Source of the DNA: Pseudomonadota bacterium
GTDB lineage: Bacteria > Pseudomonadota > Gammaproteobacteria > Burkholderiales > Rhodocyclaceae
Direction of reading: 5' to 3'
Assembly (NCBI GenBank): GCA_039797825.1
Contig: JBDKHF010000031.1
Span: 31,814 to 95,813 of the forward strand
DNA: 64,000 nt
The notes under the pieces were generated by a model that saw only the letters and a list, made by a program, of their open reading frames with translations, was not told the origin of the DNA and made no database searches. Shown piece by piece: positions 1-64,000 of this stretch (position 1 is its first letter; each line of letters begins with the position of its first letter). Both the position numbers and the translations under genes were made by a program.

Positions 1-580
1 CGTCGTTCTTGAGTGGGGCAGTTGCAATCGCCATCAGCTGGTTATTACGAATCCCCGTTCCATCGCGGTAACGCGTTACCGTGGTTTGCAAGTAAGGTAA
101 CTTCTGCCCGGCAATGCGCGGAATTTCGGCATTGCCACGCGCCTGTTCACCGTGGCAACGGACACATAACTTGCTGAATAATTCTTTGCCTTTGGCTGCA
201 AGAGCAGCATCGGCACGTGATGGCGGGACAGTCATGCTGGCATAAAACAATGAAATTTGCAGACGATCATCGTCTTTGAGCACTTTGATCAAGCCTTGCA
301 TAAAGGGATCTTTACGCTCGCCATTACCAAATTTACGAATCTGCTCAAGCAGGAAAGCCGGATTTTGTCCTGCGAGATTCGGGATTTCTGCTGACTTGCC
401 TATCCCCTCGTCACCGTGACAATTGGCGCAAAAAAATGCGGCCTTGCGACCGGCATCGACCGCGACTTTCAAAGCGGCCGGATCAGACTGGATCGATTTC
501 AAACGATCCAGCAAAGGAGTTTGTGCAGACGCCGCGCCACAGATAACCAACCAACCTGCCACCAGAAACCACGTCCGCAT
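1..580 (-). CDS. di-haem c-type cytochrome (cytochrome c4-like); 3' end runs off the window
   Basis: Absent from the ORF track because it has no stop inside the window. Reverse translation from ATG at 580-578 gives MRTWFLVAGWLVICGAASAQTP (signal-peptide-like). Two in-frame CXXCH haem motifs follow: CANCH (416-430) and CVRCH (152-166), 88 codons apart. Confidence 0.7.
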   Translation of the reverse strand, partial: MRTWFLVAGWLVICGAASAQTPLLDRLKSIQSDPAALKVAVDAGRKAAFFCANCHGDEGIGKSAEIPNLAGQNPAFLLEQIRKFGNGERKDPFMQGLIKVLKDDDRLQISLFYASMTVPPSRADAALAAKGKELFSKLCVRCHGEQARGNAEIPRIAGQKLPYLQTTVTRYRDGTGIRNNQLMAIATAPLKND

Positions 581-603
581 AATACCTCCGTAATAACTAC
601 CTA

Positions 604-2049
604 TTATGCCGTACCACCTACCGTCAGTCCATCAATCCGCAAGGTTGGCTGACCTACGCCGACCGGCACACTTTGCCCATCTTTGCCGCAAGTGCCGACG
701 CCCGGATCAAGCTTGAGGTCGTTACCGATCATCGAAACCCGGTTCATCGCCTCCGGACCGTTGCCGATCAACGTCGCCCCCTTGATCGGGCGCGTCACCC
801 TGCCATCTTCGATCAGATAAGCCTCGCTCATCGAAAAAACGAATTTTCCGCTGGTGATGTCAACCTGGCCGCCACCAAAATTGGCCGCGTAAATGCCTTT
901 TTTGACTGACTTGATGATTTCCTTTGGGTCGTGCTCGCCAGCCAGCATCATGGTGTTGGTCATGCGCGGTAGCGGCAAATGAGCGAAGGATTCGCGTCGA
1001 CCGTTGCCGGTTGGCGCCACACCCATCAGGCGAGCATTGAGGCTGTCCTGCATATAACCCTTGAGGATGCCATCTTCGATCAACACATTGCGCTGCGAGG
1101 GGTTGCCTTCATCATCAATGTTCAAAGAGCCACGCCGGTCGGCAATCGTGCCGTCATCAATCACGGTCACCCCTTTGGACGCGACGCGCTGGCCGATGCG
1201 ACCGCTGAAGGTGGAACTGCCCTTGCGGTTGAAATCGCCTTCCAGGCCATGGCCCACCGCTTCATGCAGCAGGATGCCCGGCCAACCGGCGCCCAGCACA
1301 ACCGTCATCTGGCCAGCCGGCGCGGCTTCGGCATTGAGGTTGGTGACCGCCTGATGCACGGCCTCTTTGGCGTAGCGCTGGAGAATTTCATCATCAAAGA
1401 AACCGAAATCGAAGCGCCCGCCACCGCCGGAACTGCCCTGCTCGCGTTTGCCGTTTTCTTCAACAATGACCGAAATCGAGCAGCGCACCAGCGGGCGGAT
1501 GTCGGCAGCCATGCGGCCATCCGAGCCAGCCACCAGGATCACCTCATATTCGCCGGCAATCGACGCCATGACTTGCAGAACGCGCGTATCTAGCCCACGG
1601 GCAAAGCCTTCAAGACGCTCAAGCAATTTAACTTTGGCTTCAGCCGGCAAGGAAGCAATCGGGTCGTGCGGTACGTAAAGACTGTGCCCGGCCGCGCCGT
1701 GTTTCAAGGCGGGCAATGAACCGCTCTGGCCCGCCGCGCCAATCGCGCGCACTGCAGAAGCGGCATCGGTCAGCGCCCGAAAGCTGATGTCGTCAGAGTA
1801 GGCAAAGGCGGTTTTTTCGCCGGAGATGGCGCGCACGCCAACCCCTTGATCGATATTGAAACTGCCCGATTTGACGATGCCCTCATCCAGGCTCCAGGCC
1901 TCGGAACGCGAATACTGAAAGTAGAGATCGGCGTAATCGACCTGATGCGTCAGGATGTGGCCAAAGGTGCGCGAAAGATCATTCTCGGTCAGCGAGAAAG
2001 GGGCGAGCAACAGGGATTCGGCCTGGGCCAGGGCGCTGTTTTGATTCAT
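604..2049 (-). CDS. tldD: metalloprotease TldD
   Basis: [11 protein letters not shown] zinc-protease motif and typical TldD length (481 aa) from ATG at 2049 (MNQNSALAQ...). The 512-aa track version starting at 2142 would overlap the upstream gene. Confidence 0.9.
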
Positions 2050-2059
2050 TAAAACTCCG

Positions 2060-2869
2060 TCAGAGAATACGGTGAGCGAGGGCCGGCAGGCTCTCGCGGA
2101 TTTCGGCGATACGGGCATGGTCGAGGTCAGCAATGACCACACCCGGCCCTTTCATTTTGCGATCGAGGATGTCACCCCACGGATCGATAATCATACTGTT
2201 ACCGTGCGTCATGCGGCCATTTTCGTGCTGGCCGCCTTGTCCGACGGCGAGCAGGTAGCATTGGTTCTCGATGGCGCGCGCCCGCAGCAGAATTTCCCAG
2301 TGGGCGCGGCCGGTTGTGTCGGTAAAGGCGGCGGGCATAAGGATCAGATCAACCGGCGCCAAGGCGCGGAATAACTCGGGAAAGCGCAGGTCGTAGCAGA
2401 TCGACAGGGCAACCCGACCAAAAGGCGTGTCGACCGCAGCCAGTTCGTTGCCGGCTTCGATAAAAGTGGCTTCGTCGTAGGACTCATCGCCTTTCTTGAA
2501 ACCGAATAGATGAATTTTGTCGTAACGCTTGACGCAAACGCCTTGCGGGTTGAAAACCAGGCTCGAATTGCGCATTTTGTCGGCAACGGTTGCGGTCAAC
2601 GGGATAGAACCGGCAAAAATCCAGATGCCGTGGCGCTGCGCCATTTCCGCCAACCAGTCCTGAATCGGCCCGTCACCAAAGTCTTCCCGCGCCCGCACGC
2701 GATCCGCATCGGCAGCGCCAATAATCGGGAAATATTCGGGTAGTGCGACCAGTTGGGCGCCCTGCGCGACTGCGCTTTCAATCAACTGGCCAGCGGTCGC
2801 CAGATTTTCGCCAACGCGTGGGCCGGAAACCATTTGCAGGGCAGCGATTCGACAATTTTGCTTGTTCAT
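2060..2869 (-). CDS. carbon-nitrogen hydrolase family protein (nitrilase/omega-amidase-like)
   Basis: Glu-Lys-Cys catalytic triad contexts LPEYF, KIHLF and [10 protein letters not shown]. 269 aa. Overlaps the upstream yhdP-like gene by 4 nt. Confidence 0.85.
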
Positions 2870-5800
2870 TCCTTGCTTTCTTCCTTGGTTTCATCAGGCG
2901 GATTGACCTGAGCGCTCGGTCGTATCTCCTCGCTTTGCCCCGCCTTGTCGACCAAGGGCTCGCTCCAGGTGCCCGTGACGTGATAGCGATAGCTGAACAA
3001 GCGGTTAAGTGGATTCTGGATCACGCTGCTCGCCAGCAAAGTTGCTGCGCCGGCGACCGGATTGATCAGCGCCATACCGACAGCCGCGACCGCCCCCAAC
3101 TCCGGGCGCACAATAACGCGCATGTCCTGGGTTTCATTCTTGAGATCAACCTCGCCCGCCATCTCGATCTGCGCCGCCGGGCCTTTGATGCGTAACGGAT
3201 CATTTGTTCGCATCATGCCTTTTTTCACGTTGAGCTTGCCCTCGATACTGTCAAAAGCCAGTCCATCGCTGAAGACATCGCGGAAATCAAGGCTGATCCG
3301 CCGCGACAGCGACTGCAGGGAAAGCAGGCCGAGCAGTTTGCCGACCCCTGGTTCGAGCTTGTTGAATTGCCCTTTTTCAGCATTGAGCAGCAGCTTGCCG
3401 CTCAGCGTCGGATAGTGAATCGTCGTGGGTGGACCATCCCATTCCAGGCTGCCGCTCAAGCCCCCCGTGCCACGTTTGACACCGTCGCCGTAGCCCAGGC
3501 GCTCAAGCAGTTTGCCGATATCACTGGCAGCCAGATCAAAATCCAGCCGCATTTGCTGCCGCCCCTTGTTCTGCCAGACACCGTGGCTGCGCAAAACCCC
3601 ATCCGGATTTTTGATATTCAAGGTATCGAGCTGCCAGGCGCCTTTGTCGTTACGTGCCTTCAACTCCAGTTGCCCCATCTGTTTTTCGCCCAGATAAAGC
3701 TCGTCGACCGCCAGCGTCATGCTCGGCAAACTATTGATCAGCGGATTGACTGGCGCGCCAACCGCCTCGACGGTCGGACGCAAGACCAGGCGACGCAGGC
3801 GACCTTCCAACGTGCCTTCGCCGGCACTGCGCCAGACCAGATCACCGACCGCTTCGCGCATATTGACGCCAATCTGCCAGCCGCCTTCACGCGGGCGCAG
3901 CGTTAAATCCGCCTGACTGAAATCACGCCCCAGCAGGTGCAACTTGGGGGTTTTGATTGCTACTAGCGACAAGGCAAAATCACTTTGCGCGCCCCCCGGT
4001 GCAGCGTCGCCAGAAAACAAATCCTTCCACGGATCGGCATTAAAGCGTGGTGCCGAAACCATCACTGCCAGGCCTTTTTCGGGCAAGCGCAACTCGCCCT
4101 CACCAAGCGCGATCACTGTTTTTTCCGCACGCATTTCCTTGCCATCGTGACGCCGCAAGAGCAATGCCTGGGCGATTTTGTTACCGACCGTAATCTTGTA
4201 TTGCTCACGCGTGGCATCCGGCGCGCTCCGCTCAATCCGCAACGGCCAACTCAATTCCGCGGCTTTGTTGAGCGGCTCAGGCAAGCTGGCACTAATCCCG
4301 GTCAACGGCGATTCGATAACAAAATCAGCATTGCGCCCACGAATATCGATGTTGGCTGTCCATGTCGAGCTACCTGCCAGATGCTCCATCAACGGCCAGC
4401 GGAAATGTTTTTGCAGCTCAGGTGCTTTGGCCGTACCCGATGCCTGAATACCGACCTTGCCAGTTTCGCTCTTGACCACCACCTTGAGCGACCCACCGAA
4501 AACCTGGCCGACCATATCCGTCGCCACAATCGATTTCTCAGTAATCGCCAGGCGGCCACTGACGCCGGTAATCGTCGGCAGCGCCGAAACCACATCAACC
4601 TGATTATTCTGCAACTGATAATCGGCGCGCAGCCTGGCCTCATGCGTTCGCCGCAGGGGCAGATCAAGCAGCAGATCAAGCTTGCCGTTACCCTTGGCTT
4701 TCATGCTTTCGGTAAAACCATCAATCATTTTGCTAACCGGGCTTTGCTCGATAAAACGCAAAAACTCGCTGGTCGGACCACTGGCATGCCCGCGAACCCG
4801 CAACTGTTCATCCATCGACTCAAAATCCGGGATCTCAACCGTCACATCGGATACTTTGGCACCCAACATCGTGCCCTTGGCGGAATCAACTTTTACCCCG
4901 ACACCAAAGCTGAGATTGGCTTCGATGTTATCAACCATAGGCCAGCCACTGGTGTAATCGACCTTGCCTTCGCTGGCTTTGACGGTGACCAGAAACTTAC
5001 CCTTGGCCGGGTCGCGGAAGGGAAAATCAGCCAGATCGCCCTTCAGCGTCAGTCGGCCATCGTGCCCCTTGCCAGCGAGAACCCCCAGGCGGACCCAGTC
5101 ACGCGCACCGACACTGACCGAATGCGGCAAATAGCGCCAGACAATACGCGCGTCGGCACGTTTGATGTCGGCGGAAAGATCAATGATCCCCGGGCCATTG
5201 CCGGTATACAAATAAGTGCCGCTGGCACTCGCCGCCGCACCGGCGCCTTCAAATTGCAAACGCTCCAGCTTGAGCGCTAGACCGCTGTCTTGCGCCTTCC
5301 AGGAAACACGCGCCTTGAGCAGGTCAAAATCAGTCGTCGGCTCGGGGAAAATAGCGGGCAAGGAAATACTCGATTTGCCGGCATCCAATGAAATTTCCCC
5401 GGCTTTTTCATTGACATCAAGCATGCCGGCCAAGCCATTGGCGCCAGGAAAATAGCCCCCCGCCTGCATGCCAAGATTGGTAAAACTGGCCTTCAGGGCA
5501 TAGCGTTCGAGTTTTTCATCAGCCAGTTCCCAACTGGTCCGCAACTCGGCAATGCGCCCCTCGGGGTGATGCTTGACCAGCAACTGCCGGCTCTGCGCAT
5601 CCAGTGGCAAGTAGGCGGCCAGGCGACCCAGTACCGCAAGATCGAGAAAAGTAGCGCTGGCACTGCCGACATTGCGATCAAGATCAGAATGCTGCCAGGC
5701 CAGCTGAAAATCAGTCGGCGCAACCCGAATGCCATCCAGCGTCTGCAACTCAACTTTGCGCCCGATGATGACGCGCTCCTTGCCTTTATAGCTCGCTTCA

Positions 5801-6768
5801 ATCCGCCCCCGCATACTGGACAGATCCAGCTCCGGCAAATTTTTCCCGAAGCGGACGCGCAAGTCTTCAAGAGCCACATCCGCCGTCAGCTTGCCGCCAC
5901 CATCGGCCAGATCACCCCAAATCCGCAAAGCGCCGCGCCCTTGCGGGAGATGAATCGGGTAATCAACCCACTTTCGCCAGGCCGCCAGATCAGCGTAATC
6001 AAGCTCGACAAAAATCCGCCCGGCCAGCTGCTCAAGCGCTTCGCCAAGATCGCCCTTGATCTCGCCACGAATATCGATACGTGCCGCCAGACTACTCGGT
6101 GGCGCCGCAGAAAGGCCGAAACGATGGCGGCGTCCACGGTTATCGAGGCCAAACTGTAAATCCTCAAGCACCAGCGGCGGCGCTTTGCGCAGGCGATCAT
6201 CCCAGACAATCGTCGCATTGCGTACGCGAATATGTGGCTGCTCCAGCAACCACTCGGCCAGCGCCGGATCACTTTCGCCTTCGGCATCCACCCCGGCCAG
6301 CGTAATTTTTCCATTGGCGTCACGGCGCACATGCAACACCGCACCATCAAAAGCCAGCAAGGACAAGGTCGGGCGCAAACGAACCAGGCTTTGCCAGGAA
6401 AGCACACTTTCCACTTGCTGCAGCGTAAATGCTGGCGCTCCCTGTTTATCGAAAATGGTGACTTCGTCGAGCACCAGATCCGGGTTCAAGCCGCTCCAGC
6501 GCGCCGTAATTTTGCCGATTTTTACCGGTTGACCGACCGCATTGCTTGCCGCCTGCTCAATCTTGGCCTGGTAGTCGCCCACCTTGGGCAGCACCACATA
6601 ACGCAAGGCCAAGACCAGCGCAACAAACAACAACCAACCGACCAGCATGGTCCAACCCAGCACGCGCAAGCCGCGCCCAACCCCCGGTTTGGCCAGCCAC
6701 GGCCAAAGGTAATGCAAGCGGTAATAGATACCGGCACGCAGCTCGCGTTTATCCACGCGGCAAACCAC
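2866..6768 (-). CDS. yhdP: YhdP-family (AsmA-like) large envelope protein
   Basis: 1300 aa with an N-terminal TM anchor (LVGWLLFVALVLALRYVVL) followed by a long repetitive beta-rich periplasmic region. It sits in the glnE-divergent position upstream of the C-N hydrolase and tldD that I recall for betaproteobacteria. GTG start, so the start is uncertain. Confidence 0.8.
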   Translation of the reverse strand: MVCRVDKRELRAGIYYRLHYLWPWLAKPGVGRGLRVLGWTMLVGWLLFVALVLALRYVVLPKVGDYQAKIEQAASNAVGQPVKIGKITARWSGLNPDLVLDEVTIFDKQGAPAFTLQQVESVLSWQSLVRLRPTLSLLAFDGAVLHVRRDANGKITLAGVDAEGESDPALAEWLLEQPHIRVRNATIVWDDRLRKAPPLVLEDLQFGLDNRGRRHRFGLSAAPPSSLAARIDIRGEIKGDLGEALEQLAGRIFVELDYADLAAWRKWVDYPIHLPQGRGALRIWGDLADGGGKLTADVALEDLRVRFGKNLPELDLSSMRGRIEASYKGKERVIIGRKVELQTLDGIRVAPTDFQLAWQHSDLDRNVGSASATFLDLAVLGRLAAYLPLDAQSRQLLVKHHPEGRIAELRTSWELADEKLERYALKASFTNLGMQAGGYFPGANGLAGMLDVNEKAGEISLDAGKSSISLPAIFPEPTTDFDLLKARVSWKAQDSGLALKLERLQFEGAGAAASASGTYLYTGNGPGIIDLSADIKRADARIVWRYLPHSVSVGARDWVRLGVLAGKGHDGRLTLKGDLADFPFRDPAKGKFLVTVKASEGKVDYTSGWPMVDNIEANLSFGVGVKVDSAKGTMLGAKVSDVTVEIPDFESMDEQLRVRGHASGPTSEFLRFIEQSPVSKMIDGFTESMKAKGNGKLDLLLDLPLRRTHEARLRADYQLQNNQVDVVSALPTITGVSGRLAITEKSIVATDMVGQVFGGSLKVVVKSETGKVGIQASGTAKAPELQKHFRWPLMEHLAGSSTWTANIDIRGRNADFVIESPLTGISASLPEPLNKAAELSWPLRIERSAPDATREQYKITVGNKIAQALLLRRHDGKEMRAEKTVIALGEGELRLPEKGLAVMVSAPRFNADPWKDLFSGDAAPGGAQSDFALSLVAIKTPKLHLLGRDFSQADLTLRPREGGWQIGVNMREAVGDLVWRSAGEGTLEGRLRRLVLRPTVEAVGAPVNPLINSLPSMTLAVDELYLGEKQMGQLELKARNDKGAWQLDTLNIKNPDGVLRSHGVWQNKGRQQMRLDFDLAASDIGKLLERLGYGDGVKRGTGGLSGSLEWDGPPTTIHYPTLSGKLLLNAEKGQFNKLEPGVGKLLGLLSLQSLSRRISLDFRDVFSDGLAFDSIEGKLNVKKGMMRTNDPLRIKGPAAQIEMAGEVDLKNETQDMRVIVRPELGAVAAVGMALINPVAGAATLLASSVIQNPLNRLFSYRYHVTGTWSEPLVDKAGQSEEIRPSAQVNPPDETKEESKE

Positions 6769-6860
6769 TTTGCAATATTGGGGGGTAGATCACTAGAATG
6801 GGGAATTCAGCAAAACTCTAATTCTATCCTTTTCGGCCCAAGCGCCGCCCGGGGAATCCC

Positions 6861-9575
6861 ATGCAACACACAATCGACCCACGCTGGCAAGCAGCGCTGG
6901 ACCACAGCACCTACCTGAACAACCTGCTCAAATGCCGCCCCGCACTGATTCCCGAGCTGGCCGCCACCTGGCATCAGGCACTCTCGGAAGACATGCTGCT
7001 CAACCCGCTCAAGCAGGCGTTTGCCGATGACGATGCGGTCAAGTCGGCATTGCGCTGCCTGCGTCATCGCGCGATGGCCCATATGGCCCTGCGCGACCTG
7101 TGCGGACTGGCACCACTGACCGAAATTGTCGAAAGCATGACCATGCTGGCCGATGTGACGACCAATTTCGTGCTCGATTATTACCATCGTCAGCTCGTCG
7201 CCAACTATGGCGAACCGCTCGACAAGGCGGGCCAGGCGCAGCGCCTGTTGATCATCGGCATGGGCAAGCTCGGAGGTCGCGAACTGAATGTTTCCTCGGA
7301 CGTTGATTACATTTTCGTTTATCCCGAAGAAGGCGACACCAACGGTGCGCGGAGCATCGAAAATTACGATTTCTTCACCCGACTCGGCAAAAGAATTATC
7401 AGTGCGCTTGGCGAGTTGACCGCAGATGGCCAGGTTTTCCGTGTCGATATGCGCTTGCGCCCGAATGGCGACTCCGGCCCACTGGTTTGCTCGCTTGATG
7501 CGCTGGAAAACTATTTCATCACCCAGGGCCGCGAGTGGGAACGCTACGCCTGGATCAAATCACGAGTCATGAATTCTGGCCCCAACGCCGAAGGCGCGGC
7601 GCTCGGTGAATGGATGCTGGCGCTGCGTCGAATTTCGCGCCCCTTTGTCTTCCGTAAATACCTCGACTTTGGCGCGATCAATGCGATGCGCGACCTACAC
7701 GCGCAAATTCGCCGTGAAGTAGCACGCAAGGACAAGGTTGACCACATCAAGCTCGGCCCCGGCGGCATTCGTGAAATTGAATTTATCGCCCAGGTCTTTC
7801 AACTAATCCGGGGTGGGCGCGACTCGGCCCTGCAAATCCGCCCGACGCTATCAGTGCTCAAACTCCTCGCCGAGCGCAAGCTGATCCCGCCCGAAACCGA
7901 AAGCGAGTTGCGCGAAGCGTATGTTTTCCTGCGTCGTGTCGAACACCGCCTGCAATATGTGGAAGACAAACAAACCCACATGCTGCCCGAAGCCGAAGAT
8001 GCCCGCGCCAGCCTGGCATGCAGTATGGATTACGCTGACTGGCCGGCACTGCTGGTCGTCCTCAACCAGCATCGCGAAAAAGTCAGCCGCCATTTTGGCG
8101 AGATATTCTCCGATCCTGAGGCGGGCGAACACCCACTAACCGGCGTCTGGCTGGGCCAGCACGACGAAGATACCACCCTTGAAACGCTCGGCAATCTGGG
8201 CTATCGCCAGCCGCATGAGGCGATCACCCGTCTTGCCGAACTACGTAGCTCAAACCGCTATTTGCAATTACCGACGACCAATCGCTCGCGTCTTGATGCC
8301 GTCGGCCCACGTCTGATCGAAGCCGCTGGCGCGACCAGCAACCCCGACACCACCTTTGCCCGCGGCTTGAATTTCCTCGAAGGGATAAGCCGCCGTGGCG
8401 CTTATCTTGCCTTGTTGCAGCAATACCCGATGGCGCTGCGGCGCGTCGCCGACATGATGTGCGCCTCGTTCTGGGCGGCGGAATATCTCAATCGTCACCC
8501 GCTGTTGCTCGACGAATTGCTCGACCCACGCCTTTACGAAATTGCCACCAACTGGGCCGGCTTCCGTGAAAACTTGCGCCAGACACTGGCCGAACACGCC
8601 GGTGATACCGAGCGCGAAATGGACATTCTGCGCGAAACCCATCACGCCCAGGTTTTCCGCTTGCTGGCGCAGGATCTGGCCGGCCTGCAAACCATCGAAC
8701 ACCTCTCCGACCACCTCACCGAACTGGCCGATACCCTCGTTCAGGAAACCCTGCCGCTTTGTTGGGAAACAATCAAAAAACGCCATTGTGCGACGCCCAA
8801 ATTCGCTGTCATCGGCTACGGAAAAATGGGCGGCAAGGAGCTTGGTTACGCGTCTGATCTCGACATGGTTTACCTGTTCGATGACGACGACCAGGATGCC
8901 GAGGAAAACTACAATCGCCTCGGCCAGCGCCTCAACACCTGGCTATCGAGCCAGACTTCTGCCGGAATTCTGTTTGAAACCGACCTTCGCCTACGCCCGA
9001 ATGGTGATTCCGGCCTGCTCGCCGTCTCGGTCGATGCTTTCCGCGATTACCAGTTGAAACACGCCTGGGTCTGGGAGCATCAGGCGCTCAGCCGCGCCCG
9101 TTTCTGCGCTGGCGATCCGGCGGTTGGCGAGCGCTTTGAGGCAATCCGCTGCGAAATTCTGCGCCAACAGCGCGATCTGGCCAAACTACGCGAAGAAGTT
9201 ATCGCCATGCGGCGCAAAATGCTCGATGCCCACGCCTCGCACAGCGAAGATGAATTCGACCTTAAACAAGACCCCGGCGGGATTATTGATGTCGAGTTCA
9301 TCGTCCAATACCTGGTGCTTGGCTACGCCCACCAGCATGGCGAATTGACCGGCAACCTCGGCAATATCGCGCTGCTGCGCATCGCTGGCGAACTTGGTCT
9401 GATCCCGCCAGAGCAAGCCGCCGCAGTCGGCAATGCCTACCGCGAATACCGCCGCCTGCAACACGCCAAGCGATTGAATGCCAATCCACAAGCGCGCAAT
9501 GATCGCGAAAGTCTGGAAAAACATATTGTTGCGGTCAACCAGCTTTGGCTGGCGATTTTTGGTGAGGGCAATTAG
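6861..9575 (+). CDS. glnE: bifunctional glutamine synthetase adenylyltransferase/adenylyl-removing enzyme
   Basis: 904 aa with two duplicated nucleotidyltransferase halves (GMGKLGGRELNVSSDVDYIFVY and GYGKMGGKELGYASDLDMVYLF). Confidence 0.93.
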   Translation: MQHTIDPRWQAALDHSTYLNNLLKCRPALIPELAATWHQALSEDMLLNPLKQAFADDDAVKSALRCLRHRAMAHMALRDLCGLAPLTEIVESMTMLADVTTNFVLDYYHRQLVANYGEPLDKAGQAQRLLIIGMGKLGGRELNVSSDVDYIFVYPEEGDTNGARSIENYDFFTRLGKRIISALGELTADGQVFRVDMRLRPNGDSGPLVCSLDALENYFITQGREWERYAWIKSRVMNSGPNAEGAALGEWMLALRRISRPFVFRKYLDFGAINAMRDLHAQIRREVARKDKVDHIKLGPGGIREIEFIAQVFQLIRGGRDSALQIRPTLSVLKLLAERKLIPPETESELREAYVFLRRVEHRLQYVEDKQTHMLPEAEDARASLACSMDYADWPALLVVLNQHREKVSRHFGEIFSDPEAGEHPLTGVWLGQHDEDTTLETLGNLGYRQPHEAITRLAELRSSNRYLQLPTTNRSRLDAVGPRLIEAAGATSNPDTTFARGLNFLEGISRRGAYLALLQQYPMALRRVADMMCASFWAAEYLNRHPLLLDELLDPRLYEIATNWAGFRENLRQTLAEHAGDTEREMDILRETHHAQVFRLLAQDLAGLQTIEHLSDHLTELADTLVQETLPLCWETIKKRHCATPKFAVIGYGKMGGKELGYASDLDMVYLFDDDDQDAEENYNRLGQRLNTWLSSQTSAGILFETDLRLRPNGDSGLLAVSVDAFRDYQLKHAWVWEHQALSRARFCAGDPAVGERFEAIRCEILRQQRDLAKLREEVIAMRRKMLDAHASHSEDEFDLKQDPGGIIDVEFIVQYLVLGYAHQHGELTGNLGNIALLRIAGELGLIPPEQAAAVGNAYREYRRLQHAKRLNANPQARNDRESLEKHIVAVNQLWLAIFGEGN

Positions 9576-9669
9576 CAGTTCTGCCCCCCTGTAATTTGAC
9601 ACCTGTCACAAATCTGTCTTTTAAGGGAGAATCGCGGGCCAAAAAACTAAAACACAATTGGAAGAGACC

Positions 9670-10788
9670 ATGTTTTTCAAAAAAGCCCAGCGGATTGCAG
9701 CGCTTGAAAATGAGTTGTCTGCAGCAAGATCACGTGAACAAGCATTGTCTTTGCAAATTGATCAACTCAGGGCTGCGCAAAGCGCCTACGAACAAGCCGC
9801 CAGCGACAAAAACCTTGAATGCGACACCCTGAAAGCCATCCTGCGCAATCTGGCGATGTTCGGCGATACGCTATCCGGGTCGCAAATTAGCCTGGCGCAA
9901 ATGGCTAACCTGCTCAAGGAAGAAAAAATCCAGGCGGTCGAAGCAGCGGAAGTCTCGATCAGCAGCGGCCAGGCGACCACCGAAATCTCCTCGAACCTGC
10001 ATCAATTGGCGGAAAACTCAGCCAACACGGCAAAAAAAGTGGATGCGCTGGCGCAACAAGCCAGCGAAATCAATTCGATTGTGCAGTTGATCCACGAAAT
10101 TGCCGACCAAACCAACCTTCTCGCTCTCAATGCGGCGATTGAAGCGGCACGGGCCGGCGAAGCCGGACGCGGTTTCGCCGTGGTTGCCGACGAAGTCAGA
10201 AAACTGGCGGAGCGCACGGCCAAGGCGACCAAGGATATTGCCGGGCTGGTGATTGGGATTCGCGACAATTCCAACCTGGCAAAGAATGCGATGGAAGCGC
10301 TCTCCAGCTCTGCCGATGACTACAGCAAGCGCGGCAACAAGGCGACCGAGGACATGCAACGGTTGATGGGGCTATCGCGAAAAATGGAAGAAATCATCGC
10401 TGGCAGCGCCCTGAAAAGCTTTATCGAGGTCGCCAAGGTGGACCATCTGGTATTCAAATTCCGCATATATCTCGGGCTCTTCGGGCTGGAGGATGTTGCG
10501 CCGCATCAGGTCAGCGGCCACACCGCCTGCCGCCTGGGTAAATGGTATTACGAGGGCGAGGGCCGGGAATGTTTCAGCCAGTTAGCCGGCTACCGTGAAA
10601 TCGAGGCGCCGCACGTCGAAGTCCATCAACGTGGCATTTCATCGCTGGAAGCAAAAATCCGTGGTGATTTACCCGGCATGCTGCGCGACGTCGAAGCGAT
10701 GGAAAAAGCCAGCCTGCGTGTCATCGAAAACCTGCAGCGCATGGCTGATAGCGGCCTGAGCGACCCTGCCCTGCTCTGCCACAATTAA
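9670..10788 (+). CDS. soluble methyl-accepting chemotaxis-type protein with C-terminal CZB (chemoreceptor zinc-binding) domain
   Basis: Conserved MCP hairpin tip ([40 protein letters not shown]). No TM segment. C-terminal [16 protein letters not shown] pattern typical of CZB. ATG at 9670 has a GGAAGAG SD; the track starts at TTG 9658. Confidence 0.8.
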
Positions 10789-10813
10789 TCCTGAACTCGG
10801 TTCAGGACAGGCG

Positions 10814-10843
10814 AAAAAAAACCGCAATCATGCGGTTTTTTTT
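10814..10843. terminator. bidirectional rho-independent terminator between convergent MCP-like gene and mscL
   Basis: A8 run, stem CCGCA (10822-10826) / TGCGG (10831-10835) with a 4-nt loop, then a T8 run. It can work on both strands. Confidence 0.6.
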
Positions 10844-10856
10844 CCTTGAAAATTCC

Positions 10857-11285
10857 TTATTTTTTCAGTGAGTCGCGAATCTCGCGCAGCAGCATGACAT
10901 CTTCCGGCGTTGCCGGCGCTTCTGGCGCAGCAGCAGGGGCTGCCGGAGTACGCAAGCGATTGAGTTGCTTGACCATCATGAAAATAATGAAAGCCAGAAT
11001 AACGAAATTGACCAGAATGGTCAGGAAATTACCGTAGGCAAAAACGCCGATCCCGGCTTTCTTCAATTCAGTCAAGGTCGTCAGATTGTTCGGGTTGTTG
11101 CCAAGCACGACGAAGAGGTTGGAAAAGTCAAGATTGCCGATCAATCGACCAACCAGCGGCATGATTAAATCGCCAACAATCGAGTCGACAATTTTGCCGA
11201 AAGCGCCGCCGACAATGACGCCAACGGCGAGATCCATTGCATTGCCCTTGACCGCAAATTCCTTGAATTCCTGAAGCATGCTCAT
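10857..11285 (-). CDS. mscL: large-conductance mechanosensitive channel
   Basis: 142 aa. N-terminus [33 protein letters not shown] is the canonical MscL signature. Confidence 0.92.
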
Positions 11286-11361
11286 GCTATTAACCCTCTG
11301 AAAATTTGTAATGCGCGATCATCGGCGAGCGATCAAACATCGTCAAGCCTGCACGCATAAT

Positions 11362-12531
11362 TTAACGATGCTTTACAAAAGCCTTACGCAAACGCTCCGC
11401 CCCGAGCAAGAGCGTTTCTTCTTTTTTGGCGAAACAGAAGCGAACCACCTGGTCATCGCGCCCATCGGCGTTAAAAACCGAGACCGGAATCACCGCCACG
11501 CCCACTTCGCGCGTCATCCATTCGGCAAAAGCACGATCCGGCAAATCAGAGAGTCCGGCGTAGCTGGCGAGTTGAAAATAGGTGCCGCGACAGGGCAACA
11601 ACTTGAATGGGGTTGCGGCCATTAACTCTTGGAAAAAATCGCGCTTTTCCTGATAGAAAGCCGCCAGCCCAAGATGGCGGGCGGCATCCTGCATGTATTC
11701 GGCCAAGGCCAGTTGCGACGGCGTATGCACGGTAAAGACGTTGAATTGATGAACCTTGCGAAACTCCGCCATGAGCGCCGCCGGGCCGACCACGTAGCCA
11801 ATTTTCCAGCCGGTGATGTGATAGGTTTTGCCGAAACTGGAAACGATAATGCTGCGTTGCGCCAAGGCCGAATGAGCGCAAAGGCTGGCGTGCTGCTCGC
11901 CATCAAACAGAATGTGTTCGTAAACCTCGTCAGACAGCACGACGATATTGGTGCCGCGCAGCAATTCCGCCAGCTTTTCCAGGTCGACCGCAGTCAGCAA
12001 GCTGCCGGTCGGGTTGTGCGGCGAATTGATGATGATCATCCGCGTTTTGGGCGTAATCAGTTGCGCCACCTGCGCCCAGTCCGGCGCGTAATCGGGGAAT
12101 TTCAACTGGGCGAAAACCGCCGTTCCGCCCACCGTTTCAATCGCTGGCACATAGGAATCATAGACCGGCTCAAAGACAATCACTTCATCACCGGGCCGGA
12201 CAAAGGCAGCCACAGCAGTGAAAATTGCCTGCGTCGCGCCGGCCGTCACCGTTACTTCGGATTCAACATCGAAACGCGTGCCGTAGAGCGCCGCCACCTT
12301 GTCGACAATTGCCTGGCGCAATTCCGGCGTGCCGGCCATCGGCGCGTACTGGTTGCGGCCCTCACGCATATGTCGATGGACGGCGTCGAACAGGGCTGGC
12401 TCGGCCTGAAAATCAGGGAAACCTTGCGACAGGTTGACCGCCCCGCATTCGGTCGCCATGCGTGACATCACGGTAAAAATGGTGGTGCCCATCTGCGGAA
12501 AACGGGAATCGATTCGGATTGGAGTTTGCAT
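11362..12531 (-). CDS. class I/II pyridoxal-phosphate aminotransferase (methionine aminotransferase YbdL-like)
   Basis: PLP-lysine context SSFGKTYHITGWKIGY and NPTG motif. About 389 aa from ATG 12531; the track ORF starts at TTG 12573. Confidence 0.85.
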   Translation of the reverse strand: MQTPIRIDSRFPQMGTTIFTVMSRMATECGAVNLSQGFPDFQAEPALFDAVHRHMREGRNQYAPMAGTPELRQAIVDKVAALYGTRFDVESEVTVTAGATQAIFTAVAAFVRPGDEVIVFEPVYDSYVPAIETVGGTAVFAQLKFPDYAPDWAQVAQLITPKTRMIIINSPHNPTGSLLTAVDLEKLAELLRGTNIVVLSDEVYEHILFDGEQHASLCAHSALAQRSIIVSSFGKTYHITGWKIGYVVGPAALMAEFRKVHQFNVFTVHTPSQLALAEYMQDAARHLGLAAFYQEKRDFFQELMAATPFKLLPCRGTYFQLASYAGLSDLPDRAFAEWMTREVGVAVIPVSVFNADGRDDQVVRFCFAKKEETLLLGAERLRKAFVKHR

Positions 12532-12647
12532 GTTGCGGTCAACCTTGAAAAGAAGGCCAAAATCATGCGCCAAGGAAAGCTGATCGACAACTGCCCAGCT
12601 CAGAAAAGGGTAGTATTACATCCGTTATAACAACCAAGGAAATCGCC

Positions 12648-12872
12648 ATGTTCGCCCTCAAATTGACTCAGATTGGTAATTCGGTTGGCGTGGTGTTGCC
12701 GAAGGAATTGTTAGCCAAACTCCATGTTGAGAAAGGCGACACGGTCTACGCCACAGAATCCCCGGATGGCGTTCGCCTCACACCTTTCGACCCAGCTTTT
12801 GAGAAGCAGATGGAAGCGGCCCGCAAGATCATGAAAGCGCGGCGCAATGTTTTGCATGAGTTGGCGAAATGA
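12648..12872 (+). CDS. AbrB/MazE/SpoVT-family antitoxin (partner of Doc)
   Basis: 74 aa. N-terminal LTQIGNSVGVVLPKELL swapped-hairpin motif. 4-nt overlap with the downstream Doc gene. Confidence 0.8.
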   Translation: MFALKLTQIGNSVGVVLPKELLAKLHVEKGDTVYATESPDGVRLTPFDPAFEKQMEAARKIMKARRNVLHELAK

Positions 12873-13255
12873 GCCAGTGGGTCTGGATTGAGGAATCGGT
12901 TGTTTGGGCAGTTCACGAAGCCCAACTCGCCGAACACGGTGGCTCAGCCGGGGTACGCGATTCAGGTTTGCTGCAATCCGCTTTGGCACGACCACTTAAC
13001 CTGCTTGCCTATGGCGAAGCCGACGCACCGACTCTTGCTGCCGCCTATGGCTTCGGGATCGCCCGCAACCACCCATTTATTGATGGCAACAAACGCACCG
13101 CCTTTGTTTGTGTCGAGCTTTTTCTTGCCCTCAACGGTTTTGTTTTGACGGCACTTGACGCTGACTGTGTCAGCACCATGCTGGCATTGGCTGCAGGGGA
13201 ACTCCCCGAAGCAGACTTTGCTGCCTGGATCAAAGACCACACCCTCCCCCTCTAA
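12869..13255 (+). CDS. doc: type II toxin Doc (death-on-curing, Fic fold)
   Basis: 128 aa with the Fic/Doc motif HPFIDGNKRTA. Confidence 0.88.
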   Translation: MSQWVWIEESVVWAVHEAQLAEHGGSAGVRDSGLLQSALARPLNLLAYGEADAPTLAAAYGFGIARNHPFIDGNKRTAFVCVELFLALNGFVLTALDADCVSTMLALAAGELPEADFAAWIKDHTLPL

Positions 13256-13258
13256 ACC

Positions 13259-14350
13259 ATGAATATCAACGGCACCCCTACCCGTACCCTGCGCGCTCAT
13301 CCTGAACTGCGCGTGATCGAGATCATCGACCAGACCCGCCTGCCGCACGCCTTGCACTGGTTGCGCGTCAGCACGCTGGACGAAGCTGCGCACGCGATCC
13401 GCACCATGCAGGTACGTGGCGCGCCCTTGATCGGCGCGACTGCCGCTTATGGCTTGGCGATTGCACTCTCTGCCGATGCCTCGGACACGCATTTGCAGCA
13501 CGCCGCCCAATTGTTACGGTCAACCCGCCCAACCGCCGTAAATTTGCACTGGGCGCTGGCGCGGATGGAAGCGGCATTGCAGCAATTGCCTGCCGCGCAA
13601 CGCTGCTCAGCGGCCTGGCAGGAAGCATGCGCAATTGCTGAAGAAGATGTTTTACAGAATGCCGCCATCGGCCAGCATGGCCTTGGCCTTTTCCGCCAGA
13701 TCGCCCGCAGCCAAGCCAAGGCACTCAACATCATGACCCACTGCAATGCCGGCTGGCTGGCGACGGTTGATTGGGGCACCGCACTTTCGCCGGTTTATGC
13801 CGCCGATGATGCCGGCCTTGCCATCCACGTCTGGGTTTCCGAAACCCGGCCACGCAATCAGGGCTTGCTCACCGCCTGGGAACTGGCGCAGCACGGCGTG
13901 CCGCACACGCTGATCGCCGACAACGCCGCCGGCATCCTGATGCGCGCTGGCCAGGTTGATGCCGTGATTGTTGGCGCCGACCGGATTGCGGCCAATGGCG
14001 ATGTCGCCAACAAGGTCGGCACCTATCTCAAGGCGCTGGCCTGTGCTGATAATGGCATTCCCTTCTATGTCGCCGCACCGCGCTCAACGCTGGATTTTGC
14101 CTGTCCGGATGGCGCAGCGATCCCGATAGAGGAACGCGACGGTGATGAATTCCGTCTGGTGCACGGCCTCGATCCACGCGGCGTTCCTTCAGCCCTGCAC
14201 CAGTTGCCAGCCCGCGAAGCGGTTGCCAACCCGGCCTTTGACGTCACCCCGGCGCGGCTGGTCACGGCGATCATCACCGAACGCGGCGTCTGCCCGGCCA
14301 GCGGCGCAGGATTACTCGCGCTTTACCCCGAAATTTCTGTGCCAAAGTGA
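13259..14350 (+). CDS. mtnA: S-methyl-5-thioribose-1-phosphate isomerase
   Basis: 363 aa, eIF-2B/MtnA family motifs (MQVRGAPLIG, GADRIAANGDVANKVGTY). Confidence 0.9.
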   Translation: MNINGTPTRTLRAHPELRVIEIIDQTRLPHALHWLRVSTLDEAAHAIRTMQVRGAPLIGATAAYGLAIALSADASDTHLQHAAQLLRSTRPTAVNLHWALARMEAALQQLPAAQRCSAAWQEACAIAEEDVLQNAAIGQHGLGLFRQIARSQAKALNIMTHCNAGWLATVDWGTALSPVYAADDAGLAIHVWVSETRPRNQGLLTAWELAQHGVPHTLIADNAAGILMRAGQVDAVIVGADRIAANGDVANKVGTYLKALACADNGIPFYVAAPRSTLDFACPDGAAIPIEERDGDEFRLVHGLDPRGVPSALHQLPAREAVANPAFDVTPARLVTAIITERGVCPASGAGLLALYPEISVPK

Positions 14351-14389
14351 GAGAATGCCATTCACAATCTGATTGACGAAAGAACAGAG

Positions 14390-14959
14390 ATGCCCAGCAC
14401 TTTACCCAAGAAGCCGCACCTGATCAGTCCGGAAGACTACCTTGCACACGAAGCGGAAGCCGCCGAGAAGTGTGAATACATCGACGGCGAGATATACGCG
14501 ATGACCGGGACGACGGTTCGCCATAACCGGATTGCACTGGATACGGCGATCCTTTTAAAAAATCATTTGAAGGGACAGCCCTGCGAGACTTTCATCGCCG
14601 ACGTCAAAGTCCACGCCGCACGCGCCAACGCTTTTTACTACCCGGATGTCGTCGTTCGCTGCAACCCGACCCCACTAGCCGACGAAACCCGCGTCATTGA
14701 TGATCCGGCGCTGATTATTGAAGTCTTGTCGCCCTCGACCGAAGCCATCGACCGCCGTGAAAAACTGGCCGCCTATCGCCGCATTCCTTCGGTTCAGGAA
14801 TATGTACTGATTTCGCAAAACGAGCGCAGCGTCGAGATTTATCGCCGACAAGGCGACATCAACTGGTCTTACCTGGCTTTTGCCGATGACGAGGCGGTTA
14901 CGCTGGAAAGCGTCAGTCTGATCCTGGCGATGGATCTCATTTACGGTACCGATGTCTGA
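14390..14959 (+). CDS. Uma2-family (DUF820) PD-(D/E)XK putative endonuclease
   Basis: 189 aa. Typical Uma2 layout (YEYIDGEIYAM-like N-terminus, then PDVVV....EVLSPST core). Confidence 0.8.
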   Translation: MPSTLPKKPHLISPEDYLAHEAEAAEKCEYIDGEIYAMTGTTVRHNRIALDTAILLKNHLKGQPCETFIADVKVHAARANAFYYPDVVVRCNPTPLADETRVIDDPALIIEVLSPSTEAIDRREKLAAYRRIPSVQEYVLISQNERSVEIYRRQGDINWSYLAFADDEAVTLESVSLILAMDLIYGTDV

Positions 14960-15581
14960 TCCCCGCCAGCAACTGATCGCCACCGCTCAAGCGATGCAAG
15001 CCGCCGGCCTCAATCACGGCACCTCGGGCAACCTCAGCCTGCGCCACGAAAATGGCTTTTACATCACACCAACCGGCATGCCTTACTCGGCTTTAGAAGC
15101 CGACGACATTCCGCTGATGGCGCTAGCTGGCACACACAGCGGCCAGCGCAAGCCCTCTTCCGAATGGCGTTTTCATCGCGACCTCTACGCCAGCCGGCCC
15201 GAAGTCGGTGCTGTGCTACACGCCCATTCACCGTTTGCCGTCAGCCTTGCCTGCCTGCGCTACGACATCCCGCCCTTCCATTACATGATTGCGCGCTTTG
15301 GCGGCGACAGCATCCGCTGCGCCGATTACGCAATTTTTGGCTCAGAAGCGCTGTCGACCGCAGCACTTGGCGCCATGCACGAACGCAAAGGCTGCCTGCT
15401 TGCCAACCACGGCTTGCTGGTTGCCGGGCGTGATCTTGAGGAAGCCTTGGCCTTGGCCGTCGAACTTGAGGAATTATGCGAACAATACTGGCGCGCCTGT
15501 CAGCTCGGCCAACCGGTATTGCTCAAGGCCAGCGAAATGGACGAGGTCATCCAGAAATTTGCTGGCTATGGCCAGCAATAG
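14952..15581 (+). CDS. class II aldolase/adducin family protein (MtnB-like dehydratase or fuculose-phosphate-aldolase-like)
   Basis: 209 aa with GTSGNLS and HAHSPFA metal-binding motifs. Lies beside mtnA. Overlaps the Uma2 gene by 8 nt. Confidence 0.75.
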   Translation: MSDPRQQLIATAQAMQAAGLNHGTSGNLSLRHENGFYITPTGMPYSALEADDIPLMALAGTHSGQRKPSSEWRFHRDLYASRPEVGAVLHAHSPFAVSLACLRYDIPPFHYMIARFGGDSIRCADYAIFGSEALSTAALGAMHERKGCLLANHGLLVAGRDLEEALALAVELEELCEQYWRACQLGQPVLLKASEMDEVIQKFAGYGQQ

Positions 15582-15595
15582 CTCGAAAGCTGGAG

Positions 15596-16321
15596 CTAAA
15601 TCTTTTCCGGCGCGGCGCTGCGTTCGACCGTGGACGTAAAGACATAACCTTGCGAACGCAGGGTCTTGATGTACCCGCTGCCATCTGGCTGAACGCCCAG
15701 CAAACGACGAATCTGGCTGATATGCACATCAATAATGCGATCGTAAGGCAGGTATTCACGCTTCAAGGCGCGCGACAAAATCTCGCGCGAGAGCGGCTGA
15801 AAAGGCTGCTCGAGAAATGCACTCAGCAAGGCAAAAGCCGAAACCCCCAAGGCAACCGGTTGCCCTTCCTTGTTAGTCAAGACCCGGCTGGCCGGGTCCA
15901 GCACCCAATCACCAAACTGCAAACAACAACCGGGACGACCACCACACTGCGCCGCACGCCCCTTGGCGCGCCGCAACAGACTGCGGGTCCGCGCCAGCAA
16001 TTCGCGCATATTGCAGGGTTTGGGCAGGAAATCATCAGCGCCGATTTCAATCCCAATAATCCGTTCAATTTCTTCCGAGCGGGTTGAATGAATCAGCACC
16101 GGCACGTCAGATTGCTGACGCAAACGCCGCAACAACTCGAAACCATCAGCATCGGGCAAGCCCAGATCAAGGATCACGACATCGGGATTTTCACCCATCT
16201 GGCGCCACATCGCTGCGGCAGAGCCAGCAATCAGACTGTCAATACCGGCCGTTGCCAACGTACTGGCAACAACATGGCAGGTAGCCGGGTCATCTTCAAC
16301 AATAAGGGCAATTGGGCGCAT
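15596..16321 (-). CDS. OmpR-family response regulator
   Basis: Receiver (IVEDD, VVILDLGLPDADG) plus winged-helix output domain. ATG at 16321 (MRPIALIV...). Confidence 0.85.
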   Translation of the reverse strand: MRPIALIVEDDPATCHVVASTLATAGIDSLIAGSAAAMWRQMGENPDVVILDLGLPDADGFELLRRLRQQSDVPVLIHSTRSEEIERIIGIEIGADDFLPKPCNMRELLARTRSLLRRAKGRAAQCGGRPGCCLQFGDWVLDPASRVLTNKEGQPVALGVSAFALLSAFLEQPFQPLSREILSRALKREYLPYDRIIDVHISQIRRLLGVQPDGSGYIKTLRSQGYVFTSTVERSAAPEKI

Positions 16322-16431
16322 GAAATCCGTTGACAGTCGAAAAGTGAGAAAATCCAGATACATCAACAATCTAATGGCGTATTTTAATACGCTACGCGCT
16401 AGCTAAACCTTCCTGAACAACAAACTTCATC

Positions 16432-16848
16432 ATGCAGGCAAGCCAGACTCAATCTTCTCTGACCCACAACATGCCGCCTAACCAACTGGCTGGATTCAAT
16501 GTTGACCATGCCGTCGAACGCATGCTGGGCCAACCCACCCTGTGGTGGGAGGCGCTCGGTATGTTTGTGCACCATTTCGCCGAGTGGGAAACCGAATGGC
16601 AAACCAGCCGGAGTAGCAACGAAGCGGAACGGCGCTGTGTTCACGCCTTGCGCAGCAGCGCGGCCAATATCGGCGCCGACTATCTTTCCTGCATCGCTGC
16701 AACGCTTGAGGAATTGCTCGCCAAACGTTGTGTTGGTCAAGACGTCGCCATTCCGCCCAGCATTCGCTGGTATCTCAAGGACTGCTTTCGCGAAACCTGG
16801 CGCACTGCAGCAGCCGCCAAACAGCTAACGATAACAACGCATTCGTGA
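16432..16848 (+). CDS. stand-alone Hpt (histidine phosphotransfer) domain protein
   Basis: [13 protein letters not shown] matches the HxLKGSxxxxGA phospho-His motif. Its stop overlaps the ATG of the downstream hybrid kinase (TGATG). Confidence 0.65.
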
Positions 16849-19247
16849 TGCAACTCAGAAAAACCGCCACCCAAAACAGCTCTCTGCACGCCCGGCTGAG
16901 CACCAGCAGCACGCGCATTTTGACTGAGACGCTGATCGTGATCAGCGCCATCGTCCTGCTCACTTCGCTCGGCTTCAGTATCACCCAGCGCATTCAGGCG
17001 GAGGAACAGCGGATCGCGATGCTCACCGCCTATGCCATCCCGTTGATACTCCGTAACGACCATGAGCGCGCTCAAGAATTGCTGGCCGCACTAGACAAGC
17101 AGCCGCAGATCGACTCCAGCGCTTTGTTTTTAGATGACGGCAGCCTTTTTGCGCACACCCAGCGCCGCGATCTTCCAGAACAGCCGGCAAGCCTGGTGCG
17201 GCAGACCAGCAGATCAATCAGCGGTCTCTCGCTGGTTTTGAACAACGAAATCCACTCGGATAACAAGACCATCGGTTGGCTACGAGTTTCAATTGACATA
17301 TTCCCGGCTCTACAACAACTGGCTTTCTATCTCGGCATAATCATCATTGAAATGCTGATCGCACTGGTCATTGCGCTGCACCAGCAGCGCCGGCAACATG
17401 AAAAACTGATCGAGCCGCTAAAAGACTTGGCGCTAAACATGAAAGCGGTGTCGAACGGCCAACTTAACACCCGTGCCAATCAAAGCGCGATTGTCGAATT
17501 GGACATTCTCAGCGACGGCTTCAACAATATGGTCGATCAGATTCGCGAACGCGACCACTGGCTGACCATGCACCTGAGCAATCTCGAACAAATGGTCGAG
17601 CAACGCACACGTGATTTGCGCTATGCCAAGGAAGCCGCCGAGGCGGGTAGCCGCGCCAAAAGTGATTTTTTGGCGACGATGAGCCATGAAATCCGCACGC
17701 CGATGAACGGTGTTCTCGGCATGACCGAACTGCTGCTCAGCACCGGTCTCAATGAAAACCAGCGGCGTTATTTGATGGCCGTCGAACGTTCCGGCCAGCA
17801 CCTGCTCGGTATCATTAACGACATTCTCGATTTCTCAAAAATCGAATCCGGCAAATTGGCACTTGAATCAATCGCCATCGATCTCCCCGCCCTGATCAGG
17901 GAAATGGCCGAATTGTTTACGCCATCCGCCGAAAAAAAGGGGTTGTCCTTGCAGTTCCAGGCACCAGCCATCAGCGAACTGATGGTGCACAGCGATCCGC
18001 TCCGTTTGCGCCAGGTACTGGCCAATTTACTGAGCAATGCGATCAAGTTTACCGAACGCGGCGAAATTATTATCCAGATGGAAGTGCTGGAAACCCTGGA
18101 AAGTTTCACCAAAATACAGTTGACCGTAACAGATACGGGAATCGGCATTCCGGACGAAGTGCAGGACTTTATTTTTGAAAATTTTTCCCAGGCCGATAGT
18201 TCAACATCGCGCAAATACGGCGGTACGGGCTTGGGCTTGGCGATTAGCCGCAACCTGATTCAGATGATGGGTGGCAGCCTGACCGTAAGCAGCCAGCCAG
18301 GTTCAGGCTCCCGTTTCCAGATTGACATCTGGCTACCTCACGCACAATGCGAAATCTTTATGACGCAAAACACACTCAATCATCCGCCCCAACCAACAGG
18401 GCGCCAGCCTTCTGTCGCCGGCCATGATGTGATCTTTCACGGCCACGTCCTGCTCGCTGAAGACAACGAAACCAATCTGATTGTCGCCCAAGCCTGGCTC
18501 GAGAAAGCCGGACTGAGCGTGCAAACCGCCGAAAATGGCGAACAGGCACTGCGCCTGATCGAACAGGAACATTTCGACATTGTCCTGATGGATTGCCAGA
18601 TGCCGGTTGTAGACGGTTTCGCAGCCACCGAAACGCTGCGCCAGCATGAGGCCGGCACTGGCCGTCACCTGACCGTAATTGCCATAACCGCCAATGCAAT
18701 GGAAGGCGATAAAGAACGCTGCCTGGCCGCTGGCATGGATGATTACCTGGCCAAACCTTACAGCGGCCAGGATCTGAGAAATCTGCTGTTGCGCTGGCTA
18801 GCGAGCGAGCCGGCCAGCACACAGACGAAACCAGCCCCGATTCCACCCCGACCAGGGCAACTGGCGCTTGATCCGAGCCGTAAAGTCCGCCCGCCACTCG
18901 ACGCTTCGGTGCTTGAATCACTGCGTTTGCTCAACCCGGAAGGCGGCAAGGAATTGATCGATACACTGATTACGGCCTACTTGAGAAGCGCGCCGCCGGA
19001 ACTTGAAAATTTACAAAACGGCCTGGACACAGGCACTGCCGAGAACATCATCCGGGCCGCTCACAAGCTGAAATCATCCAATCACAACGTCGGCGCAACA
19101 ACGCTTGGCGAAACCTTTCAAGACATTGAAACACTGGCCCGGCAAGGTGATTTTGAAGCCGTCAATTTACGGATGCCGCTCATGCGCAAGGAGTGGTCAC
19201 GCGTCGAAAAAGCCTTGATTGAACTGCAAACCGAGGCCCGAAAATGA
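16848..19247 (+). CDS. hybrid sensor histidine kinase (TM-sensor-HAMP-HisKA-HATPase-REC-Hpt)
   Basis: H-box [11 protein letters not shown]2 box [12 protein letters not shown], receiver [12 protein letters not shown]-terminal Hpt [13 protein letters not shown]. Confidence 0.88.
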
Positions 19248-19621
19248 GCGCGAAAGCACCCCGCATTCTGGTCGCCGATGATGACCCAACCACCTGTCTG
19301 CTCATGCAGGCGGCGCTCGGCAACCGGAGGTTCAGCGTCACAACGGTCGATAACGGCATAGCCGCCGTCGACGCTTTCGCCAGCGAGCCATTTGCGATGG
19401 CCCTGCTCGACATCGAAATGCCGGGGCTTGATGGTTATCTGGTCTGTGGTGAATTACGCCGTCAATATGGCGCAGCCCTGCCGATTATCCTGATCACCGG
19501 CCACGATGACCGTCAGGCAATTGAAGCCGGCTTTGCCGCAGGGGCCAGCGATTTGATCAGCAAACCGGTTAACTGGTCGACGCTGGCAGAACGCCTGCGC
19601 CCACTGCTTGACAAGATTTAA
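19244..19621 (+). CDS. single-domain (CheY-like) response regulator
   Basis: 125 aa, ILVADDD and [11 protein letters not shown] receiver motifs. 4-nt overlap with the kinase gene. Confidence 0.85.
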
Positions 19622-19786
19622 TGAAAATGGCGCCGCTTTCCCCCCGCGTCGTTTTGGTTTTTTTGGGCTATTTTCCTGGTTGACCGTACTCGGCAAGAGC
19701 ACATCTCACGCCGGCATAGTGATAGACCATCACACAAGCGTCTCGCTGTTGCGACAAATCGGCAAACCAGCCACAATGCATCGCAA

Positions 19787-20074
19787 ATGAAATACACAGG
19801 AAACCCGATGAAAACAGCGACATTTCCACCCTTGCGCACCACGCCCGAACTCAGGCAAGCCGCCGAGCAAATCCTGCAGGAAGGAGAAACACTTTCCAGC
19901 TTCGTCGAACAGGCGATTCGGGAAAGCATAGGGCGGCGCCAACATCAGCAGGAGTTCATCGCCCGTGGCCTGCGCTCACGCGACCAGGCCCGCCAGAGCG
20001 GCAAATACGTCAACGCCGATACCGTCATTGAGCGGCTGGAACAGATGTTGGCAGAAGCCAAGACCAGCCAATGA
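19787..20074 (+). CDS. putative ribbon-helix-helix antitoxin (ParD-like)
   Basis: Small ORF overlapping the downstream ParE/RelE-type gene by 4 nt. The likelier start is ATG 19808 (MKTATFPP), which follows an AGGAAA SD. Confidence 0.65.
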   Translation: MKYTGNPMKTATFPPLRTTPELRQAAEQILQEGETLSSFVEQAIRESIGRRQHQQEFIARGLRSRDQARQSGKYVNADTVIERLEQMLAEAKTSQ

Positions 20075-20379
20075 GCTATCAGGTACGGTTAACGGAAGAA
20101 GCCGAAGCCGATCTGCTCAGACTCTATCAATTCATCCTGACCAAAGACCAGACCGACTGGTCACAGGCAAACCGGGCGCTTGACGCCATCAAAAACGGCA
20201 TCCACAGCTTGGCGCTTTCGCCATTCAGCTACCGCAAAGCAACCCCGAGTACCCCATTTCTGCGGGAACTGATCATTCCATTTGGCGCTTCCGGGTATGT
20301 GGCTTTATTCGAGATTGACGATCAACAGACAGTCACGATCCTGGCCGTACGGCACCAACTGGAGGAGGATTACCATTGA
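20071..20379 (+). CDS. type II toxin, RelE/ParE family
   Basis: 102 aa. N-terminal LTEEAEADLLRLYQFI pattern typical of ParE toxins. Translationally coupled to the upstream small ORF. Confidence 0.8.
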   Translation: MSYQVRLTEEAEADLLRLYQFILTKDQTDWSQANRALDAIKNGIHSLALSPFSYRKATPSTPFLRELIIPFGASGYVALFEIDDQQTVTILAVRHQLEEDYH

Positions 20380-20566
20380 GTGACGACTTGAATATTCTGA
20401 AAAGCAGCATAAGCAAGGCATGCATCATTTTCAGTCTTTTTCCCGGTTGACCGCGCCCCAAAGGAATTCGCGGCACCAAACCCGCTTTGCTGGCCAACTT
20501 GCTTTGCAGGGACTCGCCTTACAGCATTTTTATTGCGTCCGTCTGCTACAGATCCCGATCGCTGGA

Positions 20567-22786
20567 TCAATACTCGTGCAGCATGGCAATTTCAGTGTCG
20601 GCATGCCGCAAGCGCAGCGCCAAAGTTCGTGCAATCGCGCTAAGCAGGGTAATTGCCAGGCGTTTGTGCTCTTCCGACAAAGTGTTGAACTGTTCCAGCG
20701 AGAGTACGAAAAACTCGGTTTCGGCGGCGGCAATTGCATCGTTGCCGCGTGGCCGACCATCGAGAAAAGCCAGCCCGCCAAAAAAATCGCCACGGCCAAA
20801 AGTTGCAATATGGCGCGTCCGGCCAGCGCCAATCGGGGCAAAAATCTTGACTGATCCGCGCCGGATCATATACAGCGCATCACCCGGTTCGCCGCGCGAA
20901 TAAACCACTTCGCCCGCCGCGCAGGTGCGGTGGGTCAAACGCGCCTCAAGATCGGCCAGCGTATCGTCCTTGCGCCCCTTGAACAATTCCATTTCGGCCA
21001 GCAGCATCGAAACTTCAGGCTCCGGCGTGGCGCGCTCGACTTCGCCCAGAATGCGGTCCTCAACCCACTCGATGGCGCTATCCAGTTCGGGGAACAGGCG
21101 TACCGTTTCGCCTTTCTCGGTAACCCCGGTCTGCTCAAGAAACTCGCGCAGGTTGCGCCCGTTGGGCAGATTTTCACGCACATTCGAGAGCAGCAGCATG
21201 GCGCCTTTTTCGGCCAGCGTGTCGCGTAACTGATTGAGCAGATGGGCCGCCGTGACGTCGACTGACTGGACCCGTTTCATGTCGAGAATAATGAAATTCC
21301 GCGTTTTCAATTCGACTTCAATCAGGCCGTACAACTGCTGCGTGGTGCCGAAGAAAAGACTGCCCTGCAGCTCGAAGATCACCGCTTGGTCGCCCTTTTG
21401 TTCGAGGATGCGGGTTTCGGATTCTGGCCGGTGCCAGTTGGACGACATTTGATTGACGTAAAACTTGTGGCGCACCACCGTGCCGCCAATTTGCTCGCGC
21501 AGGAACAGCACAATCGCCAGCGCAACACCGACGCCCGACGCCGCAATCAGGCCAACGGTCAGTGCGACAACAACCACGGCGACGACCACGCCAAAATCAA
21601 ATACCGTCGCCGAAGACTGCACAAAGCGCAGCGGTTCGCGGTCGATCATGCGCAAGCCAACCACAATCAAGCCCGCGGCCAGTGCTGAAATTGGAATCCA
21701 GGCAATGAAGTTACTGAGCAACAAAGCCGACAGCAGGGCCAAGACCCCTTCAACCAACCCGGAGGCACGGGTTGTTGCACCGCTCGACAGATTGATCATC
21801 GTCGCCCCCATCGTCCCGGCGCCGGGAATGCCACCGACTGATGAGGAAGCGATGTTGGCTGCCCCCTGGGCGACCAGTTCGCGATTCGGGTTGTGCCGGC
21901 TACGCGTCATCTGGTCGAGCACGACACAGGTCTTCAGGGTGTCAATCGAGAGCAGCACGGCCAGGGTCAAGGCGCTACCAAACAAGGCGCCGACCTGTGA
22001 CAGTCGCAAATCACCGATCTCATGCCAGCGCTCGGTAATCGACGCAAAATAACCTTCGCCACTCACCCCAAGCGGGCCGATGATCAGTGGGTTATCGGCC
22101 AGTTCGAGCAAGCTGGCATCCTGCATGGCGAGGCCAAAATAGGCCAAAACACCGGCCAGCACGCCAACAATCATCCCCGGCAAACGCTTGGTTAGCTGCG
22201 GCCCGAGCAAAATCCCGGCGATTGTCGCGCCACCAACCACCAGCGCCCGCCAATCCCACATTGCCGGTGAAATCAGGCTTTGATGCCAGGGCGTGCCCAG
22301 CGGCGCGCCAACAAATTTTGAAAGCTGGCTACCAATGATGATCAGGCCAACGCCGGTCAAATAGCCGCTGACTACCGGGTAGGGAATGTATTTAATCAAT
22401 TGCCCGAGGCCGACAAAGCCGAAAAGCACCTGAAAGCCACCGGCCAGAATGCCCAGCATGAGCAGCATCAGGACGATATTGCCGGCAGGCACACCGTCAT
22501 GGACCATACCGATGGCGAAGGCTGACAAAACCGCGGCGGCCGGCGCGCAAGGCGCACTGATCAGGCGATCCGTGCCGCCAAAAGTAGATGCCACCAGGCC
22601 GATCACCGTCGCACCGATAATTCCGGCGAGGGCACCAAGCGCCGCATGGGTTGGGCCGATCGCCGAGTAGATGGTGACGCCGAAAGCAATTGATGCGGGG
22701 AGGGCAACCAGCATGGCGGCAAAGCCGCCCCAAAAATCCCCAGCCTGATAGAGTTTTTTGAAGAATTCCGTCATCACTTCCCCCAT
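20567..22786 (-). CDS. SulP-family anion transporter with STAS and C-terminal cyclic-nucleotide-binding domains
   Basis: 739 aa: multi-TM SulP core, then a STAS-like region (VIFELQGSLFFGT), then a cNMP-binding beta-roll (FGGLAFLDGRPRGNDAIAAAETEF). Confidence 0.88.
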   Translation of the reverse strand: MGEVMTEFFKKLYQAGDFWGGFAAMLVALPASIAFGVTIYSAIGPTHAALGALAGIIGATVIGLVASTFGGTDRLISAPCAPAAAVLSAFAIGMVHDGVPAGNIVLMLLMLGILAGGFQVLFGFVGLGQLIKYIPYPVVSGYLTGVGLIIIGSQLSKFVGAPLGTPWHQSLISPAMWDWRALVVGGATIAGILLGPQLTKRLPGMIVGVLAGVLAYFGLAMQDASLLELADNPLIIGPLGVSGEGYFASITERWHEIGDLRLSQVGALFGSALTLAVLLSIDTLKTCVVLDQMTRSRHNPNRELVAQGAANIASSSVGGIPGAGTMGATMINLSSGATTRASGLVEGVLALLSALLLSNFIAWIPISALAAGLIVVGLRMIDREPLRFVQSSATVFDFGVVVAVVVVALTVGLIAASGVGVALAIVLFLREQIGGTVVRHKFYVNQMSSNWHRPESETRILEQKGDQAVIFELQGSLFFGTTQQLYGLIEVELKTRNFIILDMKRVQSVDVTAAHLLNQLRDTLAEKGAMLLLSNVRENLPNGRNLREFLEQTGVTEKGETVRLFPELDSAIEWVEDRILGEVERATPEPEVSMLLAEMELFKGRKDDTLADLEARLTHRTCAAGEVVYSRGEPGDALYMIRRGSVKIFAPIGAGRTRHIATFGRGDFFGGLAFLDGRPRGNDAIAAAETEFFVLSLEQFNTLSEEHKRLAITLLSAIARTLALRLRHADTEIAMLHEY

Positions 22787-23007
22787 TAGTACCGCTTGTT
22801 ATGCATCGATGTTACTGCGAATTGCCAAAACATGCCCACACACAGGGCTTCTGACATTTGCTCGGCAAGAAAACACAAACAACTGTGGCAAAATCGAGAC
22901 AGTTACGGTCAACACGAAAAATGACGCAAAAAAGTATTCGCTACGGCCAGTATCTTGGCGCTATCCGCCGCCATCATCGGCAAATCAGCTACAACCAAGT
23001 CGTTGCG

Positions 23008-24618
23008 ATGGAGCGCGCCATGCCTGCCGGCTCCGGCAAGTTGCGCCTGCTCGATGTGCACCGCCTGCTGACGCCTTACATTTCAGTTCGTTTTCTTGAA
23101 CAGGCGCGTGCCGTCATCCCGCTGGCGCTGCTACTGATTGGTTTTCAAGCCTTGGCCCTGCGCACCTCGCCAGAGGAGGCGCAATGGATTGCGCTGGGTA
23201 TTGGCGCCGTGATAATCGGCCTGATGCTGTTCATGGAAGGTGTCAAGCAAGGCCTGATGCCCTTCGCCGAAAACATTGGCTTTCTCATGCCCGTGCGCTC
23301 GGGGCCACTCGTTCTGCTGGCTTTCGGTTGCCTGCTCGGTGCTGCCGCCACCTTTGCCGAACCGGCGATTGGTGCGCTCCAGGCCGCCGGCGGATCGGTA
23401 TCTGCCGAGCGCGCCGGGTTGCTCAAGGCCTTGCTTGGCCCTTACGCCAATTGGCTGGTTCTCGCCGTTGCCGGCGGGGTCGGGCTGGCTGTCGTGCTCG
23501 GCCTGATGCGGCTGATGTTTGCCTGGCGCCTCAAGCGCTTGGTGATGATCGTTGTCCCGGCCTGCCTCGGCATCACCGTCTATGCCGCCAGCCAACCGGG
23601 TCTGGAAAAAGTCGTGGCACTGGCCTGGGATTGCGGCGGCATTACCACTGGCCCGGTGACCGTGCCGCTCGTTCTGGCGGTCGGGATTGGGGTTGCCGCC
23701 TCCGCCGGACGCGGCGACAACCCGCTCTCCGGCTTTGGTATCGTCACCCTGGCCTCGCTCTTTCCGGTGATCACCGTACTTGGCACAGCTATCTACCTGA
23801 ATGCCCAGGGCGCCCTGCCGGCACCGGCCCCCCTGCTGGCTCCCGGCTGGTATCAACAAACCCCGGTTGCTGAAATGCTCGGTGCCATGCGCGCCATCCT
23901 GCCATTGGTTTTACTGCTTTTCCTTGTCCAGCGCGTTGTGCTGCGTTACAAAATGGCGCGCCGCGATATTTTCATTTATGGCGTGTTGACCGCGCTGATT
24001 GGCATGATGACCTTCAACCTGGGCCTGACCGCCGGCTTGGTTGAACTCGGCAATCAGGCCGGCAATAACGTGCCCTGGGCCTTTTCCGCACATCGTGAAA
24101 GTGGTGCCCCGCCGCTCTATTCACGCTGGCTGGGGCTGAGCATGACGATGATTTTTGCCTTTTGCATCGGCTACGGCGCCACCGTGGCCGAACCGGCGCT
24201 TAACGCGATGGGGATCACCGTCGAAAACCTGACTGACGGCGCCTTCAAGAAACGCTTGCTGATTCGTGCCGTAGCCGTCGGCGTCGGCATGGGTACCGCG
24301 ATCGGCGTCGCCAAGATTCTCTTTGACCTGCCAATTGCCCGCCTGCTGCTTGGCGCCTATCTGCTGGCCCTGCTGCTCACCTGGTTCTCACGCGAGGAAC
24401 TGGTCAATCTGGCCTGGGACAGCGCCGGGGTAACCACCGGGCCGGTCACCGTGCCATTGCTACTGGCGCTCGGCGTCGGCCTGGGTGAAGCGGTCGGCGC
24501 CGCCGAGGGTTTCGGCATTCTGGCCATGTGTTCAGTCGGCCCGATTATCAGCGTCCTGAGCTTTGGTCTGTGGATAGATTATTGGAAACGCCGCGATAAA
24601 CACAGGAGAGCAACATGA
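23008..24618 (+). CDS. DUF1538-family integral membrane protein (two internal repeats)
   Basis: Two homologous halves, each with a G.MLF..G motif and a TTGPVTVPL(V/L)LA(V/L)G(I/V)G motif. Start uncertain: TTG 22858, ATG 22921, ATG 23008, or ATG 23020 preceded by GGAG. Confidence 0.72.
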   Translation: MERAMPAGSGKLRLLDVHRLLTPYISVRFLEQARAVIPLALLLIGFQALALRTSPEEAQWIALGIGAVIIGLMLFMEGVKQGLMPFAENIGFLMPVRSGPLVLLAFGCLLGAAATFAEPAIGALQAAGGSVSAERAGLLKALLGPYANWLVLAVAGGVGLAVVLGLMRLMFAWRLKRLVMIVVPACLGITVYAASQPGLEKVVALAWDCGGITTGPVTVPLVLAVGIGVAASAGRGDNPLSGFGIVTLASLFPVITVLGTAIYLNAQGALPAPAPLLAPGWYQQTPVAEMLGAMRAILPLVLLLFLVQRVVLRYKMARRDIFIYGVLTALIGMMTFNLGLTAGLVELGNQAGNNVPWAFSAHRESGAPPLYSRWLGLSMTMIFAFCIGYGATVAEPALNAMGITVENLTDGAFKKRLLIRAVAVGVGMGTAIGVAKILFDLPIARLLLGAYLLALLLTWFSREELVNLAWDSAGVTTGPVTVPLLLALGVGLGEAVGAAEGFGILAMCSVGPIISVLSFGLWIDYWKRRDKHRRAT

Positions 24619-24992
24619 GCCAAAGTGAAATGATCGTGCTGACCGATGTCGTGCTGATCACCGCCATCGTCCAGCGCGGCAGCGCTGACCGTGTCGTTCA
24701 GGCAGCGCAGGAGGCCGGCGCGCAGGGTGCAACCATTTTCCACGCGCACGGCACCGGAGTCCGCCAGAAACGCCTCGGCATCCTCGGTTTGACCATCAAT
24801 GCCGAAAAAGAAGTGCTCTACATCGTCGCCCCCAGCGATCAGGCGGATGCCATTTTTGAGCGCATTTTTGTTTGCGCCAAAATGGATACTCCGGGCATGG
24901 GCATCTTGTGGATGACCCAACTGGAAAAAATGGCCACTTATGTGCCGCACGAAATTGCGGCGCGCTTTGGTTTGCATGCCGACAAGAAATGA
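24615..24992 (+). CDS. PII-like (GlnB-fold) signalling protein
   Basis: 125 aa with a beta-alpha-beta-beta-alpha-beta-type pattern (VLITAIVQRG..DRVVQAAQEAGAQGATIFHAHGTG). ATGA overlap with the DUF1538 gene. Confidence 0.72.
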   Translation: MSQSEMIVLTDVVLITAIVQRGSADRVVQAAQEAGAQGATIFHAHGTGVRQKRLGILGLTINAEKEVLYIVAPSDQADAIFERIFVCAKMDTPGMGILWMTQLEKMATYVPHEIAARFGLHADKK

Positions 24993-25339
24993 GCGCCCTT
25001 GCCCATATCGGTCGTGCCATCGACAAAAAACAGCTGACCGCCATCGTCCGTGCCGGTGAAGGCCAGCGCCTGGTTGAGCTATTTGTCGAAAAGCCCGGCG
25101 TGCTCTCGATTTCACACCACCACGCGCGTGGCGTCGGTGGTCGCCGCATCCGCGACGGCCAGCTTTACTTTGACGAAAAAGACGTTTTGATCCTCCTCGT
25201 CGAAAGCGAGTTTGTCGATACGGTGTTTTCTTCACTTTTCCATGCGGCTGGCCTGAATCAGCCCGGTGCCGGTATGATCTTTATGGAAAAAGTCCTGCGC
25301 GGTCATCCAATGATGCCGTTTGAAGGTGCCGACTGGTAA
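24989..25339 (+). CDS. second PII-like signalling protein
   Basis: 116 aa from ATG 24989 (MSALAHIG...), which forms an ATGA overlap with the previous gene. QLTAIVRAGEGQRLVELFVEKPGVLSISHHHARGVGG resembles the first PII-like protein. Confidence 0.68.
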   Translation: MSALAHIGRAIDKKQLTAIVRAGEGQRLVELFVEKPGVLSISHHHARGVGGRRIRDGQLYFDEKDVLILLVESEFVDTVFSSLFHAAGLNQPGAGMIFMEKVLRGHPMMPFEGADW

Positions 25340-25352
25340 AAAAGGGGAAGCA

Positions 25353-25844
25353 ATGAATAAACATTTTCGTGCGCTAAGCTGTGGGCTGATTTTTGCCCTG
25401 TTTTCGGCGTCGACCGCAACAATTGCCCAGGAAATGCGCCCGCTAACCAAGGGCCAGACCCTCTACCTGCCGATCTACTCGCACATGCTCTACGGCAATA
25501 TCGGCAAGAGCGGCAAGGCCTCCAACGCCATGCTTTCGGCGCTGGTCAGCATTCGCAATACCGATGGCAAGCGCCCGCTACGCATACTGTCGGCACGCTA
25601 TTACGATACGCACGGCAAAATGATCAGCGAGCGTATTCCTTCACCAATCACGATCCAGCCCTACGGCACGCTGGAGATTTTCGTTGATTTGAATGATGCC
25701 GCCGGTGGCTCCGGGGCCAATTTCATCATCAAGTGGGATGCCGACCAGATGATCAACCCGCCGCTGGTCGAGTCGCTGCACGCCAACATGGATGGCGGCA
25801 AAGCGGTAATTTTCATGACCCAATCCGTCCCGGTCAGCGAATAG
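25353..25844 (+). CDS. DUF3124-family secreted/lipoprotein-like protein
   Basis: Signal peptide (MNKHFRALSCGLIFALFSASTA). The motifs GQTLYLPIYSHMLYG, SIRNTD and GGSGANFIIKW match my recollection of DUF3124. Confidence 0.62.
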   Translation: MNKHFRALSCGLIFALFSASTATIAQEMRPLTKGQTLYLPIYSHMLYGNIGKSGKASNAMLSALVSIRNTDGKRPLRILSARYYDTHGKMISERIPSPITIQPYGTLEIFVDLNDAAGGSGANFIIKWDADQMINPPLVESLHANMDGGKAVIFMTQSVPVSE

Positions 25845-25853
25845 GAAATCACT

Positions 25854-26894
25854 TTGTCAGCAATGAGTTCAACCCAGACCGGCTATGTCGTCCGTCTGCT
25901 TTATTTTGCAATTTTCGGCATGTTCGCCGTGCATGTCCTCGGCACGGTCGGCTACATGCTGCTCACCGATGGCAAATATTCGTGGTTTGATTGCTTCTAC
26001 ATGACCTTTATCACCGTCGCCACCATCGGCTTCGGTGAAATTATCGACATGACGAGCAACCAGCCGGCACGAGTATTCACCGTCGTCATCGGCATCCTGG
26101 GCGCCGGCAACCTCTCCATGCTGTTTTCGGTGGTCACGGTTGCCTTGCTCGAAACGGACCTTAACGGAACCTTGCAGAGAAAACGCATGGAAAAACAGAT
26201 CAAAAAACTCAAAGGCCACTACCTGCTTTGTGGCTTTGGCCGCGTCGGGCGCAATATTGCGCACGAACTAAGCTCAACCAACCGGCACTTTGTCGCGATT
26301 GATGAAGACCGCGGCGTGCTTGAGGAATACAAGGAAAAAAATCCCGGTTTGCTCTATTTGCACGGCGATGCCAGCGATGACGACACCCTGATCGCGGCCG
26401 ATCTGGAAGATGCCAAAGGCGTTTTTGCAGTCACCGGCGACGATTCACGCAATCTGATGATCGTCATTACCGCCAAGCAACTCAAGCCGGAAGTTCGCGT
26501 TGTCGCCCGCTGCCACGAAACACGCAATATGGAAAAAATGCGCAAGGCCGGTGCCGATGCGATTGTCTCCCCCGATTTCACCGGCGGCATGCGCATCGCC
26601 TCGGCAATGATCCGCCCGCACGTCGTTTCCTTCCTCGATGAAATGCTGAAGTCGCAAAACAACCTGCGCGTTGAAGAAATCATCGTTCCCGCCGGTTTCA
26701 TTCCCAAACCAATCGGTTCGCTCAAGCTGCGCAGCGCCAATTACGTGCTGCTTGCGGCGCGTGAGCGCAACGGCACCTGGCAGTTCAACCCGGACCATAA
26801 TTTCCTGATCAAACCCGGTTTCATGCTGATCGCCATGGCCAGCCCGGTGGGACGTCAGGAAATTGAAGGTCTGCTGATCGAAAACCTGAGCTAG
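25854..26894 (+). CDS. potassium channel protein with RCK (TrkA-N/TrkA-C) domain
   Basis: 2TM/P-loop core with selectivity-filter-like TVATIGFGE, then a Rossmann RCK domain (LLCGFGRVGRNIA). Start is TTG 25854 or ATG 25863. Confidence 0.85.
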   Translation: MSAMSSTQTGYVVRLLYFAIFGMFAVHVLGTVGYMLLTDGKYSWFDCFYMTFITVATIGFGEIIDMTSNQPARVFTVVIGILGAGNLSMLFSVVTVALLETDLNGTLQRKRMEKQIKKLKGHYLLCGFGRVGRNIAHELSSTNRHFVAIDEDRGVLEEYKEKNPGLLYLHGDASDDDTLIAADLEDAKGVFAVTGDDSRNLMIVITAKQLKPEVRVVARCHETRNMEKMRKAGADAIVSPDFTGGMRIASAMIRPHVVSFLDEMLKSQNNLRVEEIIVPAGFIPKPIGSLKLRSANYVLLAARERNGTWQFNPDHNFLIKPGFMLIAMASPVGRQEIEGLLIENLS

Positions 26895-26912
26895 GGAAAC
26901 ACTGAATTTAAA

Positions 26913-28277
26913 ATGCTGACCATGAATTCACCCCTGCGCCGCCTGATCCCGATTGCCCTGCTCGCCGCCGCCTGGCCGGCACTCGCCTCCGGTTCGGACG
27001 TAGTCGGCGAAAATCTGTTGTGGCTGGCGATCATCATTCTTGCCGCCCGCCTTTTTGCCCCACTCACGCAACGCATCGGTTTTCCTGCCGTGCTCGGTGA
27101 ATTGCTGCTCGGCGTGGTGCTGGGCAATCTCGGCTTGCTCGGTTTCCATTACTTCGACAGCATTGCCAAAGACCCGATCATCATGTTCATGGCCGAACTC
27201 GGCGTGATCATCCTGCTCTTGCAGATCGGCCTTGAAACCCGGCTCGGCGACCTGGTCAGCGTCGGCGTCCGCGCCTCGGCAGTCGGCGCGGTGGGCATTG
27301 CCGTCCCCTTTGCGCTCGGCGCTTTCGTCGTCGGCCCACTGTTGCTGCCGGGTATGGAATTCAACAGTTACCTGTTCCTTGGCGCAACGCTGGCGGCAAC
27401 CTCGGTGGGCATCACCGGGCGCGTTTTCCGCGATCTCGGCCAGCTCAAGATGCCGGAAGCGCAGATCGTGCTTGGCGCAGCGGTGATCGACGATGTGCTT
27501 GGCCTGGTCATTCTGGCGGTCGTCTCCAGCCTGGTCAAAGCCGGTACGGTGAGCATCGGCGAAGTCGGCATGATTATTACCGAGGCCGTACTTTTCCTCG
27601 GCGGCTCAATTGCGATTGGCCGCGCCATTGCACCGCATTTGCTGCGCCAGATTTCGCGGCTGGATTCCGGTCACTCGATGCTCTTCTCGCTGGTCCTTGC
27701 CGTTGGCCTGCTGATGGCCTGGCTGGCGCACGCCGTGGGTTTGGCTCCAATCATTGGCGCCTTTGCCGCCGGCCTGCTCTTCGAGCCGGTCTTTCTCAAG
27801 GAATTCGATACGCCCAAAGTCGTTCAGGAAATTGAACCCTTGCTGGCTGGCAGCACTGCCGCCTGCAAAATGGACGAAATCCGTGCCGTGTTAACCCGCC
27901 ACACCAGCCATCAGCATGAACACATGATCGAACCGATCGGCTACTTTTTTGTCCCGGTTTTTTTCGTACTGACCGGCATGCAGGTTGATTTATCGACCCT
28001 GAGCGATCCCCAAACCGTTGCAATTGCCCTCGGCATTACCGCCGCCGCCGTACTCGGCAAACTGGCCGCCGGCTTTGCTGCCGGCAAGGGAAAAAATCCG
28101 TGGATCGTCGGCTGGGGCATGGTGCCGCGTGGCGAAGTCGGGCTTATTTTCGCGATGGTTGGCAAAACTCTGGGCGTGATGAGCGAATCGATGTTTTCAG
28201 TCATCGTAATCATGGTTATCCTGACAACTTTATTGACCCCGCCGATTCTCACCGCCTTGCTGCGGAAAAAACCTTGA
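26913..28277 (+). CDS. cation:proton antiporter (CPA2/Kef-type Na+/K+:H+ exchanger family)
   Basis: 454 aa, about 12 TM. N-terminal LAARLFAPLTQRIGFPAVLGELLLGVVLG is typical of the Na_H_exchanger family. Confidence 0.87.
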   Translation: MLTMNSPLRRLIPIALLAAAWPALASGSDVVGENLLWLAIIILAARLFAPLTQRIGFPAVLGELLLGVVLGNLGLLGFHYFDSIAKDPIIMFMAELGVIILLLQIGLETRLGDLVSVGVRASAVGAVGIAVPFALGAFVVGPLLLPGMEFNSYLFLGATLAATSVGITGRVFRDLGQLKMPEAQIVLGAAVIDDVLGLVILAVVSSLVKAGTVSIGEVGMIITEAVLFLGGSIAIGRAIAPHLLRQISRLDSGHSMLFSLVLAVGLLMAWLAHAVGLAPIIGAFAAGLLFEPVFLKEFDTPKVVQEIEPLLAGSTAACKMDEIRAVLTRHTSHQHEHMIEPIGYFFVPVFFVLTGMQVDLSTLSDPQTVAIALGITAAAVLGKLAAGFAAGKGKNPWIVGWGMVPRGEVGLIFAMVGKTLGVMSESMFSVIVIMVILTTLLTPPILTALLRKKP

Positions 28278-28296
28278 ACAACCTTCTGGAGAAAAC

Positions 28297-28602
28297 ATGA
28301 AACTCATTCATCTCGGCTTGATCGCCGCCTCCCTTTCCCTGGCCAACCTGGCACAGGCTGATGAAGTACTGGCCAAAGCCAAAAACTGCACGACCTGCCA
28401 CGGCATCGACAAAAAAATTGTCGGCCCCGGCTACAAGGAAATCGCCGCCAAACGCGGTGCTGAAAAGGGCGCTGAAGCCGCGTTGACCGCAAAGATCAAG
28501 GCCGGCAGCAAGGGCGAATGGGGCCAAGTGCCGATGCCACCCAACAACGTGACCGATGCCGAAGCAGCAACCCTGGCCAAGTGGGTTTTGTCGATCAAGT
28601 AA
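28297..28602 (+). CDS. small soluble c-type cytochrome (c551/c8-like)
   Basis: 101 aa: signal peptide, CTTCHG haem motif, then GPGYKEIAAK and GEWGQVPMPPN (Met ligand region). Confidence 0.85.
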   Translation: MKLIHLGLIAASLSLANLAQADEVLAKAKNCTTCHGIDKKIVGPGYKEIAAKRGAEKGAEAALTAKIKAGSKGEWGQVPMPPNNVTDAEAATLAKWVLSIK

Positions 28603-28690
28603 GCGCAGAGCAGGACCGGGGCGAAGCCAAAGGCCGCCCCCGCCCCACTCAAGGGGCCAGAAAAATTACAAAACAAGATAGCGAGAGAAC

Positions 28691-29968
28691 ATGCAGCACC
28701 TGAACCCCGAACAGAAGCGTAGACGCTGGTTTGCGCTCGGCATTGCCGCCACCGCCTTTGTCCTTTCATTTTTCCAGCGCTTCGCGCCGGCTGGCATCGC
28801 GCAGGATCTGGCGGTTTCCTTCCAGACCTCCGCTGCCTCGCTGGGCGTTCTGGCAGCCACCTACTTTTATGTTTATACGGTGATGCAGATTCCCACCGGC
28901 ATTCTCGCCGACACGCTGGGGCCGCGCCGGATTTTGATGATCGGCGGGATTATCGGTGGCCTTGGCAGCTTTCTATTTGGTTTTGCACCGACTCTGGAAT
29001 GGGCGCTGGCCGGGCGCACGCTGGTTGGCTTGGGCGTTTCAGTCACTTTCATCGCCATGCTCAAACTGATTGCCGTGTGGTTTGAAGAAAATCGTTTCGC
29101 CACGCTGGTTGGCGTCTGCATGTTGATCGGCAATCTCGGTTCAGTCCTCGCCGGTGCACCACTTTCGGCACTGGCTCAGGCGAGCGGCTGGCGCGGTGTG
29201 TTCATTGCCGTCGGCGGCATTTCGCTGGTGCTCAGCCTGGCCTGCTGGATCATCGTCCGTGACCGTCCGGACAGCGCCAGCAATACGCCCGCCCCAAAAT
29301 TTGACCGTACCGTCGTGCTAACCGGCTTGCTCGCCGTCATCCGCAACCGTGCCACCTGGCCGGCAGTGTTGGTCAACACGGGCATGACCGGCGCCTTTTT
29401 CACCTTCGCCGGCCTCTGGGCAACACCTTATTTGATGCAGGTACATGGCCTAACCCGTTCAATTGCAGCTACCCATCTTTCCTTGTGGTTTGGCGGTTTT
29501 GCGATTGGTTGTTTCTTCATTGGCACCCTGTCCGACCGCATCGGGCGTCGTAAACCGGTGCTGATTGTGACCTCGCACCTTTATGTCGCGATCTGGCTGA
29601 TTTTGCTCTCCGGCGTCGCGATGCCCTTGTGGCTGTCCTATTCGCTTTTTGGCCTGATCGGGCTGTCGACCGCCGGCTGCAGCCTGACCTGGGCCTGTGC
29701 CAAGGAAGTTAACCCACCTTTGCTTTCCGGCATGTCAACCAGCGTCGCCAATATGGGAGGCTTTCTCGCGGCGGCACTCTTTCAGCCGCTCTTCGGCTGG
29801 GTCATTGATCTGGGCTGGAAAGGCGAAATGCTGGCCGGTGCGCGCTTCTACGATATTGAGTCGTGGCGCGGCGGGCTGATTGTTGTCACGCTATGCGCGA
29901 CGATGGCCGCCGTGGGCAGTTGGCGCATCGTCGAGACGGGCTGCCGGAATATCTGGAAGCCAGCATGA
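28691..29968 (+). CDS. MFS transporter
   Basis: 425 aa, about 12 TM, with the MFS loop motif GILADTLGPRR. Confidence 0.85.
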   Translation: MQHLNPEQKRRRWFALGIAATAFVLSFFQRFAPAGIAQDLAVSFQTSAASLGVLAATYFYVYTVMQIPTGILADTLGPRRILMIGGIIGGLGSFLFGFAPTLEWALAGRTLVGLGVSVTFIAMLKLIAVWFEENRFATLVGVCMLIGNLGSVLAGAPLSALAQASGWRGVFIAVGGISLVLSLACWIIVRDRPDSASNTPAPKFDRTVVLTGLLAVIRNRATWPAVLVNTGMTGAFFTFAGLWATPYLMQVHGLTRSIAATHLSLWFGGFAIGCFFIGTLSDRIGRRKPVLIVTSHLYVAIWLILLSGVAMPLWLSYSLFGLIGLSTAGCSLTWACAKEVNPPLLSGMSTSVANMGGFLAAALFQPLFGWVIDLGWKGEMLAGARFYDIESWRGGLIVVTLCATMAAVGSWRIVETGCRNIWKPA

Positions 29969-30190
29969 CCCACCAACCGGATGACACTTGCCATGCCGCA
30001 AGATATATCATCCAATCCAAGCGACATATATCTACTCGATCCGCAAGCTATAATCCTGCGAATGGTTTTGGTCTCGAACCCGATCCAGCAGCTTCGGCGC
30101 AGCACCGACACAAAGAGAAGAATTGAATTACCACACAGGCGCCACTCTTAACGTTGGACCCAATGCATTACTCACTCACCGGAGAATCAA

Positions 30191-30457
30191 ATGTCACCTG
30201 ATGAAAAACTTGCACACTCGCTGAAGGTTAAATTTGGCACAGCGCCGGGGGAGCCGTCTGATGCGCAACTGTTACAGATCAAAAACACCATTCGACAAAT
30301 CCAGTCAAGCGGAAAAGCACCAATTGAACAAGATTGGCTCAAAGCTGTAACCATGCACTGCCCCAGCACGGGCCAATACAGATACGCCGGAATTGACAAT
30401 TCCGATTTGAACACGCTACTTGCATTGGCTATCCAAGTAGCAAACAAAAGGGGGTAA
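30191..30457 (+). CDS. hypothetical small protein (paralog 1 of tandem pair)
   Basis: 88 aa with a GGAGA SD 6 nt upstream. Shares P(S/T)..QL.QI, CP(S/N)T and the C-terminal GIDNSDL.TL.A.AIQVAN..G motif with the next ORF. No family recognised. Confidence 0.6.
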   Translation: MSPDEKLAHSLKVKFGTAPGEPSDAQLLQIKNTIRQIQSSGKAPIEQDWLKAVTMHCPSTGQYRYAGIDNSDLNTLLALAIQVANKRG

Positions 30458-30460
30458 CTG

Positions 30461-30715
30461 ATGGAACAACTATCAAAACTCAAGAGCTCTCTTGAGGATA
30501 CGTGTTCAATTGTCGCGTGGAATCCCACATCGTCGCAGTTACAGCAGATTGCAAAGCTATTGGTTAAATCCAACACAATCGAAAAAAGCGATGTCGATAG
30601 CATCGTTGCCGGCGTCTGTCCAAACACGAAATTTATCGCAATGGAGGGTATCGATAACTCGGACCTCAGAACGTTAATTGCAATAGCTATTCAGGTTGCT
30701 AACGCAAAAGGCTAA
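30461..30715 (+). CDS. hypothetical small protein (paralog 2 of tandem pair)
   Basis: 84 aa with an AGGGGG SD. Starts 3 nt after the paralog 1 stop. Same conserved motifs, encoded largely by different codons. Confidence 0.6.
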   Translation: MEQLSKLKSSLEDTCSIVAWNPTSSQLQQIAKLLVKSNTIEKSDVDSIVAGVCPNTKFIAMEGIDNSDLRTLIAIAIQVANAKG

Positions 30716-30718
30716 ACA

Positions 30719-31516
30719 ATGCATCGAACAAATGAGCAAGACGTAGTAAACGCGAAAGCAAAACTGGCGAATCTCAAAACAGAGTATTTGAAGGCTGTTG
30801 GACAGTACATTTCCCACGACAAGCTGGATCAACAAAGTAGCTTAAATGCAGTTCTTAATTGTCAGCAGGCTGGAGCAAGCTACTTTAATTTTGTCGAGGA
30901 ATTTGTTGGCAATAGTGATCTTCTTGGCGCGCATGAAAGTGCTTTGTGGGCGCAAGGGTTTGCAGAGGACTGCGCAGAAATCTTGAAATCCATGCCGGCG
31001 CATTTCCAGCTTTTGTCTGCGGGTTTCGCGGGTCTGAATGGCCCCACCATCGATCAGATACGTCCCGGGAGCACAGCATTTGCCAACATGCAACGGATGG
31101 TGATGAAGTATTTGAATCCCACAGAGAGCAATACGATCAAGTCCTCATTTGAACAATCGGGCCTACCGATTTACGGATTTACCAATGAAGCGAGAGAGTT
31201 CATGAGCACGAAGCTCCAAACCATTTTGTCGTTCACCTTTGGTGTTGTCTTTGTAATCGTGCTTCTTGTCATCGCTTTCGTTCAGCCTCAGCCGAGCAGT
31301 TTTCAATACTCAGTTTTCAGAACAGTTTTAGCACTGGCCGGAGCGGGAGCTGTAGCTGTGTTTCCCGGATTTATCGAAGTTAAGCTTGGAAACTGGCTCA
31401 GGGCGGGTGGCGCATTGGCAGTATTTGTAGTGCTGTACTTCTGGAATCCCGCATTGCTTGCAAGTGATCCAGACGCATCCAAAAAACCTAACCCGGCAGT
31501 CCACGCTGCGCAATAA
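30719..31516 (+). CDS. hypothetical membrane protein (soluble N-terminal domain of about 165 aa plus three C-terminal TM helices)
   Basis: 265 aa, starts 3 nt after the previous stop. Hydrophobic segments ILSFTFGVVFVIVLLVIAFV, VFRTVLALAGAGAVAVFPGFI and LRAGGALAVFVVLYFWNPALL. No family recognised. Confidence 0.6.
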   Translation: MHRTNEQDVVNAKAKLANLKTEYLKAVGQYISHDKLDQQSSLNAVLNCQQAGASYFNFVEEFVGNSDLLGAHESALWAQGFAEDCAEILKSMPAHFQLLSAGFAGLNGPTIDQIRPGSTAFANMQRMVMKYLNPTESNTIKSSFEQSGLPIYGFTNEAREFMSTKLQTILSFTFGVVFVIVLLVIAFVQPQPSSFQYSVFRTVLALAGAGAVAVFPGFIEVKLGNWLRAGGALAVFVVLYFWNPALLASDPDASKKPNPAVHAAQ

Positions 31517-31557
31517 AGCCACGTAGCACCGGTTCCTTCTACGTTACCCAACTAAAA

Positions 31558-31920
31558 ATGAGACCGAATATGTATCGTGGCCAGAAAAATCTCGAAGAAT
31601 TCCACCCCGCAAAAAAATTAAATCACAAAATTTTCAACAATTTATTTGAGGCTTTGAAATTGAAGCACCCAGAAGATTTGACGCCAAGGTATCTGTCAAA
31701 TCTTTCTGCGTCGCAACTGCTTTCCGTAGAGTTAACATTGGTCGCAATTTCGGAGGGGCAGGAATGGCTTGTCGAACATGGGACATCTCTAAAACGCAAG
31801 CCTCCGCAAACACCTGAAGAAATGCAGGCTGTAAAGCGGGCCATTGGGATTCTGGATGCTTATCAATTTGATGTTTCTATTATTCGGCAGCAACTCGCGT
31901 ACTTAAAAAATGATGGCTAA
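31558..31920 (+). CDS. hypothetical protein
   Basis: 120 aa ORF on the same strand in the most AT-rich stretch of the cassette. No obvious SD (alternative ATG at 31570). No family recognised. Confidence 0.45.
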   Translation: MRPNMYRGQKNLEEFHPAKKLNHKIFNNLFEALKLKHPEDLTPRYLSNLSASQLLSVELTLVAISEGQEWLVEHGTSLKRKPPQTPEEMQAVKRAIGILDAYQFDVSIIRQQLAYLKNDG

Positions 31921-32554
31921 CCCTGCGGCCAACCGGACCTTGAACGTTATGCCTCCTCGTGAGCCCAGCGTGAACGAGACGTTTCCTGAGATGCCCACTC
32001 TTGGGGGTGAGCATTATGTTCACCGCATTCCCAAATGGCTAGTCGCTCTCTTCCGGGTGTCTTTCGTGATCGGAGCTATTGCTCTGGCAGCCATGTCGTT
32101 ACGCGACTGGAGCGAGATGCCGCTGGGCTTTCGTGGACTGGTTTGCATTCTTGTGCCTGCATTTGCGTTCTTTGCCTTCCGCACACCACGAGCAATCAAG
32201 TTTCTCGCCGATGATCGCGGAGTGTTCTTTCCATGCAATGAGCCTCTTGTTGCCGCCACGGGCCGAGAAGGGGCAAATAGATGGCTGTTAGTGCCGTGGA
32301 GCAACATATCAAACGTACGGGTCGCCACGGAAATCGACCACGAAGGTAGTTCAGCTAAGTGTGTCGCCTTCGATGTGAAAATCTCGCCTGACGAGCAAGC
32401 GGAGTTCTTTCAGCACGTTGGCTACCCGAGCGACCGAACACGTAATGGCAGTAATTGCCTGCCTGTCGCCTATAGTGATTTCCCACCAGTTCCCAAAACG
32501 ACTGTGGCGCGCTTGCAGAGCTTGAGCCGGCAGTGCCATGAGCGCGAAGAATAA
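31910..32554 (+). CDS. hypothetical membrane protein (two N-terminal TM helices plus soluble C-terminal domain)
   Basis: 214 aa, overlaps the previous ORF by 11 nt. TM segments WLVALFRVSFVIGAIALAAM and GLVCILVPAFAFFAF. The 2TM-plus-soluble-domain layout resembles bacterial PH-domain membrane proteins, by topology only. Confidence 0.55.
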   Translation: MMANPAANRTLNVMPPREPSVNETFPEMPTLGGEHYVHRIPKWLVALFRVSFVIGAIALAAMSLRDWSEMPLGFRGLVCILVPAFAFFAFRTPRAIKFLADDRGVFFPCNEPLVAATGREGANRWLLVPWSNISNVRVATEIDHEGSSAKCVAFDVKISPDEQAEFFQHVGYPSDRTRNGSNCLPVAYSDFPPVPKTTVARLQSLSRQCHEREE

Positions 32555-32639
32555 CGTTCCAGGGTACCGGCAAGCTGCGCTTGTTCGCCCGCACCAAATT
32601 AACGGGAATGTCGCATCAGGCAAGCAGCCTGACCCGCTT

Positions 32640-33419
32640 TCACTTTTCGACAAAAGCCCGTTCGATCACGTAGTCACCCAATTCGCCGGTGTGATGGCGC
32701 GCCACCTTGAAGCCGCGTGCATCTAGCAAGGCTGCCGTATCCTTCAGCATTTCCGGGCTGCCGCAGATCATTGCGCGATCATGCTCAGGATCGAGTGGCA
32801 ATTGGCCGATGTCGGCAAAGAGCTTGCCGGAGTCGATCAGATCAGTCAGCCGGCCTTCGTTGCGGAAAGCCTCACGGGTCACTGTCGGGTAATAGATCAA
32901 CTGTTTGCGCGCCAATTCGCCGAAGTACTCGTGGCTGGCCAGTTCGTGCTCGATGTAGTCGTGATAAGCCAGTTCGTTGGTCCAGCGCACACCGTGAATG
33001 AGGATGATTTTCTCGAAGCGCTCGTAGGTTTCCGGGTCGTGGATCAGGCTCATGAACGGCGCCAGGCCGGTGCCGGTGGCAAAGAGGAAAAGACGTTTAC
33101 CCGGTTTCAGGTCATGCAGCACCAGCGTACCGGTCGGCTTTTTGCTGACGATGATCGGGTCACCCGGCTGCAAATGCTGCAGCCGTGAAGTCAGCGGGCC
33201 ATTCGGCACCTTGATGCTGAAAAATTCCAGATGCTCCTCATGGTTGGCGCTGGCGATACTGTAAGCGCGGGTCAGTGGACGGCCATCGACTTCCAACCCG
33301 ATCATCACGAACTGGCCATTGATGAAGCGCAAACCGGCGTCGCGCGTGGTACGGAATGAAAATAGCGTGTCATTCCAGTGATTAACCGAGAGAACGGTTT
33401 CGGTGCTGAGCTTGCTCAT
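32640..33419 (-). CDS. fpr: ferredoxin-NADP+ reductase
   Basis: 259 aa from ATG 33419 (MSKLSTETV...). FAD motif RAYSIAS and NADP motif LFLFATGTGLAPF. Confidence 0.9.
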   Translation of the reverse strand: MSKLSTETVLSVNHWNDTLFSFRTTRDAGLRFINGQFVMIGLEVDGRPLTRAYSIASANHEEHLEFFSIKVPNGPLTSRLQHLQPGDPIIVSKKPTGTLVLHDLKPGKRLFLFATGTGLAPFMSLIHDPETYERFEKIILIHGVRWTNELAYHDYIEHELASHEYFGELARKQLIYYPTVTREAFRNEGRLTDLIDSGKLFADIGQLPLDPEHDRAMICGSPEMLKDTAALLDARGFKVARHHTGELGDYVIERAFVEK

Positions 33420-33479
33420 GCTTGTAACTCCTATGCCTGCTTGGACTGAAAGCGATGATAGGCGTTGCACATTAGAAAC

Positions 33480-33507
33480 ATAAGCGGATAATTTCGCTAT
33501 CCGTTAT
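33480..33507. promoter_or_regulatory. imperfect palindrome in the fpr/LysR divergent intergenic region (candidate LysR-type binding site)
   Basis: ATAAGCGGATA (33480-33490), 7-nt spacer, TATCCGTTAT (33498-33507). The arms are near-complementary (one base missing), with A/T-rich ends as in LysR T-N11-A-type boxes. Confidence 0.35.
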
Positions 33508-33520
33508 TGACCAAGCCGAT

Positions 33521-34432
33521 ATGCGACTCACCCTGCGTCAACTCGAAGTCTTTGCCGCCATCGCCCGTACCGATAATGTTTCGCGTGCCGCCGAAGGCTT
33601 AAGCATGTCGCAATCAGCGGCGAGCAGCGCCTTGGTTGAACTGGAACGCCAATTCGATTGCCCGCTGTTTGACCGCATCGGCAAATCCCTGCGCCTCAAC
33701 AGTACCGGGCGCGGTTTACTGCCACAGGTTGAGGACTTGTTGGCCAAAGCCGGCGAAATCGAAGGCTTTTTAGCCGGTGGCAAATTGGGCCCGCTGGCAG
33801 TTGGCGCCACGCTGACCATCGGCAATTATCTGGCCACCTTAATCGTCGCCGAATACCTGCAGCGCTATCCGGAATCACGCGTTGACCTGAAGGTGTCGAA
33901 TACACGGCACGTACTCGACGGCCTGATTCGCTGCGAACTCGATGTCGGCCTGATCGAAGGCGAAGCCAATGACCCGGATTTGCTGATTGAACCCTGGCTG
34001 GCTGACGAACTGGTGGTTTTCTGCGCGCCACAACACAAGCTGGCGCAGGTCGCCCAGGTCAGCAATCAACAACTGGCGGAGGAAGCGTGGATTTTGCGCG
34101 AACGCGGCTCAGGCACGCGCGCCCTCTTCGACCGTGTTGTTGCCCCAACGTTTGAGCAGGTCAATATCCAGTTGCAACTGGAACACACCGAGGCGATCAA
34201 GCGCGTCGTTGAAGCCGGCCTCGGCCTTTCCTGTCTGTCACGGGTTGCGCTGCGCGATGCCTTCCGGCGCGGCAGCCTGGTCGAGATCAAGACCCCTCAA
34301 TTCAATCTGCAACGTCATTTTTATTTTGTGCAACATCGCCAACGCCATATCAGCCCGGCCAGCCGAACCTTTCTGGCACTTTGCCGCGAACTGGGTAACG
34401 CGGCTGAAATCCGCCTGCCTTTCGTTCCCTGA
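33521..34432 (+). CDS. LysR-family transcriptional regulator (FinR-like by position)
   Basis: N-terminal HTH (LEVFAAIARTDNVSRAAEGLSMSQSAASSALVELE) plus a LysR substrate-binding domain. Divergent from fpr. Confidence 0.88.
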   Translation: MRLTLRQLEVFAAIARTDNVSRAAEGLSMSQSAASSALVELERQFDCPLFDRIGKSLRLNSTGRGLLPQVEDLLAKAGEIEGFLAGGKLGPLAVGATLTIGNYLATLIVAEYLQRYPESRVDLKVSNTRHVLDGLIRCELDVGLIEGEANDPDLLIEPWLADELVVFCAPQHKLAQVAQVSNQQLAEEAWILRERGSGTRALFDRVVAPTFEQVNIQLQLEHTEAIKRVVEAGLGLSCLSRVALRDAFRRGSLVEIKTPQFNLQRHFYFVQHRQRHISPASRTFLALCRELGNAAEIRLPFVP

Positions 34433-34469
34433 GTTGCCTCAATATATGAATCAGCGTATGCTTATATAC

Positions 34470-35468
34470 ATGAAAACAAAACTAATTTTTGGTCTTTTTT
34501 TCGCGTTGACCGCGACCGTTGCGTACGCAGAGCCAAGCGTTCAGGCGCCGCAACTGCCAACAATTACCGTGCAACCGCACCCGGTCGACCTCACCTTCCC
34601 TGCCGAATCACTGGTTGAAGCGGTACAGCAGACCACCGTTGGCGCGCAGATTGCCGGTCGTGTGCTGGAAGTCAAAGCCGATGCCGGACAAAGCGTCAAA
34701 AAAGGTGAGTTATTGATGCGCATTGATGCGCGTGAAGCCGCCGAAGCCGCCCGTAGCGCCGAAGCGCAATACATCAATGCCAAGGCCAATTTCGACCGTA
34801 GCAAAAGCCTGAAAGATCAGAAATTTCTCAGCCAGGCCGCTGTCGACAAGGCACGGGCTGATCTCGATGCTGCCTCGGCCAACCGTTCAGCCGCTGGTGC
34901 CAGCCAAAGCCACGCCAATATTCTGGCGCCGATCAGCGGCATGATCGCCCGCCGCCACGCCGAACTCGGCGATATGGCAACGCCCGGCAAACCCCTATTC
35001 ACTCTCTACGAACCGGGTGGCCTGCGTGTCACGGCCAGCATTCCGCAATACCGGCTCAAGGAAATGCGTAACGTGACGACGGCGCGCGTTGAATTTCCCG
35101 AACTCGGCAAATGGGTGACGGCAACTGCGGTGACTGTGCTGCCGACCGCCGATGCCGCCACCCACGTTTCGCAAGTCCGCGTTTCATTGCCGCCGGTGCC
35201 TGAAGCAACGCCTGGCATGTTTGCCCGCGTCCATTTTGTGCTCGGTCAGGCAAGCAAGATGACCGTGCCGGCCAGCGCCGTCGTCCGGCGCGGCGAAGTG
35301 GCGGCGGTTTATGTAACGACTGCCGACAACCGCACCAGCCTGCGCCAGTTGCGCCTTGGCGAAGCCGTCGGTGTCGGCGAGATTGAAGTGCTGGCCGGCC
35401 TGTCCAGCGGCGACAAGGTAGTCACCGAGCCGGTCAAAGCCGGCATGCAACTGAAATCGGCCAAGTAA
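34470..35468 (+). CDS. efflux RND transporter periplasmic adaptor subunit (MFP)
   Basis: 332 aa from ATG 34470 (MKTKLIFGLFFALTATVAYA signal peptide), with coiled-coil and barrel-sandwich pattern. The 493-aa track ORF is an artefactual upstream extension into the LysR gene. Confidence 0.85.
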   Translation: MKTKLIFGLFFALTATVAYAEPSVQAPQLPTITVQPHPVDLTFPAESLVEAVQQTTVGAQIAGRVLEVKADAGQSVKKGELLMRIDAREAAEAARSAEAQYINAKANFDRSKSLKDQKFLSQAAVDKARADLDAASANRSAAGASQSHANILAPISGMIARRHAELGDMATPGKPLFTLYEPGGLRVTASIPQYRLKEMRNVTTARVEFPELGKWVTATAVTVLPTADAATHVSQVRVSLPPVPEATPGMFARVHFVLGQASKMTVPASAVVRRGEVAAVYVTTADNRTSLRQLRLGEAVGVGEIEVLAGLSSGDKVVTEPVKAGMQLKSAK

Positions 35469-35471
35469 GCG

Positions 35472-38400
35472 ATGAGCAACAACGGTCAGTTAGGAATATC
35501 CGGACGCATTGCCGCCGCATTTCAGGCATCGCGGATGACGCCGCTGCTGGCGCTGGTCGCCCTGCTGCTCGGCATTTTCGCCACGCTGATCACACCGCGT
35601 GAAGAAGAGCCGCAAATCGACGTGACGATGGCCGACGTGCTGATCGCCTTCCCCGGCGCTTCGGCCAAGGACGTCGAAAATCTCGTCGCGCGCCCCGCCG
35701 AGCAGGTGCTGTCGCGCATGCATGGCGTCGAACATGTTTACTCCATGTCGCGCCCCGGCATGGCGGTAGTCACCGTGCAATTCGATGTTGGCGTCAAATA
35801 CAACGATGCCGTGTTGCGCCTCTACGACACCGTGCATTCGCACCGCGACTGGCTGCCGCCCAATCTCGGCGTCCAGGAGCCGGTGATCAAGCCGCGCGGG
35901 ATTGACGATGTGCCGATTGTTGCGCTGACTTTCTGGACCAAGGACCCGGCGCGCTCGGCTTTCGAGATGCAGCAAGTCTCGCGTGCCGTTGAAATCGAGC
36001 TGAAACGGATCAAGGGGACGCGCGACATTTCGACCATCGGTGGGCCGGACCACGTGATTCGCGTTGAAATCGACAGCGAGCGGATGAACGCCTTTGGCCT
36101 GACGCCGCAGGATATTGCCGGCGCGCTCAAGGTGTCGAACGCCCAGCAATCCTCCGGCAGCCTGACCGCCGGCAATCGTGAAATTCTGGTCCAGACCGGC
36201 ACCTATCTCGAATCCGCCGCCGATGTTAGACAACTGGTCGTTGCTGTGCGCGGCGAAGCCGGCAGCCGCAAACCGATTTTCATGAGCGATGTCGCCAAGG
36301 TTGAAGACGGGCCTGACCAGCCGAAGAATTACGTCTGGTTTGGCAGCAAGGAAGGCGAATTCCCCGCCGTCACCCTGCAGTTATCGAAGCAACCGGGCGT
36401 CAATGCCGCAGATGTGGCCAATGCGGCGGTCGACCGGATAAATCGACTAAAAAATACGGTGATCCCGGACGGCGTTGAAGTCACCGTCACGCGCAACTAC
36501 GGCGCCACGGCGACCGAAAAGGCGCAGAAACTGATCGGCAAACTGGTCTTCGCCACCGCTTTTGTCGTGCTGCTGGTTTTCTTTGCGCTGGGCCGGCGCG
36601 AGGCGGTGATCGTTGGCGTCGCCGTCACCCTGACTCTCGCCGCAACACTGTTTGCCTCCTGGGCCTGGGGCTTCACCCTCAACCGGGTTTCGCTCTTTGC
36701 GCTGATTTTCTCAATTGGCATTCTGGTCGATGACGCGATTGTCGTGGTCGAGAATATTCACCGTTGGCAAGGCCTGCATCCCGAGAAGGGGCTGCTCGAA
36801 ATCATCCCGCCGGCGGTTGATGAAGTGGGTGGGCCGACCATTCTGGCGACGCTGACCGTGATCGCCGCCCTGCTGCCGATGGCTTTCGTCAGCGGCCTGA
36901 TGGGGCCGTACATGAGCCCGATCCCGATCAACTCCTCAATGGGCATGGCAATTTCACTGGCGGTGGCTTTTATCGTGACGCCGTGGCTGGCGCTCAAGCT
37001 GATGAAGCCGCACGGCAGCCCCTCTCCCCGGCCCTCTCCCCAAGAGGGCGAGGGAGAACACCATTCGCTCCCCTCCCCCGCCACCGGGGGAGGGGCTGGG
37101 GGAGAGGGCCGCAGTCGCCTCGACGCCAAACTCGACAGCACCTTCCGCAAGCTCCTGACGCCTTTCCTCGACCCACTCAAAGGCGGCGCGGCGCGGATCA
37201 AGCTGGCCATTGCCATCGTTCTGCTCATACTCGGTTCAGTGTCGCTGGCTTATTTCCAGCTTGTTGTCCTCAAGATGCTGCCGCTCGACAACAAGAGTGA
37301 ATTCCAGGTCATCCTCGACATGCCGGTCGGTACGCCAGTTGAAGAAACCGCCCGCGTGTTGCATGAAATCGGTGCCGAGCTGGCGAAAAATGAGGATGTG
37401 ACCAATTACCAAGCCTATGCCGGCAGCGCCAGCCCGATCAATTTCAACGGTCTGGTCCGTCAGTATTACCTGCGTGCTGCGCCGGAAAAGGGCGATGTGC
37501 AAGTCAATTTGGCCGACAAACATGATCGCAGCCGGAGCAGCCACGAAATTGCCGGTGCCGTGCGTGAGCGTATCGAAGAGATTGGCAAGAAGAACGGTGG
37601 CAATGCCAAGGTGGTTGAAGTGCCGCCCGGCCCGCCGGTGATGTCGCCGATCGTTGCCGAAATCTACGGCCCCGATTACAAGGGCCAGATTAGCGTTGGC
37701 AAGCAGGTGCGCGGCGTTTTCGAGAAGACTAAAGACCTGGTTGCGGTCGACGACTATATCGATGCCGATTCTCGTAAAACCGTTCTGCACGTTCTGCAAA
37801 GCAAGGCCGCACTACTTGGCGTGGCGCAGAGCGACATTGTTGAAGTGGTCAGCATGGGCCTCGCCGGACAAGATGTCACGCCGGCACGTAACGCGGACTC
37901 CAAGTTTGAAATCCCGGTGCGCATCACGCTACCCGCCGAGAAACAGTCCAATCTCGATGCTCTGCTCAAGCTCCGCGTGCGTTCGCGTGACGGCCAGCTG
38001 GTGCCGGTTTCCGAACTGGTTGAAGTCCGCGATCAGGCACGCGAAAAGGCCATCTATCACAAGGATCTGCTGCCGGTGGTCTATGTCGTCGGCGACATGG
38101 GCGGCAAGCTCGATTCACCGCTTTACGGCATGTTCGACGTCCGTTCGCAAATCAACGGCATGGCGCTCAAGGAAGGCGGCACGCTGGGCGAGTGGTTCAT
38201 CCACCAGCCCAACGACCCCTACGCCGAATACAGCGTCAAATGGGATGGCGAATGGAAAGTCACCTACGAGACTTTCCGCGACATGGGCATTGCCTATGGT
38301 GTCGGCCTGATCCTGATCTACCTGCTGGTCGTCGCCCACTTCGGTTCATATCTGGTGCCGCTGATCATCATGGCGCCAATCCCGCTGACCATCATCGGCG

Positions 38401-38759
38401 TCATGCCCGGCCACGCCCTGTTCGGCTCGCAATTCACCGCCACCTCAATGATCGGCATGATCGCGCTGGCCGGCATCATCGTTCGCAACTCGATTTTGCT
38501 CGTCGATTTCATCAAGCAACAGGTCGCTGCCGGCATGGATTTCCACGACGCGGTGATCCAGTCAGCCGCCGTCCGCGCCAAGCCGATTGCACTGACCGGC
38601 CTGGCCGCCATGCTCGGCGCGATGTTCATTCTCGATGACCCGATCTTCAACGGGCTAGCCCTCAGCCTGATTTTCGGCATTCTGGTTTCCACCCTGCTCA
38701 CCCTCGTGGTGATCCCGGTTCTTTATTTCTCAGCTTTCAAAAAGGAGCATCAATCATGA
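35472..38759 (+). CDS. efflux RND transporter permease subunit (AcrB/AcrD/AcrF superfamily)
   Basis: 1095 aa with 12-TM RND topology and two large periplasmic loops. Contains an extra low-complexity segment between TM6 and TM7 (see repeat feature). Confidence 0.9.
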   Translation: MSNNGQLGISGRIAAAFQASRMTPLLALVALLLGIFATLITPREEEPQIDVTMADVLIAFPGASAKDVENLVARPAEQVLSRMHGVEHVYSMSRPGMAVVTVQFDVGVKYNDAVLRLYDTVHSHRDWLPPNLGVQEPVIKPRGIDDVPIVALTFWTKDPARSAFEMQQVSRAVEIELKRIKGTRDISTIGGPDHVIRVEIDSERMNAFGLTPQDIAGALKVSNAQQSSGSLTAGNREILVQTGTYLESAADVRQLVVAVRGEAGSRKPIFMSDVAKVEDGPDQPKNYVWFGSKEGEFPAVTLQLSKQPGVNAADVANAAVDRINRLKNTVIPDGVEVTVTRNYGATATEKAQKLIGKLVFATAFVVLLVFFALGRREAVIVGVAVTLTLAATLFASWAWGFTLNRVSLFALIFSIGILVDDAIVVVENIHRWQGLHPEKGLLEIIPPAVDEVGGPTILATLTVIAALLPMAFVSGLMGPYMSPIPINSSMGMAISLAVAFIVTPWLALKLMKPHGSPSPRPSPQEGEGEHHSLPSPATGGGAGGEGRSRLDAKLDSTFRKLLTPFLDPLKGGAARIKLAIAIVLLILGSVSLAYFQLVVLKMLPLDNKSEFQVILDMPVGTPVEETARVLHEIGAELAKNEDVTNYQAYAGSASPINFNGLVRQYYLRAAPEKGDVQVNLADKHDRSRSSHEIAGAVRERIEEIGKKNGGNAKVVEVPPGPPVMSPIVAEIYGPDYKGQISVGKQVRGVFEKTKDLVAVDDYIDADSRKTVLHVLQSKAALLGVAQSDIVEVVSMGLAGQDVTPARNADSKFEIPVRITLPAEKQSNLDALLKLRVRSRDGQLVPVSELVEVRDQAREKAIYHKDLLPVVYVVGDMGGKLDSPLYGMFDVRSQINGMALKEGGTLGEWFIHQPNDPYAEYSVKWDGEWKVTYETFRDMGIAYGVGLILIYLLVVAHFGSYLVPLIIMAPIPLTIIGVMPGHALFGSQFTATSMIGMIALAGIIVRNSILLVDFIKQQVAAGMDFHDAVIQSAAVRAKPIALTGLAAMLGAMFILDDPIFNGLALSLIFGILVSTLLTLVVIPVLYFSAFKKEHQS
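37018..37112. repeat. GC-rich nested palindromic (REP/MITE-like) element inserted in-frame in the RND permease gene
   Basis: Perfect inverted repeats GCCCTCTCCCC (37031-37041) / GGGGAGAGGGC (37099-37109) and CCCCTCCCCCG (37070-37080) / CGGGGGAGGGG (37085-37095). Translates as SPSPRPSPQEGEGEHHSLPSPATGGGAGGEG. Confidence 0.6.
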
Positions 38760-38983
38760 CCATCGAACGCATCATCCGCATCATGGCTGGCTTTTTCATC
38801 CTGCTTTCCCTCGCCCTCGGCTTTGACGGCAGCCCGATCTTTGTTTCGAAATGGTTTCTCGCCTTTACCGCCTTTGTTGGTTTCAATTTGCTGCAAAGCG
38901 GCTTTACCGGCTTCTGCCCGCCCGAAAAACTATTGTCCAAGCTCGGCGTCAAACGCAGTAACGGCGGTGGTTGCTGCGGCTAA
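38756..38983 (+). CDS. DUF2892 (YgaP-C-terminal-like) small membrane protein
   Basis: 75 aa, two TM, IRIMAGFFILLSLALG and GFNLLQSGFTGFCP motifs. ATGA overlap with the RND gene. Confidence 0.7.
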   Translation: MTIERIIRIMAGFFILLSLALGFDGSPIFVSKWFLAFTAFVGFNLLQSGFTGFCPPEKLLSKLGVKRSNGGGCCG

Positions 38984-39065
38984 GCAATGGCTTGACCCAG
39001 ATCAAGCCTGATTTGGGTCAATCTCAATACACTCCCTGCCGAGGCAAAACCGGTAATTGTGATCC

Positions 39066-41255
39066 TTGCTTGACAATGTGATCACAAGCGCTAGTCTAGT
39101 TGCACTCGATAGCGTCCGTTCAGAGGCGCACAGTGGAGACCGAGACTTGAATCCCAATGCACCAGACGCAATGGCTCAACCATTGCTGGAAACCGAACAG
39201 GCGCTAGAAAAAGCCCTGCGCGAACTGCACGGCATCCTTAATACCGCCGTCATGGGTATCGCCCTGCTCCGCCATCGCAAGATCGACCGCTGCAATCGGC
39301 GGATGGAAGAGTTGTTTGGCTTTGATGAAGGCCAGATGACCGGCTGTTCGACCCGCGTCTGGTATGGCGATGACGAAACCTGGGAATTTGTTGGGCGAGA
39401 TGTTTACGCCGAACTTTCGGCGGATCGTGAGTCTTACAGCGAACGCATGTTCCAGCGCCGCGACGGCAGCCGTTTCTGGGGCCGCCTCGCTGGTCGCGCA
39501 TTCGATCCCGCCGATGTTTACGCCGGCTCGGTATGGATTATTGAAGACCTGACCATCGAAAAAGCCGAGCGCGAAGAGCTGCTGTTGGCGCGCAAGGTGT
39601 TTGAAGTTAATTCCGAAGCGATCATGGTGAGTGACGCGAATAATCGGATTGTCAGGGTCAACGCCGCTTTTGAGGCAATTACCGGCTACCGCGAAGACGA
39701 AGTCCTCGGGCGTGACCCGAAAATACTTGGTTCCGGCCATCACGACACCGCCTTTTTCCAGGCAATGTGGCAAACCCTGCGCCAGGATGGCTACTGGGAA
39801 GGCGAAATATGGGACAGGCGCAAGGATGGTAGTGAATACCCGAAGTGGGTGCACATCAACACCATACGCGACAGCAATGCGCAAATTTCTCACTTTGTCG
39901 CGGTTTTTTCCGACATTTCCGAGCGCAAGGCGAGCGAAGAGCGCATCCGTTACCTTGCCCAACACGATGCGCTAACCGGCCTGCCCAACCGCTTCACCCT
40001 CGCCGTTCATCTTGAACATGCGCTGGCCCGTGCCGAGCGGGCAGGTGAAAAAATCGGTTTGATGTTCATCGACCTCGATAATTTCAAAACAGTTAATGAC
40101 ACCCTGGGCCACCCGATTGGCGACTTGCTGTTGTGTGAAGTGGCGCGGCGCATCACCAGCGCCGTCAGAAAGTCTGACATCGTGGCGCGGATTGGCGGCG
40201 ACGAATTCGTTGTGGTCCTCGAATCGACCAATTTACCGGGCGACGCCGGGACGGTGGCGCAGAAGATTCTCGAACGGATGAGCGAAGCAGTGCCGGTCGA
40301 TGGCAATGAATTGCACACAACGCCTTCGATCGGCATCGCCATTTATCCCGATGATTGTTCGACCAGTGAAGACCTGATGAAAAACGCCGACGTCGCCATG
40401 TACCACGCCAAGAGCGCCGGACGGAACAACTACCAGTTTTACGCCGAACACATGAATCAGGCGGCGGCGGTGCGCATCCAGATGGAAGCACGTCTGCGCG
40501 CGGCGATGGCATCCGATGAATTTTCACTGCATTTTCAGCCACAAATCGACCTGAATACGGGCTTGGTAAGCGGCTGCGAAGCGCTGATTCGCTGGCACAA
40601 CGCCGAACTGGGCTGGGTCTCGCCGGCCAGTTTTATCCCGCTGACCGAAGAAATCGGCCTGATCGTGCCGATTGGCGAATGGGTATTGCGCCAAGCTTGC
40701 GCCACGGCCAAAAGCTGGCTGGATGCGGGCATTCAATTCGGCTGCGTGGCCGTCAATATTTCGCCGCAGCAATTCCGCCAGCGTAATTTCCCGCAGAGCG
40801 TTGAAAATATCCTGCGCGAAACCGGCCTGCCAGCAGCTTGCCTCGAACTCGAAATTACCGAAAGCACGATCATGGAAACCGCTGAAGCGGCGATTGCGAT
40901 GCTAGTGCGGCTCAAGGATTTGGGCATTACGCTCTCGGTTGATGACTTTGGCACCGGCTATTCCTCGCTCGCCTATCTCAAGCGCTTCCCGATTGACCGC
41001 CTGAAAATCGACCGTTCCTTCGTCACCGATCTCGAAACCGATCCGTCGGATGCAGCGATTGCCTCGGCGGTGATCGCCCTCGCCCACTCGCTGGGTTTGT
41101 CGGTAGTCGCCGAAGGCGTTGAAACGCAGGGGCAATCCGACTTCCTGCGCGGGCATGGCTGTGATAGCGTTCAGGGTTACTTTTACTGCCGCCCAGGCCC
41201 CGCCGAGATTGCCGCTGAATATTGCCGGCAACGGAGCGCAGCCAAAGACCATTAA
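39066..41255 (+). CDS. PAS-PAS-GGDEF-EAL cyclic-di-GMP signalling protein
   Basis: RIGGDEF with the RKSD I-site 5 residues upstream, and EALIRW in the EAL domain. Start uncertain: TTG 39066, TTG 39147 preceded by GGAGA, or ATG 39171. Confidence 0.88.
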   Translation: MLDNVITSASLVALDSVRSEAHSGDRDLNPNAPDAMAQPLLETEQALEKALRELHGILNTAVMGIALLRHRKIDRCNRRMEELFGFDEGQMTGCSTRVWYGDDETWEFVGRDVYAELSADRESYSERMFQRRDGSRFWGRLAGRAFDPADVYAGSVWIIEDLTIEKAEREELLLARKVFEVNSEAIMVSDANNRIVRVNAAFEAITGYREDEVLGRDPKILGSGHHDTAFFQAMWQTLRQDGYWEGEIWDRRKDGSEYPKWVHINTIRDSNAQISHFVAVFSDISERKASEERIRYLAQHDALTGLPNRFTLAVHLEHALARAERAGEKIGLMFIDLDNFKTVNDTLGHPIGDLLLCEVARRITSAVRKSDIVARIGGDEFVVVLESTNLPGDAGTVAQKILERMSEAVPVDGNELHTTPSIGIAIYPDDCSTSEDLMKNADVAMYHAKSAGRNNYQFYAEHMNQAAAVRIQMEARLRAAMASDEFSLHFQPQIDLNTGLVSGCEALIRWHNAELGWVSPASFIPLTEEIGLIVPIGEWVLRQACATAKSWLDAGIQFGCVAVNISPQQFRQRNFPQSVENILRETGLPAACLELEITESTIMETAEAAIAMLVRLKDLGITLSVDDFGTGYSSLAYLKRFPIDRLKIDRSFVTDLETDPSDAAIASAVIALAHSLGLSVVAEGVETQGQSDFLRGHGCDSVQGYFYCRPGPAEIAAEYCRQRSAAKDH

Positions 41256-41280
41256 GCGGCGGCCTGCTTCGGAGTTTGCA

Positions 41281-42147
41281 ATGAAAATTGGTTTTATCGG
41301 CCTTGGCATCATGGGGCGCCCGATGGCGCTCAACCTGCTGAAAGGTGGCCACACGGTCAGCGTTTGGGCGCGCCGCGCCGAATCGATGCAGCCTTTGCTG
41401 GCGGCTGGCGCCAGCGCGGCGGCCAATCCCACGCAAGCTGCCCAAGGTAACGAATTGGTCATTTCGATGGTTGCCGATTCACCGGATGTCGCTGAAGTCA
41501 TGCGCGGGGTAGCCGCAGCAGGCCAGCCCGGACTGGTTGCGGTCGACATGAGCACCATCGCCCCTGCTGCTGCGCGCCAAATCGGCGTCGATCTGGCGGC
41601 TGCCGGGGTCGACTTCATGGATGCGCCGGTTTCCGGTGGCGAAGTGGGTGCCATTGCCGGCACGCTGGCTATCATGGCTGGCGGCTCGGATGCCGCCTTC
41701 GCCCGCGCCCTGCCGGCGTTTGAATGCATGGGCAAAAACATTGTGCACGTCGGTGCCAGCGGCGCCGGCCAGGTCACCAAGGCGGCCAATCAGATTGTCA
41801 CCGGCATGGGCGTCCTCGCGGTCGCCGAAGCCTTCGCTTTTGCGGCCAAAAACGGCGTTGACCGCAGCAAGGTGCGCGAAGCCCTGCTTGGCGGCTTTGC
41901 TTACTCGAAAATCCTTGAAAACCACGGCCAGCGCATGCTCGACCGCAATTTCAAACCCGGTTTCAAGAGCTGGATGCACGAAAAAGACCTCAATATCGTC
42001 ATGCAAACCGCGCACGAACTCGGCCTCTGCCTGCCCGGTTCGGCAGCCACGGCACAAATATTCAACGCCATGGTCGGTTCCGGCATGGGCGAGGAAGACT
42101 CGATTGCCGTCTTGAAACTGCTGGAGCGCCTCTCGGGCCAGGCATGA
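41281..42147 (+). CDS. NAD(P)-dependent beta-hydroxyacid dehydrogenase (3-hydroxyisobutyrate/2-hydroxy-3-oxopropionate reductase family)
   Basis: 288 aa from ATG 41281. Rossmann motif IGFIGLGIMGRPMA, and DAPVSGG. Confidence 0.85.
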   Translation: MKIGFIGLGIMGRPMALNLLKGGHTVSVWARRAESMQPLLAAGASAAANPTQAAQGNELVISMVADSPDVAEVMRGVAAAGQPGLVAVDMSTIAPAAARQIGVDLAAAGVDFMDAPVSGGEVGAIAGTLAIMAGGSDAAFARALPAFECMGKNIVHVGASGAGQVTKAANQIVTGMGVLAVAEAFAFAAKNGVDRSKVREALLGGFAYSKILENHGQRMLDRNFKPGFKSWMHEKDLNIVMQTAHELGLCLPGSAATAQIFNAMVGSGMGEEDSIAVLKLLERLSGQA

Positions 42148-42998
42148 AAGTCGGATTTATCGGACTGGGCGCGATGGGCCGCCCAATGGCTTTGCACCTG
42201 CACCAGGCCGGGCACGAATTGTTTATCTGGGCGCGCCGCCCACACGCAGTTAGCGATCTGCCTGCCAGCATTTGTGCAACCCCCGCCGAACTCGGGCAGT
42301 GCTGCGAAGTGGTGTTTACCGTGGTCACCTCCAGCACCGATGTTGAAAATATCGCTCTCGGCACCGCGGGTTTGATCGAAGGCATGGCGCCCGATTCGGT
42401 GCTGGTTGATTGCTCGACCATCGCCCCCGACAGCGCACGCCGGATCGCCGCCAAGCTCGCCGAAAAAGGGATCGCAATGCTCGACGCCCCGGTTTCCGGC
42501 GGGGTTCAGGGTGCGATTGACGGCACGCTGGCGATCATGGCGGGTGGTTCGTCTGAGGTTCTCGACCGAGTCAGACCGCTGCTTGAATGCCTCGGCCAGC
42601 GCATTGTGCACGTCGGCCCGAACGGTGCCGGTCAGGTGGCCAAGGCCTGCAACCAGATGATCATGGTCGCTGCCATCGAAGCCTGCGCCGAGGCGATGCG
42701 CCTGGCAGCGGCATCGGGCGTCGATTGTGCCAAAGTCAAACAGGCCTTATCCGGTGGCTCAGCCGCCTCGCGCGTTCTCGACGTGATGGGCGAGCGCATG
42801 GTTAAGCGCAATTTTTCCGCCGGCATCGAAGCCCGGCTCCATCACAAGGATTACGGACTGGTGCTTGCTGCCGCAAGAAAATCTGGCGCATTTATGCCGT
42901 TGACCGCAAGCATTGCCCAGCAACTCAATGCGCTGATCGCACAAGGCATGGGCCGTGACGACACCGCCTCGCTACTGCGCGTTCTGGAGGGGCAATGA
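42144..42998 (+). CDS. second NAD(P)-dependent beta-hydroxyacid dehydrogenase paralog
   Basis: 284 aa, VGFIGLGAMGRPMA and DAPVSGG. ATGA overlap with the previous gene. Confidence 0.85.
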   Translation: MKVGFIGLGAMGRPMALHLHQAGHELFIWARRPHAVSDLPASICATPAELGQCCEVVFTVVTSSTDVENIALGTAGLIEGMAPDSVLVDCSTIAPDSARRIAAKLAEKGIAMLDAPVSGGVQGAIDGTLAIMAGGSSEVLDRVRPLLECLGQRIVHVGPNGAGQVAKACNQMIMVAAIEACAEAMRLAAASGVDCAKVKQALSGGSAASRVLDVMGERMVKRNFSAGIEARLHHKDYGLVLAAARKSGAFMPLTASIAQQLNALIAQGMGRDDTASLLRVLEGQ

Positions 42999-43735
42999 GC
43001 CAGATCGCCCAACTTTCGGAAGCAGAAATTGAAGAGCGCTTCCACATCACCGGGCCAACTTCCATCCAGTTCACCCTGGCTGGCTACGCGAGCCACAAGG
43101 AAACCTTCACCGTTCAGTTTGCCGAGGGCAAAGAACATTTCTTGACCACCCTGCTCGCGGTCGATGAAGCGGCGCATCGGGTCATCATCGACTGCAGCGG
43201 CAGCAGCGATCTCAATCGCCAGTTCTCCGAGAGCCAGCGCAGTGTCTTTATGGCACGCCCGGGCGGCATTCACGTTCAATTCACCTGCGGCCCGGCCAAA
43301 GCGATTACTTTTGAGGGCGGCCCGGCCTTTTCGTTGGCTTTGCCGAAATTCATCATGCGCCTGCAACGGCGTGAGTTTTTCCGCATCGAAACGCCGCGCT
43401 CCAACCCGCTGCAGTTTCACGCCCGCCTGCCCAGTGACGCCTTGCTGACGCTGCCAGCGCACGACATTTCGGTGGCTGGCATTGGTCTTACCGCGACTAG
43501 CGATTATGGCCTCAGTGCCGGCGTCACTCTCGGCAATTGCCGTTTTGCGGTACCGGAAGAGGATCACGATGTTTTTCTCAAAGCCGTCGTTCGCCACGTC
43601 ACCGCGCAGGAATTACGTGCGGGCGTCACGCAATGGCGAATCGGCCTGCACTTTGAAAAACTGCCGCTGACCGAGGAAAACCGTCTGCAACGTTATATCG
43701 CGCATGTTGAACATGAACGGCACGAATTGAGCTGA
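42995..43735 (+). CDS. PilZ-domain protein (YcgR-like flagellar-brake architecture)
   Basis: 246 aa. PilZ c-di-GMP motifs RREFFR and DISVAGIG in the C-terminal half, and a YcgR-N-like N-terminal half. ATGA overlap with the previous gene. Confidence 0.8.
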   Translation: MSQIAQLSEAEIEERFHITGPTSIQFTLAGYASHKETFTVQFAEGKEHFLTTLLAVDEAAHRVIIDCSGSSDLNRQFSESQRSVFMARPGGIHVQFTCGPAKAITFEGGPAFSLALPKFIMRLQRREFFRIETPRSNPLQFHARLPSDALLTLPAHDISVAGIGLTATSDYGLSAGVTLGNCRFAVPEEDHDVFLKAVVRHVTAQELRAGVTQWRIGLHFEKLPLTEENRLQRYIAHVEHERHELS

Positions 43736-43872
43736 TCGAGCTTGGCGACTAGCAGTAACACCAGCAAAAACGCCCGTTCTTGCCAATTTATTTGGATATA
43801 CAAGCCCAGCATCGCCCCGTGCCAACGAACTAATCAATTAGTATCGTGTCACTCCTTTTTTACGCAGCGTAA

Positions 43873-46350
43873 ATGCCGAACAACAACATCACCGCATTGC
43901 CTGCTGATCGCCAGATTTGGCTGCGCTACTCCGCTGCTCTCGCTCTCGTCGCGCTGGCCGCCGCACTAAGGATTTGGCCACTGCAAGCACTGGGTTCGAC
44001 GCTTGCCTGGCTGACTTTCTACCCAGCCGTGATGATTGCTGCTGTTTATGGTGGGCTTTTTGCGGGATTACTGGCCACGCTGCTGGCCTGTACAACAGTC
44101 ACCTTTCTCTGGCCCCTGCTCGTATCTCAGGCGTTCATCAACAACCCGGCAGACTGGCTTGGCATGTCAGTTTTTGTCCTGACAGGCGCGATGATTTCGG
44201 CTATCGCCGAAGGCATGCACAGGACCAAGCTGCGCGCCAAAGAATCACAGAAACAGTCTGAAATCGCCAACCAACGCATGAGCCGCTCGGTTGAAAAGAT
44301 TGCCGAAAGCGAACGCTTCATCAAATCGATCACCGATGCCATGCCCGGCCTGGTTGCTTACTGGGACAAGGATTTGCGTTGCCGTTTTGCGAACAAAGCT
44401 TATCTCGAATGGTTCGGCAAAACACCCGAGGCGATGCTTGGCATAACGATACAAGAACTGCTCGGTGAGAAACTGTTCGCATTGAATCAACCCTACATCA
44501 ACGGCGCATTAGCCGGAAAGCTACAACAATTCGAGCGCAGCTTGAGCAAGGCAGATGGCCGCATTGGCTTCACTTGGGCCAATTACATTCCGGACATCGA
44601 TGCACAGGGCACCGTGATCGGTTTCTTCGTTCTGATTAGCGACATAACCTCGCTCAAGGAAGCCAAAGCCGAACTCGAACTGACTGACACTGCGTATAAA
44701 AACTCGCTCGAAGGAATCATGATTACCGATGCCAAAGGCATCATCCTCTCGGTCAACCCGGCTTTTACCGGAATTACTGGCTATACGGCAGAGGAAGCGA
44801 TTCGCCAAACACCGCGCTTGCTCAAGTCAGATCGGCACGATGAAGCTTTTTATGCGGCGATGTGGGAGCAACTGCGACTGTTTGGCACCTGGCAGGGTGA
44901 AATTTTTGATCGCCGCAAAAATGGGGAGATTTACCCCAAGTGGCTGACCATCACCTGCGTCAAAGGAAGCAATGGCGAAATCAGCCACTACATCGGCAGT
45001 CAAATCGACATTTCTGAACGCAAGGAGGCCGAGAGCCGCATCATCAACCTCGCCTTCTACGACCCGTTGACCAATCTGCCCAATCGCCGGCTCCTGCTCG
45101 ACCGGCTTGATCAGGCCTTGGTCAGCAACAGACGCAGCCAGAATAATGGCGCGCTGTTTTTCATCGATCTGGATAACTTCAAGAAACTGAATGACAGCCT
45201 CGGTCACGATCACGGTGACCAACTCTTGCAACAGGTCGCGCAACGACTTGAGACAGCGGTTCGTCAAGGCGATACCGTGGCTCGCCTCGGCGGCGATGAA
45301 TTTGTCGTCATGCTCGAAGGTTTAAGCGATCAAGTGGTCGATGCCGCCAGTCAGGCCAAGGTGGTTGGCGAGAAGATTCTTGCGCTGCTGAATCAACCCT
45401 ACTTGCTGAATCGGCACGAATACTTCGGCACGCCCAGTATTGGAGTCGTCCTTTTCGGCAATCATCATGAAACCAAAGAGGAAGTTTTGAAGCAAGCCGA
45501 CCTGGCCATGTATCAGGCCAAGTCGGCCGGGCGCAACACCCTCCTCTTTTTCGACCCCGAGATGCAGGCCGCGGTAACGGCTCGCGTTGCGATGGAAAAT
45601 GATCTGCGCAATGCCCTGCGCGAAGGGCAGCTGATTTTGCACTACCAGGCGCAGGTTGATGCCCGCCAGCGCTGTACCGGTGCCGAAGCCCTGGTCCGCT
45701 GGCAACATCCACAACGGGGCATGGTGTTCCCGGACGACTTCATTCCATTAGCCGAAGAGTCGGGCCTGATCCTGCCCCTGGGCCAACAGGTTCTGGAAAT
45801 TGCCTGTAGTCAATTAGCGACCTGGGCCACTCGGCCTGAAACCAGGCATCTCTCTCTGGCGGTGAATGTCAGCGGCCAGCAACTGCGTCAATCCAACTTT
45901 GTCGAACAGGTATTGGAAGTCCTTGAACGCACAGGCGCCGATCCCAAAAAGCTTCAACTTGAACTAACCGAGAGCGAGTTGCTGAGCGAAGTTGAAGACA
46001 GCATTGCCAAAATGACCGCGCTCAGTTCCCAAGGTGTTGGTTTTGCTTTGGACGACTTTGGCACAGGCTATTCATCGCTTTCTTATCTCAAGCGCCTGCC
46101 CATTGAAAAACTGAAAATTGATCGCTCCTTCGTCATGGATGTGCTGACCGACCCCAACGATGCGGCGATTGCCAAGACGATTGTCGCCCTTGCCGCTACG
46201 CTGGGCTTATCGGTCATTGCCGAGGGCGTCGAAACCGAAGGTCAGCAAAAATTTCTCGCCGACAACGGTTGTTTCAAGTATCAGGGTTATCTATACAGCC
46301 GCCCGTTGGCGCTGGAAGCCTTTGAGCACTATCTGGCAACCAAGCATTGA
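43873..46350 (+). CDS. membrane-anchored PAS-PAS-GGDEF-EAL protein
   Basis: N-terminal module of about 4 TM, two PAS domains, RLGGDEF with RQGD I-site, EALVRW. Confidence 0.88.
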   Translation: MPNNNITALPADRQIWLRYSAALALVALAAALRIWPLQALGSTLAWLTFYPAVMIAAVYGGLFAGLLATLLACTTVTFLWPLLVSQAFINNPADWLGMSVFVLTGAMISAIAEGMHRTKLRAKESQKQSEIANQRMSRSVEKIAESERFIKSITDAMPGLVAYWDKDLRCRFANKAYLEWFGKTPEAMLGITIQELLGEKLFALNQPYINGALAGKLQQFERSLSKADGRIGFTWANYIPDIDAQGTVIGFFVLISDITSLKEAKAELELTDTAYKNSLEGIMITDAKGIILSVNPAFTGITGYTAEEAIRQTPRLLKSDRHDEAFYAAMWEQLRLFGTWQGEIFDRRKNGEIYPKWLTITCVKGSNGEISHYIGSQIDISERKEAESRIINLAFYDPLTNLPNRRLLLDRLDQALVSNRRSQNNGALFFIDLDNFKKLNDSLGHDHGDQLLQQVAQRLETAVRQGDTVARLGGDEFVVMLEGLSDQVVDAASQAKVVGEKILALLNQPYLLNRHEYFGTPSIGVVLFGNHHETKEEVLKQADLAMYQAKSAGRNTLLFFDPEMQAAVTARVAMENDLRNALREGQLILHYQAQVDARQRCTGAEALVRWQHPQRGMVFPDDFIPLAEESGLILPLGQQVLEIACSQLATWATRPETRHLSLAVNVSGQQLRQSNFVEQVLEVLERTGADPKKLQLELTESELLSEVEDSIAKMTALSSQGVGFALDDFGTGYSSLSYLKRLPIEKLKIDRSFVMDVLTDPNDAAIAKTIVALAATLGLSVIAEGVETEGQQKFLADNGCFKYQGYLYSRPLALEAFEHYLATKH

Positions 46351-47428
46351 CCGGCATTTCCAGCACAACTCGCAAGCCGCCCTCTGGACGATTTTCGGCA
46401 TAAATTTTGCCGTTGACCGCAAGCAGTACGCGGCGCGCAATGGCCAAGCCGAGTCCGTAACCTGCGCCTGAACCTTCCCCGCGAAAGAATGGGGTGAAGA
46501 TTTTTTCAAGCTCCTCAGGCGAGACGCCCGGCCCCTGATCTTCAATCACGATTTGGCAGCCAGTGCCGGCGCTAGCCGAAACCACTAGCGTCACCAAACC
46601 GCCAAGCGGAGAAAACCGTAGCGCGTTGCGCAAGACGTTTTCAATTGCCCGGTGCAACAATTCGCCATTGGCGCGCACCTGCAAATTTAAGCCGTTTTGG
46701 CAGTTGACCGTAATACCTCGGCTAGCAGCTTCAAAACGGGCATCTTCGAGCAGATCGCCGATCAATTCATCGAGATCTAACAACTCAAGCGGCGCGCTGA
46801 CCCCGGCCTCAAGGCGCGAAAGCGTGAGCAGTTCGCCAACCAGCCGGTTCATCCGCTCGCCTTCGCGCTCGATGCGTTGCAAGCTGTCTTCCAGCCGTGC
46901 CGGTTGCTGGCGAGCCAGGCCGATGGCAGCATGCAAGCGCGCCAGCGGTGAGCGCAGCTCATGCGAAACGTCATGCAGCAGGCGGCGCTGGCCATCCATC
47001 AGGGCGCGCAGGTGACCGCTCATCCGGTCGAAATCGTGGCCAAGATCAGCCAGTTCATCACGCCGCTTGCCCATACTTTCGCCAATCCGTACATCGAGAT
47101 TACCGGCGGCAGCGGCATCGAATGCCCCGCGCAATTGGCGGATCGGCTTGGCGATATACCAGGCCAGGCCGGCAGCACAAAACAAACTAGCGAGCAGTCC
47201 ACAAAAAAGTACCGGGAGGGGCGGCAAACGCAAGCCATGCGGTGGCGGGTGCGGTGGTCGATGGCCGTCACCGGGGAGTGGCGGAGGACGAAACTCAGGC
47301 GGCGGGCCAGCAGCAATATGCGTCTCAAAGCGATCACGATCGAACCAGAAAAACAGGCCCGTCCCCAGTGCCCCGGCTAACTGAGCGAGCCAGACAAAGA
47401 GAAAAAACTTCCAGAACAAACGCCCCAT
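46274..47428 (-). CDS. sensor histidine kinase (CpxA-like position)
   Basis: HAMP-HisKA-HATPase (SHELRSPL H-box, GYGLGLAIARR G2 box). Two TM flank a short Pro/His-rich loop. The 3' end overlaps the convergent GGDEF-EAL gene by 77 nt. Confidence 0.85.
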   Translation of the reverse strand: MGRLFWKFFLFVWLAQLAGALGTGLFFWFDRDRFETHIAAGPPPEFRPPPLPGDGHRPPHPPPHGLRLPPLPVLFCGLLASLFCAAGLAWYIAKPIRQLRGAFDAAAAGNLDVRIGESMGKRRDELADLGHDFDRMSGHLRALMDGQRRLLHDVSHELRSPLARLHAAIGLARQQPARLEDSLQRIEREGERMNRLVGELLTLSRLEAGVSAPLELLDLDELIGDLLEDARFEAASRGITVNCQNGLNLQVRANGELLHRAIENVLRNALRFSPLGGLVTLVVSASAGTGCQIVIEDQGPGVSPEELEKIFTPFFRGEGSGAGYGLGLAIARRVLLAVNGKIYAENRPEGGLRVVLEMPVNAWLPDSAQRLPAPTGGCIDNPDT

Positions 47429-47431
47429 CGC

Positions 47432-48115
47432 CTACTCCCGAATCAACTGGTAGCCCTGCCGATAAACCGTCTGGATGCACGAACGACCATCGGCCAGCGT
47501 GCCAAGTTTGTGGCGGATGCTCGACAGATGCACATCAATACTCCGATCAAAGCGCGCCAGCGGTCGGCCCAGCGCCAGTTCGGAAAGCTCGCCCTTGCTC
47601 ACCGGGCGTCCGCCGTGGCGGGCGAGCACTTCAACCAGCGCATATTCGGTGCTGGTCAGCTCGACCGCCGCGCCTTCCCATTCAACACGGCGTTGCTCAG
47701 GGCGCACCGACAAGGCGCCAAAGACCAGCGGCGCATTGGGCGGCTCGCCGGATTGCCCGCTACGCCGCAAAATTGCCCGCAGCCGGGCGGCCAGCTCACG
47801 CGGCAAACAGGGTTTGGGCACATAGTCATCGGCCCCCAGTTCAAGGCCGACAATGCGGTCCATATCATCACCCCGCGCGGTCAGCATCAGTACCGGCATT
47901 GCGCTGGCGGCGCGAATCCGGCGCAGCGCCTCGATGCCGGAAAGTTTGGGCATCATCACGTCGAGCACGGCGATCGCGTGCTTGCCACTCAGCGCCTCGG
48001 CAACACCACTCACGCCATCGTGCACCGTGCTTACCGTGAAGCCTTCCTGGGCCAGGTAATCGCCAAGCATTTCGGCCAGTTCCACATCGTCGTCGACCAA
48101 CAAAACTGCCGTCAT
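47432..48115 (-). CDS. OmpR-family response regulator (CpxR-like)
   Basis: MTAVLLVDDD, AVLDVMMPKLSG receiver and a winged-helix C-terminus. Immediately upstream of the kinase and divergent from a CpxP-family gene. Confidence 0.88.
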   Translation of the reverse strand: MTAVLLVDDDVELAEMLGDYLAQEGFTVSTVHDGVSGVAEALSGKHAIAVLDVMMPKLSGIEALRRIRAASAMPVLMLTARGDDMDRIVGLELGADDYVPKPCLPRELAARLRAILRRSGQSGEPPNAPLVFGALSVRPEQRRVEWEGAAVELTSTEYALVEVLARHGGRPVSKGELSELALGRPLARFDRSIDVHLSSIRHKLGTLADGRSCIQTVYRQGYQLIRE

Positions 48116-48181
48116 CGCGCATTCCATTCTCGATTTTTACCGCCACGATGATAGCCAAGCCGCTTGCAATCAGACACTGAA

Positions 48182-48196
48182 TTTACATCCTTTTAC
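48182..48196 (-). promoter_or_regulatory. CpxR-type box GTAAA-N5-GTAAA
   Basis: Plus-strand TTTACATCCTTTTAC reverse-complements to GTAAAAGGATGTAAA, an exact match to the tandem GTAAA(N5)GTAAA consensus described for E. coli CpxR. It lies in the regulator/CpxP-like divergent intergenic region. Confidence 0.5.
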
Positions 48197-48288
48197 TGCT
48201 CGCTAACCGCGCTTAACCGGGGCTTCGCCAACAATACATTCCATCGCCAAACCGCTTTCGGCCAGGCGCAACCCACCGAGGAAACACC

Positions 48289-48756
48289 ATGAAAACCAAA
48301 ATATTTGCGGCCTTGCTGTTCACCGCCCCCTTTCTTGCTCACGCCCAAGCACCGGTTGCGGTCGACCAGCCGAGCATGGCAAAAATGGGCCATCACCAGC
48401 ACCACCACAGTCATGCCTTTGCTGGACACCAAGCCACGCCGCCCTTCCTGCGTGGCATCACGCTGAGCGAAGCGCAGCAGGATCAGATTTTTGAGTTGAT
48501 GCACAAACAAGCGCCGAGCATGCGCGAAAAAGCCAAAGCCAGCCATCTGGCGATGAACGAACTGCACCAGCTTTCCCTCTCGGATAACTACGACGAAGCC
48601 CGTGCCAAAAATCTGGCGCGCAGAGCTGCCGATGTGCAAAGCGAAATGGCCCTGCTACGGGCGCAAAGCGAGCAAAAAATCATCGCCTTGCTCAGCCCGG
48701 AACAACGCAAGGAGGTAGCGGCAAAAGTTGCCGGCAAAGCGAATTTAATGCGCTAA
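48289..48756 (+). CDS. periplasmic CpxP/Spy/ZraP-family protein
   Basis: Signal peptide, two LTxxQ-like motifs (ITLSEAQQDQIF, LLSPEQRKEV) and a His cluster GHHQHHHSH. Confidence 0.8.
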   Translation: MKTKIFAALLFTAPFLAHAQAPVAVDQPSMAKMGHHQHHHSHAFAGHQATPPFLRGITLSEAQQDQIFELMHKQAPSMREKAKASHLAMNELHQLSLSDNYDEARAKNLARRAADVQSEMALLRAQSEQKIIALLSPEQRKEVAAKVAGKANLMR

Positions 48757-48947
48757 ACCGCTGAATGCCGGCCCGTCAGGGCACGACCGGGCCGGATAAA
48801 TGCCAATTTCCTTAACAAACCTTTACCTCGCTTAACTCGAAACACCGCCAATTTTCGCTGTTCTGGGCCGATAACTTGCTCATACACTGGGGCCAGACCA
48901 AGTCACAAGTTCCTGGCAATCATTCAACCCGCTTCAAGGAGTCAATC

Positions 48948-49607
48948 ATGATCAGCGGCATCGGTAATTCCACACAACTCAGCAGCAAGTTATTCTCGGC
49001 GCTCGATACCAAGAGCCAGGGCTTTCTCGACAAAAATGATTTCGTCAGCGCCTTCAGCAAGATTTCCAGCAGCACAAATTCAAGCAGCGCCAGCGTCGAT
49101 GACGTATTCAGTGCACTCGACAGCGATAGTGACGGCAAAGTCACCAAGGACGAATTTGCCAGCACGCTCGCCAAGCTGCAGGAACAATTCGCCAGTTCAC
49201 GCATGCACGGTGGCGGACATGGCGGCCCGCAAGGTGCCGGTGGCCCGCCGCCCCCGCCGCCGGCCAACGACGCTGGTTTCACCCAGGATGAATTGAGCAG
49301 CCAGCTTGAAGAAGTCAGTAGCAGCGGCGACAGCAAACGCAGCGAGCTGCTGAGCAATATCGTTAACAACTTTGAGGCTGCCGATACGGATAGCGACGGT
49401 AAAGTAAGCTTCAGCGAAGCAATGGCCTATGAGCAGTCAGCACAAAACAGCACGGCCAGCGATGCCACCTCAAGCGCCAGTTCAGCGAGCAACAACAGCA
49501 GCGACGCCGGCATCATGATGAAAATCATGCAGCTGATGCACGCGTATGGCAGTGGCAACGAAGAGCAATCGAGCAATCTGTCCAGCCTGCTCTCGGTTAG
49601 CGCCTGA
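48948..49607 (+). CDS. EF-hand calcium-binding protein, Ser-rich
   Basis: 219 aa from ATG 48948. Three EF-hand loops (DTKSQGFLDKND, DSDSDGKVTKDE, DTDSDGKVSFSE). GGPPPPPPA linker. Confidence 0.75.
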   Translation: MISGIGNSTQLSSKLFSALDTKSQGFLDKNDFVSAFSKISSSTNSSSASVDDVFSALDSDSDGKVTKDEFASTLAKLQEQFASSRMHGGGHGGPQGAGGPPPPPPANDAGFTQDELSSQLEEVSSSGDSKRSELLSNIVNNFEAADTDSDGKVSFSEAMAYEQSAQNSTASDATSSASSASNNSSDAGIMMKIMQLMHAYGSGNEEQSSNLSSLLSVSA

Positions 49608-49625
49608 CGCCTCTCCACATAAAGC

Positions 49626-49653
49626 AAAAGCCGGCTCTGGTGCCGGCTTTTTT
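49626..49653 (+). terminator. rho-independent terminator after the EF-hand gene
   Basis: Stem AGCCGGC (49629-49635) / GCCGGCT (49642-49648), 6-nt loop, then a T-run to 49653. Confidence 0.6.
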
Positions 49654-49762
49654 ACGCATGCATTTTCAGGTGGGTTACCATACCAAGACATAACTAAAGC
49701 GATAGCCCTGCATTCACTGACGCCGCAGCGCGCTTGCCACAGAAAACACGGAGGAGGAGAGA

Positions 49763-52645
49763 ATGCCGAATCGGATTCCTGTACGGGCATCGTCGTTGAG
49801 CCAACTTAAAAGGCTGGACGAGATACTGAATGGAACGCCGGTACCGACCTTCGTCATTGATCTCGAACACCGTGTTACCCACTGGAACCGAGCCTGCGAA
49901 GTTGTCCTCCATTATCCGGCGCAGGTGATGATCGGCAGCCGCGATCAGTGGAAACCTTTTTACCCCAACCCGCGCCCGGTAATGGCCGACCTCGTCGTAT
50001 CGGGTGAGCTCGATTCCGGTATCAGCACCTATTACCGCAACAAGTTTCGCCGCTCGGCGATCATTCCCGGCTCCTACGAGGCGGAGGATTTTTTCCCCGG
50101 CATGGGGCCGGAGGGCACCTGGCTTTATTTCACCGCCACTCCTTTGCGTGACGATAGCGGCGCCATCATTGGCGCCATCGAAACCCTGCAGGACATTTCC
50201 GCCCAACGGCGCGCCGATCAGGCGCTGCGCAATGAGCATGAAATCCTTAACGCGATCATTGAGCATTTCCCGAGCGGCGTCTCGGTAATCGATGCCGGAT
50301 TAAACATCACCAAGCGCAATGGGCAAATGCGCGCCCTCTTGAATTTGCCGCACGACCTGAGCGGTGGGCCGATTGCCCTGGAAAGCGTGATCCGTTTCAA
50401 CGCCGAGCGCGGCGAATATGGCCCGGTCGATGTCGAAACCTACGTTGCCGAGTCGATGGCACGGGCACGCAACCCCGAACCCCACTGCTTTGAGCGCACC
50501 CGCCCGAATGGTACGGTGCTTGAAATCAAGGGCTCGCCCTTGCCCAATGGCGGCTTTGTCACCTCCTATACCGATATCACCGAACGCAAGCAGGCCGAAG
50601 CGCGGATCGTGCGCTTGCTCGATGAGCAACGCCTGATTTTTGACAACGCCCACGTCGGTATCGTCTGGGTTCGTCAGCGGGTGATTTTGAGTTGCAACAA
50701 ACGCATGGCTGACATGTTCCTGTTCGCCACGCCGCAGCAGATGGAAGGCGAGCTGACCCGGATTTTCTATGTCACGCAGACACAATGGCAAGACGTTGGC
50801 GCGGAGATGTACCGCGATCTCGAACGCAAGGGTTTCGCCCAAAGCGAATGCGAAATGCGCCGCCAGGATGGGTCTGCCATCTGGATCATGCTGACTGGCC
50901 GCCCGCTCGACCAGACCGACGTCGCCGCCGGTTCAATCTGGGTCTATACCGACATCACCGAAAAACGTCAGCAAGAAGCCCAGTTGCTATTGGCAGAAAG
51001 AGTTTTTGCCCACAGCTCCGAAGCCTTGCTGATCACCGACCGGGCCGGGGTCATCATCAACGTCAACAAGGCGTTTTCATTGATCACCGGCTACCCGCGT
51101 GAAGAAGCGGTTGGCCAGACACCGCGCATCCTCAAATCAAACCGGCACGACGAGGCCTTCTACCGCACGATGTGGACCAGTGTTGCCGAAAAGGGGAGTT
51201 GGGAAGGCGAGGTCTGGGATCAGCGCAAAGGCGGTGAAATCTATCCCAAGTGGCTGTCGATCACCGTCGTTCGTGATTCACATGGCGACATACTCAATTA
51301 CATAGGCTGCTTCTCGGACATCACCGAACGCAAGGCGGCGCAGGAGAAAATCGAGTACCTGGCCCACCATGACGCGCTGACCAGCCTGCCCAACCGCCTG
51401 TTGTTGCGCGACCGTTTTGTCCATGCCCGCGAGCAAGCCCGCCGCACTGGCCGCAGCATCGCCTTCATGTTCCTTGATCTCGACCATTTCAAGCGAATCA
51501 ATGATTCACTCGGCCACCGTATCGGCGACGATTTGCTGATCGCTGTCGTCAAGCGCCTGCGCTCCTGCCTGCGCGAATGCGACACGCTCAGCCGGCAAGG
51601 TGGTGACGAATTCATCCTGATTCTCAACGACATCGATGGCAAGGAAACCGCCGCAAAAGTTGCCGAAAAAATCATCACCAGCCTCAACCAGGCATTCGAG
51701 ATTGGTTTGCACTCGCTGAATACCTCGGTCTCGATCGGAATTGCGCTCTCCCCGCTGGATGGTGACGATTTTGACAGCCTGCTGCAAAAGTCCGACACCG
51801 CCATGTACGTTTCCAAGGAACGCATGCGCGGCACCTTCAGTTTCTTTCATCAAGCGATGGATGACTCGGCGAAACGCCGGCTTGACCTCAGCAACAGCCT
51901 GCGCCGCGCCCTTTCCGCCAAGCAGTTTCAACTGGTTTATCAACCGCAGGTCTATGCCGACTCGGGCCGAGTTTTCGGCGCTGAAGCCCTGTTGCGCTGG
52001 TATCCCGAAGATCGTGCGCCAATTTCGCCGACTGAATTCATTCCCCTCGCCGAAGAAATCGGCATGATCCTGCCGATCGGCGAATGGGTAATTGGCCAGG
52101 CATGCGAACAAGCACGGCGCTGGCGCGATGATGGCCTGAACTGCCGGATTGCGGTCAACGTCTCCGGCGTGCAGATTTATCGTGACGATATTGTTGCCGC
52201 CGTCCAGCGCGCCGCGCGTTGTGCCGGCATTTCGCCGGAACTGATTCAGGTTGAATTGACCGAATCGACGCTGATTGAAGACAGCCTTCTGGTTCAGGAT
52301 GCGATCAGCGGCCTCAAGGCGATTGGTGCATCCGTCGCAATTGACGATTTTGGCACCGGCTATTCGAGCCTGGCTTATCTCAAACGTTTTCGCGTCGATA
52401 AACTCAAGATCGACCGCAGCTTCATTGCTGATGCCTGCAGCAACGAAGAAAGCGCCGCCATGACGCGCGCCGTGATCAGCATCGCCCACTCGCTCAACAT
52501 GCGCTCGATTGCCGAGGGCGTCGAAACGCCAGAGCAACTGGCCTTTATCCGGCAAGCCGGCTGCAACGAAGTTCAGGGTTACTTTTACAGCCAGCCTTTA
52601 GCGACGGCTGATTTCCTCAAGTTCGCCAACGCCCGCAAAATATAA
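49763..52645 (+). CDS. multi-PAS GGDEF-EAL cyclic-di-GMP signalling protein
   Basis: 960 aa with several PAS/PAC repeats, RQGGDEF with RECD I-site, EALLRW. Confidence 0.88.
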   Translation: MPNRIPVRASSLSQLKRLDEILNGTPVPTFVIDLEHRVTHWNRACEVVLHYPAQVMIGSRDQWKPFYPNPRPVMADLVVSGELDSGISTYYRNKFRRSAIIPGSYEAEDFFPGMGPEGTWLYFTATPLRDDSGAIIGAIETLQDISAQRRADQALRNEHEILNAIIEHFPSGVSVIDAGLNITKRNGQMRALLNLPHDLSGGPIALESVIRFNAERGEYGPVDVETYVAESMARARNPEPHCFERTRPNGTVLEIKGSPLPNGGFVTSYTDITERKQAEARIVRLLDEQRLIFDNAHVGIVWVRQRVILSCNKRMADMFLFATPQQMEGELTRIFYVTQTQWQDVGAEMYRDLERKGFAQSECEMRRQDGSAIWIMLTGRPLDQTDVAAGSIWVYTDITEKRQQEAQLLLAERVFAHSSEALLITDRAGVIINVNKAFSLITGYPREEAVGQTPRILKSNRHDEAFYRTMWTSVAEKGSWEGEVWDQRKGGEIYPKWLSITVVRDSHGDILNYIGCFSDITERKAAQEKIEYLAHHDALTSLPNRLLLRDRFVHAREQARRTGRSIAFMFLDLDHFKRINDSLGHRIGDDLLIAVVKRLRSCLRECDTLSRQGGDEFILILNDIDGKETAAKVAEKIITSLNQAFEIGLHSLNTSVSIGIALSPLDGDDFDSLLQKSDTAMYVSKERMRGTFSFFHQAMDDSAKRRLDLSNSLRRALSAKQFQLVYQPQVYADSGRVFGAEALLRWYPEDRAPISPTEFIPLAEEIGMILPIGEWVIGQACEQARRWRDDGLNCRIAVNVSGVQIYRDDIVAAVQRAARCAGISPELIQVELTESTLIEDSLLVQDAISGLKAIGASVAIDDFGTGYSSLAYLKRFRVDKLKIDRSFIADACSNEESAAMTRAVISIAHSLNMRSIAEGVETPEQLAFIRQAGCNEVQGYFYSQPLATADFLKFANARKI

Positions 52646-52674
52646 GGCCATTCCAGCGCCAGAAGCTTGCTGAA

Positions 52675-53493
52675 TCAAAGCCCTGGCGGTTCTGGCTGAA
52701 ATTTCTGCAATAGCTGCTGATACGGCGGCGCATCCCAAAAACGCCCGCCACCAGCACTGAAGGCGGCGACTTCGGCGGGTGAAGGAAAAGAGCGATAGCG
52801 CCGCGCGCTTCTATCTTGCGCTGCCGGCGCCAACACTTCACCACGAGATAAACGCTCAATGGCGTGCAGCAGATAGGGAATGGCCAGCGGGTAGATCTCG
52901 GCAATCTGATGCAGCAAGCCCTCACCCGGCTTGATCGGTAGCCTTGCGACGTGCAGCAGTGGGCCACTGTCGATGCCCGGATCAACCAGGTGCACAGCGC
53001 AAGTGAAGCAGTCGTGCCCTTCGGCCAGCGTGCGCATCGGCCCGAACAAGCCGGCAAAGGAAGGTAATGCGGCGGGGTGGATGTTGATGATGCCGTGCTT
53101 GACCAGCGCCAGCATGGCCGGGGTGAAGATATGGCTGAAGCGTGCACTGATCACCAGTTCCGGGTGCAATTTTTCCAGTGCGGTCGCCAGTTGTGGGTGG
53201 TCGCTTACGGTCGACAGCGAAAAGCCGTACTTTTTTTGCAGCGCGTTGAAGGTTAGCCACTCCCCTGCCTTTTGCCCGGCAGCGATGGCTGCATCAAGCA
53301 GCGGGAACAGGGTGTCTATCGGCAGATTGCGTTCAAGAAATGCCATTTCGGCGAGCGCCGCAATCCCACCTTCAGCGGGACGATATTTTTCGGAGAGCAG
53401 GACGCTGATCTCATGCCCGGCCAGTTGCGGCAAGAGCTTGTTGAGGAAGATACAACCGTGCAGGTCGCGTTTGACGCAGAGAGTCAGTTGCAT
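52675..53493 (-). CDS. formyltransferase-family protein (Formyl_trans_N-like)
   Basis: 272 aa. ISARFSHIF..GIINIHPAALPSFAG resembles the formyltransferase N-domain HxSLLPxxRG region. No C-terminal tRNA-binding domain is apparent. Confidence 0.65.
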   Translation of the reverse strand: MQLTLCVKRDLHGCIFLNKLLPQLAGHEISVLLSEKYRPAEGGIAALAEMAFLERNLPIDTLFPLLDAAIAAGQKAGEWLTFNALQKKYGFSLSTVSDHPQLATALEKLHPELVISARFSHIFTPAMLALVKHGIINIHPAALPSFAGLFGPMRTLAEGHDCFTCAVHLVDPGIDSGPLLHVARLPIKPGEGLLHQIAEIYPLAIPYLLHAIERLSRGEVLAPAAQDRSARRYRSFPSPAEVAAFSAGGGRFWDAPPYQQLLQKFQPEPPGL

Positions 53494-54521
53494 GAGTTCG
53501 TCCTCACTTGGGGAATTGGAATCGGACTGGCGTCACCGATGATTTCGGCAAAGTCGAGCAGCTTGAGCGGTGGATAGCGTTCGAGTTGCTGCGCGGCCTT
53601 GATGTTGATCAGGAAGGAAAAGCGGCGTGGCAGTTCAATCGGAATGCTGGCTGGCGCCACGTTCTCGAAAAGAATGCGCGCCGCCAGTTGGGCCGTCAAG
53701 CGCCCTACTTCGCTATAACGATTGACGACGCCCATCAGCGCTGCCGATTTAACCACCGGCGCCTCGGAAGCCGCAAAAACCGGCAACTTGCAAGCCATGG
53801 CGACCCCGGTCAACTGGTCGCGTTGCAGATTGAGAAAGGTGTCGGGCGACTGATAAAGCAGATCAGCACCCGCCTGGGCCAAGCTGGCGACATGTTGCGG
53901 CAATTCTTCCGGACGCGGCTTGCCTTGTGAATCGAGGCTGAACGTCCGCTCGCTGAGGCGAAAACCGAGTACCGGGGCTAGTTGGCGCAAGCGATCACGC
54001 GTAGTCAGCGAATTTTGCTCAGCCGGATTGACCAGCAAGCCCAAATGCCGAAAATCGAAATAACTGCGCGCCGCCCGTAACTGGATCTCTTCATCCAGCA
54101 AATACAGCGTCCCGGTCAAGTTGCGCTCTGATGAAGCCAATTTTTGTACCAATCCAGCCTCAAGCGGATTGCTGACGATCATGAAAACCAGCGGAATATC
54201 GCTGATATGGCGCGCCGGATCGGGTGCTTGCCAGGGGCCGGCAACTTCTTGCGTGACCGTAGTCCCCCAGGTAAGAATCAGATCCGGCTTGAGTTTTTTG
54301 GCTTCAGCGACCAAACCGGGGATGCGCGTTTTGTCCTGTGCCGCATCGCGCAGCGTAAAGCGCACCGGCAAGCGCTGCTTGCGAAAATAATCCTGGAATC
54401 CCCGGCATGACTCCTCGCAACCGCGATAGAGCAGCATCAGCACATGTTTTTCGGCAGCCTGCGCCAGATTCGGCGCATTTCCCAGCAACGCCAGCAGCAT
54501 GATTGTGCCCAGGCGTTTCAT
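53484..54521 (-). CDS. periplasmic ABC-type substrate-binding-fold protein (ABC_sub_bind-like), orphan
   Basis: Signal peptide. Type-I periplasmic-binding-fold pattern (VLMLLYRG..., DLILTWGTT...). No ABC permease or ATPase gene nearby. 10-nt and 4-nt overlaps with its neighbours. Confidence 0.65.
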   Translation of the reverse strand: MKRLGTIMLLALLGNAPNLAQAAEKHVLMLLYRGCEESCRGFQDYFRKQRLPVRFTLRDAAQDKTRIPGLVAEAKKLKPDLILTWGTTVTQEVAGPWQAPDPARHISDIPLVFMIVSNPLEAGLVQKLASSERNLTGTLYLLDEEIQLRAARSYFDFRHLGLLVNPAEQNSLTTRDRLRQLAPVLGFRLSERTFSLDSQGKPRPEELPQHVASLAQAGADLLYQSPDTFLNLQRDQLTGVAMACKLPVFAASEAPVVKSAALMGVVNRYSEVGRLTAQLAARILFENVAPASIPIELPRRFSFLINIKAAQQLERYPPLKLLDFAEIIGDASPIPIPQVRTNSCN

Positions 54522-56944
54522 GCCGGCCCTGCGCTCTGCCGTAGCCCAGCCGGATGAGCACGGCCCAGACTAAAGAGCAGCAGCGTACCGAGCAGAGCAA
54601 AACAGCCAATCACCACCATCGCTCCGCTTGCCGGCAGCCAGACCAGCAAGACCCCGGCCAGCAATGGCCCGAACACACTGCCCAGGCGTTCGAGGGTGCG
54701 CAGGGCAACCAGCACCGAGGTGGCACTGCCCGCATCAGCCAGTTCGATGGCCAACGCCTGCATCGGTGCGGCGGAAAGCCCGGTACCGAGACCGAGCGCG
54801 ACGATGCCGACCCAAATCGCCAGTGCGGGCGAAATCAGGGATGAGGCGAGCCCGGCCATGCCGCCCAGACCAATCAGCAGCAGGCCACCAAGGACCAGTG
54901 ACAGATGCCGTTGCCAGCGATCAGAAAGATACGAGGCGAGCGGATTGCTCAGCGTCAGCAAAATGTAATAGAGCATGATGGCGCGACCAATCGCCGCCGG
55001 GGAATAGTCGGCGGCCTGCAAGCCAAGCGGCGTCAGAAAGAAGAGAAAGCCGGCCAGGCTGATTTTGGCGGGAATCGCAGCGCCCAGCATCAAGGTCATG
55101 AAGCGCCGGTTGCGCAGGAGCGGCTGGAGGTCGGCGAGTCGGAAATTTGCCTGCGGCGCCACGCTGGGCGTTAGACCGCGCTGACTCAGGGCAAAAATCA
55201 CAAACCCGCTGAGCGCAGCAAGCGCCGAAATAAGCAGAACGGCCCGATAACCGAGGCGCTCGGCCAGCACGCCACCAATCGAAGTGCCACAAATGGCGGC
55301 GATGCTGACCGCAGCAACAAACAAGGCCAGACCACGCGCCCGGTTTTCGCCGCTGGTCGTCGCAATAATTTGTCGCTGGCAGGCCATCGTGCCCAGCGCA
55401 TAGCCCGTCGCACACAGCGCTCTGGCGGCCAGCAAGGCCCAGTAATGATTGGTCAGCGCCAGCCAGATGAAGCCGCTGGCAGCCAGCAAGGCGCCGAGGG
55501 CAAAGACCCGGCGCGGCCCATAACGATCAGCCCAGCCGCCGGCATAAGGTGTGGTCAACGCGAAAAAGACCATGTAAACGGCAATCGGCAAGCTGACTGC
55601 CGTACTTTGCGCCAGCCCGCCAGCGGCAAAATCGCTGTAGAACAACGGCAGGAAAGCGCGGGTCAGCTCTTCAGAAAGGATAAAAAGGAACAAGGGCAGG
55701 CGTAGCGACTGCGCGGCAGCATGCCCACTTGCCTCACCCGCCCGACCCTGCTGAGCGACCAGCGAAGCGAGTAGTTCACGAAAAACCAGAATGGTAACCA
55801 GCAGAACTACCGCCACATCGGCAGCAATCGCCCATAAGGCACGTTCAACAAAAGCCTGATCCGGCGTTACGCCCAATTCACCGATCACTGCCTGACCAGC
55901 ATGGATCGCCGCCTTGCTGGCAGGTTCGCTTAATGGCGCTGACGCAATGCCCGGTTGCCCGCCCTTCGCCGCAATCAGATCAAGACTGATTTTTGCCAGA
56001 TCAGGATTGCGCGCCAGCACTTCATCAAAATAGGCCGCCGTTCCGACCAGCTTGTTCGGTGGAATGCCGATACTTACCGCGTATTCAACTTTTTTAGCCA
56101 AGGTTTCAGCGACAGCGGCGGCTTTGGCATTAATCGCCGGCTGCAGGCTGCCCGCCAGTTGCTCTTTGGATTGCCACGCCAGGAGAGTGCTGGCAAGCAG
56201 GGTTGGCAGCAGCACCAGCGCCATCAATTTCCCCCCGGAAATCTGCCGGCGCTGCAGCAGGAGGAATATCCATACCAAGGCAATCCCGGAGCCAATGGCC
56301 AAGATCAGCAACTGGCGCAACATTTCTCTTTCCAACTCGCTCGCCTGAGCTTTCAATGGCTGCGGATCAAGCTCGACCAGCAGGCCACCGATCGCCCTAC
56401 CACCACTGTCATTGACCAGCAGCGCCAGGGCCGGCAAATCCAGCGCGTTACGCGACCAGCGATTCCCTGCCTTGATCAGCGGAACCAGCACCGCATCATC
56501 AAGCGCCAGCCCCTGGCGCTCGGGGCGGGTTGAAAAGTCGAGCCGGCTGGTACGATCTTTCGCACCCGGTGTTTGCGTCAGCGCGAACATGCCGGCCACC
56601 GCGATTCCGGTTTCTGCGCCGGGCAAGGCAGCGAGCTGCATTTGCATCTGCCGCATTTCCGAAACCTCGAGCCCGGACAAGGTGGCCGTTGCCATCGCCG
56701 ACTGAATTGCCGAGACACTGATTTCAGCGCGCGAAATAGCGAGTTCGACGAGCAGGCTGCGATGCTTGTGCACCAGCAAAAAACCCAGGCAGGCCAGTGC
56801 CAGAAAATGTGCCAACAGCAAAAACAGCAGCGCACGCGCCAGCGCTGGCGGTTGCGACGTCATTTGCGGGGAATCAGAATTGAACAGCATCGGCGTGTCA
56901 GTGATTTTGCTTGTTATGCTGAGCAGACTGGACAGCCAACGCAA
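54518..56944 (-). CDS. MFS transporter fused to an N-terminal extension of about 400 aa with two predicted extracytoplasmic segments
   Basis: 808 aa. The C-terminal ~400 aa is a 12-TM MFS core (GWADRYGPRR loop motif). The N-terminal part has about 4 TM bracketing two soluble segments. Start uncertain (alternative ATG 56890). Confidence 0.75.
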   Translation of the reverse strand: MRWLSSLLSITSKITDTPMLFNSDSPQMTSQPPALARALLFLLLAHFLALACLGFLLVHKHRSLLVELAISRAEISVSAIQSAMATATLSGLEVSEMRQMQMQLAALPGAETGIAVAGMFALTQTPGAKDRTSRLDFSTRPERQGLALDDAVLVPLIKAGNRWSRNALDLPALALLVNDSGGRAIGGLLVELDPQPLKAQASELEREMLRQLLILAIGSGIALVWIFLLLQRRQISGGKLMALVLLPTLLASTLLAWQSKEQLAGSLQPAINAKAAAVAETLAKKVEYAVSIGIPPNKLVGTAAYFDEVLARNPDLAKISLDLIAAKGGQPGIASAPLSEPASKAAIHAGQAVIGELGVTPDQAFVERALWAIAADVAVVLLVTILVFRELLASLVAQQGRAGEASGHAAAQSLRLPLFLFILSEELTRAFLPLFYSDFAAGGLAQSTAVSLPIAVYMVFFALTTPYAGGWADRYGPRRVFALGALLAASGFIWLALTNHYWALLAARALCATGYALGTMACQRQIIATTSGENRARGLALFVAAVSIAAICGTSIGGVLAERLGYRAVLLISALAALSGFVIFALSQRGLTPSVAPQANFRLADLQPLLRNRRFMTLMLGAAIPAKISLAGFLFFLTPLGLQAADYSPAAIGRAIMLYYILLTLSNPLASYLSDRWQRHLSLVLGGLLLIGLGGMAGLASSLISPALAIWVGIVALGLGTGLSAAPMQALAIELADAGSATSVLVALRTLERLGSVFGPLLAGVLLVWLPASGAMVVIGCFALLGTLLLFSLGRAHPAGLRQSAGPA

Positions 56945-57005
56945 GTCGCATCGGCATTGGCGGGAGATCAGTATTTATAATACGGGACATTCTCCGGAGA
57001 TGTGT

Positions 57006-58868
57006 ATGCGCGGCATCCAAATGCTTTTCCCTGTCTGGCGGCAACTTGTCCTGATCGCCATCGGCATACTCATTGGCGGTGGTCAGGCCTGGGCTGCGGC
57101 TCCCGAAAAGCGGGTTGCGCTGGTGATTGGCAACAATGACTACCGCACGGTGAGCAAGCTGGAAAAGGCGACCAATGATGCCAAATCGGTTGGCCGCGAA
57201 CTAACCCGCCTCGGTTTCGAGGTAATTTCCGTCTCGAATGCCAGCCAGAAACGGATGAATCAGGTAATCAACGAATTTTCGCAAAAGGTATCCGGCGGCG
57301 GCGTCGGCGTTTTCTTCTTTGCCGGCCACGGGATGCAGATCAACAACCAGAATTTTTTGCTGCCAGTCGATTTTGAATTACCCAAAGACGCCAACGACAT
57401 AGCCGATCAATCGGTCAGCCTGCAAAGCATTCAGGACAAACTGGCCGATGCCAAAGCACGCTTCTCCCTGTTGGTGATCGATGCCTGCCGCGACAACCCG
57501 CTGCCCAAAAAAGCCGGGCGCAGCCTCGCGGTAGGGCGCGGATTGGCCGCACCCTCTGCCCCCAACGGGCAAGTAGTTCTCTTTTCCGCCGGCGCCCATC
57601 AACAGGCTCTCGACAAATTGAGCGATGACGACAACAACCCGAATGGCCTGTTCACCCGCGAATTCATCCCGCTGATTGCCGCCCCCGGCCTCAGCGTCAC
57701 CGATGCCCTGAAACGGGTACGCACTTCGGTCACGCGCAAAGCCAAGGCGGTTGGCCATGAGCAGAATCCGGCCCTTTACGACCAGACCGATGGTGATTTT
57801 TTCTTCGTCGCCGGCACCGCGCAGGCCAGTGCAAAAAACTCACAACCGACCGAAACCATACAACGCATCGACCCAATGGCGATCGAGCTGAGTTTCTGGG
57901 AAAGCATCAAGGGCAGCGAGAACAGCGATGATTTCCGCGCCTATCTGAACAAGTACCCAGTCGGCCAGTTTATCGAACTGGCGCAAAGCCGCCTGCGCCG
58001 TGCCGGCAATGGCAGCACGACTGGAATAGTCCGCGGCAGCGCCGGCAAGGAGGATTGTGCGGACTGCCCGGAGATGGTCGACATTCCCCCCGGCGAGTTC
58101 CTGATGGGCGCGGCACGCAATGAGGTGGATAGCGGCGACAACGAAAGGCCGCGGCATAGCGTAAAAATTGAGCATGCCTTTGCCGCCAGTCGCCATGAAA
58201 TAACGCTTCGCCAATTTACCGCCTTCGTCGACGCCACCGGCCACAAGGCCGAGGGTAGTTGCAACATCTGGTCGGGTTCCAACTGGGAAAACCAGCCCGG
58301 CAAATCCTGGCGCGACCCCGGCTTTGCGCAATCCGGCACCCACCCTGTCGTCTGCGTCAGCTGGAACGATGCCCGCGCCTATACCAGTTGGCTGTCGCGC
58401 ATCACTGGCAAACACTATCGCCTGCCGACCGAGTCGGAATGGGAATACATGGCGCGTGGCGGCACCCGGACTTCACGTTTCTGGGGTGATGATCCGGCAT
58501 TGGCTTGCGAACACGCCAATGTCCATGATGCAACAACGCAGAGCGCCCGCAAATTTGCCTGGGAGCCACATGAATGCAAGGATGGTTTCACCGAGACGGC
58601 GCCAGTTGGCCGCTTCAAGGCCAACCCCTTCGGCCTGTACGACACGGCCGGCAATGCCTGGGAGTGGGTCGAGGATTGCCTCAACACCAATTACGTCAAC
58701 GCGCCGAATGACGGCTCGGCACGAGTAACCGATGATTGTGGCCGCCGGGTTTATCGCGGTGGCGGCTGGAGCGGCCCCTCCTCCGTGCGCTCGGCGACGC
58801 GAACCGGCAATCCGCCCGGTTACCGCTCACAGCTACTGGGCTTCCGGGTTGTGCGGGCGCAGGATTGA
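57006..58868 (+). CDS. caspase-family (peptidase C14) protein fused to a formylglycine-generating-enzyme (FGE/SUMF1) domain
   Basis: 620 aa from ATG 57006. Signal/TM, caspase His (FFFAGHGMQ) and Cys (LLVIDACRDNP) sites, C-terminal FGE motifs (YRLPTESEWEYMARGG, VYRGGGW). Confidence 0.8.
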   Translation: MRGIQMLFPVWRQLVLIAIGILIGGGQAWAAAPEKRVALVIGNNDYRTVSKLEKATNDAKSVGRELTRLGFEVISVSNASQKRMNQVINEFSQKVSGGGVGVFFFAGHGMQINNQNFLLPVDFELPKDANDIADQSVSLQSIQDKLADAKARFSLLVIDACRDNPLPKKAGRSLAVGRGLAAPSAPNGQVVLFSAGAHQQALDKLSDDDNNPNGLFTREFIPLIAAPGLSVTDALKRVRTSVTRKAKAVGHEQNPALYDQTDGDFFFVAGTAQASAKNSQPTETIQRIDPMAIELSFWESIKGSENSDDFRAYLNKYPVGQFIELAQSRLRRAGNGSTTGIVRGSAGKEDCADCPEMVDIPPGEFLMGAARNEVDSGDNERPRHSVKIEHAFAASRHEITLRQFTAFVDATGHKAEGSCNIWSGSNWENQPGKSWRDPGFAQSGTHPVVCVSWNDARAYTSWLSRITGKHYRLPTESEWEYMARGGTRTSRFWGDDPALACEHANVHDATTQSARKFAWEPHECKDGFTETAPVGRFKANPFGLYDTAGNAWEWVEDCLNTNYVNAPNDGSARVTDDCGRRVYRGGGWSGPSSVRSATRTGNPPGYRSQLLGFRVVRAQD

Positions 58869-58871
58869 AAC

Positions 58872-59705
58872 TCAGCCGATCGCCAGCAGTTCAAGCAATT
58901 CGGCAGTAAAGCGCTGCGGGGCTATCAGTTGCGGGCAGTGATCCGCTCCTTCGTAGCAACTCAGCCTAGCGTTAGCAATGTGGTTGAGCAGATACTGCGC
59001 AGTCGCCGCCGTATAAAAATTGCTTTGCGCACCGAAAGACAGCAGCGTTGGCACCTTGATCAGCGGTAAGACATCGCGGTAATCGGCGGCAACCAATGAT
59101 TTCCAGATAGCGATTGGCGGCTGCGGATCAAGTTGCTGCAAGTTCTTGCGCGAATCCTGCCAGCCGGAACTGTTGCGTTCATAGGTTTCCCGCGAGCGGG
59201 TGTTGAGGCCGTAGGCAATCAGGCGCAGCACGGCTTCGGCAAAATCCTTTTCCAAATCATTGATCAGCATTTGCGAACGCTTGGCGTCAAAGTCGCCGTA
59301 AATACCGTTGGCCCAAGTCACATCGGTGACCAGCCTGGGCGACTGGTCAATGATGCAAATCTGCGAAAGGCGCTCGCAGCCATAATCGCGGATGTATTGC
59401 CAAAGCGTCAGCGCGCCCATTGAGTGGCCGACGACCGCCACTTTGTCGAGTTGGTAATGATCGAGCAGATTTTCAACATCACGCGCCAGCCGTGCGACAT
59501 CCGGCGTTTGTGTAACGCTCAGCAAATGGCCGCCGTGACCGCGGGCATCCGGGCGAAAAAGCTGGTGATGTGGCGTCAAAGCCTCAAGCAGCGGACGCCA
59601 AACGGTGTGGCTCGATGTCCAGCCGTGCAGAAAAAGGATGGGGGTGCCACTGCCGGAAACGCTCAGGTGCAGTTGTTCGCCGTCGTCGGCGGTAAAAGTT
59701 TCCAT
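58872..59705 (-). CDS. alpha/beta-fold hydrolase
   Basis: 277 aa, nucleophile elbow VGHSMGA, HGW oxyanion region. Confidence 0.8.
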   Translation of the reverse strand: METFTADDGEQLHLSVSGSGTPILFLHGWTSSHTVWRPLLEALTPHHQLFRPDARGHGGHLLSVTQTPDVARLARDVENLLDHYQLDKVAVVGHSMGALTLWQYIRDYGCERLSQICIIDQSPRLVTDVTWANGIYGDFDAKRSQMLINDLEKDFAEAVLRLIAYGLNTRSRETYERNSSGWQDSRKNLQQLDPQPPIAIWKSLVAADYRDVLPLIKVPTLLSFGAQSNFYTAATAQYLLNHIANARLSCYEGADHCPQLIAPQRFTAELLELLAIG

Positions 59706-59719
59706 TGTTTATTGAGTTT

Positions 59720-59956
59720 TCAACCGCCTTGCAGCCAGCCGGCGATTTCTTCCCGACTCGGCATGCGCCCGGCAGCTTTGACCACTTCATCAATGACCAG
59801 TGCCGGGGTACTCATGACTTGATAGGCCATGATTTCCTGCATTTCGGTGACGTGCTCAAATGTTGCGGTCAACTTCATTTCCGCAACAATTTCCATGGTC
59901 AATTGCTCCAGGCGATTGCATTTGGCACAGCCCGAACCCAATATCTTGATCAACAT
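59720..59956 (-). CDS. thioredoxin-family small protein (redox-active disulfide protein 2-like)
   Basis: 78 aa from ATG 59956 (MLIKILGSGCAKCN..) with a CxxC motif. This is the usual partner of the adjacent permease family. Confidence 0.8.
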   Translation of the reverse strand: MLIKILGSGCAKCNRLEQLTMEIVAEMKLTATFEHVTEMQEIMAYQVMSTPALVIDEVVKAAGRMPSREEIAGWLQGG

Positions 59957-59966
59957 GATTTCCCTT

Positions 59967-61019
59967 TCACAACAACCAGTTAAACACATAACCGACGAGC
60001 AGGATGCCAGTCGCAACAACCCCGGCAAAGGTGGCGATCAGCGTCGGCTTGAGCGCCTTGCGCAGGATGATCATTTCCGGCGCCGAGAGGGCGATCACGC
60101 TCATCATGAAAGCGAGCACCGTACCCAACGCGGCACCCTTGCCGATCAACGCTTCGACAATCGGAATGATGCCGGCTGCGTTGGTGTACATCGGCACACC
60201 CAGCACAACCGCTGCCGGCACCGCCCACCAGACATCCTTGCCCATGAAGGAGGCCATGAAATCCTCCGGCACATAGCCGTGGATACCGGCCCCGAGCGCA
60301 ATACCGGCCAGGATGTAAGGCCAGACCTTGCCGACGATTTCCTTGACATGCTCGCCGCCGGCGGAAAAACGCTCGACCCAGCTCATTTGCTCACCATCAT
60401 GTTGCGCCGTCTGCCCACCGAGTATCTTTTGCACCCAGTCTTCGAGAAAACGCTCCATCTTTAACTTGCCGATGATCAGCCCGGCAATTATCGCAACCAG
60501 CAGCCCCATGCCAAGATAGAGCGCAGCCACCTTCCAGCCGAACATGCCGAACAGCAGCACCAGCGCCACTTCATTGACCATCGGTGCTGAAATCAAGAAT
60601 GAGAAAGTCACCCCAAGCGGCACACCAGCCGACAGGAAGCCAATAAATAGTGGCACGGCTGAACAGGAGCAAAACGGAGTAACGATGCCCAGGCTGGCCG
60701 CCAGCACATTGCCCACCCCTTCGCGCTTGCCGGAGAGCAACGCCCGGGTACGTTCCGGCGCAAAGAAGGTCTGGATGACGCCCATGATGAAAACGATAGC
60801 GGTCAGCAGGAGCAGGACCTTGGGCGTGTCGTAGAGAAAGAAATGCACGGCTTCACCGAAATGCGTCTGACGTGACAGCCCGAACAGGCTGACCAGCCAT
60901 TCGGCGAAATCCGAGAGTTGACCATAAACAATGAACCAGAGGACGGTAGCAATCGAAATGCCGATCAACCACTGGATCAATTTGCGGCGATCAGACATTC
61001 CGATGGGGACTGCGCTCAT
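59967..61019 (-). CDS. permease (DUF318/ArsP-like family)
   Basis: 350 aa, multi-TM, with the characteristic TPFCSCSAVPLF motif. Confidence 0.8.
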   Translation of the reverse strand: MSAVPIGMSDRRKLIQWLIGISIATVLWFIVYGQLSDFAEWLVSLFGLSRQTHFGEAVHFFLYDTPKVLLLLTAIVFIMGVIQTFFAPERTRALLSGKREGVGNVLAASLGIVTPFCSCSAVPLFIGFLSAGVPLGVTFSFLISAPMVNEVALVLLFGMFGWKVAALYLGMGLLVAIIAGLIIGKLKMERFLEDWVQKILGGQTAQHDGEQMSWVERFSAGGEHVKEIVGKVWPYILAGIALGAGIHGYVPEDFMASFMGKDVWWAVPAAVVLGVPMYTNAAGIIPIVEALIGKGAALGTVLAFMMSVIALSAPEMIILRKALKPTLIATFAGVVATGILLVGYVFNWLL

Positions 61020-61383
61020 GGTCTTGCTCCGGGTTTAGCTTGAAAAAATTGGGGATATTGATGCTTCTGACCAAGGAGACGAAGCACGCTCAAAAAAGAT
61101 GCACCTTTAAAGAAAAAATTTTAGTCACTTTGGCGAGGCCACCGCAAAGCCCAAATTGCTACAGCGAAAGTTGCGCTAAAGGAAACAAGCCCCCCATGTC
61201 GCTTGGCTCCGGGCGATTGAACAGCTTACAGCGGCAATGGTGAGCACGGCAGCTAATTGATCCGCTGCCACACTCCGCCTCATGCAGCCTATCTGCCGAG
61301 AACAAGATAACCTCGATCTCTTCCTGACACTGGATGTTGTAGGTCAGTTTGAGGCGAGACAGTTGCGGTCAACGGCTGAATCA

Positions 61384-61752
61384 TCATGATTTTTCTGCAG
61401 CAAGCTTTCCTATTTTGTACTTGGCCAGCAACTCGTCGGCAAATGGCGCATGCGGACGTCCTTTTGTCTTGGTGTTGTAGGCCTCGGTCGCTTCCTTGCC
61501 ACACCAAGGCTCGATCAAATCCGGTCGTGACGGATGCTCGGGCAAATAGGCACTCAAATCATAAACACCACCGCGTATCGCCATCCAGCAGTTACCCGGT
61601 GTCGCATGTTTGGCGAGGTCAGCTTTGGAATAGATTTTCTCGGCCGCAACAGCCTCGCTTTGCTCGGTCGGGGGTAGCCAGAGGCTACCCGCCCAGAAGG
61701 CTGTGACCAGCAGCCAGAACAACAGAGTCGTCGATAGATAGAGGCGGCGCAT
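61384..61752 (-). CDS. membrane-anchored cytochrome b5-like haem-binding domain protein
   Basis: 122 aa. N-terminal TM, then CWMAIRGGVYDLSAYLPEHPS, typical of the cytochrome b5-like fold. Its ATG overlaps the upstream gene stop (TAATG). Confidence 0.72.
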   Translation of the reverse strand: MRRLYLSTTLLFWLLVTAFWAGSLWLPPTEQSEAVAAEKIYSKADLAKHATPGNCWMAIRGGVYDLSAYLPEHPSRPDLIEPWCGKEATEAYNTKTKGRPHAPFADELLAKYKIGKLAAEKS

Positions 61753-63005
61753 TATCTGAACTCGAAGCTTTCAAAATGGATGTGACGGGGCGTAATACCT
61801 TTGAGGCTGAGCGCCTTTCTCAGGCCGGCAACCATGCCCGGTGGGCCGCACAAATAGCAATCATGTTGAGTCAGCACGGCGGCATCGGGCAGGAGGAGGC
61901 TGAGATCGGGGACATCTTTGCCAGTCGCCACTGCCCGGAGGGAGAGGTTCGGGTCGCGTACAGCCATAGCCCGAATCTCGTCCACAAAAGCAGCATCTGC
62001 CTCGCTGCGATAAAGATAGAGGAGCAACGTCTGCTGCTTGAGCGACCCAGCCCGCAGTTGTGCCAGGAAGGGCGTAATACCCATACCGCCAGCCACCCAA
62101 AGTTGAGGTGATGATGGACGATCAGTCAGAAATTTGCCAAAGGCACCCTGCACACGCGCCATCACCCCCGGCTCAATCGACTGGATCTTTTGCGTGCAAT
62201 CGCCGAGTGCTTTCACGCCTATCCGGATCTCACCGCTTGCCCCAAGCGCGCTGACGGTAAAAGGATGAAACTCGCCGCAACCCCGGCATGTGGGCCCAGA
62301 AAAAAAGGCAACCAACACAAACTGGCTGGGCATGACGGAAACGGCTTCGGCTAATGGTTTGAGTGATATCTCGACCATATCCTTGGCCACCGCTGTGGCG
62401 CTTTGCACTATGTAGGGGCGGGCGGCAAGGCCGAAATCTTCCCGCACGATCCGCCAGCCGAGGAAAAAGGCGGCGAGCCCAAAAATCGGCCATACCGGCT
62501 CGTCGATACCGAGCAGAACCAGGTGCAGCAAGCCGAACAACACAGCCAGCCCGAGTCCGACATGCAGCCAGCGCCAGGTTTGATAGGGAATACGGCGCTC
62601 AAAGGTAACGGCGAGACCAGCCATCAGCAGGAGCATGGATAGCCAGCCGAGCCAGACTGGCCAGCCCTGATCAAAGGGCGAAAGTATCTGCCATGCCAGC
62701 TGCCGATTATTCGGCCACGCATCGCCCGCCAGAAGCAGCGGATGCGCCAACAAGAATACATAGGCCGCCATGCCCGCCCAGTGATGCCAGCGGTACATCC
62801 TTTCCAGCCCACCCAGGGCTCTGGCCAATCGTGGTTCGCGAAGCATCAGCAGGAGGCAGGCAAGGAGTAGACCACAACCGGCCCAACCCACGACGATACC
62901 GAGGCTGCGCGCCAGCCCTAATCCCTCGGGCAGCGCCCAAAAAACCGGGCCGACCGTCGCTGCCAAAGTCAGCAGGGGAATGGACAGAAAGCGCAGGAGC
63001 AACAT
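61752..63005 (-). CDS. ferric-reductase-domain (6TM, bis-His) protein fused to an FAD/NAD(P)H dehydrogenase domain (NOX/FRE-like)
   Basis: 417 aa. TM histidines (WHHWAGMAAYVFLLAH, LHVGLGLAVLFGLLH), FAD motif HPFTVS, NAD(P) motif GGMGITPF, C-terminal CGPPGM. Confidence 0.8.
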   Translation of the reverse strand: MLLLRFLSIPLLTLAATVGPVFWALPEGLGLARSLGIVVGWAGCGLLLACLLLMLREPRLARALGGLERMYRWHHWAGMAAYVFLLAHPLLLAGDAWPNNRQLAWQILSPFDQGWPVWLGWLSMLLLMAGLAVTFERRIPYQTWRWLHVGLGLAVLFGLLHLVLLGIDEPVWPIFGLAAFFLGWRIVREDFGLAARPYIVQSATAVAKDMVEISLKPLAEAVSVMPSQFVLVAFFSGPTCRGCGEFHPFTVSALGASGEIRIGVKALGDCTQKIQSIEPGVMARVQGAFGKFLTDRPSSPQLWVAGGMGITPFLAQLRAGSLKQQTLLLYLYRSEADAAFVDEIRAMAVRDPNLSLRAVATGKDVPDLSLLLPDAAVLTQHDCYLCGPPGMVAGLRKALSLKGITPRHIHFESFEFR

Positions 63006-63035
63006 GATTGACTAGCGTCTCGATCAAATGAAGTT

Positions 63036-63341
63036 TCAGTTTTTCGGCTGCGCCGGTTTCAGATGCTCACAGATACCCTGCCCGCCGCCGGGTAGGGCCA
63101 TTCCGCGCTGCCTGGCCCGCTCTTCCATCAACTGATGATGGCTGACTTGATAGCTCCTGCATTCATCCAGCGTGGTAAAGCCACGAATCCGGGTTTGGTG
63201 CTCGATCCGCTCTTCCGGGGTCATTAGCTGCCAACCCCGGGTATTCGCTTCGCTGGCCCGCCACGGGCCACGGGCCGAAGCTGTACCGATCAGGAAGAGT
63301 GTCAGGACCAAGGTGGTGGTGAACTTTTTTTGCATGATCAA
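63036..63341 (-). CDS. hypothetical small secreted protein
   Basis: 101 aa with a signal peptide (KKFTTTLVLTLFLIGTASA). Lies 30 nt upstream of the NOX-like gene on the same strand. No family recognised. Confidence 0.5.
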   Translation of the reverse strand: MIMQKKFTTTLVLTLFLIGTASARGPWRASEANTRGWQLMTPEERIEHQTRIRGFTTLDECRSYQVSHHQLMEERARQRGMALPGGGQGICEHLKPAQPKN

Positions 63342-63590
63342 CCCCTGAAAAATTTCCTACTCTCCGCTCTCCAGCCGCAAGTAGGCACCTCTAACATTAG
63401 CGCGTCAGCAACGCACTTTCATGCCTTGTCTTGTTCCTGCTCCGCTTCATCAGGTGGCGCATTACGGGCGATGGCTGAGCGCAAGCACGGGGGAACAGGT
63501 AACAACCTGACGAGTGCTCATGACAATCTCCTTGTATTGGATGCTGTGTTCGTAAATCAATTGATCACAGTTCCGGAGACGAATCATTCG

Positions 63591-63740
63591 TCAAAAAGAC
63601 GCACCCAGAAGCATTTCTGCTGGATTGAACACATCCTCGCAACCTTCGAGATTGGTATCGAGCGCGACCTCAGCGCACTTGGTTGTAGCCAAGCCGCCAT
63701 ATGCGGAGAGCCTTTGCGCAAAAACATCGAACTCAAGCAT
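63591..63740 (-). pseudogene. possible remnant of an OsmC/Ohr-family gene (49-codon ORF)
   Basis: Below the track's size cut-off. GAGGAA SD 5 nt before ATG 63740. Ends ...VFNPAEMLLGASF*, resembling the NPxELLL.AL..C segment of OsmC-like proteins but truncated right after it. Confidence 0.25.
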
Positions 63741-63771
63741 GGCAATTCCTCAATAAAGTTCGCTTCCTGTA

Positions 63772-64000
63772 TCAGGCTGCTTCACCTTTGAAGTAGCGTT
63801 TTTGGAACCACAGCGACAGACTGACCAGCGCAATCATCACCGGCACCTCGACCAGCGGGCCGATCACCGCCGCAAATGCAGCACCGGAGTTGATGCCATA
63901 GACGGCGATGGCCACCGCAATCGCCAGCTCGAAATTGTTGCTGGCTGCGGTAAACGACAAAGTGGTGCATTTTTTGTAGTTCGCCCCGACCTTCTTGCTC
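63772..64000 (-). CDS. acr3: ACR3-family arsenite efflux transporter, C-terminal part (5' end outside window)
   Basis: [46 protein letters not shown] is the conserved ACR3 C-terminal region. The frame stays open upstream to the window edge (..[13 protein letters not shown]). Confidence 0.8.

Follow-up and report, generated by a model that had tools for sequence, protein, structure and literature searches.

A horizontally mobile three-gene module that travels with anti-phage systems and carries a putative membrane effector

Within the window, by which we mean the whole 64,000-nucleotide stretch of DNA that was analysed, an MFS transporter gene (28691–29968) and a convergent fpr gene, which lies on the minus strand and ends at 32640, are separated by a 2.66-kb AT-rich segment that carries five ORFs on the plus strand. 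The positions and strand of these ORFs, here called g1 to g5, were confirmed as given in an earlier, sequence-only reading of the stretch, as were the gaps between them, which are 3 nt (g1–g2), 3 nt (g2–g3), 41 nt (g3–g4) and −11 nt (g4–g5). Measured in steps of 300 nt, the GC content is 0.42–0.51 over 30.05–32.0 kb compared with 0.53–0.65 in the flanks, and GC3 is 0.48–0.49 in g1–g3 and 0.42 in g4, the lowest of the insertion genes, compared with 0.65–0.72 in the flanking genes. The composition of g5 is intermediate (GC 0.55, GC3 0.58) and this gene therefore falls outside the dip, which is real but milder than the earlier hand count had suggested.

Comparison with relatives shows that the segment is an insertion of foreign DNA, mosaic in its make-up; its foreign origin had been proposed from composition. 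In the closest relative (L073), where MFS, fpr and LysR are 97%, 96% and 96% identical, respectively, the MFS–fpr junction is empty. It is also empty in about 20 other relatives, with MFS and fpr spaced 11–20 nt apart, and in others again it is variably occupied. Alignment to the empty site of L073 and local alignment of the edges place the two ends of the insertion at the copies of an imperfect 21-nt direct repeat. The left copy (ATCTGGAAGCCAGCATGACCC, 29951–29971) overlaps the 3′ end and the stop codon of MFS and the right copy (ATCAGGCAAGCAGCCTGACCC, 32615–32635) lies just ahead of the fpr stop codon. A repeat alignment scoring this well is reached by about 1.3% of random window pairs, which is modestly better than chance, and we therefore take it as suggestive of site-specific integration, having dropped it as proof. 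No mobility genes are present within the 2.66-kb segment, as had been noted before. The first part of the insertion is a foreign leader of about 49% GC 5′ of g1 (29972–30190, plus strand), missing from the empty-site relatives, within which the promoter of the module presumably lies; a scan of the insertion for sigma-70 consensus promoters and terminators gave nothing useful on the plus strand.

Close packing on the same strand in one insertion does not amount to a single system, and the segment is better described as a three-gene module beside two unrelated passengers. The sequence-only reading had taken the five genes together, and a system in which g1–g5 act jointly, g3 and g5 both being membrane effectors, would account for all the ORFs being closely packed on the same strand within one insertion. 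This is now largely refuted and we regard it as very improbable. Apart from a near-identical contig (L003), the only other one in which all five genes occur together, neither g4 nor g5 was beside a g3 relative at any of the roughly 30 other places examined; they are missing from all 17 full-length genome loci of the g3 family, from a P2-like phage and from a viral contig. Co-occurrence outside this genome was therefore found for the g1–g3 core and not for the set of five. The composition of g1–g3 also differs from that of g4 and g5, as do the translation signals: Shine–Dalgarno sequences and stop/start coupling are seen in g1–g3 only, with neither found for g4 or g5.

Both passengers have families of their own. 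The g4 product (31558–31920, plus strand, 120 aa) belongs to a family, unrelated to the module, in which the members of ~175 aa have an N-terminal HTH-like segment; it looks like a short or 5′-truncated member of this HTH-bearing family and appears to be a truncated regulator-like remnant. The g5 product (31910–32554, plus strand, 214 aa) has two N-terminal TM helices according to hydropathy and an AlphaFold model, as predicted previously, and its small family of 29 relatives consists of lone genes with integrase and transposase genes nearby, in Methylococcaceae, Rhodoferax and Sideroxydans. On these sequence comparisons g5 is an independent passenger gene rather than the second membrane-spanning effector that it had been thought to be, and its contexts, like those of g4, are unrelated to those of g1–g3.

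The conserved unit consists of one to three helical paralogues of ~85 aa directly 5′ of g3. ORFs of the g1 or g2 type lie immediately 5′ of the g3 homologue in 17/17 full-length genome loci as well as in the P2-like phage and the viral contig. In the window, g1 (30191–30457, plus strand) encodes a small helical protein of 88 aa with the motif FGT.P.EPT ... CPS.G ... G-x-DNSDLNTLLALA, and is preceded by a Shine–Dalgarno sequence, GGAG, 7 nt upstream. This type is an accessory paralogue, found in most loci and missing from some. The following gene, g2 (30461–30715, plus strand), encodes a small helical protein of 84 aa with the motif W-P-T/S..QL..IA ... CP ... EG-[IV]-DNSDL, and its Shine–Dalgarno sequence, GGGGG, and the stop codon of g1 overlap. 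The g2 type is the usual gene directly 5′ of g3, the P2-like phage included. The two proteins are 37% identical (E = 9e-15), which bears out the earlier view of them as tandem paralogues. The AlphaFold model of g2 is a four-helix unit (pLDDT 78) for which no structural relatives were found in the PDB. The sequence NSDL occurs near residue 65 in the small proteins and in the g3 N-terminus and is possibly a short motif common to them; that g1 and g2 might be paralogues of the g3 N-terminus was considered and rejected (hhalign probability <1%). Our guess is that the small proteins are sensors or regulators of g3.

The g3 ORF (30719–31516, plus strand) encodes a protein of 265 aa in two parts. The N-terminal domain (aa 1–163, 30719–31207, plus strand) is predicted from homologue alignments and an AlphaFold model to be a cytoplasmic all-helical bundle, with pLDDT >90 across most of aa 10–160. 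Among the positions that are invariant or nearly so are N57, E60, G64, S66, G70, H72, W77, E83, D84, C85, H95, P116 and M124-Q125-R126. The C-terminal part (aa 164–244, 31208–31450, plus strand) is a Gly/Ala-rich 3-TM module (LALAGAGAVAVFPGF; RAGGALAVFVVLYF). The three TM helices, also recognised in the earlier reading, are seen in the hydropathy profile and in the AlphaFold model, and hydropathy together with loop charges predicts an N-in/C-out topology. Some g3 homologues have an additional C-terminal extension of ~160 aa.

The 3-TM region alone is matched in about 45 loci, at 35–70% identity and in distant phyla, where it is joined to other domains. One fusion protein has the order EAD11-3TM-CarboxypepD_reg, and other partners are SH3_3, TPR and HEAT, presumably extracytoplasmic as is CarboxypepD_reg. 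EADs have been described as adaptors that link effector or signalling domains to the cores of conflict systems (PMC7159879), and TM proteins in defence systems are generally regarded as suicide effectors (PMC9122126). We therefore describe the 3-TM module as a putative membrane effector; a conserved anchor or transducer, in place of a pore, would explain the fusion to presumably extracytoplasmic domains just as well. Phage protection by g1–g3 would mark it as a reusable effector module, and dozens of other membrane orphans of conflict loci could become easier to annotate. The 2-TM SLATT effectors and those of CBASS, Pycsar and retron systems resemble it in being short multi-TM modules in varied domain combinations, the EAD11 fusion being one such, but the g3 module has three TM helices, not two or four, and g1–g3 include no enzyme that generates a nucleotide signal. 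The g3 family also has neither the 2-TM core nor the Pfam match by which SLATT proteins are recognised, since 48 of its members gave no match to SLATT or other Pfam effector models even at E ≤ 1. Nor does g3 resemble a component of a holin/lysis cassette, in which a TM protein of <150 aa is found near an endolysin or spanin: g3 has 265 aa, in P2-like phages it is flanked by tail genes, or by replication and portal genes, and is not in the lysis module, and no lysin family match was found in or beside the insertion in the window.

Searches of Pfam, NCBIfam and PADLOC with g1–g5 gave no significant match, and with PADLOC-DB v2.0 no family appeared at E ≤ 1. PADLOC 2.0 reportedly includes the Rousset and Vassallo systems. 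Nothing significant was found in the PDB by single-sequence or profile search, nor when two AlphaFold models were compared with the PDB and BFVD using Foldseek; the best result (E = 0.19) was to generic helical bundles. Compared with characterised defence proteins, g1, g2 and g3 have no detectable homology or fold similarity. None of the products belongs to a characterised family, in line with the earlier remark that no motif in them could be placed in a known one; PHROGs does assign g3 to phrog_5814 (E = 2e-54) and g2 to phrog_31842 (E = 1e-5), two families of unknown function. No description of the g3 family was found in the literature on these PHROG ids, on EAD11 or on defence systems that combine TM and small proteins. 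Two annotations were set aside: the NCBIfam match of g3 to Csx27 (E = 0.12), confined to the TM region, was treated as TM composition noise, and the label 'SH2 domain-containing protein' on a Vibrio homologue (P0084) is unsupported, because no SH2 or other Pfam match was found in the 48 family members.

At 90% identity the proteins of the g3 family fall into at least 229 clusters, and the unit is found across several bacterial phyla, on plasmids and in P2-like phages. It is more AT-rich than its host almost everywhere. These data establish g1–g3 as a horizontally mobile module. Most of its occurrences are in chromosomal defence islands or on plasmids, not in prophages. In Vibrio proteolyticus the module lies between Gabija and Shedu SduA_C, and in Pseudomonas the order is gop-beta-cII, module, Gabija, AbiJ. 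It adjoins Hachiman on a P. aeruginosa plasmid, SMODS and DUF3800 in Microbulbifer, and AbiJ within a cassette array in Marinomonas; further neighbours are HEPN/Toprim, AbiTii, KAP NTPase and patatin. Judged locus by locus, co-localisation with known defence genes recurs in unrelated genomes. Some contexts are poor in such genes: in the window, g1–g3 stand alone between housekeeping genes, and the neighbours in Aeromonas and Burkholderia are uninformative.

Since known anti-phage systems accompany the unit in its movement among bacteria, plasmids and P2-like phages, it is probably a phage-defence module that has so far gone undescribed. More specifically, we favour, with somewhat better than even confidence, an abortive-infection module in which the small proteins regulate or sense, g3 permeabilises the membrane and g4 and g5 take no part. 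The anti-phage reading first offered for the whole cassette is the best supported one for g1–g3, on the grounds of genomic context, from which we infer the defence role; it does not extend to g4 and g5. In the proposed mechanism the small proteins would bind the cytoplasmic domain of g3 and either keep it inactive or act as sensors of phage cues, the range of which different paralogues may widen. On infection, the 3-TM modules would oligomerise, make the inner membrane permeable or depolarise it, and halt phage production.

This mechanism is the one described for RexAB and Sucellos. RexA is described as a sensor of infection that triggers the ion channel RexB, with collapse of the membrane potential, and Sucellos (SclA/SclB) is a RexAB-like integron system in which SclB is a predicted TM pore and both genes are required (bioRxiv 10.1101/2024.07.02.601686). 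Like g1–g3, lambda RexA/RexB and Sucellos are borne on (pro)phages or other mobile elements and combine soluble cytoplasmic components with a polytopic inner-membrane protein. There is, however, no sequence kinship with RexAB (hhalign probabilities of 0.2% for g3 against RexB and 1.9% for the small family against RexA); the comparison with Sucellos is by description only. The soluble partners also differ, g1 and g2 being of ~85 aa and encoded by one to three paralogous genes in a row where RexA has 279 aa, and g3 has three TM helices and a large conserved cytoplasmic domain where RexB is a protein of 144 aa. A bolder form of our proposal, which we put forward tentatively and think less likely to be correct than not, is that the module represents a new anti-phage family in which arrays of small paralogous sensors plug into the conserved cytoplasmic part of g3 and this in turn gates a pore formed by the Gly/Ala-rich 3-TM module, that module being an unrecognised effector of conflict systems, widely shared across many phyla and used with varied N- or C-terminal partners including EAD11. 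Should g1–g3 protect against phage, they would represent a small (~1.3 kb) and widespread defence family without relatives among known systems, and its small partners, one to three paralogues, would offer a tractable model for the diversification of sensing specificity.

The positions of the module in P2-like elements are of particular relevance. In the P2-like phage OU784750 it takes the place of fun(Z), between tail-fibre gene G and sheath gene FI, and in the viral contig L162 it lies between a GpA-type nickase and portal/terminase genes; the fun(Z) and GpA-portal slots are documented defence hotspots of P2 (PMC13586616). In its occupancy of the fun(Z) slot and of the GpA-portal (old/tin) slot, its AT-richness and its orientation on the strand opposite to the tail genes, the module resembles the known P2 cargo, namely Fun(Z), Old, Tin and the hotspot systems of Rousset et al. 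2022 (PMC9122126; PMC13586616). The module and Fun(Z) are not homologues (hhalign probability 0.2%) and have genomic position alone in common. The P2-type pair is rare, with one occurrence in 5426 complete E. coli genomes. These are slots for lysogenic conversion, one of them that of fun(Z), which excludes T5, and g3 is a predicted inner-membrane protein whose C-terminus faces the periplasm and in some homologues carries the ~160-aa extension. This would fit superinfection exclusion without cell death, with g3 blocking phage DNA entry or an envelope step in the manner of Sie or Imm and the small proteins acting as chaperones or regulators. We consider this unlikely, as the module occurs mostly in chromosomal islands and on plasmids rather than in prophages, a simple entry block would need neither a large conserved cytoplasmic domain nor one to three cytoplasmic partners, and the fusion to EAD11 suggests an effector or signalling role.

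A further reading is that of an addiction system, with g3 a membrane toxin, the small proteins its antitoxins and the stabilisation of mobile elements the main role, any anti-phage effect being secondary. The module shares with type II toxin-antitoxin loci a compact, mobile and translationally coupled arrangement in which the small gene or genes come 5′ of the larger one. It is AT-rich and highly mobile, occurs on plasmids, among them one of 6.6 kb on which it is next to a GNAT/DUF1778 toxin-antitoxin pair, and in some loci adjoins ParE toxins. It differs in that the small partner comes as multiple paralogues and the putative 'toxin' is a membrane protein whose conserved regulatory domain is large. 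It would be unusual for 'antitoxins' to come as arrays of two or three paralogues, and no similarity to known toxin-antitoxin families was found in Pfam or NCBIfam. Further, on a P. aeruginosa plasmid an IS30 element lies directly 5′ of the g3 homologue and no small gene is annotated in between, which is hard to square with an unneutralised toxin unless g3 is inactive there. We think such a role improbable; since toxin-antitoxin and abortive-infection functions overlap, it is only partly distinct from the abortive-infection reading.

Finally, the module might have an accessory role outside conflict, for example in envelope-stress sensing, as a small transporter or channel or as a membrane-anchored scaffold, and merely hitch-hike in variable regions. 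Consistent with this, there is no recognisable effector chemistry, the fusion partners of the 3-TM region are varied and probably extracytoplasmic, the g3 N-terminal domain is unusually conserved for a defence gene, and some neighbourhoods, such as those in Aeromonas and Burkholderia, are uninformative. The repeated and independent presence of the module in defence islands and in both P2 hotspots, in unrelated hosts, makes such a role quite unlikely. The check for nearby defence genes that the earlier reading had proposed came out positive for g1–g3, with Gabija, Shedu, Hachiman and AbiJ among the neighbours.

A VPA1267-family protein was confirmed in the Vibrio island, which might have been taken for a Gamma-Mobile-Trio island; the putative trio gave no match to an NCBIfam model and we therefore do not claim that identity. 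The validated systems GAPS1, GAPS2, GAPS4 and GAPS6, the four covered by the comparison, have an architecture unlike that of the module.

The five forward-strand ORFs between the MFS transporter gene (28691–29968) and fpr (32640–33419, minus strand) are g1 (30191–30457, 88 aa), g2 (30461–30715, 84 aa), g3 (30719–31516, 265 aa), g4 (31558–31920, 120 aa) and g5 (31910–32554, 214 aa). These coordinates, and the intergenic gaps of 3, 3, 41 and −11 nt, are as the sequence-only reading gave them, and the paralogy it saw between g1 and g2 is confirmed (37% identity, E = 9e-15), as are the three C-terminal TM segments of g3 and the two N-terminal ones of g5. It had also described the cassette as foreign in composition. 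In sliding 300-nt windows, GC is 0.42–0.51 across 30.05–32.0 kb and 0.53–0.65 outside, and the GC of codon third positions (GC3) discriminates more sharply among the genes: 0.48–0.49 in g1–g3, 0.42 in g4 and 0.58 in g5, against 0.65–0.72 in the MFS, cytochrome c, fpr and LysR genes. Thus g1–g4 are clearly foreign and g5 is only intermediate. None of the five products has a significant match in Pfam, NCBIfam or PADLOC, and the PHROGs matches of g3 (phrog_5814, E = 2e-54) and g2 (phrog_31842, E = 1e-5) are to families of unknown function, in keeping with the earlier failure to place any of them in a known family. The 229 relatives of g3 found at E ≤ 1e-3 in a collection of 5.8 billion proteins are all unnamed or 'hypothetical', and none carries a Pfam domain.

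When one genome from each species was scanned with a profile, 65 loci were recovered, 17 of them with a full-length match to g3 (Parazoarcus, Methylobacter, Methylococcales, an Actinomycetes MAG, an Acidobacteriaceae MAG, Burkholderiaceae, Paraburkholderia and eight Pseudomonas species). In all 17, one to three g1/g2-type ORFs lie directly upstream of the g3 homologue, and in none is g4 or g5 found. Of the five genes in the window, likewise, g1, g2 and g3 alone show Shine–Dalgarno-like sequences and stop/start coupling, and g4 and g5 lack both. These data essentially exclude the original reading of the five genes as a single system. The finding is instead a three-gene module, with a minimum of two genes, accompanied by two passengers and inserted in an otherwise empty junction; the module represents a candidate defence family that is both new and widespread.

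The small proteins make up one coherent family of ~85 aa with 168 relatives, at least three subtypes and the motifs W-P-T/S..QL..I and CP...G-x-D-N-S-D-L-x-x-L-L-A-L-A, in which D-N-S-D is invariant and Cys-Pro nearly so. The g2-type is the copy usually adjoining g3 and is the sole copy in the single-small-gene loci checked (a P2-like phage, Parazoarcus, L005 and L020), and the g1-type, where present, is the first gene. One Pseudomonas inefficax locus holds two complete modules in tandem (2741–4238 and 5459–6705, ~1.2 kb apart), the second with its two small proteins fused in one 175-aa ORF.

The passengers belong to families of their own. Most of the 43 relatives of g4 among 1.8 billion representative proteins are ~175 aa long, and g4 aligns only to their C-terminal ~105 residues; the N-termini of the long forms look like LuxR/sigma-70 region-4-type HTH domains, with a weak HTH match in one of them. 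Two long forms show similarity that already begins 15 nt before the g4 ATG (31543–31920), which points to a gene remnant truncated at its 5' end. Elsewhere, short forms with 116–119 aa occur too. The g5 family comprises 29 two-TM proteins of unknown function in Methylococcaceae, Rhodoferax and Sideroxydans (L069–L072 among these loci), standing alone beside integrases, transposases or a group II intron. In L003, a near-identical 23-kb metagenome contig carrying the same 2.66-kb block, the gene call for g5 begins at the equivalent of 31949, and with this start the 11-nt overlap with g4 disappears.

To follow the junction itself, the flanking MFS protein was used as query against metagenome contigs, and MFS, fpr, LysR and g1–g5 were placed by tblastn in each of the 80 related loci obtained. 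The site proved to be empty or variably occupied among relatives. The MFS–fpr gap is 11–20 nt in 20 loci and 133 nt in one; in the closest relative, L073 (97% identity in MFS, 96% in fpr and 96% in LysR), 14 nt separate the ends of the two matches. Aligned with the empty site, the sequence loses homology at the MFS stop codon and regains it at the fpr stop codon, so the entire 2.66-kb block is accessory, with g5 as part of it. An imperfect 21-nt direct repeat at the two edges (ATCTGG-AAGCCAGCATGACCC and ATCAGGCAAG-CAGCCTGACCC) is suggestive of a target duplication but is not proof, an equally good alignment arising in about 1.3% of random window pairs. Five loci hold other inserts of 0.9–2.4 kb, all lacking g1–g5, which indicates that the junction is a recurrent insertion site. 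This other cargo (L080 8276–9173; L094 2580–4992; L101/L102 8276–10081; L107 8267–10432) is host-like in GC and encodes one to three small secreted proteins of ~95–133 aa, with signal-peptide-like N-termini and an 'AADANDYIQ' motif, and a 320–350-aa secreted protein with a YEFAHELCH (HExxH-like) motif.

Elsewhere the module keeps company with phage and defence genes. In the P2-like phage OU784750, an 85-aa and 233-aa pair (29–30% identity to g2 and g3, the genes being 3 nt apart as in the window) lies on the opposite strand, flanked by a tail-fibre assembly gene and by gpFI, the sheath gene, at the position of the T5-exclusion gene fun(Z) in canonical P2; non-abortive superinfection exclusion is accordingly one rival reading of the module. 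A 36-kb IMG/VR viral contig has an 84 + 84 + 252 aa module between a GpA-type nicking/replication gene and portal, terminase and scaffold genes. The principal defence hotspot of P2 is the GpA–GpQ interval, and a second lies within the tail genes (PMC13586616; PMC9122126). In Vibrio proteolyticus the module has a Gabija pair on one side and a Shedu SduA_C gene on the other, and in several Pseudomonas species it sits between gop-beta-cII (Beta_protein and P4 cII) and Gabija, with AbiJ nearby and outer flanks that vary among contigs. The module of Pseudomonas floridensis has a 583-aa patatin-like phospholipase as immediate neighbour (L015 3253–5004). In Microbulbifer the module is followed by SMODS and DUF3800 genes. 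PADLOC and Pfam searches of 94 neighbouring ORFs, taken from 15 genomes, also identified HEPN/Toprim, AbiTii, KAP NTPase, M78 peptidases, patatin and transposases. The module exceeds its host in AT content at almost all loci.

Eight plasmids carry the module. On one from P. aeruginosa, which also bears a class 1 integron, the g3 homologue adjoins an IS30-interrupted Hachiman system (L164 7370–12121). In Marinomonas sp. TI.3.20 (L171 5330–16000) the module adjoins AbiJ, near a ParE/RHH pair, in a same-strand array. This long run of short genes, with gaps of ~100–130 nt and cassettes that include AbiJ, DUF2971 and ParE/RHH, follows a tyrosine recombinase gene and one of IS91 type, and in gene layout, as distinct from attC sites, looks like a chromosomal integron cassette array. 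Some contexts, those in Aeromonas, Burkholderia and the window itself, are uninformative. A second rival reading is a membrane-toxin addiction module, and a third is a membrane function outside conflict. The best-supported reading, from genomic context and architecture, is that g1–g3 form a mobile anti-phage module with the membrane protein g3 as effector; the anti-phage/abortive-infection role first proposed for all five genes is thus retained as a candidate role for these three and not for g4 and g5.

Alignments of the g3 family show a very well conserved N-terminal region of ~160 residues, with 20–28 invariant columns and the consensus YFNYxEEFVGNSDLLGAHxSxLWAQGFAEDCAEIL ... ANMQRM. The AlphaFold2 model of g3 (48-sequence alignment, mean pLDDT 79.5) has this domain as an all-helical bundle, with pLDDT > 90 for most of residues 10–160, and predicts TM helices at 164–188, 194–214 and 230–241, where model confidence is lower; loop charges are consistent with an N-in/C-out topology. 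TM2 and TM3 are Gly/Ala-rich (LALAGAGAVAVFPGF and RAGGALAVFVVLYF), a pattern common among oligomerising, channel-forming helices. The invariant or near-invariant polar residues of the N-domain (N57, E60, S66, H72, E83, D84, C85, H95, Q125, R126) might together bind a metal or a ligand. The g2 model is a four-helix unit (pLDDT 78). For neither model did the PDB or BFVD yield a significant structural match, searches of the PDB by sequence and by profile were empty, and 48 family members compared with Pfam at E ≤ 1 gave only scattered TM noise and no SLATT match. Homology of the small family to the g3 N-domain, considered on account of their common NSDL motif, was unsupported by profile comparison.

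By analogy with RexAB-type and other TM-effector systems, context and architecture lead us to propose that the small cytoplasmic proteins would bind the conserved N-domain of g3 as sensors or inhibitors, that infection would release the 3-TM module (aa 164–244) or trigger its oligomerisation, and that the oligomer would depolarise the membrane and abort the infection. In this inferred logic the module is closest to lambda RexAB and to Sucellos, a RexAB-like integron system likened here by description and not by sequence. Defence islands and phage hotspots are already known to hold systems that combine soluble partner(s) with a membrane effector; the family appears to be new, in that hhalign detected no homology to RexA, RexB or Fun(Z), no PADLOC model matches and literature searches found no description of it, a comparison that leaves aside the Sucellos sequences and the untested or toxic GAPS candidates of Vibrio islands.

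The 3-TM module is also found by itself. About 45 further loci (L021–L068, most at about 6001–6300) match only g3 residues ~160–250, at 35–70% identity, in Deinococcales, Planctomycetes, Acidobacteria, Verrucomicrobia, Chloroflexi, cyanobacteria, Myxococcota and others. The module retains a set of invariant positions (Gly, Ala, Pro and aromatic) and is N-terminal, C-terminal or stand-alone, with fusion partners that include EAD11, CarboxypepD_reg, HEAT, TPR, DUF4019 and SH3_3. EADs have been proposed to act as adaptors that link effector or signalling domains, by homotypic interaction, with the NTPase cores of conflict systems (PMC7159879), and the single EAD11 fusion (EAD11-3TM-CarboxypepD_reg, L053) fits an effector or transducer role. 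The 3-TM module may be a general, so far unrecognised effector domain of conflict systems. On a 6.6-kb Acinetobacter ursingii plasmid (NZ_CP089056.1; L163 649–1811), a divergent g3-like protein of 214 aa (phrog_5814, E = 4e-29) has upstream, instead of the ~85-aa family, an unrelated 171-aa protein with a partial match to phrog_2825 ('polymerase'), and the membrane protein is thus able to switch partners; the pair adjoins a GNAT/DUF1778 toxin–antitoxin pair.
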